Virus record (IMG/VR): IMGVR_UViG_3300008110_000034 | Span: 1-64,000 of that record | Length of the DNA stretch: 64,000 bases | Strand: one strand, 5' to 3' | Origin: a virus | Shown here: positions 1 to 64,000 of the stretch, piece by piece | Numbering within the stretch: position 1 is the first letter of the stretch | Layout of the letters: every line of letters begins with the position of its first letter | The notes under the pieces: generated by a model | The model's database searches: none | What the model was told of the DNA's origin: nothing | The model's input: the letters and a program-made list of their open reading frames with translations, nothing else | Position numbers and translations under genes: made by a program

Positions 1-2036
1 ACTGCTCAGGAGCAGATGCTGACATTGACAGCAATGGCAATATCTACATTTGCGGACAATTTGACATTACCGACGGCCCTTTTCCTGGTACTGGTATAGC
101 CTTGGTTAAATTTGACAGCACGGGTGTTAAACAATGGAGTCGTCGTGTGGAAGGCGACTGTATTTCAACCGCTACTAGTATAGTAGTTGGACCTGATGAC
201 AAACTTTATATATCAGGCGTTAATGGCGACGAGATTGCGGAAACGTTTACTTGGGTAGTGGCCAAATACAGTCTTGATGGTCTAGTGGAATGGCAACGAT
301 TTATTGAAAACACTGATAGTTGGACATTTGCTGGTACGTTGTTTGGCCCAGAAAGTGGTGGCAGCAACATAGCAGTTAGACAGGGTTATGTGGCACTGGC
401 AGGCGGATTTGGTAGTGTTGACCAGCAAGTTTATGCCGCTGTGCTACAAATCTCAGACACGGGCAATGTGTTCGCAGCGGGCCCTTGGAGCGTTACAGTC
501 GCAAACCTCAGCGGCACACTCAACGGCACAGCCAGTGACATTGGAGTAGTCAACGCCGATCTAACTGACTCAGACAATGCGTTAACTGTCAGTGCTGACT
601 CAGTTACTCTTGAAACAGAAGTTGGCGCCTTCCTCATAGGTACTTTATACACAGCACCTGGCGGCGACAACAGTTTAGTTAACGGTGTGTATTCCGTTGT
701 TTTAGGCGATACTGGCACAGTGACATTGCCAGCAGGTGGTACTATCACAGAAGGTTATGTTACCAGCAATCCCACAATTCAACTTACTCCAGCAAGTCCA
801 GATGTGGCCAGTCAGAAGTTGGTGATCAAAGGCGGCGGAGCACCCAACTATACCTATACCGACAATGGTATAAACATAAACTATTATAATAACACCGCTC
901 TAGTTGGTGATACTCTTACTTTCTACATATATTCACCTACTTACGCTGACCAAACGCTCTACTGGTGGATCTATCCAGAGGGTGCTAACATATCAGATCC
1001 AGGATCAGGCACAGTAGTATTGACTGGCAGTAACGGCACTATTAGTTTTGAACTAGACAGTGATGACAATGAGTTTACTATTCGTGTATCACCTGAAGAG
1101 AATAACTATGACCCTTCGAGTTTAGGTGTTCAATCAGGATTGATCAACGCTGACGCACCTACTTTTAATGTTGAGCATCACTTACATTTGACCACAGGCG
1201 ACTTGGCTGAGACCAGTATCTTCTTGGGCACTGATGATCACAATGTTCGCACAACAGTCAACGGTGGTATTGAAATAACCACTCCTAACGAAACTAATAA
1301 TGTTTGGCAGTTTGGCACAGATGGTTCATTAACCATACCAGGCCATATACACAGTGAAGGCAACATCAATATTGACATCAACTTGTCAGACTCAACTCTG
1401 CGTAGATGGACATTTGGTGAAGATGGTTCACTGACATTGCCAGGCGATATGGCCATAGAAACTACCTACGGTGGAGGCCCTACACTGGTTATAGACGGCA
1501 GAGCAAACACAGTAGAACTTAGATCAGATACTACTATTCTTATTGGCTACAATAGCAGCAGTGGTAACGTGTTTATTGGTAATCAAGAAAGCGGCCAAGT
1601 TGATATAGTAAGTAATAAGTTTAGAGTATTTGCACCGGCACCGGCAACCAGCATAGGAGCAGCTGGAGATCAAGCAGGGCAAGTAGCATTTAATGGTTCC
1701 TACATATACTATTGTACCTCAAACTACGTTTTAGTAGGACATCAGATCACTGTTGCTACTGCTTACAATGGTGAGACAGTGTTTAACACCAACGTTTTCC
1801 AATTGACCAAAAATGCTAACACACTTCAAATCACAGAAGGAGATATTATCTCTGACAGTGACGGTGGGGCAACCAGCACAGTGGTAAATTTATCCAGCGA
1901 TGACAATTACATCTATATAGGCACAGGTGCTGAGACACCTTATAACGCGGTATTTCCTTTGACTTTTACCAGCACAAATTATGCGTCTAGCGGTAATATT
2001 TGGAAGCGTTTGGCCTGGAGTGGGGATACTTGGTAA
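1..2036 (+). CDS. Tail fibre / receptor-binding protein (5' partial)
   Basis: Frame is open from the window start. Beta-propeller-like N-terminus, repeated W-x-FG-x-DG-x-LT-x-PG modules, and a C-terminal APATSIGAAGDQAGQVAF...YIYYC...WKR tail-fibre-type motif. Confidence 0.6.
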   Translation, partial: CSGADADIDSNGNIYICGQFDITDGPFPGTGIALVKFDSTGVKQWSRRVEGDCISTATSIVVGPDDKLYISGVNGDEIAETFTWVVAKYSLDGLVEWQRFIENTDSWTFAGTLFGPESGGSNIAVRQGYVALAGGFGSVDQQVYAAVLQISDTGNVFAAGPWSVTVANLSGTLNGTASDIGVVNADLTDSDNALTVSADSVTLETEVGAFLIGTLYTAPGGDNSLVNGVYSVVLGDTGTVTLPAGGTITEGYVTSNPTIQLTPASPDVASQKLVIKGGGAPNYTYTDNGININYYNNTALVGDTLTFYIYSPTYADQTLYWWIYPEGANISDPGSGTVVLTGSNGTISFELDSDDNEFTIRVSPEENNYDPSSLGVQSGLINADAPTFNVEHHLHLTTGDLAETSIFLGTDDHNVRTTVNGGIEITTPNETNNVWQFGTDGSLTIPGHIHSEGNINIDINLSDSTLRRWTFGEDGSLTLPGDMAIETTYGGGPTLVIDGRANTVELRSDTTILIGYNSSSGNVFIGNQESGQVDIVSNKFRVFAPAPATSIGAAGDQAGQVAFNGSYIYYCTSNYVLVGHQITVATAYNGETVFNTNVFQLTKNANTLQITEGDIISDSDGGATSTVVNLSSDDNYIYIGTGAETPYNAVFPLTFTSTNYASSGNIWKRLAWSGDTW

Positions 2037-2098
2037 TCAATAACAAATGACAATAATTTTAATCACACTACTGGGTAAAATAAGGTTTAATAAAAATT

Positions 2099-2860
2099 AT
2101 GATTAACTTTAATAAAAACAATATAAATTTTTCTTTACCCCGTGATAAATTTGATTCTAGAGATTACACCTATAATAGATCTGTAGTTCCTAGTGTAAAT
2201 TATATTGATTTTAGAAACGAATGTAGTCCTATTGAAAATCAAGGACAGTTAGGAAGCTGTACTGGTCAGGCACTAGCAGGAGCCATTGAATTAGTAAACA
2301 GAAAACTTAATAAAAAACATGATGTAAGTAGACTTTTTATCTATTATCAAGAACGTGTACTAATGAACACCGTAAATGAAGATAGCGGAGCTAGTATTAG
2401 AGATGGTATTAGAGCTGTCAGTAAATGGGGAGCTCCGCTTGAAACTTTTTGGCCTTATACTATTAAAAGATTTGCTCAGGCTCCTAATAAACAAGCTTAT
2501 ACAGATGCGTTGAAAAGAAAAGTAACAGAATATCGTAGAATATTAACATTTAGTGATGTTATAAATGCGGTTTCACAAAAAACTCCTGTTATTTTTGGAT
2601 TTGCAGTTTACGAAAGTTTTGTCAGCAACAAAGTAGCATACACAGGAGTTATGCCTATGCCGTCTGCAAACGAAGAATTTTTAGGAGGTCATGCTGTAAT
2701 GCTAGTAGGTTTTGATAAATCTAGTAGAAGATTTATAGTTAGAAACAGTTGGGGAGCTAATTGGGGACTAAAAGGTTACTTTTATATGCCGTTTAGCGTA
2801 GTTGAGAATTCAGATTTATCCTGGGATTTCTGGGCTATTACCCGAGTTCAGAATCCTTGA
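2099..2860 (+). CDS. Papain-like (C1A) cysteine peptidase
   Basis: QGQLGSCTG (catalytic Cys), GGHAV (His), RNSWG (Asn). Confidence 0.9.
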   Translation: MINFNKNNINFSLPRDKFDSRDYTYNRSVVPSVNYIDFRNECSPIENQGQLGSCTGQALAGAIELVNRKLNKKHDVSRLFIYYQERVLMNTVNEDSGASIRDGIRAVSKWGAPLETFWPYTIKRFAQAPNKQAYTDALKRKVTEYRRILTFSDVINAVSQKTPVIFGFAVYESFVSNKVAYTGVMPMPSANEEFLGGHAVMLVGFDKSSRRFIVRNSWGANWGLKGYFYMPFSVVENSDLSWDFWAITRVQNP

Positions 2861-2883
2861 ACAGGTCTAAATTCATTTTTTGA

Positions 2884-2889
2884 TAAATA
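2884..2889 (+). promoter_or_regulatory. T4-like late promoter core TAAATA
   Basis: Intergenic TAAATA 20 nt before ATG 2910; the motif recurs before many structural genes. Confidence 0.55.
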
Positions 2890-2909
2890 AAAAAAAGAGA
2901 TTAATTATT

Positions 2910-3353
2910 ATGCCCATAGATACAATTAATTTAGGAAACTATGCCAATGACGGAACTGGAGATGATCTGCGTTCTGCATTTAGTAAAGTTAACAGTGCAT
3001 TTGACACTTTAAATCAATTCATTACTAATAATGCTGGTACAGTCAACACCGGTTCAAGCGGACGACTTGCGTACTATCCCACTAATGGGACTACCGTTTC
3101 AGCTAGTAATAATCAATTAGTGTGGAACAATGGACTTGGATTATTAACAGTTAATCAAGTTAATGCTAACAATATCGAATCAACAGTGTACGGTATCGAT
3201 GTTAGAAATATATTATCTTGGGATTTTGGAAATTTTGGAAATAGTTTTGATAATCCAATACAGTATTTACTGACTCAGCAGGATATTGATTTTGGGTCAT
3301 TCATTCCTACATCGTTCGATCAGGACATTGATCTTGATCTTGGAATATTTTAA
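2910..3353 (+). CDS. Baseplate/tail structural protein with T4 gp9/gp10-like N-terminus
   Basis: INLGNYANDGTGDDLRSAFSKVN motif. ATG at 2910 preferred over the track start at 2880. Confidence 0.55.
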   Translation: MPIDTINLGNYANDGTGDDLRSAFSKVNSAFDTLNQFITNNAGTVNTGSSGRLAYYPTNGTTVSASNNQLVWNNGLGLLTVNQVNANNIESTVYGIDVRNILSWDFGNFGNSFDNPIQYLLTQQDIDFGSFIPTSFDQDIDLDLGIF

Positions 3354-3366
3354 TTAGGAGATTACG

Positions 3367-4737
3367 ATGGTTTTAAGAATTAGACAAGGTTTAGACTCCG
3401 ATAGGGAATCATTTACTCCTGCTAGCGGTGAACTAATTTATACCACAGACCAAAAAGAAGTCTGGGTTGGAGATGGAACAACTGCAGGTGGTATTGCAGT
3501 CAGTGGCGGAGGTGGTGGTGGAGGTGCAACTACATTAGGAGCACTAAATGATGTAGTAATATCAGATCCCACAGTTGGGGAAGTTTTAAAATACGACGGA
3601 ACTAACTGGGTAAACGATACTGATGCATCAGGCGGTGGCGGATTAACTACTGAAGAAGTAGAAGATATCGTAGCTGCTATGTTTGCAGACGGTTCACAAA
3701 CAAATATTACTATTACGTATAATGATAATGGCACAGGTAACGGAACGTTTGATGTTACTGCCAATGCAGGTGGCGGTGGTTCAGGAAATGTGGGAGCAGG
3801 TATCGCTGGACGTTTAGCCTATTATGCAACCACTGGTACAACTGTTACTGATGTAGGTTCGGGTGTTAATTGGGATAATGACACTAACACACTTACTTTA
3901 AATAACCTAGTGTTCAACGGTAGCTCAATTAGCACAGATGATTCAGGCGCAATTGAATTAGCTAATGTAGTACACATGTTAAGTGATATTCAAGTTGACG
4001 GGGATATTTTTATCTCCCCAGGTTATCATGTATATGCAGACGGTTTCCATAACGACGATAACATTGCTATCGTACCAACGGGCGGTGAAGGTGTAGTAGC
4101 CATTGGTGGTTTCTTAAACGGTGAAGATTACGGAGCAAAATTAGAAGTTAGAGCATGGGAAACACAAGTTGGATTTAATCCAATCTATGGCGGCAATTCA
4201 ATGACATCGTTTATCAATATATTTGGTAATCCAGGCGACCCAAGTGTTCAACCACCTTCCGTTGCTCTTTGCCGTGCTAGAGGTACTCCGACGGCACAAT
4301 TACCAGTTGAAAATTATGATAGTGCAGGTATCCTAAGCTTTAACTTATGGGACGGTGATAATTTTGTACTGTCTGCAGGCTTTGGTCATATTCTTACTGG
4401 TGCACCAAGCAGTAATGTTATGCCAGGCGGTCTTGGATGCTTTGTTGCTAACAGTAGTGGAGTTTCAACACAAATTTGGTTCGTTGACGGACAAAATGAG
4501 AGATTTGACGTACAAAGAAACTTAGTAATGTCAGAAATCAATCCTATAACATTTGTTAACGATCCTTCTAAAACATTAAGTATTACAACTCCAAGAGTAA
4601 AATTTACTCCATTAACTTCTGTTGAAAGAGATGCACTTACAGGTGTAGAGGTTGGAGAAGTTATTTTTAATACAACTTCAACTAAATTACAAGTATGCAG
4701 CGCAATTGGCCCAGTTGTCTGGGACGATCTAAACTGA
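3367..4737 (+). CDS. Tail fibre protein with Mtd_N-like N-terminal domain
   Basis: LRIRQG...GELIYTTDQKEVWVGDGTTAGG, Gly-rich linkers, LGALNDV repeat. Confidence 0.6.
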   Translation: MVLRIRQGLDSDRESFTPASGELIYTTDQKEVWVGDGTTAGGIAVSGGGGGGGATTLGALNDVVISDPTVGEVLKYDGTNWVNDTDASGGGGLTTEEVEDIVAAMFADGSQTNITITYNDNGTGNGTFDVTANAGGGGSGNVGAGIAGRLAYYATTGTTVTDVGSGVNWDNDTNTLTLNNLVFNGSSISTDDSGAIELANVVHMLSDIQVDGDIFISPGYHVYADGFHNDDNIAIVPTGGEGVVAIGGFLNGEDYGAKLEVRAWETQVGFNPIYGGNSMTSFINIFGNPGDPSVQPPSVALCRARGTPTAQLPVENYDSAGILSFNLWDGDNFVLSAGFGHILTGAPSSNVMPGGLGCFVANSSGVSTQIWFVDGQNERFDVQRNLVMSEINPITFVNDPSKTLSITTPRVKFTPLTSVERDALTGVEVGEVIFNTTSTKLQVCSAIGPVVWDDLN

Positions 4738-4751
4738 TCTAGTTAATTTAT

Positions 4752-4782
4752 AAAAAGGCGAGTTTTTAGCTCGCCTTTTTTT
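4752..4782 (+). terminator. Rho-independent terminator (possibly bidirectional)
   Basis: AAAAAGGCGAG-TTTTTAG-CTCGCCTTTTT followed by TT. Confidence 0.85.
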
Positions 4783-4809
4783 ACGATTAAAAATAACATC
4801 AAAATAGGG

Positions 4810-4815
4810 TAAATA
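4810..4815 (+). promoter_or_regulatory. T4-like late promoter core TAAATA
   Basis: Intergenic, followed by an AGGA SD and ATG 4835. Confidence 0.6.
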
Positions 4816-4834
4816 TATTATTATAGGAATAGAT

Positions 4835-7693
4835 ATGAGTTTATTACCGTCGTGGACTGTTAAATCTGGTTACAAATTTCCAAGTATTGAGGAAAGAACA
4901 GTTGTTGACTTGCCCTTGCCCTTGGACTTTACAAATCTTGATGCGGGTGACGACAGTACAGATGTGACATTTACAAAAATATCAGGAAATCTTCCTCCAG
5001 GTCTAAGACTCGAAAGTAGTAGCATAGTAGGAACACCTTTTGAAGTAGCTAGACCTACTGATTTTGAATTTGTTATTAGAGCTAGTAGAGGATCTGCAAT
5101 TTCAGATCGAACTTTAATAATTACAATCAACGGAGCAGATCCTCCAGTTTGGATTACACCTTCGGGCGATTTACCAATTGGTACTAATCAAAACTATTTT
5201 ATATTAGACAGTAGTTTAGTAGAGTTTCCGCTTACAGCTATAGACTTTGACACTCCAACAGGACAAACTCTAAAATATTTTATTGACAAGGGCGCAGGTG
5301 AACTACCTCCTGGTTTAATTTTAACTGAAGATGGAAGAATTACCGGATTTATTCAACCGGCACTAATTATTAGACAAACTGACGACAAAGGATATTATGA
5401 TCAAGGATTATATGACAGTGTAGGATATGACTTTGGCTATAGATCTAGTAACGGTTATGATAGTTTTGTTTATGATAGTGTTTTTTATGATTTTGCAAAC
5501 AATTCAACTACACCAAGAAAACTTAACAGAAAATATCAATTTATTGTTAGTGTAAGCGACGGTGACGTTGTTGCTAAAAGACAATTCAACATTTATGTAG
5601 TTGGTGATGATTTCTTAAGAGCAGATAACGTTATTACTACTGCCGGTAATGGAGTCTTTACTGTTGACAGCACTTATCTTAGATCTCCGTTGTGGTTAAC
5701 TTCTACTGATCTAGGAATAAAAAGAGCTAATAATTATCTTACATTCTTACTTGACGTATATGAAGGTCCAGGTATAGTTGATCCAGTTTTTTATAACTTA
5801 GAAATTGTAGATAGATCATGGGTAGCTCAACAAACTTTTGAAACACTAATTAGAAAAACTAATACTGTTACAGTAACACAAAGTTACAATCACGGACTAA
5901 AAACTGGCGATAAAATTAAAATTGTCAGTAGTATTCCTAACCTTACAGTTGACTCTGCTGAAGTAACTGTAATAAATTCTAGAAAATTTAGATTTCAAAA
6001 CAGAGGAAAACCATATGTAGGAGAATGGCAACCTAGTACTGTTTATATCTTTAATCAAATTGTGTTACACAATACAAAACTTTATCAATGTAGTAAAGGA
6101 CACACTTCTACTAGTAATTTTAATGACGACAATGATCTCCTTTATTGGATTGAGGTAGCCGACAGTGTTTCAAATCTTGGAACTTTTAGCAAAGTTTACG
6201 AACTTAACGATCGTGCAAGTTATTTAGGAAAAGATTATATTTGTAAAATACCGCATGTTACAGGACTTGGATTTCAATTAGTGCAATGGGAGTTATATGG
6301 ATTACCTCCAGGTATGATGTTTGATTCAAGAAACGGGGAAGTATTCGGAGTAGTACCTTATCAATCAGCTATAACTAAAAATTATAAATTTACAATCACT
6401 GCAACTAGGTATAGTTCAGGAACAGAAACTGCGTCTACTGCAAGAACTTTTAGTGTAAAAATTCTTGGAGAAATTGACAGCACAATGTCTTGGATCACTG
6501 ACACCGACTTAGGTTCTATTGGCGGAAACTTTTTCAGTACTTTTAAAATAGAAGCTACTTCAATTGCTAAAAATCCGTTAATAAATTACGCTATTATACA
6601 AGGTAGCTTACCTCCCGGCCTAAGTCTAAATCTTGACGGGGAGATTGTTGGTAGAGTTAATCAATTTGAGTTTCCAAATAACCCAGGTCTAACAACATTT
6701 GATAACAGAGATTTTATCTTAGACGGAGGTACAACCACTGTTGATAGAGTGTTTACATTTACAGTATTGGCTCAAGATCAATATCTTTATAGTGCTATAA
6801 CTAAAGAATTTAATATAATAGTTACTACACCTAATGATAAGCCTTATAGCTACATTTATGTGCAACCATTTTTATCGTTAGATCAACGCGAAAAATTTAA
6901 AAACTTTATAAATGACTCAAACGTTTTTACTCCTAATAAGCTTTGGAGATTAAATGATTCGTTATTTGGAGTTCAAAAAGATTTAAGAATGCTAGTGTAC
7001 GCAGGCATTGAAACAAAAACTGCTGCTGAATACGTAAGTGCGATTGGATTGAATCACAAAAAGAAAAGATTCATTTTTGGAGAGGTTAAAAAAGCTTACG
7101 GAATTCCATTAGATACACAAAGAATTGCATATGAGGTAATTTACGTAGAAATGATTGATCCATTAGAAATAGGGAAAAAACATCTACCTCCTACAATACT
7201 AACTAAAGAAAAAGATTATCCGCCAATTACTGTAGATAATTCTGATATACAATGGTATGGACTAGACAGAATTGACGACTTAAATAAAAAAGAACCCTAC
7301 GCACCAAGACCAACTACAAGAATAAGCGTAGATCAAACTAATTTACAGGTCAGCGATCCCGAGCCAAGAACACGTTATCCAAACAGCGTTAGTAACTGGC
7401 AATATCGATTAAAGAATATGCCGAACGCCAGTACTGAAAGAAACTATCTATTTTCGTGGATGAGGACTGTACAGCCGGGATCTAAACAAGAATTAGGATA
7501 TGTCAAGGCGGTAATATTATGCTATTGCAAGCCCGGAGAAGGTGACTACATACTGTTAAACATAAAGAACAGTGGTTTTAATTTTAAAGATTTAGATTAT
7601 ACTGTAGATAGATATTATATTGATTACGTTCTTGATCAAAATACATTAGGTAAATATATCGCATTTAAAGATGATAAGGTAACAATAACATGA
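4835..7693 (+). CDS. Large virion structural (baseplate wedge-like) protein with Ig-like repeats
   Basis: Repeated G-x-LPPG-L-x-L...G-x-I-x-G Ig-like (He_PIG-type) units, and a CBM-like EWQPSTVY...VLHNTKLYQC insert. Confidence 0.55.
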   Translation: MSLLPSWTVKSGYKFPSIEERTVVDLPLPLDFTNLDAGDDSTDVTFTKISGNLPPGLRLESSSIVGTPFEVARPTDFEFVIRASRGSAISDRTLIITINGADPPVWITPSGDLPIGTNQNYFILDSSLVEFPLTAIDFDTPTGQTLKYFIDKGAGELPPGLILTEDGRITGFIQPALIIRQTDDKGYYDQGLYDSVGYDFGYRSSNGYDSFVYDSVFYDFANNSTTPRKLNRKYQFIVSVSDGDVVAKRQFNIYVVGDDFLRADNVITTAGNGVFTVDSTYLRSPLWLTSTDLGIKRANNYLTFLLDVYEGPGIVDPVFYNLEIVDRSWVAQQTFETLIRKTNTVTVTQSYNHGLKTGDKIKIVSSIPNLTVDSAEVTVINSRKFRFQNRGKPYVGEWQPSTVYIFNQIVLHNTKLYQCSKGHTSTSNFNDDNDLLYWIEVADSVSNLGTFSKVYELNDRASYLGKDYICKIPHVTGLGFQLVQWELYGLPPGMMFDSRNGEVFGVVPYQSAITKNYKFTITATRYSSGTETASTARTFSVKILGEIDSTMSWITDTDLGSIGGNFFSTFKIEATSIAKNPLINYAIIQGSLPPGLSLNLDGEIVGRVNQFEFPNNPGLTTFDNRDFILDGGTTTVDRVFTFTVLAQDQYLYSAITKEFNIIVTTPNDKPYSYIYVQPFLSLDQREKFKNFINDSNVFTPNKLWRLNDSLFGVQKDLRMLVYAGIETKTAAEYVSAIGLNHKKKRFIFGEVKKAYGIPLDTQRIAYEVIYVEMIDPLEIGKKHLPPTILTKEKDYPPITVDNSDIQWYGLDRIDDLNKKEPYAPRPTTRISVDQTNLQVSDPEPRTRYPNSVSNWQYRLKNMPNASTERNYLFSWMRTVQPGSKQELGYVKAVILCYCKPGEGDYILLNIKNSGFNFKDLDYTVDRYYIDYVLDQNTLGKYIAFKDDKVTIT

Positions 7694-8265
7694 CAAGTCA
7701 AATAGATCCAAGTGGGATCGATCCCACTTATCCAAAAGCTGGAAAAGATAATAACAGTCAAGGATTCAGAGATAATTTTGGTTATATACAAACTGCTTTA
7801 GAAGTTGCAGCAGGTGAACTTAGTGATTTACAATCCAAAGTAGTGTTGAAAGAACCCTTAGAAGGTGACATAGCAGTTGATAATGATCTTCTTGGTAATA
7901 CCCTATATAACGCAATTTATGCAGAATTACATGGAAAAGTATATGGACCAGTTAATACTAACGGAACTGTAAATGTTAGTATTGTCGACGGTCCTTATCA
8001 AGTGTTTACTGCTACGGGAAATACAACTCTTAGATTTGAAGATTGGCCAGAAGAAGGTTGGGCAAAACTAACAGTTGAAATTAAGGGCGATACCCTCGGA
8101 GAGTACATTCTTAATTTTAGTACAGAAGGTGGCGGTACTATTAAAAAAGATACAGGATTTCCAGTAACATTTACATTACCAATTCCTGGAACAATTAGAA
8201 TTATAGAAGTATGGTCTAGGGACGGTGGTACTAATGTCTTTTTAAAATACATTGGAGATTGGTAA
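7690..8265 (+). CDS. Hypothetical virion structural protein
   Basis: IDPTYPKAGKDNNSQGFRDNF N-terminus; translationally coupled to the upstream gene. Confidence 0.5.
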   Translation: MTSQIDPSGIDPTYPKAGKDNNSQGFRDNFGYIQTALEVAAGELSDLQSKVVLKEPLEGDIAVDNDLLGNTLYNAIYAELHGKVYGPVNTNGTVNVSIVDGPYQVFTATGNTTLRFEDWPEEGWAKLTVEIKGDTLGEYILNFSTEGGGTIKKDTGFPVTFTLPIPGTIRIIEVWSRDGGTNVFLKYIGDW

Positions 8266-8495
8266 TGCACCCTTTAGCAGTCGATTGTTCTAATCTTAAA
8301 GATTCTGAAATCGAAACTAAAATACAAGATTTGTCTAGGAAATATTGGATGACAAGAAATCCAGATATACAGCGACAAGTTGTTAGTTTATTAGAACATT
8401 ACAAAATGGAAATTGCACAACGACGTGCAAAATATTGGCAAGAGCAAAACGAAAAAAGAGATACAGATCTTGACAACTTGATTAAAATAAATTAA
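8265..8495 (+). CDS. Small hypothetical protein
   Basis: ATG overlaps the previous TAA; GGAG upstream. Confidence 0.55.
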   Translation: MHPLAVDCSNLKDSEIETKIQDLSRKYWMTRNPDIQRQVVSLLEHYKMEIAQRRAKYWQEQNEKRDTDLDNLIKIN

Positions 8496-8498
8496 AAT
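8470..8498 (+). promoter_or_regulatory. Sigma70-type promoter
   Basis: TTGACA (8470-8475), 17 nt, TAAAAT (8493-8498). Confidence 0.65.
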
Positions 8499-8504
8499 AG
8501 TGCT

Positions 8505-9005
8505 ATGCATTATGATAAATTTAAACGTCCAATATTTAATGACTCAGATCTAATCGAAATTTTATATGAAAAAAATCTCGAGTGTCTAAATAATACATTA
8601 GTTGAAGCTAGTTCGGATGTTTTAAAATTTAACACTTTCACTGATAATCTACTAAAAGTCCGTTCAAATGATACTATTGATCAGGAAACCTTTGATCAAA
8701 CATCGCAACAAGAATGGTTTATGCCCGAAGAATATAAAAAAATGGACATCGAAAGCTACTTAGTACAGACATGTCCTGAAGAAAATTATCAAAGATTAAT
8801 CGAAGAATTACAAGAATTTCGGAAAAGAAATATGTTGGATCTACTACGTTGGCTTAAATATTTTGTAGATACTGCTAAACAAAGAAACATAATTTGGGGA
8901 GTAGGACGAGGATCTAGTGTGGCAAGTTATGTACTCTATCTAATTGGTGTACATAAAATTGATAGTATAAAGTACAAATTAGATTGGAAAGAATTCTTAA
9001 GATAA
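8505..9005 (+). CDS. Truncated DNA polymerase III alpha (DnaE)-like protein
   Basis: YQRLIEEL...WGVGRGSSVASYVLYLIGVHKIDSIKYKLDWKEFL matches the DnaE GRGS region; only 166 aa. Confidence 0.8.
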   Translation: MHYDKFKRPIFNDSDLIEILYEKNLECLNNTLVEASSDVLKFNTFTDNLLKVRSNDTIDQETFDQTSQQEWFMPEEYKKMDIESYLVQTCPEENYQRLIEELQEFRKRNMLDLLRWLKYFVDTAKQRNIIWGVGRGSSVASYVLYLIGVHKIDSIKYKLDWKEFLR

Positions 9006-9017
9006 GGAGAGCATATT

Positions 9018-9353
9018 ATGAGCATGAAATCACCAGGACGCACAGTGTATAAAACTATGCAAGGAAAAGAAATTGATTTAGAAAAATTACGCAAAAAAAA
9101 TGAACTTACTTTAGCAGTTGGTAATGTTAGAGTCAATGCCCGAGGTGACGAACTTGGTCCAGGAGGAAAGATAGTTAAAAAACGAGAAGATGCTGTTAAA
9201 GAATATTACACAACTCATGCAGATTCTGTTCCTCATTCTGAGCCAACTGTATCTGTTCCAGGTGCAAAGTTTGCTGAACAAAAAGACCTAATTGATAAAA
9301 AGTTCCAAAAACCATTAAAGAAAAAAAGTGTAACTAATAAGGTCCAAAAATGA
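9018..9353 (+). CDS. Hypothetical protein
   Basis: AGGAG SD, clean ORF. Confidence 0.6.
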   Translation: MSMKSPGRTVYKTMQGKEIDLEKLRKKNELTLAVGNVRVNARGDELGPGGKIVKKREDAVKEYYTTHADSVPHSEPTVSVPGAKFAEQKDLIDKKFQKPLKKKSVTNKVQK

Positions 9354-9688
9354 ACGTTGTAAAAGGAACTATAAAACCTCTTCGAAAAAATATTCTAGTA
9401 ACGAATATGAATTTTGACGGGATCACTACAACTGGTGGAATTTATATTCCTAGTGACGACGGAAAGACTAGAGGAGTTAAGCCACGGTGGGGTCAAGTAT
9501 GGGCAATTGGGCCAGAACAAAACGATGTTGAGGTCGGTGATTGGATTCTAATAGAACACGGCCGTTGGACTAGAGGTGTTAAGGTCGAAGAGGATGGTAA
9601 AGAATTTGTTATTCGAAGAGTAGACATTGATGCTGTTTTGATTAAAACAGATCAAAAACCAAGTGACGAATACATTGCCTACGATTAA
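9350..9688 (+). CDS. groES: GroES/Cpn10 co-chaperonin
   Basis: IKPLRKNILV...GGIYIP...GQVWAIGP...VEVGDWIL pattern. Confidence 0.85.
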   Translation: MNVVKGTIKPLRKNILVTNMNFDGITTTGGIYIPSDDGKTRGVKPRWGQVWAIGPEQNDVEVGDWILIEHGRWTRGVKVEEDGKEFVIRRVDIDAVLIKTDQKPSDEYIAYD

Positions 9689-9703
9689 AAGATAAAAAAT
9701 CTT

Positions 9704-9742
9704 AATAGGGCCATTGACAGGCCCTATTTTTTTCTGTATAAT
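9704..9742 (+). promoter_or_regulatory. Terminator hairpin overlapping a sigma70 promoter
   Basis: AATAGGGCC-ATTGACA-GGCCCTATT plus T tract; TTGACA (9714-9719) in the loop, 17 nt, TATAAT (9737-9742). Confidence 0.8.
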
Positions 9743-9764
9743 ATCTAAACAATATGGAGAAACT

Positions 9765-9941
9765 ATGTCAGTGCTTGATATACAACCTAAAGATACTAGT
9801 AAAGGGCATTTTTATGTTAGCCTTGCTAAAAGTGGAATTAGAATATTTGCTGGCGGTGTATTAATGGCCGGAAACATTTGGCTAGCTGGTGTGTGCATTG
9901 TACTAGCCGAAGTGCTAGGTGTAATTGAAGAAATTGTATGA
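9765..9941 (+). CDS. Small membrane protein
   Basis: GGAG SD, ATG 9765, hydrophobic C-terminal half. Confidence 0.55.
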   Translation: MSVLDIQPKDTSKGHFYVSLAKSGIRIFAGGVLMAGNIWLAGVCIVLAEVLGVIEEIV

Positions 9942-10390
9942 AGATCGGATTTACTTGTAGCACTTTTGACTTATTTCATGCCGGGCATATCATGATGCTC
10001 AAAGAAGCTAAAAGTGTATGTGATCATTTAATTGTAGGACTTCAAACAGACCCTACTATTGATCGTCCAAGAGAAAAAAATAAACCAATACAGACTATCT
10101 TTGAAAGATATGTGCAATTAGAAGCTTGTAAGTATGTAGACGAAATCGTAGTGTACGGCACTGAAAAAGAGTTAGTAGACATCTTGCTTAGTTATCCTAT
10201 TAATGTTAGAATACTAGGTATAGAATACATAGATAAAGATTTTACAGGAAAAAAAGAATGTAATGCTAGAGGAATCGAATTGTATTTTAATAATAGACAA
10301 CATAGTTTCAGCACCACAGAATTAAGAAATCGTGTTGTATATGCCGAAGACATTAAGCGTGTACAAAATCAACCACCGTTAGGAACATAA
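9938..10390 (+). CDS. TagD-like cytidylyltransferase (HxGH family)
   Basis: TFDLFHAGH and SFSTTELR motifs. Confidence 0.85.
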   Translation: MKIGFTCSTFDLFHAGHIMMLKEAKSVCDHLIVGLQTDPTIDRPREKNKPIQTIFERYVQLEACKYVDEIVVYGTEKELVDILLSYPINVRILGIEYIDKDFTGKKECNARGIELYFNNRQHSFSTTELRNRVVYAEDIKRVQNQPPLGT

Positions 10391-10536
10391 TGACCGATAG
10401 AGAATATACAGATGCAATCATGATGTTACATCAAATTGCTCGCATGATTGAAACAAAAATGGGTAAAGGAAATCTCAGCGAAGACATCCGTGACTGCGCT
10501 GATCGATTACACGAATTAACTAAAAAGGTTGTATAA
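10390..10536 (+). CDS. 48-aa hypothetical protein (absent from the ORF track)
   Basis: MTDREYTDAIMMLHQIARMIETKMGKGNLSEDIRDCADRLHELTKKVV; TAATG overlaps at both ends fill the gap exactly. Confidence 0.6.
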   Translation: MTDREYTDAIMMLHQIARMIETKMGKGNLSEDIRDCADRLHELTKKVV

Positions 10537-10760
10537 TGGTATATAAAACAATTTCAACTGAAGTTGATGTAGATATCGACTTATCAGATTTTGACACTGA
10601 GGATTTGATTGAAGAACTAGAAAGTCGTGGTACCGGCGTCGATAGCTTCGGTGATGGTACTGAAGTTTTACAGACTATATACCAGAAGCGTAGACTAGGT
10701 AAAGATTATCAGCAAGAGCTAGACGAACTTATTTGGTTAGGATTAGGAAAAATTATATGA
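10536..10760 (+). CDS. Small acidic hypothetical protein
   Basis: Coupled ORF within the operon. Confidence 0.55.
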   Translation: MVYKTISTEVDVDIDLSDFDTEDLIEELESRGTGVDSFGDGTEVLQTIYQKRRLGKDYQQELDELIWLGLGKII

Positions 10761-11680
10761 AAGAACTATGGGTAGAAAAGTATCGCCCGAATACAATCGA
10801 CGGATATGTCTTTAGAGATACTCATCAGCGAGAGCAAATTGAAAGTTGGATTAAGCAAGGCAGTATTCCACATTTGCTTTTTAGCGGTAATGCTGGTATT
10901 GGAAAAACAACTCTAGCAAAAATACTGTTAAATGAATTAGAAATTAATGACTTAGATATTTTAGAAATCAATGCTAGTCGTACAAATAGTGTTGAAGATG
11001 TAAGAGACAAAATTGTAAACTTTGTACAAATGATTCCTTTTGGAAATTTTAAGGTGGTATTATTAGATGAAGCCGATTATCTTAGCCCTAATGCACAAGC
11101 TGCTCTCCGCGGAGTTATGGAAGAGTATCATACAACTGCTCGTTTTATCCTCACCTGCAACTACCCTAATCGCATTATCCCTGCTATACATTCACGATGT
11201 CAAGGATTTCACATTGAACGAACGGATATTACTGAGTTTACCGCTCGTGTTGCTACAATACTTGTTAGCGAAGAAGTTGATTTCGACTTGGATACGCTTG
11301 ACACGTTCGTAAAGGCAACGTATCCAGACTTACGTAAATGCATTAACACTGTTCAAATGAATAGTATGGATAAGTGTTTACATACTCCGGAAAAAGGAGA
11401 CACTGGTGAACAAGACTACAAGTTGGAAATGGTAGAACTATTCAAAAAAGGAAAAATATCAGAAGCACGTAAGCTTGTATGCAGTCAGGCCAGACCTGAG
11501 GAAATGGAGGAAATTTTCCGATGGTTATATGACAACGTTAGTATATTCGGAGATGAAGAAAAGCAAGAAAAGGCTATTTTAATTATCAAACAAGGACTAG
11601 TTGATCATACACTAGTTATTGATCCGGAAATTAACCTTGCAGCAACCTTAATTAGATTAAGTCATATTAATGAAATTTGA
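10757..11680 (+). CDS. Clamp loader ATPase (RFC small subunit / T4 gp44-like)
   Basis: LWVEKYRP, GNAGIGKT Walker A, LEINAS, VVLLDEAD Walker B, IHSRC. Confidence 0.9.
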   Translation: MKELWVEKYRPNTIDGYVFRDTHQREQIESWIKQGSIPHLLFSGNAGIGKTTLAKILLNELEINDLDILEINASRTNSVEDVRDKIVNFVQMIPFGNFKVVLLDEADYLSPNAQAALRGVMEEYHTTARFILTCNYPNRIIPAIHSRCQGFHIERTDITEFTARVATILVSEEVDFDLDTLDTFVKATYPDLRKCINTVQMNSMDKCLHTPEKGDTGEQDYKLEMVELFKKGKISEARKLVCSQARPEEMEEIFRWLYDNVSIFGDEEKQEKAILIIKQGLVDHTLVIDPEINLAATLIRLSHINEI

Positions 11681-12107
11681 GCCAGAAGATCCAGCAAGAA
11701 AAAATCTTCTTCCATATCCAATTGATATTGGATCTCCTAAATTTGATTTAGTTCCCGTAACTAAGCAAAAAGATATCATGATCAATGTTGCCAGATTACA
11801 TGCGCAACAAGAATATGATAGAATAATGGAACTGGTAAAGGTACTACAAAAGCAAGCAGAACAAATTAAACGTCGTTTAGAAATCACAGATGCTGTTCAT
11901 GCCGCAGAGTATCAATTCCAAGTATACCATAATCAAATATATTGGATAGCGTTTGATCATAAAATAAACAAGACTAGACTTTGCCATCAAGGCCCAAATG
12001 ATTGGACGACTGGGGCTCCGGCACATTATGATTATATTGCTAGAGTAAAGTGGCTAGGAGATCATACTTGGTTAGAAGTTGACGATAATGGAAATCCAGT
12101 ACCATGA
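11670..12107 (+). CDS. Hypothetical protein
   Basis: Coupled ORF with a coiled-coil segment. Confidence 0.55.
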   Translation: MKFEPEDPARKNLLPYPIDIGSPKFDLVPVTKQKDIMINVARLHAQQEYDRIMELVKVLQKQAEQIKRRLEITDAVHAAEYQFQVYHNQIYWIAFDHKINKTRLCHQGPNDWTTGAPAHYDYIARVKWLGDHTWLEVDDNGNPVP

Positions 12108-12583
12108 AACAAAAGTTTATTGATTTGTATATGGATTGGGCGAAACGTCTTGCTCAGTTAAGCTATGCAAAAAGATTACAAGTGGGAGCAGTGATTGTCA
12201 AAGATGATACTGTAATCAGTTACGGTTACAATGGTATGCCTGCAGATTGGAATAATGACTGCGAAGATCGTATATATGCCAACGAATGGACTATTGATGC
12301 TGCTGAGTGGCAGTACACAGACGAAACTGGCAAACCGTATAATTTAAAAACTAAGCCAGAAGTGCTTCATGCAGAGTCAAACGCCATTAGCAAACTTGCT
12401 CGTAGTAGCAACAGTGGCGCTGGTGCTGATATTTTTATCACACATAGTCCATGTCTTGAATGTGCCAAACTTATATACCAATCAGGAATTGGGCGTGTTT
12501 ATTACTGCCAAGACTATCGTGATCGTTCGGGAATTAATTTCTTATTATCTTCAGGAATATTGGTAAACAAAATAGGGGAGTAA
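12104..12583 (+). CDS. dCMP deaminase
   Basis: HAESNAI and SPCLECAK zinc motifs; GYNG. Confidence 0.9.
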   Translation: MKQKFIDLYMDWAKRLAQLSYAKRLQVGAVIVKDDTVISYGYNGMPADWNNDCEDRIYANEWTIDAAEWQYTDETGKPYNLKTKPEVLHAESNAISKLARSSNSGAGADIFITHSPCLECAKLIYQSGIGRVYYCQDYRDRSGINFLLSSGILVNKIGE

Positions 12584-12597
12584 TCTCCCCTATTATT

Positions 12598-13317
12598 TTA
12601 ATCTCCGTAAATATCTAGAATTTCTTTTACTGCATTATGTCTTTCTATATCTAATTTGTCAAAGTGGACAATATCAAGATGTTCTAAATTTTGTTTTTGT
12701 TCAATTAAATTACAAAAATCCATCAATCCGTTGTCTCTTAATCTATCTGCTTGTGCCAGATCTCCTGTTACAACCATTTTAGAATTTTCTCCTAATCTAG
12801 TTAATAACATTTTCATTTGACTCTTTGTAGCATTTTGCATTTCGTCTGCTACAATATAAGAATTTTTAAAAGTTCGTCCTCGCATATACGCAAGCGGACT
12901 TATTTCGATCACTCCTTCCTCTAACATTTTAGCGATGTCTTTATTTTGATAATACTCAAGTAACACATCAAATATAGGTCTAGTCCAGGGCGCCATTTTT
13001 TCTTCTAATGTTCCTGGTAAAAATCCTAAATCTTCGTCTACTGAAATGGCGGGTCGTGTAATAACAATTTTTTCAACTCTTCCCTCTTGCAAATATTTGA
13101 TTCCTGCTTGTACTGCCAACAGGGTTTTTCCTGTTCCAGCAGGCCCAACAGCAAACACTATGTCTTTTCTGCTATCTTTTAGTTTTGATACATAAGTTTC
13201 TTGGTGCTTGTTGCGAGGGATTAAAGATACTTGCTTCTTTTTAAGAGGCAAAAATGTTGGGAAATTGATTATATTATCTTCTGAGGTAAAACGTTTTTTC
13301 ACTCGTTGTTTACTCAT
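12598..13317 (-). CDS. phoH: PhoH-family ATPase
   Basis: GPAGTGKT, LGFLPG, AYMRGRT, DEMQN, TGDLAQ motifs. Confidence 0.93.
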   Translation of the reverse strand: MSKQRVKKRFTSEDNIINFPTFLPLKKKQVSLIPRNKHQETYVSKLKDSRKDIVFAVGPAGTGKTLLAVQAGIKYLQEGRVEKIVITRPAISVDEDLGFLPGTLEEKMAPWTRPIFDVLLEYYQNKDIAKMLEEGVIEISPLAYMRGRTFKNSYIVADEMQNATKSQMKMLLTRLGENSKMVVTGDLAQADRLRDNGLMDFCNLIEQKQNLEHLDIVHFDKLDIERHNAVKEILDIYGD

Positions 13318-13323
13318 TAAGTT

Positions 13324-13395
13324 CTCCTACTTTAAAGTAAAAGTAGGACTTGTAGGTACCCACCAGTAACTACAGAGGTCCTACACAGATATTTA
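13324..13395 (-). promoter_or_regulatory. phoH late promoter plus structured leader
   Basis: TAAATA on the minus strand (13390-13395). Two mutually exclusive stems, one covering the AGGAG SD (13324-13328). Confidence 0.55.
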
Positions 13396-13473
13396 ATGTT
13401 TTATCAAAATAATAATATAGTATGATATCGTTTAAAAGCAGATAAATAATTGTGCAAATTATAGGATCCAACA

Positions 13474-14013
13474 ATGCATGATATTTTAGATGTAATAAAG
13501 AACGTCGAATCTCTTTATTCTACAAATAATAGCCTCTCTATTCTTAAAGATTTTGAGCGTGTTTTAGACGAAATGAATATGTATGTTTACGAAAATTGGG
13601 AAGACGGCGAGCTAGCCGAAGGACCTATCGTAGAAAGACATTGGATAACTGCTAGTTTTATGTGGCCTCACAAAAAAATGCCGGATCCAATGGCAGCTAA
13701 AAGACTTCTTGAATACGGATGCAAAGTAAACTATAAAAAAAGTTCCTTAATTGAACCAAGACAAATTAAAACACCGGATGATGTAAGACCAGGAACTAGA
13801 AAAGGTAAACTAGATCGTACATCTATTTGGATTGTTGAAATCATGATGCCAAAAAAATTGGTAGAAGACATATACGAAGGTTATATGTCAAAATTAAAAG
13901 AAACTAAATTTGGTCGTACAAGTAAAGTTTCAGCTAGTCCTGCAGAGCCAGCAGATGCTACTGCAATGGCTGCTCCTGCTGCTCCTGCTGCTCCTGCTGC
14001 GCCGGCAGTATAA
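13474..14013 (+). CDS. Hypothetical late protein with Ala/Pro tail
   Basis: TAAATA at 13443, AGGA SD; C-terminal (AAP)n repeats. Confidence 0.6.
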   Translation: MHDILDVIKNVESLYSTNNSLSILKDFERVLDEMNMYVYENWEDGELAEGPIVERHWITASFMWPHKKMPDPMAAKRLLEYGCKVNYKKSSLIEPRQIKTPDDVRPGTRKGKLDRTSIWIVEIMMPKKLVEDIYEGYMSKLKETKFGRTSKVSASPAEPADATAMAAPAAPAAPAAPAV

Positions 14014-14022
14014 AGGATTTAC

Positions 14023-14757
14023 ATGAATAGTTTAAACGAAGACCTACGCAAAGGCGATTTAAAATTACTAGTAGATAATATCTTTGAAGTTGACAGTTAT
14101 GTTAGCAAAATGGGGTCTGACCAAGATGTATCAACGATCTCATTTACGGTAACTGGTCAAGCTGCTGCTAAAGATTTAGTTAAGTTTTTAGAAAACGGAT
14201 ATAGTTTTATTTTAGATGCTGACATAAGCTCAGGACAAGTAAAAGATGACAAATATAAAGTATTTGTAGAAATTGAAAGAAACAAAGATACTGCTAAAAA
14301 TATTACAGAGATGTTAGACGGTGTTGGTAAGTTAGCCGATGTTGAAAACTTTAAATTTAGATATTATAAAAGCTTTCAGTCTGAAGAAGCAGAAATGTCA
14401 AGATTAAATGAAATCATTCCTACTAGTCCAGATGCTTACGATTTAAGAATTAAAGAAAGTTATATGAACAATTTCAGTAACTTTTTTAATAGGAGTTTTA
14501 TTGAAAATATTGATGTCAATGATGATACCCTGGTATTTCAAAAAATGTATGCTGAGCCTTTAAGAATGAAAATAAAAAACTTTGGACAGAAAAATGCTGT
14601 CTACGACAGTACACCTGGTGCATTCATGCTTGAAAGTAAAGACATGGCTGAAATCTTGTATCTAACAAAATATTTAGGCAACTATAATATTACTAAAATT
14701 GGAAATACTTTTATTTTTGAAAATAACAATCATGCAGTATCTCTGGAGAAATTATAA
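14023..14757 (+). CDS. Hypothetical protein
   Basis: AAGGA SD, 244-aa ORF, leader MNSLNE. Confidence 0.6.
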   Translation: MNSLNEDLRKGDLKLLVDNIFEVDSYVSKMGSDQDVSTISFTVTGQAAAKDLVKFLENGYSFILDADISSGQVKDDKYKVFVEIERNKDTAKNITEMLDGVGKLADVENFKFRYYKSFQSEEAEMSRLNEIIPTSPDAYDLRIKESYMNNFSNFFNRSFIENIDVNDDTLVFQKMYAEPLRMKIKNFGQKNAVYDSTPGAFMLESKDMAEILYLTKYLGNYNITKIGNTFIFENNNHAVSLEKL

Positions 14758-15212
14758 TGTGGATGTTTAATTTTATACCTGATAGTTGGTTAATATGGTT
14801 AACTTATTCAATGTTAACAGTTGGTGTGGTTTTATATATTGCTAGTAAATTAATTTCCTGGATACCTATGATTAAAAACTACAAGATTCCTATGGAACTT
14901 GTTGGTATTATTTTATACGGTGCTTCGGCATATTTTCTAGGAGGTTTTTCAAACGAAGAAAAATGGCAGCAACGTATAAAAGAATTAGAAGAACAAATTA
15001 GAGTAGCAGAAGAAAAAAGTCAACAAGTTAATACAGTAATTAAAGAAAAGATTGTGTATAGAACTAAAGTTATTAAACAAAAAGAAACTGTGTATGTTGA
15101 TAAGATAAAAGAAATAGCCAAAGAAGTTGATGCTAAATGCGAAGTGGATCCTAGAGTGATTGAACTGTTAAATGAAGCATCTGAGAATCCGGTAAAAGGA
15201 GAAGATAAATGA
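14757..15212 (+). CDS. Probable i-spanin (Rz-like)
   Basis: N-terminal TM helices, then a coiled-coil periplasmic part ending in a C-x-V-DP motif; directly before a lipoprotein gene. Confidence 0.6.
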   Translation: MWMFNFIPDSWLIWLTYSMLTVGVVLYIASKLISWIPMIKNYKIPMELVGIILYGASAYFLGGFSNEEKWQQRIKELEEQIRVAEEKSQQVNTVIKEKIVYRTKVIKQKETVYVDKIKEIAKEVDAKCEVDPRVIELLNEASENPVKGEDK

Positions 15213-15475
15213 AATTTCCTATAATCCTCGTTAGTCTGATGTTAGTAGGATGTTCTACTCCAGTTCCTGTTAAAATGAAATTTCCGGATGTACCATCTGA
15301 GTTATTAGAAGCTTGTCCAGATCTTGAAAAAGTTCCTGCAGGTACTAAACAATTAAGTACAACCGCAGAAGTGGTAATTAAAAATTATTCAAAATATCAC
15401 GGGTGCAAAGGCAAAGTTGATGACTGGATTGAGTGGTACAAAAATCAAAAATCTATATCAGATTCAATAAAATAA
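15209..15475 (+). CDS. Probable o-spanin lipoprotein (Rz1-like)
   Basis: Lipobox LMLVG-C; Pro-rich FPDVPSELLEACPDL. Confidence 0.65.
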   Translation: MKFPIILVSLMLVGCSTPVPVKMKFPDVPSELLEACPDLEKVPAGTKQLSTTAEVVIKNYSKYHGCKGKVDDWIEWYKNQKSISDSIK

Positions 15476-15534
15476 TCAAAACTTGATTAGTTCCAAAATT
15501 GGATAAATATTAGCATATTAAGGAAGGAGCGATT

Positions 15535-15777
15535 ATGAACCTAAAATGGATCGTACTATTACCCGTTTTAATGTTCTTATCTGGATGTGAAGAGCGATAC
15601 AGATATCCATGTCAAGACCCAGACAACTGGGAAGAAAAACAATGTAAAAAACCCTACTGTAGTGCCAATGGAACCTGTCCAGAAGACTTAACAAACTACG
15701 AAAAAAAAAACGTAATGATTAATAAAGAAGGAAATGCTGTATTTGTACCAGCGCCAAGTAAAGGAGAATGTAAATGA
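15535..15777 (+). CDS. Cys-rich lipoprotein
   Basis: Lipobox FLSG-C; TAAATA at 15504; AAGGAG SD. Confidence 0.65.
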   Translation: MNLKWIVLLPVLMFLSGCEERYRYPCQDPDNWEEKQCKKPYCSANGTCPEDLTNYEKKNVMINKEGNAVFVPAPSKGECK

Positions 15778-16265
15778 TTAAAGAATTATGGGACGGACCA
15801 AGATATACGTCTGAAGAGCTTCAAGCTCGTTTAAAGTTTTTTATTGGTATAGTTCTAGGCCTAACACTATTTGGAATTGTTTTTGTAGTGTTATACAGTC
15901 TAATTTTTGTAACTCAACCAATGAATGGAATGAGCCCTGTTGATAATAAGTTTTTTGAACTCATTATACCTATCGCAACATTCTTAACTGGTACACTGTC
16001 TGGCATTATGCTAGCAGGTGACGACAAAGATTTAAGAATGAAAGCTATAGAAGCAGCTAATAAACCTCCTCCACCGAGTGCTCCTACACCTTCGCCGTCG
16101 ATTTCACCAAGACCAGTTGGACCTAGTCCAATGATGCCTATGGCTGCTGCTCCGGCTGCAGGAATGGGAGTTGTTTCTGCTACGGGCGTTGGTGATCTTC
16201 CAGCTTTTGGAAAACCTGCTATTCCAAATACCCCGCTAGATGACACAATGAATCCATTAGAGTAG
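15774..16265 (+). CDS. Two-TM membrane protein with Pro-rich tail (holin/antiholin candidate)
   Basis: Two hydrophobic segments; next to spanin-like genes. Confidence 0.45.
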   Translation: MIKELWDGPRYTSEELQARLKFFIGIVLGLTLFGIVFVVLYSLIFVTQPMNGMSPVDNKFFELIIPIATFLTGTLSGIMLAGDDKDLRMKAIEAANKPPPPSAPTPSPSISPRPVGPSPMMPMAAAPAAGMGVVSATGVGDLPAFGKPAIPNTPLDDTMNPLE

Positions 16266-16294
16266 TTGACATTGTGATTTTTGTAGTGTATAAT
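16266..16294 (+). promoter_or_regulatory. Sigma70-type promoter
   Basis: TTGACA (16266-16271), 17 nt, TATAAT (16289-16294). Confidence 0.8.
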
Positions 16295-16301
16295 GTTTAT
16301 C

Positions 16302-17132
16302 ATGAACCATTACGAAACTTTAGGAATCTCAGAAAACGCTAGTCAGGATGATGTTAAAAAAGCCTATAAAAAATTGGCTATGAAACATCATCCCGACAGA
16401 GGCGGAGACACAAAATATTTTCAGTCATTATCCGAAGCATATGAAACTCTAAGCGACACACACAAGCGCAGAGAGTACGATATGAGTCGAAACGGATCCC
16501 CCTTTATTAATATTAATACCGGAAATATGAATGATATTTTCGGATTCGGTATGGGAGATATGTTTGGCCATTTCTTTAGACACGAAATGCGTCAAAAAAA
16601 TAGGGATCTAAATATTCAATGCACCATTACATTTAAACAAGCATTCACTGGAACTCAACTAGAAGCAAATTATAGGCTTCCGTCTGGTAAAGATCAAAGT
16701 TTAACCATTGATGTACCTCCTGGCATTGCTAACGGTCAAACCATTAGATATGCAAAATATGGAGACGATTCTTTCGCCCACCTACCTAGAGGCGATTTAA
16801 ATGTTACTGTACTTGTTACACCTGATGAAAGATTTGAACGAAAAGGAGATGATATTTTTTCGCATCTCAAAATAAGCCCGTTTGAAGCTATGACAGGGTG
16901 TATAAAAGAGATAACATCTGTTACTGATGAAATTAGTACTATTACTATTAATCCTGGAACTCAATCAAACAGTCATTATGTTAAAAGAGGATTAGGATTT
17001 AGAAGTATTCATAACGGACAGTTAGGAAATTTTATTGTAGTAGTTGATATAGAAATACCAGCTATTACTGATCCAATTCTAAAAAACAAGATACAGGAAC
17101 TTCATGCTGAAATTACTCAAAAGCACAGATAA
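16302..17132 (+). CDS. dnaJ: DnaJ/CbpA-like co-chaperone (no Zn finger)
   Basis: MNHYETLG J-domain start, HHPDRGG (HPD motif), C-terminal GDLNV/GNFIV domains. Confidence 0.88.
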   Translation: MNHYETLGISENASQDDVKKAYKKLAMKHHPDRGGDTKYFQSLSEAYETLSDTHKRREYDMSRNGSPFININTGNMNDIFGFGMGDMFGHFFRHEMRQKNRDLNIQCTITFKQAFTGTQLEANYRLPSGKDQSLTIDVPPGIANGQTIRYAKYGDDSFAHLPRGDLNVTVLVTPDERFERKGDDIFSHLKISPFEAMTGCIKEITSVTDEISTITINPGTQSNSHYVKRGLGFRSIHNGQLGNFIVVVDIEIPAITDPILKNKIQELHAEITQKHR

Positions 17133-17616
17133 TTTTTTAAAAGAAGTCTTACCAGACTTTGACTTTGATAATCCCGTTATTAATCCTCTAACACTAGAAG
17201 AGGAAATGGTCAAGTTAATGGCAGAAGAAAACGGTATTGGTCTTGCTGCAAGTCAAGTAGGAGTCAATGCCAGGGTATTCGTTATGCATCTTAAAAATAT
17301 GCCTGAAGTGTATACACCATTTGCTCTATTCAATCCTGTAATAATCAGTGCAAGTTCAGAACAAGTTGAAGATGAAGAAGGATGTTTAAGCTTTCCAGGA
17401 TTATTTTTTAAAGTTAAAAGACCTAAAACTATAGTAGTCGAGTTTCTTGACAGAAATAAAAAATCTTATATACTAACACTAGAAGGAATCGATGCTAGAT
17501 GTTTTTTACACGAGTTGGATCATTTAAATGGTGTCTGTTTTACAGACCGAATAAGTAAATTAAAACTAGATTTAGCAATTAAAAAACAAAGGAAAAGATA
17601 TGGTAGAACCAAGTGA
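17104..17616 (+). CDS. def: Peptide deformylase
   Basis: GIGLAASQVG, EGCLS, HELDHLNG motifs. Confidence 0.93.
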   Translation: MLKLLKSTDNFLKEVLPDFDFDNPVINPLTLEEEMVKLMAEENGIGLAASQVGVNARVFVMHLKNMPEVYTPFALFNPVIISASSEQVEDEEGCLSFPGLFFKVKRPKTIVVEFLDRNKKSYILTLEGIDARCFLHELDHLNGVCFTDRISKLKLDLAIKKQRKRYGRTK

Positions 17617-19846
17617 CAATTTGCAGTTGGTATTTGAAGCAGCAATCGATGTAGCTAAAAAACTCAATCATGAATATCTTACAATCGAACATTTGCTGTA
17701 TGCTATGTTATGCGATGAAAGTTTTACTAATTGCATTAGCGGATATGGTTCAGATCCAGAAAGCTTAAAAAAGGATGTCGAACTCTATATCAAAAATAAA
17801 TTAAATGATATAGTAATCAGCGATAATACTAAGCCAAAAAAAACTCAAGCAGTTGAGCGAGTGTTAAACAGAGCATTTACTCAAGTGCTGTTTCATGGAA
17901 GACAAAAAATTGAGTCTACAGATGTTTTTGTCTCGATTATGAGCGAAAAAAAATCTTGGGCACATTTTTATATTCAACAAGCAGACATTGATAAAGATAA
18001 ATTCCTCGATTATATTAATAATGCAGCAGAAGAGGAAGAGATTGAATCACATGACACACAGAGCGATCGTGCTCTAAAAGCTTTTACTACAAATCTAAAT
18101 GAAGCTGTTAAGAAGAATAAAGTTGATCCTGTTATTGGACGCATTGACGAGTTAGAAAATATCTCTCTAGCACTTGGACGTAGATCAAAGAGTAATGTAA
18201 TTCTTGTAGGCGATCCAGGTGTAGGTAAAACTGCAATAGCTGAAGGACTTGCATATAATATTGTTAAAGGTGCAGTTCCAGATTTCCTTAAAGAATATAC
18301 AGTTTATAATTTAGATATTAGTGCTATGTTAGCAGGTAGCAAGTATCGTGGAGACTTTGAAGAACGCTTTAAAGCAGTATTAAAAGGCCTAAGCAAAAAA
18401 GGAAAAACTGTCCTGTTCATCGATGAAGCACATATGATCAGCGGAGCAGGAAGTGCAAATAATAGTGCAAATGATCTCAGTAATATGATGAAACCTGCAC
18501 TGAGCAAAGGTAATATTAAAGTTGTTGCTAGTACTACTTGGGAAGAATATCGTAAGTACTTTGAAAAGGATCGCGCACTAATGCGTCGATTCCAACGAAT
18601 TACAGTAGAAGAACCTACTGCAGAAATGACTATACAAATCCTTAAAGGAATTAAAAAATACTACGAAACTTTTCATAAAGTTAAAATTAAAGATGATGCA
18701 ATTCATTCTGCCGTAAAACTTAGCATTAAGTATCAAGCAGATAAGAAATTACCAGATAAGGCAATTGATTTAATTGACTGTGCTGCAAGTAGATTTAATC
18801 TTAAATTAGCTGATGAAAGAATAATCACTACTAATGAAATTGAATACGAAATTAGTAAAATGGTTAATATTCCTGCAGAGACAATTGCAGAACAAGAATC
18901 TTCAAATCTAGCTAATTTAGAATCTCAAATTAAAGAAGACGTCTATGGACAAGATTTTGCAATTACCGAAGTTGTAGATAAGATTCTTGTAAGCAGAGCA
19001 GGGTTAAAATCTGAAAATAAACCAGTTGGTAGTTTTGTGTTCATGGGACCAACGGGTTGCGGTAAAACTGAGACTGCTAAAGCACTGTCCAAGCACCTCG
19101 GAGTCAAGCTAATTAGATTTGATATGAGTGAATATCAAGAAAAACATTCAGTATCTAAACTAATTGGCAGTCCGCCTGGGTATGTAGGTTTCGAAGAAAA
19201 TGCCGGATTATTAATTACACAGATCCAAGAATCCCCGAACTGTATACTACTGCTAGACGAGATTGAAAAAGCTCATCCGGATGTGGCAACTATTTTGTTG
19301 CAAATTATGGACAACGGATTTGTTACAGGCAGTAATGGTAAAAAGGCAGATTGTAGAAATATTATTCTAATCTTAACTACTAATGCAGGTGCAGCAGAGT
19401 CTGAAAAGAATGTTATTGGGTTTGGTGATCAAGAAAAAGTCTACGAAGATAAAGAACTTAAGAAATTCTTTGCTCCAGAATTTAGAAATCGTCTTGATGG
19501 CATTGTTACATTCAACAAGCTTGGAAAAGAAACAATGATCAAGATTGTTGGAAAATTCATGTCAGAAGTGCGTGATCAAATTAGAGAAAAAGGCGTTAAA
19601 CTAAAAATCAATAACGACGCAATTGACTGGTTAGTAGAAAAAGGGTTTGATAAGAAAATGGGTGCTCGTCCTTTACAGCGTGTAATTGATAAAGAAATTA
19701 AACGTCCGTTAGCTAAGATGATACTATTTGGTGATCTTAAGAAGGGCGGAATATTGAATATTTCTATAGAAGATGATAAAATAGCACTACGACCAAAAGT
19801 TAGTAAGTCTAAAATTGTAACAAATGAAATTCCTGAAATCTCATAA
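17600..19846 (+). CDS. clpA: ClpA-type AAA+ unfoldase
   Basis: Clp N-domain, two Walker A motifs (GDPGVGKT, GPTGCGKT), IGF ClpP-docking loop, no ClpB middle domain. Confidence 0.92.
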   Translation: MVEPSDNLQLVFEAAIDVAKKLNHEYLTIEHLLYAMLCDESFTNCISGYGSDPESLKKDVELYIKNKLNDIVISDNTKPKKTQAVERVLNRAFTQVLFHGRQKIESTDVFVSIMSEKKSWAHFYIQQADIDKDKFLDYINNAAEEEEIESHDTQSDRALKAFTTNLNEAVKKNKVDPVIGRIDELENISLALGRRSKSNVILVGDPGVGKTAIAEGLAYNIVKGAVPDFLKEYTVYNLDISAMLAGSKYRGDFEERFKAVLKGLSKKGKTVLFIDEAHMISGAGSANNSANDLSNMMKPALSKGNIKVVASTTWEEYRKYFEKDRALMRRFQRITVEEPTAEMTIQILKGIKKYYETFHKVKIKDDAIHSAVKLSIKYQADKKLPDKAIDLIDCAASRFNLKLADERIITTNEIEYEISKMVNIPAETIAEQESSNLANLESQIKEDVYGQDFAITEVVDKILVSRAGLKSENKPVGSFVFMGPTGCGKTETAKALSKHLGVKLIRFDMSEYQEKHSVSKLIGSPPGYVGFEENAGLLITQIQESPNCILLLDEIEKAHPDVATILLQIMDNGFVTGSNGKKADCRNIILILTTNAGAAESEKNVIGFGDQEKVYEDKELKKFFAPEFRNRLDGIVTFNKLGKETMIKIVGKFMSEVRDQIREKGVKLKINNDAIDWLVEKGFDKKMGARPLQRVIDKEIKRPLAKMILFGDLKKGGILNISIEDDKIALRPKVSKSKIVTNEIPEIS

Positions 19847-20456
19847 TGTAAAATATAGCACTAAGCTATTCCAGAACAAATACAAATATAAAGTTGTATT
19901 CACTTCTGGAGTAGCTGGCTGGTTTCGAGGATCCAATGTTGAAAGAATAAACAAGTTTTATCATAGTAATGATGATCTTTATTATTCAAGACGTGCATCT
20001 TCTTCTGACAAAAATCGCGCACACAAATTAGCATCAACACTGGCTGCTATTGAAAATTGGCAGTCAAGAGTAGAAACTCCAACAGTTAGTATCTATATCA
20101 ATACTGAAAAAGATCTAGAAGCAATAGTTAATGTTTGTAAAAATGAAATAAAATACATAGAAATTCCAGATCCTAATCATGTAAATTCGTTGACAGAAGG
20201 TACAATTTTAGTTAAAAAGTTAAATTTTGGTTTTAAAGTAACACTAGGTGTATCTGGACAGTGCCATGCTAATTTTGTACAATGGTGCGAAAACAATCCA
20301 AAAATAAGATTGCCTAAACGTGCAGCCAAGGATCTAAGCAAGGATCGAAGTTCGGGCGGTGGGTTTTTTTATGTCAAAGATGAAAAAAGTCTCACTATGG
20401 TTAAAATGTTCCTAGGACGTACAATTACTAAAGTAGAAACTGTAGTTCAAGCTTAA
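19824..20456 (+). CDS. Hypothetical protein
   Basis: 210-aa ORF overlapping the end of clpA. Confidence 0.55.
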   Translation: MKFLKSHNVKYSTKLFQNKYKYKVVFTSGVAGWFRGSNVERINKFYHSNDDLYYSRRASSSDKNRAHKLASTLAAIENWQSRVETPTVSIYINTEKDLEAIVNVCKNEIKYIEIPDPNHVNSLTEGTILVKKLNFGFKVTLGVSGQCHANFVQWCENNPKIRLPKRAAKDLSKDRSSGGGFFYVKDEKSLTMVKMFLGRTITKVETVVQA

Positions 20457-20468
20457 AAGCTGTTTATT

Positions 20469-20506
20469 AAGAGTCTCGATACGATAAATATCGTAAAGGG
20501 GCTTTT
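20469..20506 (+). terminator. Long hairpin (terminator-like) with a late promoter TAAATA at its apex
   Basis: AAGAGTCTC/GGGGCTTTT outer stem, TACGAT/ATCGTA inner stem; TAAATA at 20486-20491. Confidence 0.6.
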
Positions 20507-20508
20507 TT

Positions 20509-22185
20509 ATGACTACATCATTACTAAGAAATTATATAGATATTTTAAACGAACAACAATCTAATCAAGTCAAAGTACCTCCAATTCCTGCTCTTCCTCC
20601 AACTGATGGGGAACTTAATGGAGGCGAAAAAGTCTATTCTAATCCCGATGGCACAAGATCATATGCTGGAGCATTTGGCAAATTTACATATGATAAATCC
20701 GGCAAGGCAATAAAATATGCCACTCCTAATCTAGGCGGATTTGGAAAAGAGATTGATTTGCAAACCGGCCTTGTTAATACAGATGCGCAGGTAGGCGACA
20801 TTAAAATGTCTACTAAACAGCGTCCAGATCAGAGCACAGTCACTAGTGCTAGTACTTCTGTTGGTGCTAATACTGTTTCTATGGATCAAGGTATAGGATT
20901 TGGTGGTGCAGGCAAGGATGTTGAACAAGGTGGGAATAAAATTTATAGCGTAACTGGTCCTGATCCAGAAGATAAAAGACAAGAACCAGATAAACAAAGT
21001 TTCGTTGGTAGAAAACCATCGCAACAAGAGCTAGGTGTGTTAATGAAGGAATCTAATAAAATGTCATTAAGAAAATATTTAGATATACTAAATGAAGGTC
21101 CTCCTCCGGGAGTAGGGCCCAATGCTGCTCCTAAAAAACAAGCAGCACCAACTATGCAACAAAGAGCAGATCAATTAGCCGCAGCAGATTCTCAAACAGG
21201 ACAAGGCATGAGAGATATTGAAAAAGGTAATTATGCTGGCGGAGCAGTAGGAGTAGCTAAAGGTGTAAACCAAATGGCCAATGCTGCTGGTTTGTCGTTT
21301 TTAGATAAACTAAAAATGGGCTGGATGTTTGCCAAGGCTGGAGTAAGAGGACTAATCACTGGATTAAAAGCAGGAGATGCCGGTGCAGGAGCAAATGCGG
21401 CTGCTGCTAGTCTGATAGGCGAAGTTATTCCAGAAGTACACAAGTATGTAAATAGTCCTAATTTTGCAAAAGAATTCGAAGCTGGCGTAATGAAGATGAA
21501 GGATAGTCCTGATCCTAAAAATAAAGAAATGTATCAAAAATATATGTCAGGAGAGCTAACTGCTAATAGTTTCAAAGCCTATGTAAATCGTCAATATGAT
21601 GATTATTTAAAGATGCAAAAAGGTCAGAATGCATCAGGAGATGTAGATGATAATATGTATACAACACCTTCTGCTCCTATGAATACTAGTAATTACTCGG
21701 CACAAACTCCGACTCCAGCAGAAGGAATACAATATAAAAATAAAAGTCTTCTAGAGCATATCGAAGAAATAGAAAATGAAGGGTCGTTAAGTTCTGGAGA
21801 TTATTTCCATATAGAACTAGCAGAAGATGAAGGCATTGAAACTTGGGTCATTGCTGAGTGGAGTGAATCTGTATTGATCGAAGCAGACTCTGCTACTCTT
21901 AAATTATTAGAAGAACACGGCTGTACCTTCCATGATGAATTAACAGAAGCAGAATACCAAGGACGCAGCGTGTCATTAGGCAAACCCATGGCTGGCGATG
22001 TTAAAAAATCTAAAGTTTATGTTAAGAAGCCAAATGGCAAAGTAGTTAAAGTAAATTTCGGCGACAAAAAGTTAAGTATTAAAAAACATATTCCTGGTCG
22101 CAGAAAATCTTTTAGAGCAAGACACAATTGTGCTAATCCAGGACCACGTTGGAAGGCACGTTACTGGTCATGCAGAGCATGGTAA
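20509..22185 (+). CDS. Multi-module probable internal head protein
   Basis: Leader LRNYIDILNE recurs internally as LRKYLDILNE; basic C-terminal KVNFG...RRKSFRARHNC...ARYWSC module. Confidence 0.55.
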   Translation: MTTSLLRNYIDILNEQQSNQVKVPPIPALPPTDGELNGGEKVYSNPDGTRSYAGAFGKFTYDKSGKAIKYATPNLGGFGKEIDLQTGLVNTDAQVGDIKMSTKQRPDQSTVTSASTSVGANTVSMDQGIGFGGAGKDVEQGGNKIYSVTGPDPEDKRQEPDKQSFVGRKPSQQELGVLMKESNKMSLRKYLDILNEGPPPGVGPNAAPKKQAAPTMQQRADQLAAADSQTGQGMRDIEKGNYAGGAVGVAKGVNQMANAAGLSFLDKLKMGWMFAKAGVRGLITGLKAGDAGAGANAAAASLIGEVIPEVHKYVNSPNFAKEFEAGVMKMKDSPDPKNKEMYQKYMSGELTANSFKAYVNRQYDDYLKMQKGQNASGDVDDNMYTTPSAPMNTSNYSAQTPTPAEGIQYKNKSLLEHIEEIENEGSLSSGDYFHIELAEDEGIETWVIAEWSESVLIEADSATLKLLEEHGCTFHDELTEAEYQGRSVSLGKPMAGDVKKSKVYVKKPNGKVVKVNFGDKKLSIKKHIPGRRKSFRARHNCANPGPRWKARYWSCRAW

Positions 22186-22190
22186 AAGAG

Positions 22191-22532
22191 ATGGATAAAA
22201 TGAACCCTTTAGATATTACAAGAAAAAAAGATAAAGATACATTAGATTTTGATCTAATTGAAGATGTTATCTATTTTATGAACAATGATCCAGAATTTTA
22301 TAGGAAAACCTATTTTCCATTTATTCATAAATTTAAAAGTTATATAGATGCAGGTCGCAGATTAAAACCTGTAGTGTTTGCACCTATGTGTAAAAAGGCT
22401 TTTGATTTATATCAAAATAAATTTCCTCAAGAAAGTATGCATTTAGAATTATCTAAATCAGATTATAAAGACATGTGCGGTAAATTACACGAAAAAGAAA
22501 TGACCAATATTAAAGAGGGTCATTATGATTAA
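22191..22532 (+). CDS. Hypothetical protein
   Basis: ATG just after the previous stop; start uncertain (22191 or 22200). Confidence 0.55.
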   Translation: MDKMNPLDITRKKDKDTLDFDLIEDVIYFMNNDPEFYRKTYFPFIHKFKSYIDAGRRLKPVVFAPMCKKAFDLYQNKFPQESMHLELSKSDYKDMCGKLHEKEMTNIKEGHYD

Positions 22533-23268
22533 TGTAAATGAAGGTGGAAACGTAATTCCAGGTGCTAAAGAAATTAATAAGAGAAATTTCCAAAGTGCAA
22601 TGCAAAATCTTCAACAGGTATTACCAGATGGCATCAATGTCTATCCTATTGGCAGTGCAGGTAAGAAAGAAATCAGTAGTGATATTGATGCACTGATTGA
22701 CGCAAAAGAATTAATGTCAGTTTTTCCTGCAAAAGAATTAAAATTAAGTCGTAAGGCTCTAGAGGACTATTTTAAAGAAAACGGATACTTTGCCGCAAGA
22801 ACAGGTGTTAGTATTCACGTAGGCATTCCTACTGGCGAAGGCGAGGAAATTGTACAAGTTGATCTTATGGCTGTAGAAAATGCTGCTGAAGTCCAACCTT
22901 TACACACTCATGACTACGACGAACCTACAATGAAGGGCGGAACCTTACACGCTATATGGGCAGATTTAGCTAATATGAGTCAACTTCCTGGTCATGAAAG
23001 TCTAATGATGAGTCCTTATAAAGGATTGGTTGATAGAAATACTAAAGAATTAATAACCAGCGATAAAGACAAAATCGCAAAAGTAATTATTGGATCAACG
23101 GCAAGTGCAGATGACATGGGATCACCTAAAAAAATGCTAAAGGCTCTAGAACCATATACTGAAAAGTATCAAGCAATTAAAACAAAATATTTTCCACAAA
23201 CAGAAAGTTATGTTCCTGGAACAACTACTTGGTTTAGGCAAATGATTAATATAGCGAGTGTCCGATGA
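22525..23268 (+). CDS. Pol-beta superfamily nucleotidyltransferase
   Basis: IGSAGKKEISSDIDALID (GS...DxD) plus a downstream VQVDLM third Asp. Confidence 0.7.
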   Translation: MINVNEGGNVIPGAKEINKRNFQSAMQNLQQVLPDGINVYPIGSAGKKEISSDIDALIDAKELMSVFPAKELKLSRKALEDYFKENGYFAARTGVSIHVGIPTGEGEEIVQVDLMAVENAAEVQPLHTHDYDEPTMKGGTLHAIWADLANMSQLPGHESLMMSPYKGLVDRNTKELITSDKDKIAKVIIGSTASADDMGSPKKMLKALEPYTEKYQAIKTKYFPQTESYVPGTTTWFRQMINIASVR

Positions 23269-24419
23269 AATTAAGAGAATTGTTTGAAGCTGCTGCTCCT
23301 AAAGTTGGTAGAAAATATCAACACGTAGAAGACCTTGTAATTACTAATGGAGTACAGGGCGGGCTTCACGCAGTCGAAAGACTTAGAGATATGGTAGATG
23401 ATCCTAAGACTATTGAATTAAAGTGGGACGGAAATCCAGTAGTCTATTGGGGCAGAGATGCTGAAGGACGGTTTAGTCTTATACCTAAAAATGCTTGGGA
23501 ATACTTAAAAAGAGGCAAGCAGGAATTAGAAAACGGTATTAAAACTGTGATGTACGATCCCGAAGATATAAAAGATTTTATATTAGGCACAGGAAAACTA
23601 GATCCAGCAAAACAAAAAGAAAGAGAAAAGTTTGCTCAAGAAATTTCTGGATTATGGAATTATTTTGAAAAAGCCAGTCCACAAAAGGGATATGTTGAAG
23701 GCGGAATACTTTTTAGACCTGGACAGCCTGGCTGGTCCGGAGATCCTAATCCTTCAACGGGTGAATTTGATTTTACTCCAAATATAACTTCGTTTCATAT
23801 AGGACCAGAATCACAACTATATGAAAAAATTAAAAGAGCTAAAATAATGGTAGCAGTGACCGGCTATTACGAAGAACTTGGTAGCAGTGACGAGTTAAGA
23901 TATCCAGATGCAGAAGCACTCAGCACAGAAGATGTTATAGTTCAAGGTACTACTTACATTGAAAAACTAGAAGGATTAGAAGTTCCAGAATTAGATCAAA
24001 TAGAAGAATACTTAAATAATCCAAAAGTTTCTAGTGCTATTTCAAGGTACTTGTCTCCAAAGCCTGGACTGAGTAATCCGGGAAGTGTTTTATATACGTT
24101 TTTAAATGCTAATCTTAGAAAAAATAATCTTACTCAAGCATTTCAAAGTTGGTCGCCAACAAAATTAAGTGCTGGACAAAATCAAAAAATGTTGTCAGAC
24201 ATGGAAGGATTAGATTCTACTCTAAAAGCTGTAGAGATGCTTACAAATGCTAAAATGAAAGTGATTGCTGCTGCTAGTTTAGGAACACACGGCGGTATAA
24301 GACAAACTAAACCAGAAGGATATGCACAAGCACATCCAGGTAAAAAATTTAAATATGACATTCCTGGTCAATTTATAAAAGCGATTGATCAAGATACTTG
24401 GTCTCCAAAAAAGGATTGA
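23265..24419 (+). CDS. Ligase-like covalent nucleotidyltransferase
   Basis: ELKWDG (KxDG motif I); late KPEGY; leader MKLRELFE. Confidence 0.55.
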   Translation: MKLRELFEAAAPKVGRKYQHVEDLVITNGVQGGLHAVERLRDMVDDPKTIELKWDGNPVVYWGRDAEGRFSLIPKNAWEYLKRGKQELENGIKTVMYDPEDIKDFILGTGKLDPAKQKEREKFAQEISGLWNYFEKASPQKGYVEGGILFRPGQPGWSGDPNPSTGEFDFTPNITSFHIGPESQLYEKIKRAKIMVAVTGYYEELGSSDELRYPDAEALSTEDVIVQGTTYIEKLEGLEVPELDQIEEYLNNPKVSSAISRYLSPKPGLSNPGSVLYTFLNANLRKNNLTQAFQSWSPTKLSAGQNQKMLSDMEGLDSTLKAVEMLTNAKMKVIAAASLGTHGGIRQTKPEGYAQAHPGKKFKYDIPGQFIKAIDQDTWSPKKD

Positions 24420-24420
24420 A

Positions 24421-26094
24421 ATGAAAATTAATAATTTATTTGAAGATTTAACAAGAACAGGCGAGAGTAAAAGTGCAGTAGTAGGCTGGGGACGTGGTAT
24501 GGGACATAAAGGCCACATGTTCTTAGCCAGTAGCGTAGTAACTCATGCAGATGAACTTTCAGCAGATCCGTATTTTGTAGTTAGCAAAACAGTGGGCAAG
24601 GATGATCCAATAACCCCAGAAGAAAAATTAGAAATTTATAAAAAAGTTTTCCCAGAAAAAGGACATATTTTTCAAACTGCTAGCGACGAGATGCCAGACC
24701 TTACGAGAGTGTTATCAAAATTAAATAGTTTAGGCTATGATAATGTTACTGTAGTTGTAGGCGCAGATCAAAAAAAAGCACTGAGCTATGTTCAAAATTA
24801 TAATGGAACTCCTGATAAAAAAGGAAATATTCCATATAGTTTTAAAGAATTGAATGTAATTAGTAGACAAGAAACTAATGATCCTAATGCAGGAGAGGAA
24901 GGACCAAGGGCCACACCAATGAGAGATATATTAAAAAATCCAAATGCAAGCGAAGAAGAAAAATTTAAATTATGGCGATCATCAATGAGCCCCGAATTAA
25001 GCGACCAAGAAGTAAAAGACTTAATGAGTAAGGCTTCGGATCGCATGGGGGAATTCACTGGGAAAAAAGATAAGGTTGCAGAATCAGTAACTCCTGATCA
25101 ATTTAAAAAAACTATGCTTTCTGAAGTAAAAAGACTTGTAGAAGAAATAAAGAAAGACCCTTATATCTCTAAAATGTTAAAAGAAGATAATCAGGATGAA
25201 GACTACTATTATGTAGTTCGTCGTCAGACTGAACAAGACATTGAATTAGAAATGCCTTCAAAGATGTGGACCGGTCTTAAACCTAAACATGCCACATACG
25301 AAGAAGCCAAAGCAGCATACGAAGAACTAAAGAACAAGCATCCTAGAGAAAAGTTCACAGTTACAAGACATCCTAGGACATCTCACATAGGTGGCAAACC
25401 TAATCGAGAGTTTCCAGAAGGTGTGGCGGAAGGCTCTGACAATATTGAACAAATCAAAGCCAAAATTCGAGAGTTAGAAGCAGAACAGGAAGAAAACAAA
25501 TATGGTTCTTTTGCCTATGACAGTGTAGACGCTGAACTGCAATTTTTATACGGAAAGTTAGATAAAATTAAAAAGCAAGGTGTGGCGGAAGGCTCAGATG
25601 ATATTGAGGATACACGACAATGGAGAGATGCTATTGCTTTAGCCAAATCACAAAAGGCGATCCGTCAGGCTCGATATGGCAAAGACCAAAAGTTTTATGC
25701 CGACGGCACACCAGTAACTCCTGAGGAAGTTGCTCGCAGAGCCGCAGAAAGAAAAGCCAAAAAGAAAGGTGTGGCGGAAGGCTCTGGCGGTGCCAGATAT
25801 AAAATAAAAAGCATTGGTAAAGACAAGAACGGTGATTATTACATCAGCCCTAACACAGGCAAAAAAGTTTACAAGAATGCTAAAGTGGGTGATCACGAAA
25901 CTCCACGCGGGGAAGTAAAACCTAATGTGGCGGAAGGTAAAATTAAAATAAAAATTAAACATCCGCCAGAAACTGCTCAAGAAAAGTTATATAAGAAGCA
26001 TCAAGAATTAAGAAAGAAAAGTGGCTTACCTGATCCAGAAGAATATAAAAAGAAAGCAGCCGAGCTGAGCCACCTAAACCAAGAAACTTTGTAG
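24421..26094 (+). CDS. HxGH nucleotidyltransferase fused to a GVAEG-delimited module array
   Basis: Leader MKINNLFE; GRGMGHKGH, VVVGADQ, RATPMR; C-terminal modules separated by GVAEG. Confidence 0.7.
   Translation: MKINNLFEDLTRTGESKSAVVGWGRGMGHKGHMFLASSVVTHADELSADPYFVVSKTVGKDDPITPEEKLEIYKKVFPEKGHIFQTASDEMPDLTRVLSKLNSLGYDNVTVVVGADQKKALSYVQNYNGTPDKKGNIPYSFKELNVISRQETNDPNAGEEGPRATPMRDILKNPNASEEEKFKLWRSSMSPELSDQEVKDLMSKASDRMGEFTGKKDKVAESVTPDQFKKTMLSEVKRLVEEIKKDPYISKMLKEDNQDEDYYYVVRRQTEQDIELEMPSKMWTGLKPKHATYEEAKAAYEELKNKHPREKFTVTRHPRTSHIGGKPNREFPEGVAEGSDNIEQIKAKIRELEAEQEENKYGSFAYDSVDAELQFLYGKLDKIKKQGVAEGSDDIEDTRQWRDAIALAKSQKAIRQARYGKDQKFYADGTPVTPEEVARRAAERKAKKKGVAEGSGGARYKIKSIGKDKNGDYYISPNTGKKVYKNAKVGDHETPRGEVKPNVAEGKIKIKIKHPPETAQEKLYKKHQELRKKSGLPDPEEYKKKAAELSHLNQETL
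25418..25937 (+). repeat. In-frame dispersed direct-repeat array (AAGGTGTGGCGGAAGGCTC)
   Basis: Identical 19-mers at 25418-25436, 25577-25595 and 25766-25784; 12-nt core TGTGGCGGAAGG at 25926-25937. Periods 159, 189 and 156 nt. Confidence 0.95.
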
Positions 26095-26249
26095 CTAAAA
26101 ACGCAAAAACAGCAGGTGCAGGCAAGCATAAAGATGCTAAGAAAGCAGAAAAGCAAGGAAAAGTTAAGCACAAAGCACAGAGCATACCATTAGATGAATC
26201 TAAATGGGGGCCTGCTATGAAAGCATATGCTAAAAGAAACATACCCTAG
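26049..26249 (+). other. -1 frame continuation of the 24421 gene (basic KPRNFVAKNAK module, no start codon of its own)
   Basis: Open frame EPPKPRNFVAKNAKTAGAGKHKDAKKAEKQGKVKHK...NIP* overlaps the end of the upstream ORF. Confidence 0.55.
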
Positions 26250-26312
26250 GACCGTTTGGGGTTATGTGGCCGGCTGCTGGCCCGATCAACGGATTCGCTA
26301 CCCTGAAGATCT
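26250..26312 (+). ncRNA. Candidate structured RNA element (unassigned)
   Basis: GC-rich intergenic island: CCGTT/AACGG stem enclosing a GGCCGG/CTGGCC hairpin; possible GGGT/ACCC pseudoknot. Confidence 0.35.
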
Positions 26313-26322
26313 AAAGTGAGCA

Positions 26323-26328
26323 TAAATA
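26323..26328 (+). promoter_or_regulatory. Late promoter core TAAATA (near-leaderless dps mRNA)
   Basis: 7 nt before ATG 26336, with no SD. Confidence 0.55.
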
Positions 26329-26335
26329 TTACACT

Positions 26336-26770
26336 ATGGACAAATTAGAGAACGCACTTAAAATTGCCTTTGCAAGCGAATTTAGCTTTTATTTAAAAGC
26401 TCATAACTATCACTGGAATGTCACAGGACCTATGTTCCCACAACTTCACGACCTATTTGGAAAAATATATGAAGAAGTTTACGAAAGTATAGATCAGTTC
26501 GCTGAAGAAATTCGTGTTCTAGGCACATTTGTTCCAGCTAGTTATACTCGTTTTAGTATGTTAAGTCAAATTGAAGACGAGACTAGTATTCCAGAAGCTC
26601 AAGGTATGATTAAAGAATTGTTTGAAGATTCAGAGCGTATGATAAAAATCTTAAAATTATCCTTTGACCTAGCTAACTCCAGCGGAGAAGATGGTCTAGC
26701 TGATTTCTTGGCTGGTCGACTTGATGCTCATAAAAAGCATTCCTGGATGCTACGTTCAACTCTACAATGA
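26336..26770 (+). CDS. dps: Dps/ferritin-like DNA-protection protein
   Basis: FYLKAHNYHWNV, LHDLF, DQFAEEIR, HKKHSWML. Confidence 0.9.
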   Translation: MDKLENALKIAFASEFSFYLKAHNYHWNVTGPMFPQLHDLFGKIYEEVYESIDQFAEEIRVLGTFVPASYTRFSMLSQIEDETSIPEAQGMIKELFEDSERMIKILKLSFDLANSSGEDGLADFLAGRLDAHKKHSWMLRSTLQ

Positions 26771-26985
26771 CCCTAGAAGAATTAAAAAAATTATCCGGTA
26801 TAAGTTCACATAAAGGATACCAAGTGTGGGAAGGTAGTAATATTAGTCTCACAGGGAATGAAAAAGGCGAACTTATGAAAAAACATAAGATTAAACCAGG
26901 AACTCCAGAATGGTTCCAACTATGGTTTAGCCTTCCTTATTTAACCGGTGAAAACCCTATAGGTCATTCCAATGAAAGTTTATGA
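26767..26985 (+). CDS. Small hypothetical protein
   Basis: Coupled ORF; LEELKKLSGI motif. Confidence 0.55.
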   Translation: MTLEELKKLSGISSHKGYQVWEGSNISLTGNEKGELMKKHKIKPGTPEWFQLWFSLPYLTGENPIGHSNESL

Positions 26986-27574
26986 AATCGTCTCCGAAGC
27001 TGCTGTTCTGCAACGTGTACCTAAACTAGGTGCAGATGCTATCATAAATGTTGTCAAACAACGATTATCAGGAAAAATTGCCAGTGTTGTAGCTAAAAGT
27101 ATTCCTGTTGTAGGAACTGTAATTGCACTTAAAGGTGCGTATGATAAACTAAAGAGTGTTTGGCAAAGTGGACAAAGTATCAGTCAGGGGGATATAATTG
27201 GCGCAGGACTTGATGTAGCAAGTACCTTTGGGTCATTCGTAACTACTATTCCCGCTACTGCCTACAGCATGGCTAGAGAATTATATGCAGAAGCCTATGC
27301 TGGCATCAAAGGGGAAGCAGTTACTCTTGAACAAGACCTAGCATCGGACCCGCAAGGAACTAAACAACGACTTAACACATTAGTGGCTAGTATTGCAGAT
27401 ACAATTAAAAAAGAAGTAGATTTAGCCATGGCTAAAGTTAGAGGAACACCTCAAACACCCCCTACTGCTGTAGCACAAGCACCTGCTGCTAGACCTGCTG
27501 CTGCACCTGCTGCTGCACCTGCTGCTGCGCCTGTAGCACAAGCACCTGCCCCTAAACCCGTAGCTCGGGTTTAA
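26972..27574 (+). CDS. Probable internal head protein with Ala/Pro tail
   Basis: Leader MKVYEIVSE; GCACCTGCTGCT tandem repeats near the 3' end. Confidence 0.5.
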   Translation: MKVYEIVSEAAVLQRVPKLGADAIINVVKQRLSGKIASVVAKSIPVVGTVIALKGAYDKLKSVWQSGQSISQGDIIGAGLDVASTFGSFVTTIPATAYSMARELYAEAYAGIKGEAVTLEQDLASDPQGTKQRLNTLVASIADTIKKEVDLAMAKVRGTPQTPPTAVAQAPAARPAAAPAAAPAAAPVAQAPAPKPVARV

Positions 27575-27638
27575 AAGTTAAAAATATCAAAGATATAATA
27601 ACATAAAAAAAGGTTAAATATACTGTAAGGAGAACAGT

Positions 27639-28268
27639 ATGTTTGAATTTGATTTCACCCTAAATAAATTAAAAAAAGTAGTACACAAAAACAAAGAGTT
27701 GGATATTTGGTATAATGCATTTAATACCTATCTTCCGCAATTTTACATCACAACTCCTGCTCGAGTAGCAGGATTCATTGCACAATGCCAGCACGAAAGT
27801 GCCGATTTTACTGCTCTGCAAGAGAATCTAAACTACGGTGCTAAAGGCCTAAGAGGATTATTTGGTAAGTACTTCCCAGATGACGCATCAGCAAAGGCAT
27901 ACGAACGTAAGCCTGAAAAAATTGCTAACAAAATATATGGCGGACGAATGGGGAACGGTCCAGAATCAAGTGGTGATGGATGGAAATATCGTGGACGTGG
28001 TATTCTACAAATAACAGGTAAAGACAATTACACAAAATGTAGTCGTGATCTGTTTAAAGATGATACCTTAATAGAAAATCCAGATTATGTAAGATATCCA
28101 GAATATGCGGTTTTAACAGCCTGTTGGTTCTGGTATAAAAATCAACTCAATGCAATTTGCGACAAAGGTGATATTGTACTACTAAGTAAAAGAATTAACG
28201 GTGGTACTATTGGTATGGAAGATCGTATCAAGCACTGGAACGATGCATTGGATGCATTTGAAGGATAA
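27639..28268 (+). CDS. Glycoside hydrolase family 19 endolysin
   Basis: FIAQCQHES, ENLNY, YRGRGILQITG, RINGG; TAAATA at 27615 and AAGGAG SD. Confidence 0.88.
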   Translation: MFEFDFTLNKLKKVVHKNKELDIWYNAFNTYLPQFYITTPARVAGFIAQCQHESADFTALQENLNYGAKGLRGLFGKYFPDDASAKAYERKPEKIANKIYGGRMGNGPESSGDGWKYRGRGILQITGKDNYTKCSRDLFKDDTLIENPDYVRYPEYAVLTACWFWYKNQLNAICDKGDIVLLSKRINGGTIGMEDRIKHWNDALDAFEG

Positions 28269-28270
28269 TT

Positions 28271-28528
28271 ATGAGGTTAAGGGAGCTTCTTGGCGAAACT
28301 GCAACTGCTGGAGCCACTACCGCTGCTAATGTAGGCACGGTAGTTAGTCCTCATATTGCCATAGGTAAAGATCGAGGAAAGAAAAGTTATACAGGTAGTC
28401 CAGGCAAATCAGGTACAAAAGCACCAAGTGTACCAAAAGCAGTTCAAGCTAAAAACTCTGACGGCACTGCTAAAAATGCTCTTGATATGAAGGGCAACAT
28501 TTTTGGCGGCGGCGCTGTCAAACGATAA
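28271..28528 (+). CDS. Small probable internal head protein
   Basis: Leader MRLRELLGE. Confidence 0.5.
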   Translation: MRLRELLGETATAGATTAANVGTVVSPHIAIGKDRGKKSYTGSPGKSGTKAPSVPKAVQAKNSDGTAKNALDMKGNIFGGGAVKR

Positions 28529-28553
28529 ATATAGAATAAATTTGGAGAAACTC

Positions 28554-29612
28554 ATGCATCACGATTTAATTCCGTCTGAAAGAGATCACGAAGGTAAAAT
28601 GGCCCGTGCTGACCTTTTTAAACTAGCACAATATAGTTTTAAGTTATTTAAAATGCTCGATGACAATCAGCAGTTAGATGGCTGGGTACAAGCTAAGATT
28701 ACCAAAGCTGCAGACTATATTGCTAGTGTATATCACTATTTAGAGTACGAAATGAAATTTAGTGATTACGGACAAAAGCTTGAAAATAGCGATCTTTATG
28801 TTGAGTCAATTCGCAATGTCTATACACAAAAACTCACAGAAGCCAAAAAGAAAATGGATAAGCTTAAAGCCTCTTTAGATAAAAAAGAAAAAGAGATGCA
28901 AGAAGGCTTTGACGAAATGGAAAAGTATCTAAAAGATAAAAAAGGTCCTCAGCCAAGTGGCAGTGCTGGTAAGAAGCAAGGATCCAGATACGGCGGCAGC
29001 AAGCAAAAAGACGATGAAGATAAAGAGAAAGACGTTAAAGAAGGTTTTCCAACTGTAGCAGATGCTAAAGCACGCCACGAAAAAGAAAAAGGCACCGGCA
29101 AGTTTGATAAAAAGAAAATTAGTACTGGCACAGTTTACACTCGTAAAGCTGATAAAGATGTTGACGATGAAGAAGATACTCCGAAGAAAAACAAAAAAGT
29201 TAAAGAAGGTGCTAAGCCAGATTTCTTAGACATGGACAAAGATGGCAACAAAAAAGAGCCTATGAAAAAGGCAGTTGCTGATAAGAAGAAAAATCCGTTT
29301 GCTAAAAAAGTCAAAGAAGACACTCGTCTTGCAATGAGCCCTGCTCCTGCTCAGAAAAAATCTGGGATACCAAGTACAGCAACAACTACAGTACCAGGTA
29401 TGAGAGCCACACCTGCTGATTTAAAGAAAGCAAATTCTAGTGCTGCGCTAGGCGAAGGAAAATGCAATCATAGTGCCAAAGGTAAAAAGTGTCCAGTACA
29501 TGGCCTAAAAGAATGTGGTAGTATGTATGAAAGTAAAAAAGTAGTACCTGTAATACAAGAAAGTGCTGAAGTTGCAAGACTTAAAGACTTAACTAAAAAG
29601 CTGTTAGGATAA
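28554..29612 (+). CDS. Charged modular probable head/scaffold-associated protein
   Basis: TAAATA at 28526, GGAG SD; recurring VKEG/VKED junctions; C-terminal ESAEVARLKDLTKKLLG. Confidence 0.55.
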   Translation: MHHDLIPSERDHEGKMARADLFKLAQYSFKLFKMLDDNQQLDGWVQAKITKAADYIASVYHYLEYEMKFSDYGQKLENSDLYVESIRNVYTQKLTEAKKKMDKLKASLDKKEKEMQEGFDEMEKYLKDKKGPQPSGSAGKKQGSRYGGSKQKDDEDKEKDVKEGFPTVADAKARHEKEKGTGKFDKKKISTGTVYTRKADKDVDDEEDTPKKNKKVKEGAKPDFLDMDKDGNKKEPMKKAVADKKKNPFAKKVKEDTRLAMSPAPAQKKSGIPSTATTTVPGMRATPADLKKANSSAALGEGKCNHSAKGKKCPVHGLKECGSMYESKKVVPVIQESAEVARLKDLTKKLLG

Positions 29613-29615
29613 ACC

Positions 29616-30791
29616 ATGGATTTAAAAAATTTAATTAATAAACTAGATACAATTTCTAGCAAAAAAATATTACTAGAATCCACAGATACAGATGTAAAAT
29701 TAGAAACTGAAATACAATCTGTAAAAAAGGAAAACAAAAATGTGCCTAGTATGTCTGACAAACTCATTGAAAGTTTTGGCTATATCGCGGAAGCTAGTCC
29801 AGAGGAACTAATTAGACAACAACCTGCAATGAGTTATGCAGCAAACAAACTAAGCGGTGCAAATGCGACTGGAAGAGATACTACTGCAAACCCTACAGGA
29901 TATGATCCTAAAAAAGTCCAATACTCATATCAAGACGGTAAAGCTAATCCTGACTGGCCTGGAAACAAGCCACCAGAAGATCAAAAAGATACTCCTACTG
30001 ATCAAACCAATCCCACTGATCAAGACAAGCCTAAACCTAAATCAAAATACAATGTAAATCCTGGAACTCGTGCTTATCAACACTGGTTAAACTCGCATGG
30101 TGTCAAGGTTGCTATAGATGGCAAATATGGTCCAGCAACACAAGCTGCTGCCAGCACTATGTTTGAAAAGATCAAGGCAGCTAAAGAAAAAGATCTGTAC
30201 GAGCCAAGATTTCAAGAATCACAGACTATGCTAGGAGTTGGCACAGCCCATAATGTTAAGCCAAGCCCAGGAACAAGTTACATGTGGTTAAACAGTCCTA
30301 AATACTTAGAAGCTATGAAGAAGTATGGATATGATCCTAAGACTGGTAATCCTATTCCTGGTTTCCAACATCCGAATCCAAAACTATGGGTAGGGTTTGA
30401 CAGTGCCACTTCAGGACGGGGAACTCAACCAACTGACCCTAATGCCGCTACTTCAGGAGGCACTGATGCTAAAAGTAAAGCGTCGGCTATCAGTAAGGCT
30501 ATCAGTGGAGCAGGAACAGACGAACAGGCCGTGTACGGTGTATTAGATACAATTAAAAATGCAGAAGAATTTAATCAAGTTGCAGCATCCTACAAAACAC
30601 TCTGGGGAGGGAGTAGAGAGTTAGGCCAAGAACTTGCAGGCGATTTTAGTGGTTATGATCTAGTTATGCTAAATCAAAGATTGATGAAAATTGGATTAAT
30701 TTTGAATACGCAAGGCCAAATAGTTCCAAGAAAAGCCGCAGCAGAATCAGTAGAACTAGATACAATTAAGTTTTTATCAGGACTCAAATAA
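29616..30791 (+). CDS. Probable internal protein with peptidoglycan-binding-like and annexin-like segments
   Basis: AYQHWLN...IDGKYGPAT (PG-binding-like); AISGAGTDEQAV...ELAGDFSG (annexin-like). Confidence 0.55.
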   Translation: MDLKNLINKLDTISSKKILLESTDTDVKLETEIQSVKKENKNVPSMSDKLIESFGYIAEASPEELIRQQPAMSYAANKLSGANATGRDTTANPTGYDPKKVQYSYQDGKANPDWPGNKPPEDQKDTPTDQTNPTDQDKPKPKSKYNVNPGTRAYQHWLNSHGVKVAIDGKYGPATQAAASTMFEKIKAAKEKDLYEPRFQESQTMLGVGTAHNVKPSPGTSYMWLNSPKYLEAMKKYGYDPKTGNPIPGFQHPNPKLWVGFDSATSGRGTQPTDPNAATSGGTDAKSKASAISKAISGAGTDEQAVYGVLDTIKNAEEFNQVAASYKTLWGGSRELGQELAGDFSGYDLVMLNQRLMKIGLILNTQGQIVPRKAAAESVELDTIKFLSGLK

Positions 30792-30815
30792 AAAAGCGCC
30801 GAGGGGCGCTTTTTT
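30790..30815. terminator. Bidirectional Rho-independent terminator
   Basis: AAAAAAGCGCC-GAGG-GGCGCTTTTTT between convergent genes. Confidence 0.9.
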
Positions 30816-31143
30816 AATGCCAACTACCTTGAAAACAATGTCTTACTTCATGTCCAAGTGTGTGCATGTTTAACTGTTTTGAAGTATAGATATCACAACG
30901 GTTACCATTAAAAAAACTACAAGCCTTCACTGACCAACTAATTCCGCCATATCCACGCTTCTTAGATTCTGTATCACAGGTCTTTTGAACATTATCTACT
31001 GGAAACCACTGAATAGTAGAGTTAGTAGTATAGTTATTGTTAGTGCTAAACAGTGCATTTGGATCATCATTAAAAGCATGACCGGTAGTTGTATAAAAAG
31101 CAAGCACAATCAACGATACAGTTTTTTTCATAAAGTCCACCAT
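30814..31143 (-). CDS. Small exported protein with HExxH motif
   Basis: Signal-peptide-like N-terminus; LGHEVRHC. Minus-strand TTGTAT-17-TATAAT promoter at 31164-31192. Confidence 0.55.
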   Translation of the reverse strand: MVDFMKKTVSLIVLAFYTTTGHAFNDDPNALFSTNNNYTTNSTIQWFPVDNVQKTCDTESKKRGYGGISWSVKACSFFNGNRCDIYTSKQLNMHTLGHEVRHCFQGSWH

Positions 31144-31228
31144 AGTTCGTTTAAGAAGTTTGTATTATACATGATTTTGATATCGAATACAATATTTTTG
31201 GTTAAATATCGATTTACATAATTACAAT

Positions 31229-31714
31229 ATGCTGAAAACATTAGAATCCATAGATACAGAACCGTTGTTAAATTGTTACTATAAATTAGAACCAGAAATA
31301 AGTTGGGTAGTATCAAATTGGAGTCAACAAACTGGGATTCAATATAGACGAGATGCTGTTAGTCAAACTGAACCTTGCGAAAGTCTTAAAAACGGACGAA
31401 CAGAATGGGACTACTGTTTTTTACACGACATTTATAAAAACACAATTATTGAAGAATTAGTAACCAAATATAACTTATTTAGAACTAGGCTAATGTGGGT
31501 AGAACCAAAAAGTTGTTATACTATTCACAAGGATCATTCTACTAGAATACACGTACCGATTATAACCAATCCAGGCGCACTTTTTGTTTTTAGAAAAGGC
31601 TTTATGTTTAATTTAGAAGCAGGCAAAATTTATTGGACTGATACAACACTCGAACATACTTTTGCCAATTTCAGTGAACATCCAAGATTACATTTGGTTG
31701 GTTGCATAAAATAA
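31229..31714 (+). CDS. Asp/Asn beta-hydroxylase-like 2OG-Fe(II) oxygenase
   Basis: YTIHKD (HxD), RIHVPI, HTFAN, RLHLV. Confidence 0.7.
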   Translation: MLKTLESIDTEPLLNCYYKLEPEISWVVSNWSQQTGIQYRRDAVSQTEPCESLKNGRTEWDYCFLHDIYKNTIIEELVTKYNLFRTRLMWVEPKSCYTIHKDHSTRIHVPIITNPGALFVFRKGFMFNLEAGKIYWTDTTLEHTFANFSEHPRLHLVGCIK

Positions 31715-31719
31715 AACAG

Positions 31720-31748
31720 TTGACATTTACTTTTTAATAACATATAAT
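31720..31748 (+). promoter_or_regulatory. Sigma70-type promoter
   Basis: TTGACA (31720-31725), 17 nt, TATAAT (31743-31748). Confidence 0.85.
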
Positions 31749-31775
31749 TACTCAGTCTAGGCAAGGAGAAAAACT

Positions 31776-32039
31776 ATGGCAAGAATGTATGGACCAGAAG
31801 AAAAAGCTAAACTTGAAAGATTAATCAACGAAGGCTTTCAAGTACTTAGAGAAGTTGAAGATCTGCAAGAAGGATTGAAAGAAACTGTTAAGGCAGTTGC
31901 AGAGGAACTAAATATTAAACCTTCAGTAATCACAAAAGCAATTAAAATTGCACACAAGGATAACTGGAAGGTACACGAAGAAGAGTGGGAAGAAGTTGAA
32001 GCTATACTTGGTATAACCAATAATCTTCCTAAAGACTAA
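31776..32039 (+). CDS. T4 DsbA/GapR-like dsDNA-binding protein
   Basis: Helical LERLINEG...LKETVKAVAEELNIKPSVITKAIKIAHK pattern. Confidence 0.55.
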   Translation: MARMYGPEEKAKLERLINEGFQVLREVEDLQEGLKETVKAVAEELNIKPSVITKAIKIAHKDNWKVHEEEWEEVEAILGITNNLPKD

Positions 32040-32051
32040 TAAGAAGGTTGT

Positions 32052-32103
32052 TCCAGCCATAAATGGATCTGTTGGTATTTGCGAGCCGAAAATCGCATAG
32101 GAG
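32052..32103 (+). promoter_or_regulatory. Twin-hairpin leader (candidate translational operator) of the DNA polymerase gene
   Basis: TCCA-GCCATAAA-TGGA and TGCGA-GCCGAAAA-TCGCA, directly followed by TAGGAG. Confidence 0.55.
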
Positions 32104-32109
32104 ATATAT

Positions 32110-34779
32110 TTGTACGTAGACGCTTATTTTGATAGAGATTCTGATGTCATCAAAATAGTAGAAAGAAACAACAAGGGAAAAAGAGAATTTAAAGATTTTC
32201 CAGTTCGTTATACTTTTTACTATCCCGATCCTCGTGGTAAATTTACAAGCATTTACGGAGACCCGCTGTCTCGCGTAGTTTGTAGAAATTCAAAAGATTT
32301 CCGTAAGGAAATGGCTATCCACAGTAATAAAAAACTTTATGAAGCAGACATCAATCCAGTATTTGTATGTCTTAGTGAGAACTACCTTAATCAAGATGCA
32401 CCAAAACTAAACATTGCATTCTTTGACATCGAGGTAGACTTCGACCCTGAAAGAGGATACAGTACTCCGGAAGATGCTTTTATGCCTATTACGGCAATCA
32501 CTGTATACTTAAAATGGCTTAATCAATTAATCACTTTAGCTATTCCACCTAAAACTTTAAAAATAGATCAAGCTAGAGATCTTATTAAAGACGTACCTGA
32601 TACACATCTTTTTGAAAACGAAGGAGATATGTTAGAAACATTTCTTGATCTTATCGAAGATGCAGACATTTTAAGTGGATGGAACAGTGAAGGATATGAT
32701 ATTCCTTATACTGTTAATCGTGTTACTCGTGTACTAAGTAAGGAAGATACTAAAAGATTCTGTCTGTTCGGACAGTATCCTAAAAAACGAGAATACGAAA
32801 AATACGGTAAATCTGCCGTGACCTATGATCTGATAGGGAGAGTTCATTTAGACAGTCTTGAACTTTATAGAAAATACACCTATGAAGAAAGGCATTCTTA
32901 TAGACTTGATGCTATTGGAGAAATGGAAGTCGGTGAAACCAAGACTGTTTATGAAGGTACCTTAGATCAATTATACAACAATGACTTTCATAAATTTATT
33001 GTCTATAACAGACAAGACGTAGCACTACTGAATAAACTAGACAATAAACTAAAATTTATAGATCTAGCCAACACACTTGCACATGAATGTACTGTGTTAC
33101 TGCAGACTACTATGGGTGCAGTAGCAGTTACAGAGCAGGCTATCATTAATGAAGCACATCAACGTGGCTTTCAGGTGCCTAATAGACCAAGGCGTGATGA
33201 AGATGAAGATACACAAGCAGCAGGTGCTTATGTTGCATATCCTAAAGAAGGCTTGCAAGACTGGGTTGGTTCATTAGATATTAACAGTCTTTATCCTAGT
33301 GCTATTAGAGCATTAAACATGGGTCCGGAAACTATTGTTGGACAACTAAGGCCTGTATATACAGAAACATACGTCCATGAACAAATGACTCTTAAAAAGA
33401 AATCATTTGCAGCAGCATGGGAAGGCATGTTTGGTAGTTTAGAATTTGAATCTGTAATTAAAAAAGACAAAGCGACGGCTATCACTATTGACTTTGAAAA
33501 CGGTGAAGAAGTTGTCATGAGTGGTGCAGAAATTTATAAATTAATCTACGACAGTAATCAACCGTGGATGATGTCTGCAAATGGAACTATTTTTACCTAT
33601 GAAAAAGAAGGTATTATTCCAGGTTTGTTAAAGCGTTGGTATGCAGAACGTAAAGAAATGCAGGCTAAACTTAAAGAGTGTATAAATGCTAGTAACAAAA
33701 TTGAAGAGGAATATTGGGATAAGCGACAGTTGGTTAAGAAGATTAATCTTAATAGTTTGTATGGTGCTATTCTTAATCCTGGCTGTAGGTTTTTCGATAA
33801 AAGAATCGGTCAATCAACGACGCTTACCGGACGGCAAATTGCCAAACACATGGCAAGTAAAGTCAACGAAATAATTACTGGAGAATACGATCATGTTGGA
33901 AAAGCTATTATCTACGGCGATACTGATAGCTGTTATTTTTCTGCTTATCGGTCGCTTAAAAAAGATATCGACTCGGGCGCGATCCCGTGGACCAAAGAAA
34001 CAGTAGTACAGCTTTACGATCAGATTGGCCAAGAGGTAAACAATACATTTGCCGGATTTATGGAAAATACATTTCATTGTCCTAAATCCAGAGGCGAAGT
34101 AATTAAAGCTGGTCGAGAAATTGTTGGTTCAAAAGCATTGTTCATTACTAAGAAACGTTATGCAGTATTGTATTACGATAAAGAAGGCAAGCGCACAGAC
34201 ACAGATGGAAAGCCTGGTAAGATTAAGGCCATGGGTCTGGATCTTAAACGTAGCGATACGCCAGAATTTATTCAGAACTTTCTGAGCGATGTACTTGAAA
34301 AAGTATTAACAGGTGCCAATGAAGAACAAGTGCTAGAGCATATTTCTAAATTTAGGACTGAATTTAAATCTCGTCCTGGTTGGGAAAAAGGTAGTCCAAA
34401 ACGTGCTAACAATATTACTGACTATGAAGCTAAAGAAAAGCGGCAGGGTAAAGCTAATATGCCTGGACATGTTCGTGCAAGCATAAATTGGAATACGCTA
34501 AAGCGTATGTACGATGACAAATATTCTATGCAGATTGTCGACGGAATGAAAGTCATTGTATGCAAATTAAAAGAAAATCCATTAGGGTTTACATCAGTAG
34601 CTTATCCTACAGATGAACTACGATTGCCTAAGTGGTTCCAGGAGCTGCCATTTGATCATTTAGAAATGGAAGCAACTATTATAGATAACAAGCTAGAAAA
34701 CTTAATCGGGGTCCTAAATTGGGATGTTCGATCAACTGAACAAAATAATACGTTTAACAATTTATTTGATTTTAGTTGA
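32110..34779 (+). CDS. Family B DNA polymerase (T4 gp43-like)
   Basis: Exonuclease FFDIEV and YNRQD; polymerase LDINSLYPS, KINLNSLYG, YGDTDS; TTG start with AGGAG SD. Confidence 0.96.
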   Translation: MYVDAYFDRDSDVIKIVERNNKGKREFKDFPVRYTFYYPDPRGKFTSIYGDPLSRVVCRNSKDFRKEMAIHSNKKLYEADINPVFVCLSENYLNQDAPKLNIAFFDIEVDFDPERGYSTPEDAFMPITAITVYLKWLNQLITLAIPPKTLKIDQARDLIKDVPDTHLFENEGDMLETFLDLIEDADILSGWNSEGYDIPYTVNRVTRVLSKEDTKRFCLFGQYPKKREYEKYGKSAVTYDLIGRVHLDSLELYRKYTYEERHSYRLDAIGEMEVGETKTVYEGTLDQLYNNDFHKFIVYNRQDVALLNKLDNKLKFIDLANTLAHECTVLLQTTMGAVAVTEQAIINEAHQRGFQVPNRPRRDEDEDTQAAGAYVAYPKEGLQDWVGSLDINSLYPSAIRALNMGPETIVGQLRPVYTETYVHEQMTLKKKSFAAAWEGMFGSLEFESVIKKDKATAITIDFENGEEVVMSGAEIYKLIYDSNQPWMMSANGTIFTYEKEGIIPGLLKRWYAERKEMQAKLKECINASNKIEEEYWDKRQLVKKINLNSLYGAILNPGCRFFDKRIGQSTTLTGRQIAKHMASKVNEIITGEYDHVGKAIIYGDTDSCYFSAYRSLKKDIDSGAIPWTKETVVQLYDQIGQEVNNTFAGFMENTFHCPKSRGEVIKAGREIVGSKALFITKKRYAVLYYDKEGKRTDTDGKPGKIKAMGLDLKRSDTPEFIQNFLSDVLEKVLTGANEEQVLEHISKFRTEFKSRPGWEKGSPKRANNITDYEAKEKRQGKANMPGHVRASINWNTLKRMYDDKYSMQIVDGMKVIVCKLKENPLGFTSVAYPTDELRLPKWFQELPFDHLEMEATIIDNKLENLIGVLNWDVRSTEQNNTFNNLFDFS

Positions 34780-34812
34780 AAATTCTAAATACAATCAGAA
34801 AAGGAAAATAAA

Positions 34813-35544
34813 ATGAAAGATATTTTAACAGACATCGTAGCACATACACATAGCCTGTCTATTTTACCTTTGGTAAAAATTACAGGAACTGAGACTGAGA
34901 CTGCCATTGAAGCAATGGCTGAAGATAGATCAGTTATACTCTCTGCAAAATCACATGAGCCGGTTGAAGAGTTCCAAGGAGTTTTTGGAATGCCTAATCT
35001 TGATAAACTAAAACTTCACTTAAACTATGAGGAATACAAAGAAGATGCTAAAATCGAATTAACTAGAGCTGTGCGTAATGGCGAAGAAATTCCAACAGGC
35101 ATTCACTTTGAAAATACAACTGGTGACTTTAAAAACGATTATCGTTTTATGAACGCCGACATTATTAACGAAAAACTTAAAACAGTTAAATTCAAAGGGG
35201 CCAATTGGGATGTTAGTATTGAACCGAGCATTAGTTCAATTCAAAGACTAAAGTATCAAGCTCAAGCACATAGTGAAGAGTCGACTTTCCAAGTAAAAAC
35301 TGAAAACAACAATTTAGTGTTATTCTTTGGTGATGCAGGCACTCACGCAGGAAGCTTTGTATTCCAATCAGATATAGAAAGTAAACTAAAACAGACATGG
35401 GCATGGCCAGTGTCGCAAGTGTTAAGTATTTTAAATCTAAGCGGAGACAAAAAACTGATGATTAGCGATGCTGGAGCTATGATGATCAGTGTAGACAGTG
35501 GTCTGGTAAACTACAACTACATTCTCCCAGCACAGACAAAATAA
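34813..35544 (+). CDS. Probable sliding clamp (gp45/PCNA-like)
   Basis: Size, position right after the polymerase, and a clamp loader elsewhere in the window; no diagnostic motif. Confidence 0.5.
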   Translation: MKDILTDIVAHTHSLSILPLVKITGTETETAIEAMAEDRSVILSAKSHEPVEEFQGVFGMPNLDKLKLHLNYEEYKEDAKIELTRAVRNGEEIPTGIHFENTTGDFKNDYRFMNADIINEKLKTVKFKGANWDVSIEPSISSIQRLKYQAQAHSEESTFQVKTENNNLVLFFGDAGTHAGSFVFQSDIESKLKQTWAWPVSQVLSILNLSGDKKLMISDAGAMMISVDSGLVNYNYILPAQTK

Positions 35545-35553
35545 GGGATAACG

Positions 35554-35817
35554 ATGACATTCGTATTAAACTATGTTAAAGATCATATTCCTCAAATGGA
35601 AATGATTGGAGTAGTAATGCGTATTATAAGTTTTACATTAGTATCATGGTTAGGGCCAGCAAGTCCTTTTATGTTTGTTTGGATTTTTAACACTATAGAT
35701 GCTGTACTTTTAACGTATTGTGCAACTATAAAGAAAGACAAAGCATATACACTTTTAAATGGATTTTGGATCATAGTTGGTCTAATTGGAATTGCTAGGG
35801 CAGGAGGATTGTTATGA
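35554..35817 (+). CDS. Small multi-TM membrane protein
   Basis: Three hydrophobic segments. Confidence 0.55.
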   Translation: MTFVLNYVKDHIPQMEMIGVVMRIISFTLVSWLGPASPFMFVWIFNTIDAVLLTYCATIKKDKAYTLLNGFWIIVGLIGIARAGGLL

Positions 35818-36272
35818 GTGGAATGAGAGAAAAAGATCAAGCAGATTTTGATTTAGAGACATTTGTGGACTTATTTGATACAGCGATGAGTTCAGATAAT
35901 CCAGCAGTACAACGTGCATTAAAGAATCTGATTCTTATTAGTGCTATGGTTAATGCGCAAAATGATCCTAGTGGTTTGACTAAAGGACCACTACGTAGAG
36001 TAGTCGAAGATATGAGACATCTAAGTAGAAGAATAGAGCAACTGGAAAGTGCAGGCGCATATAGATCTACATATACTACAAAAACTACTACAGGTACTGG
36101 AACTCCATACACGCCTAATCAGACTCAGTGGCCTAATGTATTGCCTGGAACTATTCCCCCTGGAACTATAATTGGTGGGCAAAGTATCAGTGGTGGTCCT
36201 AGTAATCTAGCAGCAACTAGTCAAATAGATGTTAAAGTAGGCAATTTATTAGATAAGTTAGAATTAAAATGA
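35814..36272 (+). CDS. Hypothetical protein
   Basis: Coupled ORF; Thr/Gly-rich tail. Confidence 0.55.
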   Translation: MSGMREKDQADFDLETFVDLFDTAMSSDNPAVQRALKNLILISAMVNAQNDPSGLTKGPLRRVVEDMRHLSRRIEQLESAGAYRSTYTTKTTTGTGTPYTPNQTQWPNVLPGTIPPGTIIGGQSISGGPSNLAATSQIDVKVGNLLDKLELK

Positions 36273-37801
36273 ATAAAAATTTAACTGCATCTCAAAACGA
36301 TTATGCATATTTTTTGCCGGCAACTAGCGGGTTTTACGCAACCTTTATTGGTAAGCAACGGTACGGAAATTACGTTGACCCTGCACGTATTCCTAAAAGT
36401 TTTGTCAATGGTATAGAAAGTTTAAATTATCTTGAACCAGAAAAAGGATTATTTTATTATGATCACTGTCTGTATTCAGCAGGTCATGCTAACTTAGATC
36501 TTAACAAACAAGACGAAAGTGAAGACATGTTTCGTAATCGTGACCGCAGTACTTCATGGGTACTAGGTGACTCGGGCGGTTTCCAAATTGGTAAAGGTGT
36601 CTGGGAAGCAGATTGGAAAGATCCTAACTGTCCTAAAGCACAAAAGAAACGCAGTCAAGTGTTAAATTGGATGGATACACTTATGGACTACGGTATGTGC
36701 CTTGATATTCCAGCATGGGTCGCTCGTAGTCCGGAAGGACAAAAGGCTACCGGTATTACTACATATGCAGAAGCAGTGCAAGGAACGTATATCAATAATG
36801 ATTACTTCGTAAACAACAGAAATGGTAATTGTAAATTCTTAAATGTTCTGCAAGGCGAAAATCACGCAGATGCCGAAGATTGGTATCAGCGTATGAAAAA
36901 GTATTGTGACCCTAAGCAGTACAGTGACCGTGCATTTAACGGTTGGGCCATGGGCGGTCAAAACATGTGTGATATACATCTAGTTCTAAAAAGAATCAAC
37001 TCTTTAAGATTCGACGGCTTGCTAGAAAAAGATCAACAAGACTGGATGCACTTTTTAGGAACCAGTAAACTAGAATGGGCTACCTTACTAACTGATTTAC
37101 AACGTGCTATAAGAAAACACCATAACGAAAACTTTACTATATCATTTGACTGTGCAAGTCCATTCCTTGCAACCGCAAACGGTCAAATTTATGTTCAAAC
37201 AGAAATCGAAGATAGAACTAAATGGGTATATAGAATGGTTCCGTCAGTTGACGACAAAAAGTATGCCAACGATACTAGACTATTCAAAGACGTAGTGATC
37301 CAAGATGCAGTTTTTGAAAATTTTGAATCTAGTCCAATTATTGATCAATGTAGTATAAAAGATGTATGTATATATGCACCTGGTGATTTAAACAAAATTG
37401 GTAAAGAAGGCAGTACTAGTTGGGATTCATTTAGCTATGCCATTCAAATGGGGCATAATGTTTGGGCGCATATTAATGCTGTACAAGAAGCCAATCGGCA
37501 ATATGATTTGGGGAAAATTCCGTCAATGTTAGTTGACGAACGCTTTGATAGAGTTTATTATAAGGACATTGTTAACGAAATATTTTCTACAAGCGACAAA
37601 GGAAAGTCAGATAAAATCATTGAAGATTATTCCAAATATTGGATGAGTATTATTGGCACTAGAGGAGCAACAGGAAAAAGAACTGTAAACGCTCATACCT
37701 ATGCAGATAAACTATTCGATATTGACGCCAACGTTGCTAATATTAAAATTCCTAAACTAACCGAACCTGTTCAAACAACCTTTGATACATTATTTGAATG
37801 A
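36269..37801 (+). CDS. dpdA: TGT-fold transglycosylase, probable 7-deazaguanine DNA-insertion enzyme (DpdA family)
   Basis: LGDSGGFQ, LDIP, NVLQG, GWAMGG, HFLG, SFDCAS; linked to folE, queE and a T-fold gene. Confidence 0.75.
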   Translation: MNKNLTASQNDYAYFLPATSGFYATFIGKQRYGNYVDPARIPKSFVNGIESLNYLEPEKGLFYYDHCLYSAGHANLDLNKQDESEDMFRNRDRSTSWVLGDSGGFQIGKGVWEADWKDPNCPKAQKKRSQVLNWMDTLMDYGMCLDIPAWVARSPEGQKATGITTYAEAVQGTYINNDYFVNNRNGNCKFLNVLQGENHADAEDWYQRMKKYCDPKQYSDRAFNGWAMGGQNMCDIHLVLKRINSLRFDGLLEKDQQDWMHFLGTSKLEWATLLTDLQRAIRKHHNENFTISFDCASPFLATANGQIYVQTEIEDRTKWVYRMVPSVDDKKYANDTRLFKDVVIQDAVFENFESSPIIDQCSIKDVCIYAPGDLNKIGKEGSTSWDSFSYAIQMGHNVWAHINAVQEANRQYDLGKIPSMLVDERFDRVYYKDIVNEIFSTSDKGKSDKIIEDYSKYWMSIIGTRGATGKRTVNAHTYADKLFDIDANVANIKIPKLTEPVQTTFDTLFE

Positions 37802-38052
37802 CTTTACCAGACGAAAGATTTCGAGCTGTGCTTAGAACAAGAGAGCTTTTAGTAAACTTGTGTAACCCGCAGCATACTCCCCGAGTTCCTAAAATTATCA
37901 GAGATGAAGCAAGATGGTGTCTACGACACTATCCTGATCATTACGATATGAATAAAACATCTCAAACAAGTCCGGATATTTTTCAAGAAAGAATGGAACC
38001 TGTAACTAAACTTTTTAAACAGTACGAGGAAAGTAAAAATGATCACAATTAA
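37798..38052 (+). CDS. Small hypothetical protein
   Basis: MTLPDERFRAV...ARWCLRHYP; coupled ORF. Confidence 0.6.
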   Translation: MTLPDERFRAVLRTRELLVNLCNPQHTPRVPKIIRDEARWCLRHYPDHYDMNKTSQTSPDIFQERMEPVTKLFKQYEESKNDHN

Positions 38053-38554
38053 AGATTTTATGGAAGTTGTTGATTACCGTATCACCGAAGGTAGTCAATA
38101 CATGTGGAAATGCTACGGTTCCGATGCTTATAGATTAGACTCATGGAACGGTGACCACGACGGACATAGTGTTAGTATTGTATTCGATACCAAAACTCAA
38201 GAATTTTATGAAGTTAGTGTATATGATTATAAAAATCAACGTGCCTACAGATTAATTAATCCCAATTATAAATTTGCACACGACGACGAAGCTAGTAGTC
38301 GTGGTGTTGATCTTAATCAAGCATGGGACGATGTTAATTACACTGATTTGGATATTGCTGAAGATTTCTTAGAAAAGGCCGAGGCCATTGTTAATGGACA
38401 ACCTTATGATGAAAGAGTAATGATTGAACTTGACTTACCAGAGAATTTAATGCTAAAATTATACGAGTTAGCACACAAACAAGACATTACACTCAATCAA
38501 TTAGTTGAAAACATTATTAAGTTCGAAATAGAAAATAGAAAAAATGCAGCGTAA
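38039..38554 (+). CDS. Hypothetical protein with C-terminal ribbon-helix-helix-like segment
   Basis: IELDLPENLMLKLYELAHKQDITLNQLVENII. Confidence 0.55.
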   Translation: MITIKDFMEVVDYRITEGSQYMWKCYGSDAYRLDSWNGDHDGHSVSIVFDTKTQEFYEVSVYDYKNQRAYRLINPNYKFAHDDEASSRGVDLNQAWDDVNYTDLDIAEDFLEKAEAIVNGQPYDERVMIELDLPENLMLKLYELAHKQDITLNQLVENIIKFEIENRKNAA

Positions 38555-39086
38555 TTATAAAGACGGTATTAAAAACGATGTAAATTTTTTCATCGGAAAT
38601 GAAGTTGAACACACTCCTGCATTCGGAATGCGTACAATGTTTGTTACTGGAGTACACAACATAGACGATATAGAAAATATCGTTAATGAAGAAAATTCAA
38701 AACTAGATAGATCATATCACATCAAGCATATTTTCTTTGGGGCTAATCATAGTTTCAATCCTCAAACATACGAGGAACATAAATTATGGGAAGAAATGAT
38801 ATTTTATTTCCTCAGAAAAGATTATCTGTGTTCTCTTGATATTCCTATAAATCAAGTAGAGGAATTCCATGAATCAGGTTACTGTGAATATGATAATTTT
38901 ATTCCTCAAATTCGTGTGCCGATTCCATATATAAAACTATGGAACTATAACACAATGGTTAAAATTGATGATAAAGATTTTAAAGCAACTAATCCTGGCG
39001 TATGGTCACACAGTCTACATACGCTAATGAATCGTAACAAATTTACAGACTGGTCGCAATACAATAATGACGAGATCGTTAAATGA
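38544..39086 (+). CDS. Hypothetical protein in the deazaguanine locus
   Basis: HIFFGANHSF, NPGVWSH; coupled to the T-fold gene. Confidence 0.6.
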   Translation: MQRNYKDGIKNDVNFFIGNEVEHTPAFGMRTMFVTGVHNIDDIENIVNEENSKLDRSYHIKHIFFGANHSFNPQTYEEHKLWEEMIFYFLRKDYLCSLDIPINQVEEFHESGYCEYDNFIPQIRVPIPYIKLWNYNTMVKIDDKDFKATNPGVWSHSLHTLMNRNKFTDWSQYNNDEIVK

Positions 39087-39478
39087 TTATTAAACAAGAT
39101 GTACGTCCAAATAAAATGATTTGGGTTACCTTTCGTAAGGAAGGGATCCATTGTTACCCGGCAGCAGCCACAGACACTAACCTAGCAACAGGAGATGAAT
39201 ATGATGTATCGTTCCTTGCTCATCCTCACCGTCATATTTTTCACTTTCGTGTGTGGATCAGCGTTACTCATAACGACAGAGATATCGAGTTTATCCAATT
39301 TAAAAGATGGCTTGAAAAATTGTATAATAGCGAACAAGCTGTATTGTCGCTAGATCATAAAAGTTGCGAAATGATGTCAGATGAATTGTATGACATGATT
39401 TCCAATAAGTATCCAGGCAGAGAAGTTTGGATTGAAGTCTCCGAAGATGGAGAAAATGGTAGTTTTATCAAATATTAA
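39083..39478 (+). CDS. QueD-like T-fold protein (DpdL-like)
   Basis: LAHPHRHIF fits LxxxHRHxF rather than the canonical QueD CxxxHGH. Confidence 0.7.
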   Translation: MIIKQDVRPNKMIWVTFRKEGIHCYPAAATDTNLATGDEYDVSFLAHPHRHIFHFRVWISVTHNDRDIEFIQFKRWLEKLYNSEQAVLSLDHKSCEMMSDELYDMISNKYPGREVWIEVSEDGENGSFIKY

Positions 39479-39500
39479 TAATTAACAACTAAGGAAAAAT

Positions 39501-39740
39501 ATGTCTCAAGAACGTCTTAAAAAATATTTTGTTATGAAACCTGAAGTAACAAAAATTTTCGATGATCTAGAAGCTTATCATAATTTTTGCAGATTCGAAT
39601 TGCTGCCTTTTAATCCGGCAGATCTATATAACAAATCAAGCACTATCTGGAATCAATATCTGCAATCAACTAGACCTCGTAGATGGAAAAACGACAGACC
39701 TGGATCATATAACGGTCATAAAAAACACTATACAAGATAA
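39501..39740 (+). CDS. Small hypothetical protein
   Basis: AAGGA SD. Confidence 0.55.
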   Translation: MSQERLKKYFVMKPEVTKIFDDLEAYHNFCRFELLPFNPADLYNKSSTIWNQYLQSTRPRRWKNDRPGSYNGHKKHYTR

Positions 39741-40837
39741 TGACAGTCTATATAGTAGATCTTGAGGCAGTAGAAACAAGGTATACTGCCCAATGGAAAT
39801 CTCATTTACCTAGTATTTTAAAAAAGAAAGGTTATGATGTTCAAGTTATATCTGGCCCTGAGGATATTCCTAGTGCCACTACTCCTGGCGCCTTCCTTAA
39901 TTTTGGCGGCACTAATGTCTATAAGTCTCGTCAAACTGAAGAGATTAGTAGACTGTTTACTACCGGTAAGATAAAATCATTTGATCACTTTGTGTTTACT
40001 GATGCCTGGCATCCCGGTATCATTAATTTAAAGTATATGAGCAGTCTGCTTAGTGTTCCAATTAAGATACACGCACTATGGCATGCCGGCAGTTATGACC
40101 CTCAGGACTTCTTAGGTCGTCTAATTGGTAACGAACCTTGGGTAAGACATGCCGAGAAGTCATTTTTTTATGCTATTGATTATAATTACTTTGCTACAAA
40201 CTTTCATATTGATATGTTTGTACGCAATTTATTGAACAACGGGCTGACGGAAAATCCATGGCTAGAAGATGATTTGCAGGATGCGTTAAAGGGTGATTGG
40301 CCTAATGTTGTACGCACAGGATGGCCTATGGAATATTTTCATGACATTTTCACACAATATCAAGGAATGCCTAAGCGTGATTTAATTCTCTTTCCTCACA
40401 GACTGGCTCCCGAGAAGCAGGTCAATATTTTTAGAGATTTAAAAGAACTGTTACCACAATATGAATTTGTAATTTGTCAAGAACAAGAATTAACAAAAAA
40501 CGAATATCATAACTTATTAGGCGAAGCTAAGATTGTGTTTAGTGCTAACCTACAAGAAACCCTAGGCATCAGCTGTTATGAAGGATGCGTACTCAATGCT
40601 ATTCCTATGGTTCCAGACAGACTTTCATATACAGAAATGTATTTTGACACATTCAAATATCCTAGCAACTGGACAGATACTTGGGACAATTATTTGGACC
40701 ATAGGCAAATGTTGGTAAAAACAATAATAGATCATATGACTTTTTACGAAACTAGACTGCCAATGTTGCATAAACAAACGGAGGCATTACGTGAGCAATA
40801 CTTCGCAGGAACCAATTTATACAATAACCTTAGATGA
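39740..40837 (+). CDS. GT-B glycosyltransferase (GT4-like)
   Basis: FPHRLAPEKQ and LQETLGISCYEG (ExxGxxxxE) motifs. Confidence 0.75.
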   Translation: MTVYIVDLEAVETRYTAQWKSHLPSILKKKGYDVQVISGPEDIPSATTPGAFLNFGGTNVYKSRQTEEISRLFTTGKIKSFDHFVFTDAWHPGIINLKYMSSLLSVPIKIHALWHAGSYDPQDFLGRLIGNEPWVRHAEKSFFYAIDYNYFATNFHIDMFVRNLLNNGLTENPWLEDDLQDALKGDWPNVVRTGWPMEYFHDIFTQYQGMPKRDLILFPHRLAPEKQVNIFRDLKELLPQYEFVICQEQELTKNEYHNLLGEAKIVFSANLQETLGISCYEGCVLNAIPMVPDRLSYTEMYFDTFKYPSNWTDTWDNYLDHRQMLVKTIIDHMTFYETRLPMLHKQTEALREQYFAGTNLYNNLR

Positions 40838-41186
40838 ACTTGAGCCGTTAAAGCCCGAGGACATTACTGTTACTTGGGATATGAATAGTCTTCCAAGTTT
40901 GACTACATCAGACATTATAACATTAACAGGTACACCTTATAATTCAGGATCTTATACAATAGGCAATATAGAAACAGTAGATTTATCTGGTATTGATTCT
41001 TTTACTACTTTTAGTAATTTTTATAAAGACGAGTTTGATGGTAGATTTCCAGATTACGAACGTGTTCAAGAAATGTGTAAAGAATATCCTGGACTGGAAA
41101 TCGCATATCGAAAATTTAAAGAAGTTTATAAAATGGTTAAAGAAGATTTTGACGGAAAAGAAAGAGAACGTAAAGGATACAAGTAG
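40791..41186 (+). CDS. Hypothetical protein
   Basis: GGAG SD; ORF within the operon. Confidence 0.5.
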   Translation: MSNTSQEPIYTITLDELEPLKPEDITVTWDMNSLPSLTTSDIITLTGTPYNSGSYTIGNIETVDLSGIDSFTTFSNFYKDEFDGRFPDYERVQEMCKEYPGLEIAYRKFKEVYKMVKEDFDGKERERKGYK

Positions 41187-41187
41187 T

Positions 41188-41556
41188 ATGACGACGTTTA
41201 CTATACCTACCACAACTACTGGCCAAATTTATGTGTCTGCTGGTAACGGTGGAAGCGGTGGAACAGGTTCGTTTACTACAAGTACAAGTACAACTACTCA
41301 ATTCAATAACAGTAAGGGCAAACCTGTTATGGAAATTCCAAATAGCGACGACCCTAGTATCAAAATTAACGGCAGAATAGAATGGAATGGTGAAGACCTC
41401 CATAATAGATTAAAACGAATAGAAACTATGTTGAACATTCCTACAAGAGATGTTATAATGGAAGAGAAGTATTCAAAACTTAAGAAGATTAATGATGAAT
41501 ACAACAAAGCGTTAGCAGAATATAAAACTTGGGAAACTTTAAAGGGGTCAAAATGA
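41188..41556 (+). CDS. Hypothetical protein (Thr/Gly-rich N-terminus)
   Basis: ATG 41188 follows the previous stop; AAGGA SD. Confidence 0.5.
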   Translation: MTTFTIPTTTTGQIYVSAGNGGSGGTGSFTTSTSTTTQFNNSKGKPVMEIPNSDDPSIKINGRIEWNGEDLHNRLKRIETMLNIPTRDVIMEEKYSKLKKINDEYNKALAEYKTWETLKGSK

Positions 41557-41765
41557 TTGAACAATTAATAACAGATCAAGCTGCATGGAAGCTTCGGTTA
41601 AAAATTAACGACTGTGTAAAGCCAGACGGCTTTAACCATCTTATGTTTACTGGAGAACAGTATAACGACGAAGGTGAATTAACTAATACTAGCACTTACG
41701 ATTTTTTCCTTAGCAAAGAGGAAATTGGAAAGCTTTGGACAACCTTAGCAAACGGTGTACGATGA
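41553..41765 (+). CDS. Small hypothetical protein
   Basis: ATGA overlap; AAGGGG SD. Confidence 0.5.
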   Translation: MIEQLITDQAAWKLRLKINDCVKPDGFNHLMFTGEQYNDEGELTNTSTYDFFLSKEEIGKLWTTLANGVR

Positions 41766-42307
41766 AAAAAATTTACTTAACTTGGAGAAACGTTCAAGGA
41801 CACGTTCTCGAACTAGCTAAACAAATTAACAATGATAATTGGCGTCCGGATTATGTTGTAGGTATCACAAGAGGAGGTGCTGTTCCAGCAGTAATGCTTA
41901 GTCAATATCTTGATGTTCCTATGCGACCATTACAGGTCAGTTTACGCGACGGTGGAGATTGTGTCAGCGACTTAGGTATGGCCGAAGATGCATTTGGTTA
42001 TGTTCCTGAAGAAGTACGAGGGGAGTCGGGTACTCAAACCGATCCTGCTTATCGAAAAAAAATTCTTATTGTTGACGACATCAACGACACCGGTGCTACT
42101 ATAGCGTGGATTAAGAAAGATTGGCCTAGCGGATGTTTACCAAATCATTTTGCTTGGGATACTGTTTGGAACAATAATGTTCGTTTTGCTGTAATTCATA
42201 ATAATCTTGCCAGCAAAGAAGAAGTAGATTACTCAGCTAATGAAATTAACAAGGCTGAAGAGGATTGCTGGATAGTATATCCTTGGGAGAACTTTTGGCG
42301 TGGATAA
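41762..42307 (+). CDS. Type I phosphoribosyltransferase (Gpt-like)
   Basis: VVGITRGG, ILIVDDINDTGAT (PRPP loop), WIVYPWE. Confidence 0.85.
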   Translation: MKKIYLTWRNVQGHVLELAKQINNDNWRPDYVVGITRGGAVPAVMLSQYLDVPMRPLQVSLRDGGDCVSDLGMAEDAFGYVPEEVRGESGTQTDPAYRKKILIVDDINDTGATIAWIKKDWPSGCLPNHFAWDTVWNNNVRFAVIHNNLASKEEVDYSANEINKAEEDCWIVYPWENFWRG

Positions 42308-42680
42308 TAAAGAACTAGATCGTTTCTGCTGTAATTGGGATATTCAATTGAGGCCTAGTTCACGCACTATTAGAAAGGCTAAACCACCACAGGTTAGCAC
42401 TTATCAGGATGCACATGATTTTTATTTTGCTACAGAAGATTTAGAGTGTTATGATATTCTAATACCTAAAGATAACTTTCATGCCTTAGCCGAAATTGAT
42501 CAAAGAATGAATGACGTAATTGTTAAATCTCGTGGAGATCAAGATTACATCAATCATATAAAGCGTAAAGAAATGATTGAGATTAAAGCAAGAAATAATA
42601 ACCCTGCTGTTAAAAAGGCCTGGGATAATTATTCTACATTAATGAATATGGTTTGGAACGAGTATGCTGACAGATATTGA
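42300..42680 (+). CDS. Hypothetical protein
   Basis: Coupled ORF (GTG start). Confidence 0.5.
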   Translation: MDNKELDRFCCNWDIQLRPSSRTIRKAKPPQVSTYQDAHDFYFATEDLECYDILIPKDNFHALAEIDQRMNDVIVKSRGDQDYINHIKRKEMIEIKARNNNPAVKKAWDNYSTLMNMVWNEYADRY

Positions 42681-43068
42681 AAAGGCCTTAAATGAAAAAA
42701 GAGCACCGTGGACAGAAATTGAATACAGAACTAAAGACTTCTGGGTCTTCAGAGACGCTTATGCAGTTACCCCAGGGCATTTGTTATTTGTGCCTACCCA
42801 AGAAAACTGGACTAATCTCTGGGAGTGCTACAAAGCAGCCTACAAGTTCGGACACGAGGGTGTTGAAGCTGAAAGGTGGGATGCTTTTAACATCGGCCAA
42901 AATGTTGGAGAAGCAGCTGGACAAACAGTGATGTATCCCCACGTACACATGATACCACGACGTATAGGCGATATGGAGGATCCAAGAGGTGGAGTTAGAC
43001 ATGTTATACCCGAAAAAGGAAACTATAAAAAATCCACACACAGTATGGATCAATTGGCAGCACCCTGA
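42664..43068 (+). CDS. HIT-family nucleotide hydrolase
   Basis: VTPGHLLFVP, NIGQNVGEAAGQTVMYPHVHMIPR. Confidence 0.85.
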   Translation: MLTDIEKALNEKRAPWTEIEYRTKDFWVFRDAYAVTPGHLLFVPTQENWTNLWECYKAAYKFGHEGVEAERWDAFNIGQNVGEAAGQTVMYPHVHMIPRRIGDMEDPRGGVRHVIPEKGNYKKSTHSMDQLAAP

Positions 43069-43225
43069 TATGCCGTGGACTGAAATCTGTGCTAAGGTAA
43101 TGGAAGTATTTGGATTACCTGGTCACAGATATACTAGTCATCCTACTACACACTTTATGACATTTACATTTAAATCAGAAAAAGATCGTGTATTATGTGA
43201 AATATTATTAAGCGAGTATTTGTAA
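43001..43225 (+). CDS. Small hypothetical protein
   Basis: GGAG SD; overlaps the end of the HIT gene and is coupled to the next gene. Confidence 0.45.
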   Translation: MLYPKKETIKNPHTVWINWQHPDMPWTEICAKVMEVFGLPGHRYTSHPTTHFMTFTFKSEKDRVLCEILLSEYL

Positions 43226-44022
43226 TGTATGAAAAAATAGGAATTATTGGTCATGGCTATGTTGGAGAAGCAATAGCACAAAGCATAGTGCCTCCATTTC
43301 AAGCAGTTATTATTGATCCAGCCAAGGGATGGAACACAACTTACTATGATCTAAAAAAAGAATGTTCTTGTGTGTTTATATGTGTCCCAAGTCCGCAAGG
43401 TGCAGACGGACAATGTGATACTAGTATTATTGAGAGTGTTTTAAAAGAATTGCAATTTGGATTTACTGGAACTATTATTAGTAAAGTAACTGCGCCGCCA
43501 GACTTTTACGAAGACTGGGGTAAACTGTTACCTAATTTAGTTTACGTTCCAGAATTTCTTAGAGCCTCATCTGGTATAACAGACTTTGCTAGAGCAGAAT
43601 GGACTATAGTTGGCGGCACTGTTGGTGCTTATCAAAGAGAAGCAATAAGAATTATTAAACAACTGCAAACCGAACTTAGGCATATTGAACTATGCGGTAT
43701 CGGTGAAGCAGCATTTGTCAAATATTCCATTAACAGTTTCCTTGCTACAAAAGTTGTCTTTATGAATGAACTATATCAATTATCCGATAAGAAAGGTTAC
43801 AATTGGAGGCAACTGTCTAATTTGATTAATATGGACAAGCGCATAGGCGATAGTCATATGCAAGTGCCCGGGCCTGACAAGTATTATGGGTTCGGTGGAG
43901 CATGTTTTCCTAAAGATACAGAAGCACTATTAAAATATGCAGATGATCATAGTGTAAACCTAAATACTCTTGATGCAGCCGTAAAGAAAAATACTCTTTT
44001 AAGGTTGACTAAACCTAAATAA
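43225..44022 (+). CDS. UDP-glucose/GDP-mannose dehydrogenase family protein
   Basis: GIIGHGYVG, YVPEFL, KYSINSFLA, GFGGACFPKD. Confidence 0.85.
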   Translation: MYEKIGIIGHGYVGEAIAQSIVPPFQAVIIDPAKGWNTTYYDLKKECSCVFICVPSPQGADGQCDTSIIESVLKELQFGFTGTIISKVTAPPDFYEDWGKLLPNLVYVPEFLRASSGITDFARAEWTIVGGTVGAYQREAIRIIKQLQTELRHIELCGIGEAAFVKYSINSFLATKVVFMNELYQLSDKKGYNWRQLSNLINMDKRIGDSHMQVPGPDKYYGFGGACFPKDTEALLKYADDHSVNLNTLDAAVKKNTLLRLTKPK

Positions 44023-44033
44023 CATTGTAAAAT
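44005..44033 (+). promoter_or_regulatory. Sigma70-type promoter with a nested late core
   Basis: TTGACT-17-TAAAAT, with TAAATA at 44016-44021. Confidence 0.55.
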
Positions 44034-44051
44034 AGCAATAAAGGAAAACTT

Positions 44052-44767
44052 ATGGTATATAACAAAATGTATGAAAGCAACGACGAGACTGGCTTAGATG
44101 CTATGGCCGGAGATGGTGGCTACCAAGAATCAACATTATCTGCTGTACTACGTGCTAAAATGAAAAGAGAAGGAAAGCGTTTCTGGGCAGGAGACAATAT
44201 CAGCGACTATCTTCATGACAGCGACAAAGAGCACTTAATTAATGAAGCTACAGAAGCATTTGAAGGTGTACTAGACACACTGCTGATTGATCGCGAAAAC
44301 GATCCTAACAGTAAAGGCACAGCCCGCAGGCTTGCTAAAATGTATTTCAACGAAATAATGGCAGGAAGATATGAGAAGGAATGTTAGTAGTACGTAGCGA
44401 ATTAAGAAGTATGTGTAGTCATCATCATCAACCAGTTAATGGTGTAGCATATATTGGTATCATTGCTGCTAATAAACTTATTGGCTTATCTAAGTACACT
44501 CGAATCGCTCAATGGTGTGCTAGACGCGGTACTCTACAAGAAGAACTGGCCAACGATATTGCAAGAGAAATTAGTCGAGCTACTGACGCTAAAGATGTAG
44601 GTGTGTACATTCAGGCCACACATGGCTGCTGTGAGAATCGAGGTATTATGGCACATAGTAGTCTTACACAGACTACAGTATTAAAAGGTGCGTTCAAAGA
44701 TGATCAAGGCACTAAAAAAGAATTCTTTGATAACATCAAACTACAACAAGATTTTGCTCCAAGATAA
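44052..44767 (+). pseudogene. folE: GTP cyclohydrolase I, split into two overlapping ORFs (44052-44387 and 44381-44767)
   Basis: N-part TARRLAKMY; C-part SMCSHHHQP, GLSKYTR, LQEEL, HGCCENRG. Frame change at the junction and about 15 aa of linker missing. Confidence 0.8.
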
Positions 44768-44788
44768 TAAAATGAAAGAAACTTAAAT

Positions 44789-45067
44789 GTGACTTTAATT
44801 AACAAAGATGATATAATAGAAGTAGATGAAGATCAGTATCTTTGTTTAACAGGAACACTTGAAGAACAATTTAGTTTTCAAATTATAAATGGAGAAAAAT
44901 GGGATCTACTAGGAGATGAGGAATTTCCTGTCGACTGGTGGCCCGAAAGAAGAGAAGCTAACGATTACTATATTGGATGGACTGCCGAAGAATTTTTATT
45001 ATGGGGGCATTCGCCGTTAATAGATGATCTATGCAACTATCGTAATTTATTAAACAAGGAGAAATAA
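44789..45067 (+). CDS. Small acidic hypothetical protein
   Basis: ORF in a run of small genes; start uncertain. Confidence 0.45.
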   Translation: MTLINKDDIIEVDEDQYLCLTGTLEEQFSFQIINGEKWDLLGDEEFPVDWWPERREANDYYIGWTAEEFLLWGHSPLIDDLCNYRNLLNKEK

Positions 45068-45068
45068 A

Positions 45069-45257
45069 ATGAATATAGGCGACAAGCTAGCAAAAGTAGG
45101 AGATAGTTTTACTATCAATATGTATGACAACGGATTTATGGTAGAAGTGTCGGGACGTAATTCCGACGGCGACTGGGCAACTGCTAAAGTACTTTGTCAA
45201 AATTTAGAACAGGTAGTTTCTATAGTTACTGAAGTTTCATCAATGGAAAGAGAGTAA
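45069..45257 (+). CDS. Small hypothetical protein
   Basis: AGGAG SD. Confidence 0.55.
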   Translation: MNIGDKLAKVGDSFTINMYDNGFMVEVSGRNSDGDWATAKVLCQNLEQVVSIVTEVSSMERE

Positions 45258-45475
45258 TGGACAAAAAAGTCGAAGATGTTATTCATAGGATGAAAAATCT
45301 TAGAGAGTACAAAGTAGTACGTAATGTCTCCGAAGGATTTGTTCTTAATGGCAAGATGCCGTATGATGTTAAGCTTGACAAAAACAATGTATTGACAGTA
45401 ACATTAATGGCTGTTGATAGAGAAGAAGCAGAACGTCGCGTTAGCGAATTTATTGCAGGAATGAACGATGATTAA
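45257..45475 (+). CDS. Small hypothetical protein
   Basis: TAATG coupling. Confidence 0.55.
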   Translation: MDKKVEDVIHRMKNLREYKVVRNVSEGFVLNGKMPYDVKLDKNNVLTVTLMAVDREEAERRVSEFIAGMNDD

Positions 45476-45773
45476 AAAATGGTTTAAGAAAAAATTCAGA
45501 GATTGGTCTAAGGAAGCGTGGGACGCCGGTATGGAAAAATCACAATCTTTAGGCATTGGTATTCCTAACAGTGTTTATGAAACTCGTCAATTGAATAGCG
45601 ATGCTGTTTTACAGTTTACTGTATACAATGCTGTTGGCGGTAAAGTAGTAGAATTTAGATATCATGATCGTAACAGTGATCGTAGTCATAATCAGATGTA
45701 TGTTATTGGTAAGGATGAAGACTTTGGAGAGAAAATAGCTAAGATAGCCACATTAGAGGTATTAAAGCAATGA
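45468..45773 (+). CDS. Hypothetical protein
   Basis: Coupled ORF. Confidence 0.55.
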   Translation: MIKKWFKKKFRDWSKEAWDAGMEKSQSLGIGIPNSVYETRQLNSDAVLQFTVYNAVGGKVVEFRYHDRNSDRSHNQMYVIGKDEDFGEKIAKIATLEVLKQ

Positions 45774-46123
45774 CACCGCAGATACCTGCAGAAGGAATTT
45801 ATAAAACGGGCGAATGGGGGGACTCAGTGTCTTACCGTATTGCCTGTAATTGTCACGATGCAAATCATTCTCACGATCTTTGGGTAGAAGCCAGCGACAT
45901 AGGTATAGATATTACAATCTATACCACAGTTAAATCTAAATGGTGGTCTATTAATCGACTAAAACAAATTTGGATATTATTAACTAAGGGCTATATAGAG
46001 ACAGAGTCGTCGATTTCTCTTACAACACAACAAGCTCTTAATTATTCTGAAGTTTTAAAATCTTCTATAGAATATGTAGACAAATTAAGAGAAAGTTATA
46101 TTAGAAAGAAAAAAGATGAGTAA
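45770..46123 (+). CDS. Hypothetical protein
   Basis: ATGA coupling; CNCH motif. Confidence 0.55.
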   Translation: MTPQIPAEGIYKTGEWGDSVSYRIACNCHDANHSHDLWVEASDIGIDITIYTTVKSKWWSINRLKQIWILLTKGYIETESSISLTTQQALNYSEVLKSSIEYVDKLRESYIRKKKDE

Positions 46124-46973
46124 AATAAAAATAGCAGAGCTTTTTTATAGCATACAAGGCGAAGGACGCTTTATGGGTGTTCCTTCTGTTTTCTTACGTA
46201 CATACGGTTGTAATTTTAAATGCGCCGGATTTGGTATGCCACGCGGTGAGATTAGTATTGAAGCAGATGATATTGCATATACACATGCCAATATTGAATC
46301 TTTTCATAAGTACGAAGAACTGCCGTTAGTTACTACAGGCTGTGATAGTTATGCAAGTTGGCATCCAGCATTTAAAGATCTAAGCCCTATGCTAACTGTA
46401 GATGCTATAGTTGATAGAATAATGGAATTACTTCCTTATAATAAATGGCGCAGTGAGCATCTTGTTATTACAGGCGGTGAACCTTTGCTAGGTTGGCAAC
46501 GTGCTTATCCAGATTTGTTAAGTCACGATAAAATGAAAAAATTAAAAGATATAACATTTGAAACAAATGGTACTCAAGAAATATCTAAAGATTTTAGAAA
46601 GTACTTAGAAAAGTGGACACACAAACAAGGGTATCACAATCTTACGTTTAGCGTGAGTCCAAAACTAGGTGTAAGCGGAGAGAAGAAAGAAGACGCTATA
46701 CGTCCAGATATCGTTAGAGAATATGAAGAACTAGGACACACTTATCTAAAATTCGTAGTCGCCACTGAAGAGGATCTTAAAGATGCAGAACAGGCAGTTC
46801 AAGAATATCGCGATAACGGTTTCGAAGGTCACATTTATCTTATGCCTGTCGGGGGTGTTGAACGGGTGTACAATCTTAATAATAGAACAGTGGCACAGAT
46901 GGCAATGCAAAAAGGATGGCGGTACAGTGATCGACTTCAAGTGCCGTTATTTAAAAACGAATGGGGAACCTAA
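46116..46973 (+). CDS. queE: 7-carboxy-7-deazaguanine synthase-like radical SAM enzyme
   Basis: AELFYSIQGEG, FLRTYGCNFKC, TGCDS, VITGGEP, FETNG, SVSPK. Confidence 0.88.
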   Translation: MSKIKIAELFYSIQGEGRFMGVPSVFLRTYGCNFKCAGFGMPRGEISIEADDIAYTHANIESFHKYEELPLVTTGCDSYASWHPAFKDLSPMLTVDAIVDRIMELLPYNKWRSEHLVITGGEPLLGWQRAYPDLLSHDKMKKLKDITFETNGTQEISKDFRKYLEKWTHKQGYHNLTFSVSPKLGVSGEKKEDAIRPDIVREYEELGHTYLKFVVATEEDLKDAEQAVQEYRDNGFEGHIYLMPVGGVERVYNLNNRTVAQMAMQKGWRYSDRLQVPLFKNEWGT

Positions 46974-47422
46974 TGAAAAACTTTATTAAAAAAATAACGG
47001 GCATCGAACGATTAGAAAAAGAAAGAGCTGAATCATTAGCTCGTTTAGCTGAAGCTAAAGCTAGCGAAGAAGCAGCTAAAAAGGCAGAAGAAGAAGCTCG
47101 TCAACAAGAAGAATTGGCTAAAATGACGCCAAAAGAACGAGCTACTGCTAACCAAGAACCTTATATTGCTGTTTTAGATACTAAGGTCAATCCAGAAAAT
47201 CCTAGAAATGGCTTTTTTGAACTTGACTGGAACGAATACTTTATTGTACAATTAAGACAAGCGGGTTATGGTTTAGATGGTGATCCAGACGAGCTTGTTG
47301 TTGATTTATGGTTCCGTGACCTTGCTCGTAATATCTTAGCCGAAGAAGGTCAAGATATTACTCGAGGAGCCGGATATATTAACGTTGTTCCAATTTCAAA
47401 AGGCAAATTAGAAGTTTCATGA
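46973..47422 (+). CDS. Hypothetical protein
   Basis: TAATG coupling; coiled-coil N-terminal half. Confidence 0.6.
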   Translation: MKNFIKKITGIERLEKERAESLARLAEAKASEEAAKKAEEEARQQEELAKMTPKERATANQEPYIAVLDTKVNPENPRNGFFELDWNEYFIVQLRQAGYGLDGDPDELVVDLWFRDLARNILAEEGQDITRGAGYINVVPISKGKLEVS

Positions 47423-48423
47423 CATATATTCTAGTAGATACTGCTAATACATTTTTCCGTGCTAGGCACGTAGTTCGTGGAGATGCTGATACTAAACTTG
47501 GTATGGCTCTCCATATTACTTTTAACAGTATTAAAAAGGCCTGGCAAGATTTTGAGGGCAAGCATGTTGTATTCTGTCTTGAAGGTCGATCATGGCGTAA
47601 AGACGTTTATACGCCCTATAAGGCTAATAGAGCCGAAACTCGAGCTGCTATGACTCCAAAAGAAGCAGAAGAAGATAAACTCTTTTGGGAAACCTTTGAT
47701 AAGTTTAAGGAATTCATTACTGAGAAATCTAATTGTACTGTGTTACAACACCCACAGTTAGAAGCAGATGATCTTATTGCAGGATGGATACAAAGTCATC
47801 CTCACGACAGTCATGTTATTATTAGCACTGACAGCGACTTTGCACAACTAATTTCTCCAACTGTTCGGCAATACAACGGCGTAGCAAATGTAACTACTAC
47901 GCACAAAGGATATTTTGACGATCGAGGAAAAGAAGTAATTGATAAAAAAACTAAGCAGCCGAAGCCGGCACCTAATCCACAATGGCTGCTATTCGAAAAA
48001 TGTATGCGAGGTGATACAAGCGATAATGTGTTTTCAGCATACCCAGGAGTTCGCGTTAAAGGAACAAAAAATAAAGTAGGACTAACAGAAGCGTTTGAAG
48101 ATAGAAACTCAAAAGGATTCGCGTGGAACAATCTCATGTTACAACGTTGGATGGATCATAACGGTGTTGAACATAGAGTGCTCGACGACTATAATAGAAA
48201 TGTACAGCTCTGTGATCTAACTGCACAACCTGATCATATTAGATCTTTGATTAAAGAAACTATTCATGCACAGACTAGTTCTCCTAAGAAAATTGACCAA
48301 GTTGGAATTCGAATGTTAAAATTTTGTAATTTATTTGACTTACAAAAAATTTCAGACAACATTCAACAATATGCAGAACCATTCGCTGCCAAATATACTA
48401 GTAAAGAAGTTGAACTAATTTAA
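47419..48423 (+). CDS. 5'-3' exonuclease / T4 RNase H-like flap nuclease
   Basis: LVDTAN, SWRKDVYTPYKANR, EADD, STDSD, GDTSDN. Confidence 0.88.
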   Translation: MTYILVDTANTFFRARHVVRGDADTKLGMALHITFNSIKKAWQDFEGKHVVFCLEGRSWRKDVYTPYKANRAETRAAMTPKEAEEDKLFWETFDKFKEFITEKSNCTVLQHPQLEADDLIAGWIQSHPHDSHVIISTDSDFAQLISPTVRQYNGVANVTTTHKGYFDDRGKEVIDKKTKQPKPAPNPQWLLFEKCMRGDTSDNVFSAYPGVRVKGTKNKVGLTEAFEDRNSKGFAWNNLMLQRWMDHNGVEHRVLDDYNRNVQLCDLTAQPDHIRSLIKETIHAQTSSPKKIDQVGIRMLKFCNLFDLQKISDNIQQYAEPFAAKYTSKEVELI

Positions 48424-48440
48424 ATCTATAAAGGATACAA

Positions 48441-48911
48441 ATGAATTTAAAAGCTAAACCCATTATAGAAGGAAAGTATTGGATAATAGAAAAAGATGGT
48501 GAAAAGGTTGCTATCTTACATAAAAAAGAAAACAACAAGTTTATGTTAAGTTCCAAAGACGGCGAAAAATATTTTAATCGTAAAGACGAACTAACTAAAA
48601 TTTTTGGAAAAGATTTCTTTGGAAAATCTATCAAAACTAAAATCTCTTCAATAGAAGTAAGAGATGTTTACGGATTTCCTACACCATGTCATCCATACAA
48701 TCCTCTTTTTGATATTAAGAGAAAATTACCTTTGTTTACAAAGAGTAGTCAAAGTAAAAGTTTATACTGTGCAGGATATTATACCATTAGATTTGATAAA
48801 GGATGGGTAAAATCGTTCTGTCCTAAACTAATCACTATTGAAAGATATGAATCCAGAGGACCTTTTAAAACTGAATTAGAAATGAAACAGGTACTTAGTC
48901 ATGCAAAATAA
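48441..48911 (+). CDS. Hypothetical protein
   Basis: AAGGA SD. Confidence 0.6.
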   Translation: MNLKAKPIIEGKYWIIEKDGEKVAILHKKENNKFMLSSKDGEKYFNRKDELTKIFGKDFFGKSIKTKISSIEVRDVYGFPTPCHPYNPLFDIKRKLPLFTKSSQSKSLYCAGYYTIRFDKGWVKSFCPKLITIERYESRGPFKTELEMKQVLSHAK

Positions 48912-49137
48912 TACTATTAACACATTACCTATTCAGCAGTTTATACAACAGGTAAGGGCTGCAGAACTAAGCCAACAAAGAGAAATTAAGTTAGATATAA
49001 AAACTGCTAAAAATTTAGCATTTTGTTTAGGTGAAATTAGTGCTAAACTGCTGCAAGACTATACAGAAGTTCTTTCTGCACTACAAAAAACATCTGGAGA
49101 ATCGGTTACTATAAAAATGGACGGTGGTGGTTTTTAA
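48901..49137 (+). CDS. Small hypothetical protein
   Basis: Coupled ORF. Confidence 0.55.
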   Translation: MQNNTINTLPIQQFIQQVRAAELSQQREIKLDIKTAKNLAFCLGEISAKLLQDYTEVLSALQKTSGESVTIKMDGGGF

Positions 49138-49181
49138 CTAAAAAATGGATAAATATATACGTACATTTCGGAGACGTATAT

Positions 49182-49466
49182 ATGTCGAGACCAAAACCAA
49201 AAGTTCTTCTGGAACAAGTAAATAAAAAAAATTATAAATGCGATCAAATTTTAGAAGCAGAAGCAGTTTGGGCTGTCTTCTATAAAGGTAGTCCTTTCAA
49301 TTTAAAAAGTTTTAATAGTTTAACTAGTTACCCTGGACCAAAATATAAAAAAGTCAGTTTTAGTAACCCCGGACATGCACACAATCTTGCTAAAAAATTA
49401 AATCAAATGTTTAATTGTAAAGATTTTCAAGTTTATAAATTAACATCCGGCGATCCAGTTAAATGA
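49182..49466 (+). CDS. Small basic hypothetical protein
   Basis: TAAATA at 49150; GGAG SD. Confidence 0.6.
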   Translation: MSRPKPKVLLEQVNKKNYKCDQILEAEAVWAVFYKGSPFNLKSFNSLTSYPGPKYKKVSFSNPGHAHNLAKKLNQMFNCKDFQVYKLTSGDPVK

Positions 49467-49858
49467 TAGCCAAGGAAACATACACAAAAATTTTTCTTAA
49501 ACAAAAAGAAAAATCTTGTGATCCTGCTAACATAAAAATTCATATGTTCAAATGGTGGCAAAGTCACCGTTCAAAAAAAGAAGGCGGATTGAGATTATCC
49601 GATGAAGGATACGATTTCTTAACCAAAGAGCTAGAGTTAAGAAGTTACGAAGTTAAGTTCACTGAACCAATCGAACTAAGTCCCCAAACAATCATATTTT
49701 TTGATAGATATATTGATTGTCCTTATTATCTTACTAACAGTTATTTGGTTGTTTTTTCTGAAAAAAAAGCTTTTGAACTTTACATGTTTTCGGACGACAT
49801 TCGAAAATACGGATTGGTTAAAGCTATGAAAAACAGAGAAGAAGTCCAAAATGGCTAA
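49463..49858 (+). CDS. Hypothetical protein
   Basis: ATGA coupling. Confidence 0.6.
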   Translation: MIAKETYTKIFLKQKEKSCDPANIKIHMFKWWQSHRSKKEGGLRLSDEGYDFLTKELELRSYEVKFTEPIELSPQTIIFFDRYIDCPYYLTNSYLVVFSEKKAFELYMFSDDIRKYGLVKAMKNREEVQNG

Positions 49859-49865
49859 AAAGTAT

Positions 49866-49894
49866 TTGACAGTTGCCTAACTCTGTCATATAAT
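49866..49894 (+). promoter_or_regulatory. Sigma70-type promoter with palindromic spacer
   Basis: TTGACA-17-TATAAT; TGACAG/CTGTCA inverted repeat. Confidence 0.85.
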
Positions 49895-49940
49895 ACTGAC
49901 TGTAACACAATTTAACCACAATTTTTTTAAAGGATAATAA

Positions 49941-51029
49941 ATGAGCGAAATCTCATCTCGACAAGTTGGACCCAATGCTGCTAAAAAAGGTTTGCGTAAA
50001 GCATTCAAGCACAAGCGTCCTGTATTCCTTTGGGGACCTCCGGGTATCGGTAAGTCGGACATTATTAAGCAGTTGGGCGTCGAGCTTGATGCTCATGTAA
50101 TTGATGTTCGTTTGAGCCTCTGGGAGCCGACTGACATCAAAGGTATTCCGTACTTTGATTCTAACAATAGTACAATGGCATGGGCTCCCCCATCTGAATT
50201 GCCCAGTAAAGCACTAGCATCAAAATATAAAAATGTCATTTTGTTCCTAGACGAAATGAATTCTGCGGCGCCCACAGTACAGGCTGCTGCCTATCAGTTG
50301 ATTCTTAATCGTCGTGTTGGCACATATGAATTGCCTGACAATGTTTTTCTAGTTGCCGCTGGTAACCGCGAAAGCGACAAGGGTGTTACTTATCGTATGC
50401 CTGCTCCATTGGCGAACCGTTTTGTTCACTTGGAAATGCGTGTAGACTGGGACGACTACTTTGGTTGGGCTACTGAAAATAAGATCAATAAGGATGTCGT
50501 TGGTTTCCTTTCTTTCAGCAAAAAAGATCTTTATGATTTTGATCCTAAGTCTGCTAGTCGTGCATTTGCTACTCCTCGTACTTGGAGTTTTGTAAGTGAA
50601 TTACTCGACGACGAAGACGGTGACGAGAACACTCTTACTGACTTGGTATCAGGTGCAGTGGGCGAAGGTCTTGCTATTAAATTTATGGCACATCGTAAAG
50701 TGGCTAGCAAGATGCCTAAGCCTGAAGATGTGTTAACTGGCAAGGTTAAAAAGATGGAATCAAAAGAGATTTCAGCTATGTACTCTTTGACTATTAGTTT
50801 GTGCTATGAACTCAAAGATGCATGTGATAAAAACGATAAGGATTGGAACAAAAAAGTTAACAATTTCTTTAACTTTATCATGAATAACTTTGAAACTGAA
50901 TTGGTTATTATGGGTACTAAGTTAGCACTTACACAGTATCAGCTGCCATTAGATCCAGACGAGATCGAATGTTTTGACGATTTCCATGCTAAATATGGCA
51001 AATATATTAGCCAAGCGACCGATCGATAA
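49941..51029 (+). CDS. MoxR-like AAA+ ATPase
   Basis: GPPGIGKS, LFLDEMN, AAGNR, LANRF. Confidence 0.85.
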   Translation: MSEISSRQVGPNAAKKGLRKAFKHKRPVFLWGPPGIGKSDIIKQLGVELDAHVIDVRLSLWEPTDIKGIPYFDSNNSTMAWAPPSELPSKALASKYKNVILFLDEMNSAAPTVQAAAYQLILNRRVGTYELPDNVFLVAAGNRESDKGVTYRMPAPLANRFVHLEMRVDWDDYFGWATENKINKDVVGFLSFSKKDLYDFDPKSASRAFATPRTWSFVSELLDDEDGDENTLTDLVSGAVGEGLAIKFMAHRKVASKMPKPEDVLTGKVKKMESKEISAMYSLTISLCYELKDACDKNDKDWNKKVNNFFNFIMNNFETELVIMGTKLALTQYQLPLDPDEIECFDDFHAKYGKYISQATDR

Positions 51030-51048
51030 TTGTTTGGTCCATTAAACA

Positions 51049-51077
51049 TTGACACCGCCTACGGGCGGTGTTATAAT
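51049..51077 (+). promoter_or_regulatory. Sigma70-type promoter whose spacer is a C(TACG)G hairpin
   Basis: TTGACA-17-TATAAT; ACACCGCC-TACG-GGCGGTGT. Confidence 0.85.
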
Positions 51078-51105
51078 ATGTACATACTAACAGTTAAGGA
51101 AAAAT

Positions 51106-52287
51106 ATGTATAATACTGATCCAATCGTTGATAAAATTGTTGTAGCTCGAGTTGGTCTCCTGCTACGTCATCCGTTTTTTGGTAACATGGCTACTCGTCT
51201 ACAAATTAAAGAAGCAGACGATTGGTGTCCTACTGCGGCTACTGACGGACGTCATTTATACTATAATACTAAATTTTTCGAAACTCTAAATATCAAACAA
51301 ATTGAATTTGTTGTTGCACACGAAATTCTACATAATGTGTTTGATCATATGAGTCGTGTCGAAGGCCGTGATCGATTCATTTGGAACGCGGCTGCTGACT
51401 ATTGTGTAAATGGTCAATTAGTTCGAGACAAGATCGGAGAAGTTCCGCCAGAAATTAAAATATTTCATGACTCCAAATATTACGGTTGGGGTGCAGAACA
51501 AGTGTATGATGAAATCTTTTCAAACATGGATGAAGAGCAACTTAAAGCTCTAGGTCAGTTACTTGACGAACACATTGACTGGAATAAAGATAACGGCGAC
51601 GGTAGGCCGTCATATTCAAAAGAAGAATTGAAAAAAATTCGTGACGAGATCAGAGATGCTACTATTCAAGCAGCTCAAGGTGCAGGCGCAGGTAATGTGC
51701 CATCGGGTGTAGAACGATTAATTAAAGAATTAACAGAACCTAAAATAAATTGGCGCACATTGCTACGTCAACAAATCCAAAGCACTATTAAAAACGATTA
51801 TACTTTTATGCGTCCAAATCGAAAAGGTTGGCACACTGGTGCTGTTTTACCAGGTATGCGATTTGACGAAACTATCGATATAGCTATTTCTTTAGATATG
51901 AGTGGATCCATTGGCGATGATCAAGCTAGAGATTTCCTTTCAGAAATTAAAGGAATTATGGAAGAGTACAAAGATTTTAAGTTAAAGATTTGGTGCTTTG
52001 ATACAAGTGTTTACAACGAGGCAGATTTTGACGGGTATAATGACGACATCGGAGGATACGAAGTCAAAGGTGGCGGTGGTACTGACTTTGATGCTAATTG
52101 GCATTATATGAAAGAAAACAATATTGAACCAAAGAAATTTATCATGTTTACTGATGGATATCCTTGGGGTAGTTGGGGTGACGAAAATTACTGCGATACT
52201 GTCTTTATTATTCACGGTAATGATAAAATTGTTCCGCCGTTTGGAACATATGCCTACTACGAAAATCCAAAATTTCAAGAATCATAA
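51106..52287 (+). CDS. Metallopeptidase-VWA domain protein
   Basis: TAATDG, AHEILH (HExxH), MIDAS-type DMSGS, GGGGTDF, FTDG. Confidence 0.82.
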   Translation: MYNTDPIVDKIVVARVGLLLRHPFFGNMATRLQIKEADDWCPTAATDGRHLYYNTKFFETLNIKQIEFVVAHEILHNVFDHMSRVEGRDRFIWNAAADYCVNGQLVRDKIGEVPPEIKIFHDSKYYGWGAEQVYDEIFSNMDEEQLKALGQLLDEHIDWNKDNGDGRPSYSKEELKKIRDEIRDATIQAAQGAGAGNVPSGVERLIKELTEPKINWRTLLRQQIQSTIKNDYTFMRPNRKGWHTGAVLPGMRFDETIDIAISLDMSGSIGDDQARDFLSEIKGIMEEYKDFKLKIWCFDTSVYNEADFDGYNDDIGGYEVKGGGGTDFDANWHYMKENNIEPKKFIMFTDGYPWGSWGDENYCDTVFIIHGNDKIVPPFGTYAYYENPKFQES

Positions 52288-52349
52288 TTTTGCTCATTTC
52301 TGTTCTATGAAACAAATTTTTATCATATATAGTGTATAAGGAGATTATT

Positions 52350-52604
52350 ATGGAACACGAAACACAAGAAAATCAAATTAATTTAACTGCACAGTCTGCC
52401 GAAGCTCAGTCCGAGGCAGGCTCTCAAAATGCTGCTGGTACCGAATTAAACATCAATGATCTGGCTGCAATGAAAATGATTGTTGACATTGCTAGTTCAA
52501 GAGGTGCATTTAAGCCTGCAGAAATGATGGCAGTTGGACAAACTTATAATAAACTTACTGCATTCTTAAATGCTGTATCTAAAGGAGCATCTAATGGATC
52601 TTAA
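52350..52604 (+). CDS. Small hypothetical protein
   Basis: AAGGAG SD, ATG 52350. Confidence 0.6.
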   Translation: MEHETQENQINLTAQSAEAQSEAGSQNAAGTELNINDLAAMKMIVDIASSRGAFKPAEMMAVGQTYNKLTAFLNAVSKGASNGS

Positions 52605-53214
52605 ACACGTAGGTCGCGTTAAGGCTGATGCAAAAAAATGCTTAGTCGTTTTTCGAACACTGCCTGGTGACTCTAGTTATTGCCTTATAGTTCCTACAGA
52701 GTTATTATCAGACAGTCAACACGACGCGATTATTAGCTGCGTCGAAGGTAATACTGCACAAGCTTCCTTTGAGTTTGGCGAGGTATTAGCTAGGGTTCCA
52801 TTTTCAGATGGTAGAATGATGTTACCAGCTTTACATGCTGAAGGAAAGCTAGTTAGAATAGCTACTAAAGATATTGAAATGATTCCTAATCATACTACTG
52901 CTATTCAGCTGTCTGAGTTAAATCAAATGATTGCCGAGCAAAGAGGAACCACTGTAGATGAATTAGCTCTTAAATCGCCTAGTAAATCAGAAGGTCCAAA
53001 ATCTGAAACAGTAGATGTGGCTACTATTCAAGAAGTACCGAAAGTTTCTGAACCTGATTTAGTTACTCCTAATCCAAATGCAACACCAGAGGAGACTGCA
53101 AAACTATACAGAAGTCAAGCAGACAAACTAAGTAAGGAAGCTGCAAACTTAAGAAGACTGGCGGAAGATCTTGTCCCAACGAAAAAACCAGAGCGAAAAC
53201 AAATGGTTTCCTAA
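52594..53214 (+). CDS. Hypothetical protein
   Basis: AAGGAG SD, ATG 52594. Confidence 0.6.
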   Translation: MDLKHVGRVKADAKKCLVVFRTLPGDSSYCLIVPTELLSDSQHDAIISCVEGNTAQASFEFGEVLARVPFSDGRMMLPALHAEGKLVRIATKDIEMIPNHTTAIQLSELNQMIAEQRGTTVDELALKSPSKSEGPKSETVDVATIQEVPKVSEPDLVTPNPNATPEETAKLYRSQADKLSKEAANLRRLAEDLVPTKKPERKQMVS

Positions 53215-53509
53215 AGATATCAACGATACTTGGTCTGAAATTTTTGAAGAAATTGAATTTGATGCTATACCAATTGAATACATACATGCCATTGATGTTG
53301 TTTTCAAAAATAAAAAAGTTTGGTCAATAGAAGTAGAAAAAAAATTATCCTATACATCGTGGAGTGATTTTGAGAAGGAAGTTCGAGAAATGCTCGGATC
53401 TTATAAAGATGACATAGAACATGTTAATTTTAAACTCGACACAGAGAGACTTAGAGTAGACATTACAAACAGTACTAAAAAATTCTTCAAAAATAGAAAG
53501 TTAAAATGA
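53171..53509 (+). CDS. Hypothetical protein (start uncertain)
   Basis: TTG start overlapping the upstream gene. Confidence 0.5.
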   Translation: MSQRKNQSENKWFPKDINDTWSEIFEEIEFDAIPIEYIHAIDVVFKNKKVWSIEVEKKLSYTSWSDFEKEVREMLGSYKDDIEHVNFKLDTERLRVDITNSTKKFFKNRKLK

Positions 53510-54174
53510 AAGTAAAGTTAATATCACATAGTACACCATCTCCTGAAATTCTTGCACAAGGGCTCGAAGATGCACAAGATCTTATAGCTTTTTGTGCAAG
53601 AGTAAGTAATCCAAGTAATCAGTTCAATACAGGAACCAGCGAAAAATTAATTAACTATCTAGTTAAACATAAACATTGGAGTCCGCTTGAAATGGTATCA
53701 GTGTGTTTAGAAATCGAAACAACACGAGACATTGCAAGGCAAATGCTACGACATCGTAGTTTTAGCTTTCAAGAATTTAGTCAACGCTACGCTGATCCAA
53801 CAAAGGACCTTAACTTTGTACATAGAGAGGCACGACTCCAGGATACTGCTAATCGACAGAACAGTATAGAAACCGACGATGACGACTTACAACAACAATG
53901 GCGTCGGTGGCAGAACAATGTTATTACTGAAGCACGTATGGCATATAATTGGGCTATTGAAAACGGTATAGCTAAAGAACAAGCTCGTGCTGTATTGCCG
54001 GAAGGGCTTATTGAAAGTCGTTTATATATGAACGGTACATTGCGTAGCTGGATACATTATATCGAACTTCGTTCCTCTAATGGAACACAAAAAGAACACA
54101 TGGAAATTGCTCGTGCATGTGCAGAAGTAATTTCTAAAGTAGTTCCTATGATCAATAATTTTATTACTGATTAA
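53506..54174 (+). CDS. thyX: Flavin-dependent thymidylate synthase
   Basis: HWSPLE, RHRSFSFQEFSQRY, ARAVLP. Confidence 0.93.
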   Translation: MKVKLISHSTPSPEILAQGLEDAQDLIAFCARVSNPSNQFNTGTSEKLINYLVKHKHWSPLEMVSVCLEIETTRDIARQMLRHRSFSFQEFSQRYADPTKDLNFVHREARLQDTANRQNSIETDDDDLQQQWRRWQNNVITEARMAYNWAIENGIAKEQARAVLPEGLIESRLYMNGTLRSWIHYIELRSSNGTQKEHMEIARACAEVISKVVPMINNFITD

Positions 54175-55282
54175 ACCATTCAGTAAGTTTTTCTTTAAGA
54201 TTTTTTCCGATCTGCTCTTGAACAATCTGTCTATGCTGATTGTTCTTTTTTAGCCTCTCGTTGAGATTAGTAACGGACATTATGGAATCTTTGTTCTTTA
54301 AAAGACGTTCTAGCTCTTCTGCTACCATTTTTATTCGATTACCCGGATTTGGTTCTAAATCGTAAGAATGATCTACAATATCATCAAAGACATCAAACCC
54401 GTGATCCCTAACAGCTTGCACATGCCCTTTAACTGTTACAAATAATGGTATCTGATAAGATTGAAAAGCAAAAAACGTTTTCTCTGTTAAAAATACTCTA
54501 TCACTAAAAATACCTCCACAGTAGTTAGTACATTTTGTTCCAGGTATAATAGAATCGTCATAAGTAGATTCTAAAACTACTTTTACTATTGAATCTATTG
54601 CTTCGGGCGGGTAAGTGACTACATACTGATTTCTTTTTACTATTCCGTCAGCATACATTGGAAACAAATGTGTGTATTCTGCAGGTATTAATTCTTTATA
54701 TAATTCGTCCCCGTAATCGTCTGAAACTCCAAAACTCACACACCCTAAATTTAAAAGGTCTCGTTTAACTAATTCTAAAGTAAATAATAATCTAAAATTT
54801 TTTGGATTTCTTGATAAAGAATTGTAAAAAGTTTTTCTTTGAGAAATAGGCGTTAGTGCTCGCACTACACTTGTTAGATCCAATACAGGATTAATAACAA
54901 AAGGATTTGTACCTATGTGAGGGTAACTTCCGTCTGTAGTATATCCTGCATCAACAACCATTATATCTTCAATATTTTTTCCTGTTATTTCTAAAATAAA
55001 GTCTACTATTTCTTTCCATCTGTAATTTGGTAACGCTTCATTTCTGACCATTAATAAAAGTTTAGGGTATTCTTTTAATTTCTTTATGCTATGGCCAACA
55101 ATAAAAAGTTTTATCCTGCCAAGGTTATCCCAATATTTTAAAGCTGCTACATCAAAATTAATTACGCCTATTTTACGTTTTCCTCTACCTTCTAGAAGAT
55201 GAACTATGTCTCTGTTTAACCATACCCAATCTTTATCTTTAACTCTCTCTTGTAGTACGTTTAAATGAGATTTACTTAGCAT
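54164..55282 (-). CDS. Hypothetical protein with a glycosyltransferase-like C-terminus
   Basis: FLTEKTF...PLFV...GFDVFDDIVDHSYD resembles GT10-type motifs; ATG 55282 overlaps the upstream stop. Confidence 0.45.
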   Translation of the reverse strand: MLSKSHLNVLQERVKDKDWVWLNRDIVHLLEGRGKRKIGVINFDVAALKYWDNLGRIKLFIVGHSIKKLKEYPKLLLMVRNEALPNYRWKEIVDFILEITGKNIEDIMVVDAGYTTDGSYPHIGTNPFVINPVLDLTSVVRALTPISQRKTFYNSLSRNPKNFRLLFTLELVKRDLLNLGCVSFGVSDDYGDELYKELIPAEYTHLFPMYADGIVKRNQYVVTYPPEAIDSIVKVVLESTYDDSIIPGTKCTNYCGGIFSDRVFLTEKTFFAFQSYQIPLFVTVKGHVQAVRDHGFDVFDDIVDHSYDLEPNPGNRIKMVAEELERLLKNKDSIMSVTNLNERLKKNNQHRQIVQEQIGKNLKEKLTEWFNQ

Positions 55283-56432
55283 AAGTTTTATCTCCAGGAA
55301 ATAACGGTAGTTCAGTATTAGGTGCTCTTTTAGGAATTTTACTATCGGCACTACTTACACAACTTGGAGTAATACAAGGTTTAGGACTATCAAATAATCT
55401 AAAACCTGTTTCTATATTTCCCAATGGCACATCGTGACAGCTATAACTTCGTTTGATGCTTCCGTCTGGTTCGCGTATAATAATACCTCGATATCCACTA
55501 CTACATTCCCATCCTTCAAATTTGTTAAAATTAAAGGCATTAAATCGTTCGGCCTGATCCATGTACCACACCTTTTGTTCTTTATCTATAAATTCTACTT
55601 GAAAGTGTTGTGGGATATTTTGATTTTCTGCTTTATAAATTGGATCAGGCATCTTAACAAAAGTAGGAAATGGTCTTGAGACTAGTTTAGCAGTGGCAGC
55701 TTTAGCTTCAGTAAACGCCCGTTGAGGCATTCCGTTATGTAACTTTTCTAACATTTCAGAAGTATAACCATCTACTACCCGACTAGCAGTGGGATCGCTT
55801 TGAGGCTTTAATGTAACATTAATACCCCTATTATGAAAGTAAAGAGCGTTTTCATAATCTTTATCAAACCACTCTGGTACCATGACCATATTAATTGTAA
55901 CTTGTACATCATGGTCTTGACAAAGTTCTAATTTATCTCCAAATTCTTTTAGCTTCTCTTTAGTGTCAACATGTTCAGTGTGTAGACTAGCAGTTATACT
56001 TGCACGGTGGAATTTACTAACAGCAGGACAATATTCATCGTTAAACCATTTTACAGTTCTGCTCATATTAGTTGTCATATGAACACTGGTGTAATTTGTA
56101 TTTGGGGCATCATTATTCAAATGATTTAAAATATCTATGTACCCTGGATGAAAGGTTGGTTCGCCTCCACTAAGGCTAAAATGAAAACTATTAAATCCTC
56201 TTTCTCTAGCCTGTCGTTTAATTTCGTCTACAGTTTTAATACATAATTCTGTTGGTCTATGATCTTTTTTATCACTCCGTGCATAAGGCCAACAATAGCT
56301 ACAACGATAGTTACAATATCTGCCTAATAACCAACTTACTGTAAAAAGGTCTCTATATAACATATTTCGTTGTCCAACACGAACTATATTTTCAAACGGT
56401 ATTTTTTTAAAATCGTATTCTGATTTTTCCAT
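55272..56432 (-). CDS. Radical SAM protein with C-terminal Cys-rich extension
   Basis: CNYRCSYC, GGEPT, extra C-terminal Cys residues. Confidence 0.85.
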   Translation of the reverse strand: MEKSEYDFKKIPFENIVRVGQRNMLYRDLFTVSWLLGRYCNYRCSYCWPYARSDKKDHRPTELCIKTVDEIKRQARERGFNSFHFSLSGGEPTFHPGYIDILNHLNNDAPNTNYTSVHMTTNMSRTVKWFNDEYCPAVSKFHRASITASLHTEHVDTKEKLKEFGDKLELCQDHDVQVTINMVMVPEWFDKDYENALYFHNRGINVTLKPQSDPTASRVVDGYTSEMLEKLHNGMPQRAFTEAKAATAKLVSRPFPTFVKMPDPIYKAENQNIPQHFQVEFIDKEQKVWYMDQAERFNAFNFNKFEGWECSSGYRGIIIREPDGSIKRSYSCHDVPLGNIETGFRLFDSPKPCITPSCVSSADSKIPKRAPNTELPLFPGDKTYAK

Positions 56433-56433
56433 G

Positions 56434-56988
56434 TTAAACTTTCTGAATTGGGTCTATGCTTATTTCGTTTATATGAAATTCTTTAGGCTGTTCAATAACC
56501 CATTTTATGTAATTTGCTGCAAGACTAATATCCATACAAGTCCTAGTTGGATGTTTATGTTGTACATTAGATAAACTACCAAAACTTACTAAAGTGACTG
56601 TAGGACCTCCTTGCCATACACCGTTCATCGAAAGTGTATTACAATAATCTCTCAAAGCTTTTTTCTCTGCATTATATAACCATGCTCCGCCTTTTTTAAC
56701 TCGATCAGTTGTTGATCCTACACAAATTATTTTTAGATCTTTTTTGTTTTCTATGCAAGATTTATAAACTGCATCTAGTAGTACAGTTTGGTTAAATTTC
56801 CATAGTGCTGAACAATTTATAAAAATATCGTAATCTAAAACTTTTTTGGCTAGAGATAACTGTCCATCCGCTGAGGTTAAATCGTAGCCAGTTGTCCTTG
56901 ATACAAAAGTAGCGTCCGGATATATTTTAAATAGTTCAGAAGACAATCCAAAATTTTTATTTCCGGTTATTAGTATTTTGGAGCTCAC
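56434..56988 (-). CDS. Atypical short-chain dehydrogenase/reductase
   Basis: ITGNKNFGL, FINCS, YNAEK (YxxxK). Confidence 0.7.
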   Translation of the reverse strand: MSSKILITGNKNFGLSSELFKIYPDATFVSRTTGYDLTSADGQLSLAKKVLDYDIFINCSALWKFNQTVLLDAVYKSCIENKKDLKIICVGSTTDRVKKGGAWLYNAEKKALRDYCNTLSMNGVWQGGPTVTLVSFGSLSNVQHKHPTRTCMDISLAANYIKWVIEQPKEFHINEISIDPIQKV

Positions 56989-57022
56989 ATCTTCCTCTTA
57001 TTTTTACTTTGAAATAGTAGCA

Positions 57023-57034
57023 TATAAATATTTA
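57023..57034. promoter_or_regulatory. Bidirectional late promoter
   Basis: TATAAATA on + (57023-57030) within the palindrome TAAATATTTA (57025-57034), between divergent genes. Confidence 0.65.
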
Positions 57035-57070
57035 GCTAGTAAAAACTAGCCAACATAATTTGAAGAACCC

Positions 57071-58423
57071 ATGAGAAAACTAGTTAAAAATACATACATC
57101 ATATACATTGTTGATGATAACAAGGATTATAAAGACACCTTAGGTCAGGAAATTGGTTATAATCTTCTAGAAGCATCTGTAAGGCACGACATGCTTTACA
57201 AATACTTTTTATCTTACGACGATGCATTTAAAAGTTTACAAACAGAAACAGCTCCTAAAGTCATTTTTACAAGACCAGGAAACACATTTGATCCAATATG
57301 GTTAGCACAGTTAGTTTCTAAAAATCCAGAGTATTCTCTAATTGGACATCTTTTAGACAAAGGTGAAGAATACTACGAACTACACAATCAATGTTTTATA
57401 TTAGATGTTAAAGATTGGAAACAATCCGGATCTCCTATGTATAATTCTCCTGGAGAGCAAACATGTACAAATATCAGTAGGAGCGAGAACAATTTTCATG
57501 ATCACCACACTCCTTTATCAGTTGATAAAGGTGATGGAACAAAGACCTATAAAAAGATAAAGCCAGGCGGATTAATTATTAGTAAATTGTTAGAACACGG
57601 ATTTAAAATTAGGCCGTGGACTTCAGAAGAAAGAAAGCATAAGTTTTACCTATACGATGATCTAGTTTTAAAGTACGGATCTTATCTACGTATAGAATGT
57701 ACGTTTGACGACACTATCTTTAATTGTACAAATGAACCAATTGTAAAATTTGAACTCCCGCAAATTAAAAGAATTGTAACTCCCGCAAACGGACTACAAG
57801 CCTTACAGATTATTGACAAGTGCCCTAATGCTACTACTGTAGATTTTAGAGATATTAGTCAATCTGCAATCAATTTTACAAAAAATGTTTTAGACAATTA
57901 TATCGGAAAAGATTATGACCAACTATGTTTTTCTAGCGGGTACAATCTTCAAGTTAGCAATCAAGAGTCTATTAGAAAATCAGAACAAGAATTTTTAAAC
58001 GGGCTTGTAGAACCTTATTCCGAAATGCAGTTTAGATTACTAGAACTGAATTGTAACTATTTCAAAGAAAGCTTCTTTGAAATAGAAGATTTAATTAATA
58101 GGATGAATGGTAATACATTGTATGCGTTTAGCAATATTCTGTCTTATAGGAAAACAGCATACTTGTACAGTCAAATTCATTTTAATTTAATGTTAAAAAC
58201 ATTAGCTAGTGCAGAAAGACTAGCAAAAAATGATAGTTATTTTTTAGGAATGTTACCTACTAGCGAAGCATCGACAAGAGGATATGCGTTAATGCATGTT
58301 AAAGATGTTAGTTTAGATCCTGATACAGAATTCAACTTTCCTTGGAGACAAAAATTATATGAATACTACACTGAATATCTCGGAATTCTTCGAGAAAAGG
58401 AAAGAAGAAAATCATTATCATAA
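57071..58423 (+). CDS. Hypothetical 450-aa protein
   Basis: Long ORF after the late promoter; no motif recognised. Confidence 0.65.
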   Translation: MRKLVKNTYIIYIVDDNKDYKDTLGQEIGYNLLEASVRHDMLYKYFLSYDDAFKSLQTETAPKVIFTRPGNTFDPIWLAQLVSKNPEYSLIGHLLDKGEEYYELHNQCFILDVKDWKQSGSPMYNSPGEQTCTNISRSENNFHDHHTPLSVDKGDGTKTYKKIKPGGLIISKLLEHGFKIRPWTSEERKHKFYLYDDLVLKYGSYLRIECTFDDTIFNCTNEPIVKFELPQIKRIVTPANGLQALQIIDKCPNATTVDFRDISQSAINFTKNVLDNYIGKDYDQLCFSSGYNLQVSNQESIRKSEQEFLNGLVEPYSEMQFRLLELNCNYFKESFFEIEDLINRMNGNTLYAFSNILSYRKTAYLYSQIHFNLMLKTLASAERLAKNDSYFLGMLPTSEASTRGYALMHVKDVSLDPDTEFNFPWRQKLYEYYTEYLGILREKERRKSLS

Positions 58424-59099
58424 TTTAACTGAGATACCAAAACATCTAAATTTAGATGCTCAGTTAAAATGGATTATTGAAGAATCAAACTTAAGAACTC
58501 TTAGATTAAATGTTGAGATTCCCCATGAACAGATGTATCAAGAAGCTGAAATTCTTCTTGACGAATTTTATTCTCATCGAGACGAAGGCGAAGATCACAG
58601 AGGGTGGAAAAGTCTTGTTATTCACGGACGAGGAAAACATATTACTCAAGGTGACGAACAATACGAAAATTTAAAAGATCTTCCCGACTATCATTGGACT
58701 GAGATAGCCGACAAATGTCCTATAACAACTATGTGGTTAAAAAGTTGTTGGCCTTTAGATAAATTTCTCAGGGTACGATTTATGCTTTTAGAACCAGATG
58801 GCTACATTATGCCTCATAGAGATAACAATAAAAGAAAGTTACAAGCAATTAATATAGCGTTAAATAATCCAGTTGGTTGCGAATTTGGTATGGAAAACTA
58901 CGGAGTTATACCATGGAAATCTGGAGATGTTAGATTAATAGATATAAGCACGAATCATGCTGTTTGGAACAATAGTAAAACTCCCAGAATACATATTATT
59001 GTACATGGATGGCCAGTTCAACAATATAAAGAGTACAGAAATTTAGTTATAGAAAGTTATAAAAAAACATATGAAGAATATATTGCATCTTGGAAGTAG
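58359..59099 (+). CDS. Asp/Asn beta-hydroxylase-like 2OG-Fe(II) oxygenase
   Basis: RVRFMLLEPDGYIMPHRD, INIALNNP, HAVWN, RIHII. Confidence 0.78.
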   Translation: MNTTLNISEFFEKRKEENHYHNLTEIPKHLNLDAQLKWIIEESNLRTLRLNVEIPHEQMYQEAEILLDEFYSHRDEGEDHRGWKSLVIHGRGKHITQGDEQYENLKDLPDYHWTEIADKCPITTMWLKSCWPLDKFLRVRFMLLEPDGYIMPHRDNNKRKLQAINIALNNPVGCEFGMENYGVIPWKSGDVRLIDISTNHAVWNNSKTPRIHIIVHGWPVQQYKEYRNLVIESYKKTYEEYIASWK

Positions 59100-59805
59100 T
59101 TGGAGTGAAGTAAATGGTGTACCTAATCATAGCTTACCATTTTTTGTAACAGAAGGCCTTATTAATCGAGGTATTGATGTAAACTATTATTCAACAGCTA
59201 TGGGCGGTTGTGGATTAGGTGTTCAATTTGAAATTTTATTAAACATTTTAAACGGTAAAGAAAAAATTGATTTTGTTTTATTTGAAGTAACTACATTTGA
59301 CAGATTTCATTGTCAACTATTAGACTCTGATATTGTATGGGAAAAAGAAGATAGTCATCCTAATATTGTACAATGTCGAAACTGGCTTATTAAAAACTAT
59401 ATTTTTTGGATGCCGCTGCATAAAGAAATTATTAATCAACATTGGCCTTATCTGTCGAATAAAGGAACATATTTAAAAATGGCCAAACTTTTAAATGCGG
59501 GCGACTTTAATTGGGAAAGTATTTTTTTAAGTAGAATAGTAACAATTAAAAATTTACTTAAAAAAAGAAATATTCCGTTTTTAATATATGCACACGATTC
59601 GAAACAAATGGTAGATAAAACTCGGATATCTCAATTAGTACTTAAAGAAATATACGACGAACTAGACTTTTGTGTTAACGAGTACATTGGTATTGAAACT
59701 TTTAAGAAATTTGCCATCGACAGAGGATTTCATATGTCGCCCAACGGTGACAGATATATAGCTGAAAATGTTTTAATACCAAAAATTATTGAAAAATTAA
59801 AATGA
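59071..59805 (+). CDS. SGNH/GDSL-like hydrolase-fold protein
   Basis: HLGSSWS near the N-terminus and DRGFHMS (DxxH) near the C-terminus. Confidence 0.5.
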   Translation: MKNILHLGSSWSEVNGVPNHSLPFFVTEGLINRGIDVNYYSTAMGGCGLGVQFEILLNILNGKEKIDFVLFEVTTFDRFHCQLLDSDIVWEKEDSHPNIVQCRNWLIKNYIFWMPLHKEIINQHWPYLSNKGTYLKMAKLLNAGDFNWESIFLSRIVTIKNLLKKRNIPFLIYAHDSKQMVDKTRISQLVLKEIYDELDFCVNEYIGIETFKKFAIDRGFHMSPNGDRYIAENVLIPKIIEKLK

Positions 59806-60509
59806 AAAAAATATTACATTTAGGGTGCAGTTGGAGTCAATTTAATCACGAAGGACAAAAAGGAGTACCTGAAAATACAGTCGAAGTATTAAAAGAGAAA
59901 AATGTTGATGTTCTCTATTACAGTGCATCCCATGGTGGTTGCGATCTTGGAACACAATTTGAAGTACTAAAATCAGAGATAGGTAAAGGCTACGATTTTA
60001 TTATATTTCAAGTTACTTCTGACAGTAGACATCATATAAGAACTGGTCATTATAATTTAGACTGGACTCCTACTGTTTCTCATCCAAACATTTATAAGTG
60101 TGATGTTTCTTTAAGAAAAAGTTTTGTGTTCTGGAATCCAAATTACGGAAAAGCTATAGATCAATTCTGGCATAAACATAACAGAGATTATCGAATGGCT
60201 GCTAAACTTAGTTACTCTTACGACTGGGATGATCAAAGTTTATACTTTGGTCAAATATGTTCGATTAAAAAAATATTAGAAAAATCTAATACTCCTTACA
60301 TAATCTATAGTCATCGGAATATCTGGTGGGAAAAACATAATAATATCTTTCAGGCTCACACAACTGATCTACTTGATTTTGATGTTGAAACACAATTAGG
60401 TGACAATTTTAATTCTTATATTGTAGACGACGGACACCATTTAAGTAGTCAAGGAAATAGGATAGTAGCCGAAGAATTAATTGTTCCTAGACTACTACCC
60501 TATCTATAA
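59802..60509 (+). CDS. SGNH/GDSL-like protein (paralogue of the upstream gene)
   Basis: HLGCSWS, SHPNI, DDGHHLS. Confidence 0.5.
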   Translation: MKKILHLGCSWSQFNHEGQKGVPENTVEVLKEKNVDVLYYSASHGGCDLGTQFEVLKSEIGKGYDFIIFQVTSDSRHHIRTGHYNLDWTPTVSHPNIYKCDVSLRKSFVFWNPNYGKAIDQFWHKHNRDYRMAAKLSYSYDWDDQSLYFGQICSIKKILEKSNTPYIIYSHRNIWWEKHNNIFQAHTTDLLDFDVETQLGDNFNSYIVDDGHHLSSQGNRIVAEELIVPRLLPYL

Positions 60510-61412
60510 TTACATCTTAGCTTGTTCTTTTCGCCACTCTATAAGTAAATCATCATCGAGTTCAACTAAGAAAGTTAGTAATAAACCCATCTTAGCGTTC
60601 CATAATTTTTTACCTTTGCTCTTAGTACCTTCATTAGTATTATGCAACTGTACTGCATCGAACCACATAGGTTTACCTGGTTCCCAATCTAAAATAGTTT
60701 CAGCACTTAAACCTTTTAATCTTTCATACGGAGTATTCATTACCTGCTCAAAAACAGATTTATCAAAAGGTGTTGCATTGTTTTCTTTAGGAACAGCAGT
60801 TCCTTGACCGTCATAGAATTGAAGTTCAGTGTAATCAGTGGTAATTTTATACACACTAGCAATATTAGGAACTAGACCGCCACCATTATAAACATGCGCC
60901 CAGTCAATATGTCGCTGATCGAAGAATACAATTTGTCCACCATCTTCTTCATTAAGATGTGTTCCTATCCATAAAGGTAACAACCAATTTTTCCAACAAG
61001 TGTATTTTCGTTGTTCGTGATTCAACGGGACTTTATCAAATGTAGTTGTAAAATCTTCAGGCCTTATACTATCATTATGTAATCCATATTGTTGGGGAGT
61101 AATAAAATAATTACCGCCCACTTGTGGACTTTTTTCAGCAGGTATACCTAAACACTGATCGATTCTATCTTTAAATTTTAAATAAACTTCATGTAACTGT
61201 CCTGCTACTAACACAGTTCCGTTTTTATTCATTCTAACTTCTTTGCCTCCGGCAAATGCAAATTTCCAAATCCAATCTAATTCTTCTTTTGAAAACATTG
61301 CATCTTCAGATTTTGATGCTCGGCTAATATGCCTACGCATATTTTCAACTGCTATAGGATGATCCATTGGAAGCATATAATGCTCCCTTCTTAAACCTTT
61401 AGTGTACTCCAT
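60510..61412 (-). CDS. 2OG-Fe(II) oxygenase-like protein
   Basis: GLHNDS (HxD), DGGQIVFF, FDAVQLHN. Confidence 0.6.
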   Translation of the reverse strand: MEYTKGLRREHYMLPMDHPIAVENMRRHISRASKSEDAMFSKEELDWIWKFAFAGGKEVRMNKNGTVLVAGQLHEVYLKFKDRIDQCLGIPAEKSPQVGGNYFITPQQYGLHNDSIRPEDFTTTFDKVPLNHEQRKYTCWKNWLLPLWIGTHLNEEDGGQIVFFDQRHIDWAHVYNGGGLVPNIASVYKITTDYTELQFYDGQGTAVPKENNATPFDKSVFEQVMNTPYERLKGLSAETILDWEPGKPMWFDAVQLHNTNEGTKSKGKKLWNAKMGLLLTFLVELDDDLLIEWRKEQAKM

Positions 61413-62805
61413 AAAATACTCCTGTCATTTCTGGAAAAATTTCTTCAAAATTTAAACCTCTATGTGTATCAAGTGCTTTTAAATATTCTGTTGTTTCAGG
61501 TAATCGGTTAGTCCAATCTTCTGATTTCATAAATTTAATCATGCCGCGCAATCTTTTGATACCATACTCGGCGTTAAGCCACTGTTCTTTTGTTACCTTA
61601 CCTTTATGCCATTCAGGAACACCTAGTTCCCAGTTTTCTATCCACCATGGTATAAATTCCTCATAGTGTTGTTCGCATTTGTCTTTAAACCATTGAGGTA
61701 AGATCTTGACATTTAGGTGTGGTGGCCAATATACAAAATGATGATTAATTCCACCTGCACCAAATGGCCACATGTTAATCTTTTTATAGTTCTGTTGTAA
61801 TTTCCATTTGATAAATTCTGGAATATAATAAATGTTCAATGCCTGTACTGCACATGCAACTGTAATTTCTACGTTGTCAGATGTTTGTGTATCTAGAATC
61901 TTAAATACTTCTTCTGTACGTTCCCATTTACTAGGATATCTAATATAGGCATTCTTTTCACCTATTGCATCAACACTATAATGGAATCGAACAAGTTTAA
62001 ATTCTTTCCATAACTCAAATAAATCTTCTCGCCATTCGACTCCGTTACTGTTATAACGAAGTTCTAAATTCTTAGCATGTCCTTGCTTTATACATTCTTC
62101 TAAAATTTCGTAATGTTCTTCTATGATTAATGGCTCGCCACCTGCAAAATAAAGCTGTTGCATATTCGGGATTTGTTCATAGAATTGCTGCCAAAAAAGA
62201 GGATTATTTTTATGCCAATTAAAACTTGAGCCGTTAACACTGCCCTTGTTTTCCCATGCCATGGTCTTGCTTAATTCTCTATTCTGTATAGTAGGATGGA
62301 TCTTATTCCATTCTGGAATCCAATTACTACTATCATGCGGACTGCACATTACACAGGCTAATTGACATTTAGATCCGAATCTAAGATCAATATATTTTAA
62401 ATTAGGAGGGACTTGTCCATCATCTGTTGTCTGTGCAATTAACTGATCGATGTCCACACGCTGAGCCCAATAGTTAGTTTCCCATTGTCTTTTGCTTACA
62501 TGACCAGATTCTTCTTCTTTATAACATTTTGAACAGCTTTCTGGCTGTCCATTATCTAACATAATTTTTCTTACATTTTTCATGTAAGTGCTGTTCCAGC
62601 TTGATTGGAAATCGCTAACATTTAAGTTAGCTGGTTTACCTTCTTCTGTCTTCAACATTCCGACATGACCCCCGGTTTCAGCATTTGTAGATCCAACACC
62701 GCTAGCATTAGCAGTGCAACATACTCTCATACTACCGTCAGGTCTTGTACTTAAATGTATCCAAGGAAGAATACAAAATGTGTCTGATGGATATTTTTGT
62801 GTCAT
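61399..62805 (-). CDS. Radical SAM protein with N-terminal Twitch/SPASM-like domain
   Basis: FCILPW...RVCC...CSKC, then CQLACVMC and FAGGEP. Confidence 0.85.
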   Translation of the reverse strand: MTQKYPSDTFCILPWIHLSTRPDGSMRVCCTANASGVGSTNAETGGHVGMLKTEEGKPANLNVSDFQSSWNSTYMKNVRKIMLDNGQPESCSKCYKEEESGHVSKRQWETNYWAQRVDIDQLIAQTTDDGQVPPNLKYIDLRFGSKCQLACVMCSPHDSSNWIPEWNKIHPTIQNRELSKTMAWENKGSVNGSSFNWHKNNPLFWQQFYEQIPNMQQLYFAGGEPLIIEEHYEILEECIKQGHAKNLELRYNSNGVEWREDLFELWKEFKLVRFHYSVDAIGEKNAYIRYPSKWERTEEVFKILDTQTSDNVEITVACAVQALNIYYIPEFIKWKLQQNYKKINMWPFGAGGINHHFVYWPPHLNVKILPQWFKDKCEQHYEEFIPWWIENWELGVPEWHKGKVTKEQWLNAEYGIKRLRGMIKFMKSEDWTNRLPETTEYLKALDTHRGLNFEEIFPEMTGVFYGVH

Positions 62806-62810
62806 GGAAA

Positions 62811-62816
62811 TATTTA
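62811..62816 (-). promoter_or_regulatory. Late promoter core TAAATA (leaderless mRNA)
   Basis: 5 nt before ATG 62805 on the minus strand, with no SD. Confidence 0.5.
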
Positions 62817-62825
62817 GTTATTATG

Positions 62826-64000
62826 TTAATTGGCAAATTGGTTACTGAACATATCGTTTTTTACACCACATGTTTTGGCACAGATTTGTAATTTCCCGTC
62901 AGCACAACTAGATTTGGTCCAACTATTAGGAACAATATCTTGAAAATATAATCCATTTACGATTGATTCTAAACTGTGATTTTTGGCATTTAAATTTTCT
63001 TTTCCTACTTTATTAATTGCTTGCCAAATTTGGCCGCCTTCTGGTAACCAATACCAAACATACATTTGTCCGGCGGTCCAACAACAAGGTTGAACAATAC
63101 CTTCAGCTGAAACATAAAGACTTTTTTCTTCTGCTACTTTACATTTTATTGGAACTTCGTCCCAATACTTCTCCATTGGTTTTTTCTTAGAGGGATCAAT
63201 ATGAAATTTTTGTTTACTTTGCACAATGAATGCTTCTTCTGCTTTACTTGGAACAAAAGAAATAGTATCTTCTAGTTTTTTATCAATTTTACTTAATTCT
63301 GCTAATGCTGTATTTTTATACTTGTCATCAGTAGGAGGTTTTAAAAGAGTAGTTGCTTGTCCTTTACGATTGGCCGCTTGATGAGTGTCTTTTGTTGCGC
63401 CCGAGGCATTGCTGAAAAATCTTGCTGATTTTTTAAATTGAAACTTTTCAAACCCCATTTTCCCACTTAATGCTCTGGCCTCGTCGACCTGATGTTCGTT
63501 GTGTTCAAATACAATATAATCCCATCTTGCCCTGCCGCCAGCATTTATAAAAGCCTGAGCATTTTCCATAATTTTAGACCATATAGTATTTTGTCTGTAC
63601 AGATGATTAGTATCTTCTAATCCGTCTAAACTAAACACTACATTAGAATTTTTTCCCATAACTTGAGCAAGACGTGCCCACCAATCCGGTTTCTTCGCAC
63701 TGCCGTTGGTGTGCATACTTAAATTCATTTTAGGATTAGATTGTCTAAAATATTCAAATATTTCTAAAGTATCTCTAGCAGCAATAGGATCTCCATAATT
63801 GCCACACATATATAGTCTGTCTAATTGCTGTATAAACTCAACTGTAAATATTCTTTTAACATCATCAAGATGTAATTCTGTGTTTGGTAACTGAGGATTG
63901 TCTTCGCCACCGTTAATGTTTCTAGCACACATTGGGCAGGCTGCGTTACAGCTATCTGTAACTTCTAAGTGTACAGTTCTAATGTCGTTATAGTGGTATA
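62826..64000 (-). CDS. Radical SAM protein with C-terminal SPASM/Twitch-like domain (5' partial)
   Basis: Frame is open to the window end: HLEVTDSCNAACPMCAR (CxxxCxxC), GNYGDP, C-terminal PCCW...CAKTC. Confidence 0.85.
   Translation of the reverse strand, partial: YHYNDIRTVHLEVTDSCNAACPMCARNINGGEDNPQLPNTELHLDDVKRIFTVEFIQQLDRLYMCGNYGDPIAARDTLEIFEYFRQSNPKMNLSMHTNGSAKKPDWWARLAQVMGKNSNVVFSLDGLEDTNHLYRQNTIWSKIMENAQAFINAGGRARWDYIVFEHNEHQVDEARALSGKMGFEKFQFKKSARFFSNASGATKDTHQAANRKGQATTLLKPPTDDKYKNTALAELSKIDKKLEDTISFVPSKAEEAFIVQSKQKFHIDPSKKKPMEKYWDEVPIKCKVAEEKSLYVSAEGIVQPCCWTAGQMYVWYWLPEGGQIWQAINKVGKENLNAKNHSLESIVNGLYFQDIVPNSWTKSSCADGKLQICAKTCGVKNDMFSNQFAN

Follow-up and report, generated by a model that had tools for sequence, protein, structure and literature searches.

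A gap-filling polymerase is joined to a sealing ligase, as one polypeptide or as a complex, in bacterial LigD (the NHEJ fusion) and in eukaryotic Pol beta/Lig3, much as is proposed for the trio of genes described here. In ASFV, Pol X (pO174L, 174 aa), a minimal palm-thumb family-X polymerase, is paired with a viral DNA ligase and the two act in viral base excision repair (PMC9353306). In bacteriophage T4, the proteins IPI, IPII, IPIII and Alt are cargo of the capsid-targeting sequence (CTS) MKTYQEFIAE (PMC8442874, PMC9026906); gp21 processes them and they are injected together with the DNA (PMC9026906, PMC3012670, PMC8442874). Cyanomyoviruses carry T4-GC 71 (DUF6267) and T4-GC 190 ('cytidyltransferase'), both of which have a name only and no assigned function. 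Here we describe homologues of these last two genes in a locus where they follow a gene for a family-X-polymerase-like protein.

The locus comes from an uncultured giant T4-related water phage, whose genome is about 51% complete at 181 kb; the window is the whole stretch of 64,000 nucleotides from it that was analysed. An earlier note on this DNA described an overlapping or adjacent trio of nucleotidyl-transfer genes ending at 25080. We found three adjoining, translationally coupled ORFs on the + strand (P1, P2 and P3; Table 1), with an ATGA overlap at the P1/P2 junction; the end point given in the note, 25080, is where the enzyme domain of P3 stops. The first gene of the operon, orf20509, encodes a leader-like peptide, LR(N/K)Y(I/L)DILNE, in an N-terminal and an internal copy, and its C-terminal domain matches phrog_7595; a relative of it was seen upstream of the trio in few related loci only. 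The small gene immediately upstream of P1 is syntenic in most related loci and had no match in Pfam or PHROG. Because there is no intergenic gap from orf20509 to the end of P3, the promoter-like ATAAATAT probably drives the whole operon. Of the 15 copies of this motif in the 181-kb genome, 14 lie within 60 nt upstream of a start on the same strand, among them the copies ahead of a dps gene and of a 79-aa leader-bearing gene adjoining portal. For comparison, the late promoter of T4 reads TATAAATA.

Table 1. Coordinates of the genes and motifs of the locus, numbered from the first letter of the window.
Feature	Position	Strand	Remarks
Promoter-like ATAAATAT	20484..20491	+	25 nt upstream of orf20509
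orf20509	20509..22185	+	First operon gene; 558 aa
Small conserved gene	22191..22532	+	~113 aa from ATG at 22191; overlaps P1 start
P1	22525..23268	+	247 aa; minimal family-X-polymerase-like nucleotidyltransferase
P1 active-site motif GSAGKKEISSDIDAL	22651..22695	+	GS-x8-DxD (G43, S44, D53, D55); alignment A2
P1 strand VQVDLM	22852..22869	+	Third carboxylate D113, beside Q111
P2	23265..24419	+	384 aa; DUF6267, divergent covalent nucleotidyltransferase, ligase-like
P2 leader MKLRELFE	23265..23288	+	Followed by AAAPKVGRKY; ends in L-x-E site
P2 motif I KWDG	23421..23432	+	Candidate nucleotidylated Lys53; alignment A4
P2 motif III-like strand VEGGILF	23694..23714	+	Consensus; model strand 142-150
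P2 motif IV-like PEGYA, motif V-like FIKAID	24312..24389	+	E351, G352; K372; alignment A4
P3	24421..26094	+	557 aa counted from ATG; enzyme domain ends ~25080
P3 leader MKINNLFE	24421..24444	+	Conserved in related loci
P3 N-terminal enzyme domain	24421..25080	+	HxGH (cytidylyltransferase-like, NMNAT-like); from homologues
P3 HKGH motif	24505..24516	+	Alignment A5
P3 second nucleotide-binding motif GPRATPMR	24901..24924	+	Aligns with cyanophage SGMSASKLR
P3 C-terminal tail	25081..26094	+	Non-enzyme; small modules, GVAEG or NVAEG linkers

Nearly all of the 80 related contigs, which are viral, had the genes in the order P1-P2-P3. Among relatives we saw P1-P2, P2-P1 and P2-P3 fusions (S-PM2 among the last of these) as well as triple P1-P2-P3 fusions (P0263 and the 984-aa ORFs in L056 and L081). 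DUF6267 was carried by 24 of the 68 long P1-family representatives, in both domain orders, and on distant, leaderless phage contigs P1 was still paired with DUF6267. These data show that P1, P2 and P3 are one co-inherited unit, and the synteny and fusions bear out the earlier proposal that three nucleotidyl-transfer superfamilies form a single module here.

The AF2 model of P1 had a pLDDT of 92.7. Every one of the best 50 Foldseek matches was a Pol lambda, mu or beta chain (E ~3e-6); with VIA, P1 aligned to Pol beta residues 142-335 (Z 10.8) and to ASFV Pol X (Z 10.4, over 159 residues of its 178-residue chain), and TdT was also present among the matches. The modelled P1 is a palm and thumb only, with a family-X DNA polymerase fold like that of ASFV Pol X. 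Relatives fell into 163 representative clusters. In alignment A2, which holds 41 relatives, G43, D53, Q111, D55 and D113 were invariant and S44 nearly so. No CCA-adding, poly(A)/tailing or CD-NTase chain occurred among the best 50 fold matches, and the CCA-adding, tailing or signal-nucleotide role once suggested for P1 is not supported.

P2 matches PF19782 (DUF6267; E 8e-13). Its AF2 model (pLDDT 90.7) has neither an OB domain nor a DNA-binding domain, and has a helical insert of about 100 residues between motifs IIIa and IV. The best 50 rows against pdb_via were RNA or DNA ligases throughout, headed by NgrRnl, and against pdb_via_wide about half of the best 50 were ligases or capping enzymes. 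Foldseek gave no match below 1e-3 in the PDB, and a sequence search gave no match to any solved ligase. The nearest folds were NgrRnl, REL1, Trl1 and Rnl2, plus the Atu_ph07 RNA ligase in BFVD, with Z values for RNA and DNA ligases that differed by about 1.5 at most. The predicted fold of P2 is thus weakly but consistently ligase-like, and nearest to RNA ligases. In alignment A4 (33 relatives, including distant fusions), K53, D55 and G56 of motif I were invariant, as were E351, G352 and K372, which lie on model strands 352-355 and 370-374. The strand VEGGILF, whose position reads G-[ED]-h-L-F in distant relatives, would be motif III, so that by sequence all four ligase motifs (I, III, IV and V) are conserved. 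To our knowledge, an OB domain is present in all DNA ligases; because P2 lacks one and most resembles RNA ligases, its substrate cannot be taken to be DNA.

For P3, the assignment came through homologues. P3 itself had no Pfam match. It matched phrog_395 ('cytidyltransferase'; E 4e-11), tblastn returned 187 phage records (best E 5e-9), PF01467 was matched by 3 of 20 aligned relatives (best E 2e-6), and the nearest ESM Atlas clusters were viral PF01467. In alignment A5 (20 relatives), G31 and H32 did not vary, and H29 and K30 hardly did. HKGH aligned with PTxGH of two aligned cyanophage proteins, and gp154 of cyanophage S-CREM2 has PPHKGH. The second motif and its cyanophage counterpart are presumably the ISxTxxR-type motif of the superfamily. 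From its cyanophage homologues, P3 appears to belong to the HxGH cytidylyltransferase-like superfamily. The motifs singled out in the earlier note (GS...DxD, KxDG and HxGH) were all present, as GSAGKKEISSDIDAL, KWDG and HKGH, and with key residues conserved in relatives they are no chance matches. Its claim of three different folds held for P1 and P2 in predicted structures and fold searches, and for P3 through homologues.

The note had also placed a cargo-like leader on each protein, which proved correct for P2 and P3 but not for unfused P1. The leader has the pattern M-[KR]-[LI]-R-E-L-F...E and resembles the T4 CTS. It was present on all 46 unfused P2 proteins of related loci (consensus in alignment A1, M[KR][LI]RE[LF][LIF]..E-AA.P), and 73 of 74 P3 proteins of related loci started with M[KRLF][LI][RN][ENQ][LI][FL]. 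In the P2 model, residues 2-15 were disordered (pLDDT <50). None of 44 unfused P1 proteins had the leader; they start with a 5-residue stub, MxLxE-GGN, and P1 here starts MINVNE-GGN. P1 carried the full leader only when fused to P2 (21/21). Fused proteins kept the leader on the first domain only and [LIV]-x-E at both junctions, and V-A-E-G of the P3 tail linkers also fits this site. Such tripeptides are frequent by chance. Genome-wide, 7 of 190 crude genes started with the leader where 0.1 were expected, against 1 of 996 internal Met positions, an N-terminal enrichment of about 65-fold. Further carriers were small basic proteins and the 79-aa gene, which lies between portal and protease.

The phage encodes a Peptidase_S77 (gp21-type) prohead protease, portal and major capsid protein. 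A P3 homologue, gp154, was detected by MS in S-CREM2 virions, although the authors noted that non-structural matches could be contaminants (PMC10665884). The N-terminus of gp154, MKNFSSFLTE, is leader-like. The DUF6267 protein of the same phage (gp87) was absent from the published virion table. Because there is a T4-CTS-like leader, a gp21-type protease, a late-promoter-like ATAAATAT and a virion homologue in S-CREM2, it is plausible that P2 and P3 are loaded into the head.

We tentatively favour the idea that P1-P2-P3 is a fill-and-seal module for nucleic-acid break repair that is probably packaged in the head. The three proteins would act as a single, physically coupled end-processing unit, transcribed from the late-type ATAAATAT promoter. 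P1 would extend a 3'-OH with nucleotides, either within a gap or at an end, and P2 would nucleotidylate its own Lys53 and then seal the resulting nick. As an adenylyl- or cytidylyl-transferase, P3 would most plausibly make or regenerate the P2 cofactor, for example NAD+ from NMN and ATP, which is the least certain step. The leader-bearing P2 and P3, or the whole fused polyprotein in relatives, would be loaded onto the prohead core and trimmed at [LIV]-x-E by the gp21-type protease, and would then be delivered together with the DNA. We infer loading, trimming and delivery because the leader is T4-like and ends in [LIV]-x-E. Since unfused P1 lacks the full leader, it would either be carried by P2 or remain cytoplasmic.

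It is less likely that the three are ordinary cytoplasmic replication or repair enzymes, with P2 as a nick-sealing ligase for lagging-strand synthesis or repair, P1 as gap filler and P3 as cofactor supplier, and with a leader that serves complex assembly, turnover or translation initiation and not capsid loading. The cyanomyovirus homologues fit such a role, as they are part of the replication module, where UvsX, gp41 and MazG precede them and gp61 follows. Leaders are absent from cyanophage P2 and from distant P1/P2 pairs. DUF6267 occurs in 468 phage records, almost all from cyanomyoviruses, and four complete DUF6267-bearing cyanomyovirus genomes had no PF01068 or PF01653 ligase. A g30 ligase homologue is missing from cyanomyoviruses or too distant for recognition (PMC2984593, PMC1079782), and DUF6267 may be their "missing" ligase. 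The 181 kb of the present genome yielded no canonical ligase, but because only about 51% of it is covered, one may sit elsewhere. Also against a purely cytoplasmic role, small basic proteins and the gene between portal and protease share the leader, which is CTS-like and ends in a protease-type site; the ATAAATAT motif is common to the operon and head genes; and a P3 homologue was detected in S-CREM2 virions. Because the cyanomyovirus pair sits in the replication module and P2 is leaderless there, the chemistry is independent of packaging. The two roles are compatible, as a late enzyme could work in the cell and be packaged too.

The earlier note viewed the trio as a pre-packaged counter-defence kit for tRNA repair after anticodon nucleases, NAD+ restoration after NADase or synthesis of a signalling nucleotide. 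The packaging it assumed is plausible, but the specific defence functions lack support and we regard this role as improbable. RNA ligases are the nearest folds to P2, and the lack of an OB domain is typical of them, but the Z values hardly separate them from DNA ligases. Moreover, the operon has no end-healing kinase or phosphatase recognised in Pfam or PHROG, as tRNA repair requires. For NAD+ restoration, the S-CREM2 paper terms the cyanophage enzyme an NMNAT homologue (PMC10665884), and two cyanophage P3 homologues had NMNAT/NadR matches, but these were sub-threshold (E 1.5e-3), and the Nampt partner of known NAD-rebuilding pathways is absent. The palm and thumb of P1 match templated family-X polymerases, which argues against a signalling enzyme, and the cyanomyovirus P2-P3 pair is near-core, not part of a variable defence island. 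Least likely of all is that P2 modifies a protein, small molecule or DNA end with a nucleotide or P3-activated group and P1 is a template-independent transferase: the strong divergence of P2, its lack of OB and DNA-binding domains, the TdT match of P1 and the usual role of PF01467 enzymes in activating small molecules speak for it, but P2 keeps all its ligase motifs, its fold resembles only ligases and capping enzymes, and a recurring polymerase-ligase fusion is classic break-repair architecture.

The fill-and-seal module that we favour resembles the ASFV pair in combining a minimal family-X polymerase with a ligase-type enzyme. By contrast with ASFV, the virus here is a bacteriophage, P1 and ASFV Pol X are only ~14% identical, and P2 has neither an OB nor a DNA-binding domain and matches RNA ligases best. 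Fusion of the domains is frequent, an HxGH enzyme is attached as a third component, and we recognised no AP endonuclease. LigD differs from the trio in that its polymerase domain is of the primase type (AEP) instead of Pol X and an OB domain is part of its ligase; no Ku partner was seen here. P2 shares the KxxG motif I lysine and the lack of a C-terminal OB domain with the nick-sealing RNA ligases NgrRnl/Rnl5 (Naegleria), REL1 (T. brucei) and T4 Rnl2 (Z 6.5, 5.9 and 5.0; 170-180 residues aligned), but Z is low, sequence similarity is undetectable and the helical insert is particular to P2. P2 and P3 have true homologues in T4-GC 71 and T4-GC 190, which likewise adjoin, overlap or, in S-PM2, are fused; unlike here, a check of about 5 kb around the pair in two cyanophages revealed no P1. 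As in T4, whose cargo includes an enzyme (Alt), a gp21-family protease is encoded, the leader is the sole common part of unrelated proteins, and leaders end in aliphatic-x-Glu (MKTYQEFIAE in T4; MKLRELFE, MKVYEIVSE and MKIYEIITE here). Unlike in T4, targeting and cleavage are predicted from the genes, the putative cargo consists of nucleotidyltransferases instead of an ADP-ribosyltransferase or restriction inhibitors, and relatives use a polyprotein with a single leader and internal [LIV]-x-E junctions.

Three adjacent genes on the + strand, which we call P1, P2, and P3, were found where an earlier note, made from the sequence alone, had placed a trio of nucleotidyl-transfer enzymes. For P1 no Pfam, PHROG, or PDB sequence match was obtained, and PDB sequence searches with P1, P2, P3, and the profiles A4 and A5 (alignments of P2 and P3 relatives) gave chance-level matches only. 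An exhaustive profile-free search placed P1 relatives in 163 representative clusters. Across 41 aligned relatives, G43, D53, D55, Q111, and D113 never vary and S44 almost never does. The family X motif hG[GS]-x(9-13)-DxD is present, a later strand supplies the third catalytic carboxylate, and, judged from the alignment, the conserved residues are the pattern of the Pol β superfamily. The best 50 PDB matches obtained by Foldseek with the AlphaFold model of P1 (pLDDT 92.7) were Pol λ, μ, or β throughout, and the best 50 VIA rows contained Pol X enzymes only. With VIA-align, residues 12-201 of P1 align to residues 142-335 of Pol β, covering palm and thumb (Z 10.8, rmsd 3.2-3.7, 165-171 residues aligned), and the alignment with ASFV Pol X (Z 10.4) takes in 159 residues, close to the full length of the 178-residue chain. 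The 247-aa model consists of a palm, a Pol X-type thumb following it, and a short helical tail, with neither the 8-kDa lyase nor the fingers (HhH) domain of cellular Pol X; ASFV Pol X likewise lacks both. Together, the conserved residues, the model, and the structural matches indicate that P1 is, as modeled, a minimal family-X-like polymerase, for which templated addition to a primer 3'-OH is predicted. No cGAS/DncV-type (CD-NTase) fold occurs among the best 50 Foldseek or VIA rows, and we set aside CCA-adding enzyme and tailing enzyme as identities of P1, and consider CD-NTase an improbable one, since these best matches include no member of the three groups. Cultured phages were searched with P1 at the DNA and the protein level, and also with a distant relative of it; nothing was found, so no cultured phage of the collection has P1.

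P2 scores 48.9 bits with the Pfam family DUF6267 (PF19782), well over the curated cut-off of 27 (E 8.3e-13), and PF19782 is present in 120/120 P2 homologues listed. A single-protein scan found no relatives of P2 in viral contigs, and an alignment query was needed to recover them. Across 33 sequences, including distant ones down to 19-29% identity, K53, D55, G56, E351, G352, and K372 are invariant and W54 is nearly so. K53, D55, and G56 belong to motif I, KxDG, with K53 as the candidate nucleotidylated lysine. On the AlphaFold model (pLDDT 90.7), strand 142-150 contains G-[ED]-h-L-F in the place of motif III, E351-G352 (motif IV-like, EGhh) lies at strand 352-355, and K372 (motif V-like, hhKhh) at strand 370-374; these assignments of motifs III, IV, and V are our own reading of the model, made without a residue-level structural alignment. 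Between motifs IIIa and IV there is a helical insert of ~100 residues. Foldseek against the PDB gave no match with E below 1e-3, and the weak list was mostly ligases. The pdb_via search returned ligases in 50 of 50 rows (best Z 6.5, every Z below 8), and about half of the best 50 rows of pdb_via_wide were ligases or capping enzymes. The exhaustive VIA ranking was headed by Naegleria RNA ligase, REL1, and Trl1, and Chlorella virus ligase, T4 Rnl2, T4 DNA ligase, and vaccinia capping enzyme were among those that came next (Z 5.9-4.4). In a viral structure library, members of the family itself came first and phage RNA ligases followed. P2 has no C-terminal OB domain with motif VI, as found in DNA ligases and capping enzymes, and its motif V is 12 residues from the C-terminus; RNA ligases without an OB domain have this same architecture. 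A literature search found no paper on DUF6267 or 'cytitidyltransferase'.

The first ~220 residues of P3 match phrog_395, annotated as 'cytidyltransferase', and by tblastn this domain matches 187 phage records, nearly all cyanomyoviruses (E 5e-9). Enzymes of the PF01467 superfamily have a (H/T)xGH motif after the first Rossmann strand and a SxxxxR-type motif toward the C-terminus. In P3 these read GWGRGMGHKGH and GPRATPMR, which are kept in 20 relatives and align with FGRxNPPTxGH and SGMSASKxR of two aligned cyanophage proteins. The P3 of the window itself has no match to PF01467 at E up to 1; 3 of the 20 aligned relatives do match it (best E 2e-6), and the ESM Atlas clusters nearest P3 are viral PF01467 families. 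Membership of P3 in the PF01467 superfamily is thus putative and transitive, by way of the cyanophage tblastn matches, the three relatives, and the ESM Atlas neighbors. The NMNAT-type models TIGR01526 and TIGR00482 were matched below threshold by 2 of the 20 relatives, both from cyanophages (E 1.5e-3 to 2.8e-3).

Features of the trio, the operon, and the head module (window positions unless marked as genome positions; L084 and L085 are pieces of the phage genome)
Feature	Location	Strand	Remarks
P1	22525-23268	+	ORF
P2	23265-24419	+	ORF; start overlaps the P1 stop
P3	24421-26094	+	ORF; begins two bases past the P2 stop; enzyme domain to ~25080
Copies of ATAAATAT	15503, 20484, 26322, 28525, 49149, 57024		those within the window
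AAA+ gene	17600-19846		748 aa; two AAA+ modules; phrog_4871 'ATP-dependent protease' match (E 2e-253)
First gene of operon	20509-22185		558 aa
Second gene of operon	22191-22532		
Leader-bearing protein, MKVYEIVSEAA	26972-27574		small, no family match
Leader-bearing protein, MRLRELLGETA	28271-28528		small, no family match
Leader-bearing protein, MKIYEIITEAK	genome 136845-137228 (L085:1845-2225)		small, no family match
79-aa acidic leader protein, start MILRELFYIDPD	genome 112620-112859 (L084:4620-4856)		between portal gene and prohead protease
Peptidase_S77 prohead protease	genome 114410-115045		92.7 bits; portal, scaffold-position gene, and major head protein adjoin
Major head protein	genome 116164-117330 (L084:8164-9327)		begins MSELLHGRWNETREALLE-GLSG

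The three genes belong together well beyond this phage. In 80 viral contigs with a P2 relative, the order of upstream gene or genes, P1, P2, and P3 is nearly invariant, and this bears out the co-conservation expected in the earlier note, as do the fusions. P1 and P2 form a single ORF of 617-636 aa in many contigs, and all three are fused in one 984-aa ORF in each of two related contigs (L056 and L081). DUF6267 occurs in 24 of 68 long P1-family representatives, in both domain orders, and one representative (P0263) has all three domains. P2-P3 fusions were also found, including one in Synechococcus phage S-PM2. In distant contigs without the leader peptide described below, P1 still stands beside DUF6267 with a small KTSC-like gene between. 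These patterns of fusion and neighborhood place P2 at the center, with P1, P3, or the two together as its partners. The small gene in two of the distant contigs (L094:1031-1264 and L096:2639-2875) encodes 77-78 aa with a weak KTSC-domain match and is always between the P1-like and DUF6267 genes. In the RefSeq entry of S-PM2 (L101, NC_006820, 103025-104804), a frame change divides DUF6267 between p141, with model positions 1-157, and the 'cytidyltransferase' p142, into which the remainder runs on in the other frame; the UniProt entry is a single 591-aa protein, and the split comes from a genuine frameshift or else from an error in sequencing. The gene upstream of the cyanophage DUF6267 was considered as a P1 homolog and ruled out by BLASTP and HMM comparison.

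The window makes up the opening 64 kb of a viral record that is 180,861 bp long and has an estimated completeness of ~51%. Its replication genes are of the T4 type; among them are those for a clamp loader and for a B-family polymerase whose closest cultured relatives are jumbo myoviruses at 44-50% identity (such as Sinorhizobium phage Phosso, Agrobacterium phage Atu_ph07, and 350-380-kb Escherichia phages). Elsewhere in the record is a T4-type head module with a portal, a gp21-family prohead protease, a gene in the scaffold position, and a major head protein. Two genes adjoin the trio upstream without gaps, and the octamer ATAAATAT at 20484 is the sole promoter-like element of this operon. There are 15 copies of the octamer in the 181-kb record, and for 14 of them a gene start on the same strand follows within 60 nt; one such start is that of the small (79-aa) gene between portal and protease. 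The canonical late promoter of T4 is TATAAATA. The octamer is a variant of it and, from its placement, looks like the late promoter of this lineage. The canonical form was rejected as the type used here: it occurs once in the window versus 10 expected, and the variant is apparently used instead. At times the octamer is just 12-14 nt before the ATG with no Shine-Dalgarno sequence, as at dps and the 79-aa head-region gene. The product of the operon's first gene carries LR(N/K)Y(I/L)DILNE twice, at the N-terminus and again behind an internal Met, which gives it the look of a fusion between two proteins with leaders, and it ends in a basic domain containing Cys and Trp that matches phrog_7595. The AAA+ gene is just upstream of this block of leader proteins, and for another upstream ORF (orf19824) the ESM Atlas gave no family.

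The earlier note had given each of the three enzymes a cargo-like leader, and this was true of P2 and P3 but not of unfused P1. P2 begins MKLRELFE-AAAP and P3 begins MKINNLFE. Within related loci, the pattern M-[KRLF]-[LI]-[RN]-[EQN]-[LIF]-[FLI] starts 46/46 unfused P2, 73/74 P3, and 21/21 P1-P2 fusions, versus 0/44 unfused P1, which start MxLxE-GGN. P2 and P3 carry a leader like a capsid-targeting sequence (CTS), ending in a putative aliphatic-x-Glu protease site, and unfused P1 has only the MxLxE. Chance similarity of N-termini is argued against by the frequency of the pattern in the genome, where it starts 7 of 190 crudely called genes versus 0.1 expected from composition and occurs at 1 of 996 internal methionines. 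A secretion signal was dismissed because the peptide is not hydrophobic. The leader of P2 is disordered in the AlphaFold model. In T4, the CTS is MKTYQEFIAE and receives a single cut by gp21 (PMC8442874); positions 4 and 7 of the peptide are important in targeting, and positions 8 and 10 in processing (PMC9026906). The T4 peptide is strikingly similar to the local MKVYEIVSE-A and MKIYEIITE-A. These two belong to a set of three small leader-bearing proteins that are basic (pI 9.6-10.4) and reminiscent of T4 internal proteins, and the 79-aa acidic leader gene occupies the position of the T4 prohead-core genes 67 and 68.

In the triple fusion the leader is on the first domain only, and both junctions keep aliphatic-x-Glu (PINE-AAAP and NLQE-NINRTGEG). 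Read from these sequences, such junctions would be required if the head protease were to cut a polyprotein. The C-terminus of one triple fusion (L056:5260-8214) is near-identical to that of the small leader protein at genome 136845-137228; the common peptide, SP[IV]AKPK[KR]N.YG[IV], suggests a shared module or signal. The LLE-G at the start of the major head protein is similar to the LLE-GGN junction where the P1 domain begins in fused relatives, and is a possible capsid maturation site. A homolog of P3 in cyanophage S-CREM2, gp154 (hhalign probability 99.9%), starts MKNFSSFLTE-A and was identified from 3 peptides in mass spectrometry of purified virions (PMC10665884). [quoted passage not shown] Against packaging, the DUF6267 protein of S-CREM2 (gp87) is absent from the published virion table, and cyanophage P2 has no leader. 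For the proteins of the phage studied here, the leaders make packaging in the head plausible.

DUF6267 occurs in 468 phage records, the great majority from cyanomyoviruses, where it sits in the replication module. Four complete cyanomyovirus genomes have DUF6267 and no canonical ATP- or NAD-dependent ligase domain. No canonical ligase was found in the 181 kb available for our phage (~51% of the genome). According to reviews, cyanomyoviruses either have no homolog of g30 or have one too distant to recognize (PMC2984593; PMC1079782). These comparisons make DUF6267 a concrete candidate for the cyanomyovirus ligase. The lack of a recognizable DNA ligase has been noted in reviews of cyanophage genomics since 2005-2010, and the candidate is directly testable. 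A gene in essentially every T4-like cyanophage gains a probable fold-level identity. The large unannotated phage family of P1, for which Pfam and PHROG have no model and which spans 163 representative clusters, gains one too, as a miniature Pol X.

The earlier note had proposed a pre-packaged counter-defense module for tRNA repair, NAD restoration, or signal nucleotide synthesis. These specific functions are not supported: the expected partners were not recognized, and none of the three activities fits the fold of P1. A tRNA-repair system of the T4 Pnkp plus Rnl1 type would have an end-healing 5'-kinase and 3'-phosphatase beside its ligase. By Pfam and PHROGs, no kinase or phosphatase family was found in the ORFs of the operon, although the small upstream ORFs are without assignment and about half of the genome is missing. 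The architecture seen here, in which a Pol X-type polymerase and a ligase-type enzyme are fused again and again, is that of gap-fill-and-seal repair and leads us to read the trio as a break-repair unit; fill-and-seal repair is, by analogy, our best reading of its function. P3 would be a cofactor-supplying or otherwise accessory nucleotidyltransferase of this unit. The polymerase side points to DNA as the substrate; on the ligase side, the lack of an OB domain and the RNA-ligase neighbors point to RNA or hybrid nicks.

If the leaders act as in T4, the polymerase-ligase-cofactor kit would be loaded in the head and injected with the genome, where it would mend nicks, gaps, or ends ahead of any phage gene expression; in relatives it would be one polyprotein, cut at [LIV]-x-E junctions. 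We offer only as a tentative and rather doubtful proposal that this giant phage packages and injects such a CTS-tagged (or polyprotein) kit and that DUF6267 is then the 'missing' DNA ligase of T4-like cyanophages. As to practical use, a portable leader that targets the head could serve as a tool, and so could minimal fusions of polymerase with ligase. Should packaging be confirmed, no earlier phage would have been shown to bring in a polymerase-plus-ligase repair kit along with its DNA, the polyprotein route would allow several enzymes to be loaded by one leader, and the principle of the T4 internal proteins would extend from anti-restriction proteins to nucleic-acid repair. As for the repair itself, gap filling and sealing are likewise combined in LigD and in Pol β with Lig3. 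A further example is ASFV, in which Pol X acts with a ligase (PMC9353306).

Follow-up and report, generated by a model that had tools for sequence, protein, structure and literature searches.

The window, as we call the 64,000-nt stretch of viral DNA analyzed here, carries a modular gene whose neighbors are of the replication type (among them a ClpB-like ATPase and the DNA polymerase), far from the head genes. The encoded protein starts with a short leader, which is followed by an HxGH nucleotidyltransferase-like domain and a series of small modules joined by linkers (Table 1). Assignment of the N-terminal domain is supported by its HxGH motif and by tblastn matches to cyanophage "cytidyltransferase" genes (E values down to 2e-10); the domain has no significant match in PDB, Pfam, or NCBIfam, and the window protein belongs to no Pfam family. 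The domain ends in K-V-A-E, written in ordinary codons (GTT GCA GAA; position 25075), and the module behind it, Ma, follows a different N terminus in other phages. Most of the modules are basic, with a pI of 9.6 to 10.3. In a single-sequence AlphaFold model, linkers 1 to 3 have pLDDT values below 50 and lie between helical or beta modules.

The window copy lacks 40 nt at 26063/26064 that are present in six other contigs and two Logan assemblies. The resulting frameshift ends the reading frame early, at 26094, and leaves the last module in the -1 frame; the intact form of the gene found in other contigs encodes 622 or 691 aa. With respect to expression, the window has a single copy of the T4 late-promoter word TATAAATA, where 10 would be expected, and the 181 kb have four, none of them upstream of head genes. 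This word is so nearly absent that it cannot be used to time expression of the gene.

Table 1. Coordinates of the modular gene and its parts in the window
Feature	Position	Strand	Remarks
Modular gene, window form	24421..26094	+	557 aa from ATG 24421
N-terminal leader MKINNLFE	24421..24444	+	Ends L-F-E; resembles T4 capsid-targeting sequence
HxGH nucleotidyltransferase-like (cytidylyltransferase-like) domain	24445..25083	+	
Module Ma	25084..25417	+	SVTPDQF...TRHPRTSHIGGKPNREFPE
Linker 1	25418..25436	+	Canonical 19-nt joint, E-G-V-A-E-G-S
Module M1	25437..25576	+	Acidic, predicted helical hairpin
Linker 2	25577..25595	+	Canonical 19-nt joint, Q-G-V-A-E-G-S
Module M2	25596..25765	+	SDDIEDTRQW...
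Linker 3	25766..25784	+	Canonical 19-nt joint, K-G-V-A-E-G-S
Module M3	25785..25925	+	SGGARYKIKSIGKDKNGDYY...; basic, predicted beta hairpin
Linker 4	25926..25941	+	Partly decayed, N-V-A-E-G-K
9-nt repeat GAAGGTAAA in linker 4	25933-25941		Bounds 207-nt module of contig L016
Module M4	25942..26063	+	KIKIKIKHPPETAQEKLYKKH...; cut short in window
40-nt gap point, window copy	26063..26064	+	Premature stop at 26092-26094
Module M5, last	26064..26249	+	PKPRNFVAKNAKTAGAGKHKD...; -1 frame in window, in frame in intact 622-aa form

The repeat and its codons across phage contigs

Linkers 1 to 3 consist of the same 19-nt sequence, AAGGTGTGGCGGAAGGCTC, with 0 mismatches in each copy, and the 12-nt core TGTGGCGGAAGG at the start of linker 4 forms a fourth copy. 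The copies are spaced 159, 189, and 156 nt apart, all of them are in frame within one open reading frame, and they encode (E/Q/K)GVAEGS three times and NVAEGK once. The repeat region is AT rich (36 to 37% GC), and the first two copies share 31 nt at 90% identity. Shuffling gives an expectation of 0.02 matches at up to three mismatches, and none of 100 shuffles reached three matches. No further copy of the 14-nt core exists on either strand of the 180,861-bp record. The layout proposed by the sequence-only reading (three identical 19-nt repeats and a 12-nt core, in frame, between unrelated spacers of ~50 aa) was confirmed, with modules of 50 to 60 aa, and the search of the whole record placed the 14-nt core exclusively in gene 24421-26094. 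Had the spacers been paralogues, the array could have been read as a simple tandem duplication, but pairwise BLASTP detected no similarity between modules beyond the linker itself (in a database of six sequences, all other matches had E values of at least 0.01). A tandem-repeat protein that arose by duplication would have paralogous units, and those of this array are not paralogous.

The same peptide occurs in many other IMG/VR contigs, and the linker DNA is unchanged in more than a hundred phage contigs. At 137 of 192 distinct sites, located in 130 open reading frames, GVAEG is spelled exactly GGTGTGGCGGAAGGC, and an unbiased degenerate codon scan of IMG/VR for Q-G-V-A-E-G-S recovered this exact spelling in 88 of about 125 matches. 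Over the 192 sites, GGT, GTG, GCG, GAA, and GGC are used at 94, 91, 90, 96, and 83%, compared with a background use of 43, 22, 10, 78, and 32%. Fixation extends into the preceding codon, which ends in AA at 95 to 96% of sites whether it encodes Q, E, or K, so that the junction consensus is (C/G/A)AA GGT GTG GCG GAA GGC and its peptide (Q/E/K)GVAEG. Silent mismatches are bimodal, with 0 to 1 in 181 sites and 3 to 4 in 14 sites from GC-richer loci, and contigs with the fixed 15-mer span 35 to 47% GC. In the window genome, GTG accounts for 9.8% of the codons for Val and GCG for 5.8% of those for Ala; given GVAEG and that genome's own codon usage, the probability of the 15-mer spelling is 3.4e-4 per site. 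These data bear out the proposal that the DNA is constrained beyond its peptide: silent sites are 83 to 96% fixed over 192 sites, compared with 10 to 43% in the background of the codons other than GAA.

The junction is widespread among uncultured freshwater T4-type jumbo phages, and the window gene is one case of it. We found no description of a GVAEG junction motif in the literature. A search for the 17-mer in 185,579 prokaryote genomes (596 Gb) returned at least 120 single matches, most of them from GC-rich bacteria and located in unrelated proteins. This number is close to the chance level for 596 Gb, and the matches therefore give no clue to the host.

Module content at the linkers in related phages

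We compared the module content of the gene between relatives. Module M2 is present in 11 IMG/VR loci at 53 to 100% amino acid identity. In the four loci aligned at the DNA level, the M2 copies are 78 to 91% identical in nucleotide sequence, and the linkers are the limits of this similarity on both sides. While the silent sites of M2 diverge between contigs, the linker remains unchanged, and codon identity is 0.75 to 1.0 in the linker versus about 0.55 to 0.6 in the flanking modules. With distance from the linker, silent identity changes along a weak gradient, and the sample of 36 and 22 nonindependent pairs is too small to tell conversion tracts from site selection, so selection on the junction site itself may also account for its conservation.

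Seven contigs are 100% identical over the gene, apart from the 40-nt gap of the window copy and a 207-nt module at linker 4. The latter is one extra module in contig L016, which is bounded by the 9-nt direct repeat GAAGGTAAA; this contig also has a junction written ATA ACA GAA GGT. A syntenic ortholog (79% amino acid identity) lacks M1 to M3, corresponding to window positions 25418-25937, and its single junction reads GGT GTA GCA GAA AGC. Modules also recur in proteins with sigma-70, GH19+LysM, DUF6321, GP88, or CTP-transferase domains. Between close relatives, a short conserved sequence thus bounds insertions, deletions, and replacements. The suggestion that modules are added, dropped, and shuffled at the repeat is upheld by the ortholog without the block, the extra module in L016, and the modules in unrelated linker-bounded proteins; a fixed module order with synonymously diverged repeats, which would have spoken against it, is not what the relatives show. 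As a mechanism, recombination at the junction is what we infer from these sequence comparisons.

Two further results concern relatives and read data. The module-rich relative P0016 has no tblastn match among 50,697 cultured phage records, and no PHROG family was found for P0243. At linkers 2 and 4, the Logan unitigs of run X13 break or branch, and other sequences are joined to them there. The Logan contigs at the locus, which would not reveal rare joints, show graph breaks at linkers and no difference besides the 40 nt. Raw-read run X21 has 0 reads on the locus.

The head protease and related cargo systems

The genome encodes an S77 (gp21-type) protease at 114476-114916 (PF03420; E value of 2e-27, above the cutoff). 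Its gene adjoins an open reading frame for a gp22-like scaffold protein rich in hydrophobic-x-E and the gene for a gp23-like capsid protein (PF07068 Gp23; E value of 2.7e-83) that contains YLME|S. By its residues, V-A-E|G conforms to the hydrophobic-x-Glu rule for cleavage by the gp21/S77 protease. MKINNLFE resembles the T4 leader MKTYQEFIAE in sequence, and the leader pattern M..(hydrophobic)xE is found in 44% of module-bearing proteins, compared with 16% of the genome's open reading frames and 9.6% at internal Met residues. Among three near-complete jumbo genomes, two have the S77 protease, and the third, which is 99% complete and has four canonical linkers, has no match. T4 provides the precedent of a capsid-targeting sequence combined with gp21 processing of head cargo (PMC9026906, PMC5694885, PMC3012670, PMC8442874). 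The MKINNLFE leader together with the VAE|G sites suggests a head-packaged precursor that would be cut into modules, and we consider both capsid packaging and VAE|G cleavage of the protein plausible.

A close parallel to such cargo lies in T4 IPI, IPII, IPIII, and Alt (PMC9026906, PMC3012670, PMC5694885). The present system, too, is that of a T4-type phage with the S77 protease and with scaffold and capsid proteins like gp22 and gp23, and its short leaders resemble those of T4 in sequence, including the hydrophobic-x-Glu end. IP and Alt cargo is likewise diverse, fast evolving, and mostly basic, as are most modules of the window protein. However, T4 cargo consists of single units with one leader each, whereas the window protein strings many modules together through internal junctions, the nucleotides of which are fixed across phages.

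In T4-type phages, modular shuffling is also mediated by promoter-early stem-loops (PeSLs), which give rise to mini-circles (PMC2839356, PMC4122927). There, too, a short conserved sequence flanks variable units and bounds indels and replacements, and recombination between copies has been proposed. A PeSL, however, is an intergenic sigma-70-like promoter with a terminator hairpin that shuffles whole genes, whereas the joint described here is a coding sequence of 15 to 17 nt, has no hairpin at linkers 1 to 3, and shuffles protein modules in frame. The polyvalent proteins of phages and conjugative elements, which are thought to be delivered with DNA and processed into units (Iyer et al. 2017, PMC5512222), also combine many unrelated modules in one polypeptide. 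They are built from large known enzymatic domains, usually with a peptidase domain of their own, while the window modules are 50 to 70 aa long and have no Pfam or PHROG family. PMC5512222 describes no conserved nucleotide joint for polyvalent proteins. None of the known conflict domains (MPTase, ArdC, DarA, and others) is present in the window protein, and its relatives show DUFs only.

In-frame cassettes are also used for antigenic variation. In Borrelia vlsE (17-bp direct repeats) and in the Neisseria pilE/pilS minicassettes, coding segments that can be exchanged are bordered by short conserved sequences in frame. What is exchanged there are homologous versions of a single segment, drawn from silent copies within one genome, whereas the modules exchanged here are unrelated and move between different genes and between phages. 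Module swapping at a codon-fixed linker seems to be new to the literature.

A proposed two-layer junction and its alternatives

We propose that the junction carries two layers of information, serving as homology for exchange in the DNA and as a protease-site linker in the protein, and we give this reading a probability of roughly 60%. Through the junction, small peptide modules that fold independently would be joined in frame to make composite proteins. In the DNA layer, the invariant 15 to 17 nt probably act as a short homology for deletion, duplication, insertion, and exchange of modules or blocks of modules, both within a gene and between coinfecting phages. Since all junctions are in phase 0 and all modules are multiples of 3 nt in length, such exchange preserves the frame. 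Frequent exchange would homogenize the junction, and junctions that do not exchange would drift to ordinary codons. In the peptide layer, V-A-E|G would be cut by the genome-encoded S77 prohead protease, and a head-packaged precursor with the MKINNLFE leader would be released as separate modules. That these might be anti-defense effectors is a suggestion of the sequence-only reading. Several observations weigh against parts of this proposal: 15 to 17 nt is short for efficient homologous recombination, the 9-nt repeat used by the fresh indel in L016 overlaps the linker by only half, the gradient of silent identity is weak, the gene has replication-type neighbors and is far from the head genes, and the 99%-complete jumbo genome with four canonical linkers has no S77 match.

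The array might instead be a translated integron, in which a phage recombinase or a homing-type nuclease recognizes the 17-nt joint and moves in-frame cassettes. Consistent with this, the 15 to 17 nt are nearly invariant with a steep fall on both sides, which is sharper than homology needs; the module boundaries are exact; and a block with canonical linkers occupies the place where the ortholog has a noncanonical VAE site. As in integron and CRISPR arrays, identical short repeats alternate with unique units that differ between relatives. This likeness, pointed out in the sequence-only reading, holds for the layout but does not extend to the machinery. Unlike an integron, the array is translated as one open reading frame, without an attC-type hairpin or any inverted repeat at linkers 1 to 3, and a search of the 181 kb, roughly half of the genome, turned up no integrase or other tyrosine recombinase (PF00589), whereas control genomes all match. 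Unlike in CRISPR, repeats and spacers form one continuous open reading frame, the spacers are conserved protein modules, and there is no sign of RNA guides. In addition, complete genomes of 320 to 364 kb carry just 0 to 4 canonical copies, the fresh 207-nt indel used a plain 9-nt direct repeat, and the target of a nuclease should decay over time instead of being kept. We therefore regard a translated integron as doubtful. The same low standing applies to a joint with dedicated machinery that doubles as a head-protease cut site, with cassettes circulating among the cargo genes of coinfecting jumbo phages; under that reading, the cut may release each cassette product in the capsid or in the next host.

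Alternatively, the fixed nucleotides could act in RNA or translation, with the rare GUG GCG, needed at every boundary between modules, serving as a pause or as a site for hopping, landing, or protein binding on the mRNA, and with module shuffling arising as a by-product. The rarity of GTG and GCG in the window genome and the fixation of the preceding AA regardless of the residue agree with such a role, and AGGTG within the motif looks like a possible Shine-Dalgarno core. However, some junctions of working genes are written in ordinary codons (the ortholog has GTA GCA, position 25075 has GTT GCA, and L016 has ATA ACA GAA GGT). Other rare synonymous codons are not used at the junction, so rarity alone is not what is selected. 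In addition, the search of Rfam gave no match, local structure is absent, linker 2 is crossed without interruption by a 200-nt metatranscriptome contig, and the end of interphage homology at the linker would be left unexplained. An RNA or translation signal is thus distinctly improbable.

It is less probable still, and in our view very unlikely, that the junction is an ordinary flexible or cleavable linker whose DNA identity reflects recent duplication or common descent, with no function at the DNA level. Three copies in one gene, the first two of them alike over a longer stretch, could be taken in this way, but the modules between the copies are unrelated. Moreover, the 15-mer is fixed at 137 of 192 sites while the adjoining modules are at 53 to 80% amino acid identity, and its spelling has an expected frequency of just 3.4e-4; both the degenerate scan and the 192-site codon tally contradict an ordinary linker. 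Finally, chimeric assembly at a short shared repeat can practically be dismissed despite the branching unitigs of run X13, because assemblies from JGI, ENA, NCBI, and Logan contain the intact gene in identical form in at least 23 contigs, the assemblers' final k far exceeds the length of a 19-nt repeat (several contigs are named k141), and synteny around the gene is conserved.

If the two-layer reading is true, one sequence is at once a flexible, cleavable linker in the protein and an in-frame exchange point in the DNA, and phages own an exon-shuffling-like way to build and rebuild proteins. The junction is a rare case of silent sites in coding sequence whose fixation spans many genomes, for a directly testable reason. 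The 15- to 17-nt word offers a search key for hundreds of candidate effector modules in freshwater viromes, and for T4-type delivery vectors it suggests a natural rule by which modular cargo could be designed. For the phages themselves, such a junction would explain the quick diversification of small, probably injected proteins in large uncultured phages.

Repeat array in the modular gene

The sequence AAGGTGTGGCGGAAGGCTC occurs at 25418, 25577 and 25766 with 0 mismatches (0.02 matches were expected from shuffles), and the core TGTGGCGGAAGG is additionally present at 25926, giving copy-to-copy spacings of 159, 189 and 156 nt. These four copies, here referred to as linkers 1 to 4, share a single reading frame and translate, in order, as E-GVAEG-S, Q-GVAEG-S, K-GVAEG-S and N-VAEG-K. 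When the inter-copy segments were compared with each other, no similarity was found apart from the linker, in agreement with the sequence-only reading, which had described identical in-frame repeats around unrelated segments. That reading had also called for a genome-wide search with the 14-nt core; in the 180,861-bp record the core is confined to the array, as is the 15-mer at ≤3 mismatches. The genome has a GC content of 36-37%. Based on its codon usage, the chance of GVAEG being spelled GGTGTGGCGGAAGGC (the canonical spelling) is 3.4e-4 per site, because GTG (9.8%) and GCG (5.8%) are rare codons. An imperfect inverted repeat at 25928-25968 (TGGCGGA ... TCCGCCA; 17-nt arms, 76% complementary) begins within linker 4, with nothing comparable at linkers 1-3.

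Translation of the gene most likely starts with the ATG at 24421 (product MKINNLFEDL...), as called in public collections. Its HxGH domain is without a Pfam, NCBIfam or PDB match. Between 26063 and 26064 the window lacks 40 nt that are present in six other contigs, whose gene is 100% identical to the window copy apart from indels, and in two concurring Logan assemblies. Without these 40 nt the frame is shifted, placing the last module (PKPRNFVAKNAK...) in the -1 frame. The collection contains the intact 622-aa product in 55 blocks. Among the compared copies of the same phage, the frameshift is restricted to the window record, and the gap reflects a rare variant or else a mistake in assembly.

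The gene sits among replication-type genes, and 22525-25083 holds three neighboring nucleotidyl-transfer-like genes, each of a different type. A neighboring basic protein of 369 aa is also modular in appearance; it contains the PDFLDMDKDGNKKEPMKKA motif, and its junctions (M/V-x-E-G: MQEGF, VKEGF, VKEGA) lie around GAAGG in non-canonical spelling. On the minus strand near genome position 92.5 kb, beyond the window, one open frame spans ~4,600 aa.

Features of the modular gene and its neighborhood (window positions)
Feature	Position	Remarks
ClpB-like AAA+ protein	17600-19846	phrog_4871
Pol-beta-type gene	22525-23268	GS...DID motif; leader-like N-terminus MINVNE
DUF6267	23265-24419	KxDG ligase-like; leader-like N-terminus MKLRELFE
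Modular gene	24421-26094 (+)	
Leader	N-terminal	8 aa
HxGH-motif domain	ends 25083	~210 aa; third nucleotidyl-transfer-like type; leader-like N-terminus MKINNLFE; distant tblastn similarity to cyanophage genes annotated cytidyltransferase (E down to 2e-10)
Module string	after HxGH domain	
M1	25437-25576	
M2	25596-25765	
M3	25785-25925	
Last module	26064-26249	
Ferritin/Dps-like protein	26336-26770	
GH19-like lysozyme	27639-28268	
85-aa protein	28271-28528	
369-aa basic protein	28503-29612	
Family-B DNA polymerase	32110-34779	

Linker spelling across IMG/VR

The C-terminal modules each match, singly, many metagenome proteins, with identities of up to 80-97%, while the other parts of these proteins differ (sigma-70, GH19 plus LysM, DUF6321, GP88 and CTP-transferase domains). 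Module edges in the sequences inspected read (Q/K/E)GVAEG or near variants such as VMAEG and GVAEV. We scanned IMG/VR using fully degenerate codons for Q-G-V-A-E-G-S, a pattern with no bias to any synonymous spelling. This yielded at least ~125 matches; among those listed, 88 were exactly GGTGTGGCGGAAGGC and the majority of the others were one base off. The canonical spelling was found at 137 of 192 distinct GVAEG sites (130 ORFs). The five silent linker positions were fixed at 83-96%; outside the linker, these ORFs use the corresponding codons at 10-43%. The two bases 5' of the linker were AA in 95-96% of sites, be the residue Q, E or K. Silent mismatches per site were bimodal, with 0-1 in 181 sites and 3-4 in 14 sites; the latter come from GC-richer loci and are taken to be unrelated to the junction element. 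Linker-bearing contigs had a GC content of 35-47% and lengths of up to 364 kb, and complete genomes carried 0-4 canonical copies. The silent-site fixation therefore indicates, as had been proposed from the array, a constraint beyond the peptide, on the DNA (or RNA) itself.

Module exchange at the linker

M2 shows 78-91% nucleotide similarity to four other loci, starting in the upstream linker and ending at the downstream linker, with unrelated flanks. The linkers in these alignments are identical at most junctions (1-2 letters changed in three), while silent sites within M2 have diverged. Where two loci had a module in common on just one flank, identical residues also used identical codons at a rate of 0.75-1.0 in the linker versus ~0.55-0.6 in the module. 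Contig L016, from the same phage population, is base-for-base identical over ~1.8 kb, with one additional module, of 207 nt, positioned precisely at linker 4 and edged by the direct repeat GAAGGTAAA; this module recurs in numerous other phage proteins, where its upstream partner varies. A related phage has a positional ortholog (79% amino acid identity) with the ClpB-like ATPase, DUF6267 and ferritin as common neighbors. This ortholog is without M1, M2 and M3, exactly the window stretch 25418-25937. These three comparisons bear out the earlier proposal that modules are added, dropped or shuffled at the repeat, and the suggested comparison of spacers among relatives revealed differing module content and a decayed ortholog junction.

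That sole junction is spelled GGT GTA GCA GAA AGC, in ordinary codons, and another V-A-E within the window gene, at 25075, is spelled GTT GCA GAA. In junctions without recent exchange, the peptide pattern (hydrophobic-x-Glu, then Gly/Ser) thus persists and the fixed spelling is lost, which favors homogenization through exchange. Linkers 2 and 4 (25576; 25925-25941) are points at which Logan unitigs of run X13 break and other sequences are joined, so the joint acts as a shared branch point among phages or variants of one lake sample.

Peptide layer and origin of the junction

Three T4-type head genes adjoin, encoding an S77 (gp21-type) prohead protease, a gp22-like scaffold rich in hydrophobic-x-Glu motifs and a gp23-like major capsid protein with YLME|S in its N-terminal part. 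T4 gp21 and its giant-phage relatives cleave after Glu at a very short motif, and T4 internal proteins and Alt enter the head via a 10-residue leader, MKTYQEFIAE, that gp21 removes (PMC9026906, PMC5694885, PMC3012670, PMC8442874). Similar leaders are frequent on module-bearing proteins (MKAKEFIPAE, MKATEFIIE, MKIEQLLTE; MKINNLFE in the window gene), directly followed by modules that in other proteins come after the GVAE|G joint. Among module-bearing proteins, 44% show the leader pattern, compared with 16% among the ORFs of this genome and 9.6% for internal Met positions. Modules are mostly basic (pI 9.6-10.3), and a single-sequence AlphaFold model (mean pLDDT 65) predicts helical hairpins and small beta units, with confidence <50 at linkers 1-3. 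Head genes, leaders, pI and model fit a packaged, protease-processed cargo precursor, with packaging and cleavage both predicted.

The 85-aa protein begins MRLRELLGE|TATAGATTAANVG, resembling the capsid protein (genome 116164-117330) just past its putative cut site, YLME|SPSAGATSAGNVATL; P0016, an unrelated modular protein, ends in a similar tail. Promoter words in the window and genome gave no expression timing. The T4 late promoter word TATAAATA is strongly depleted (1 in 64 kb versus 10 expected; 4 in 181 kb), and none was found ahead of the head genes.

We favor, with a probability of about 0.6, a dual-coded junction that would serve in DNA as short homology for in-frame module exchange and in the peptide as a protease site. 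A dedicated recognition-site system acting on the junction is unlikely; no recombinase was found in the half of the genome covered. An RNA or translation signal, which could also constrain silent sites, is less likely still: there was no Rfam match and no local structure, and decayed but peptide-conserving junctions argue against such a role being obligatory at every boundary. Plain common descent of the copies is very improbable given the spelling bias in the degenerate scan and the fixation at 192 sites. The intact gene in 55 blocks and identical copies in other contigs leave almost no room for an assembly artifact at the junctions.

The mechanism closest to the dual-coded junction is modular shuffling mediated by promoter-early stem-loop (PeSL) cassettes in T4-type phages (PMC2839356); unlike the coding GVAEG junction, the PeSL element is intergenic, regulatory and non-coding. 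We found no paper describing the GVAEG junction motif and no cultured phage with the modules. The window contributes four points: presence or absence of a module within one population, in a gene otherwise unchanged; an ortholog without exactly the repeat block, whose junction has decayed; a bimodal count of silent mismatches; and the AA conservation in the codon preceding the linker. We rate the junction as combining two known kinds of system, short-repeat-mediated modular shuffling and T4-type processed cargo.
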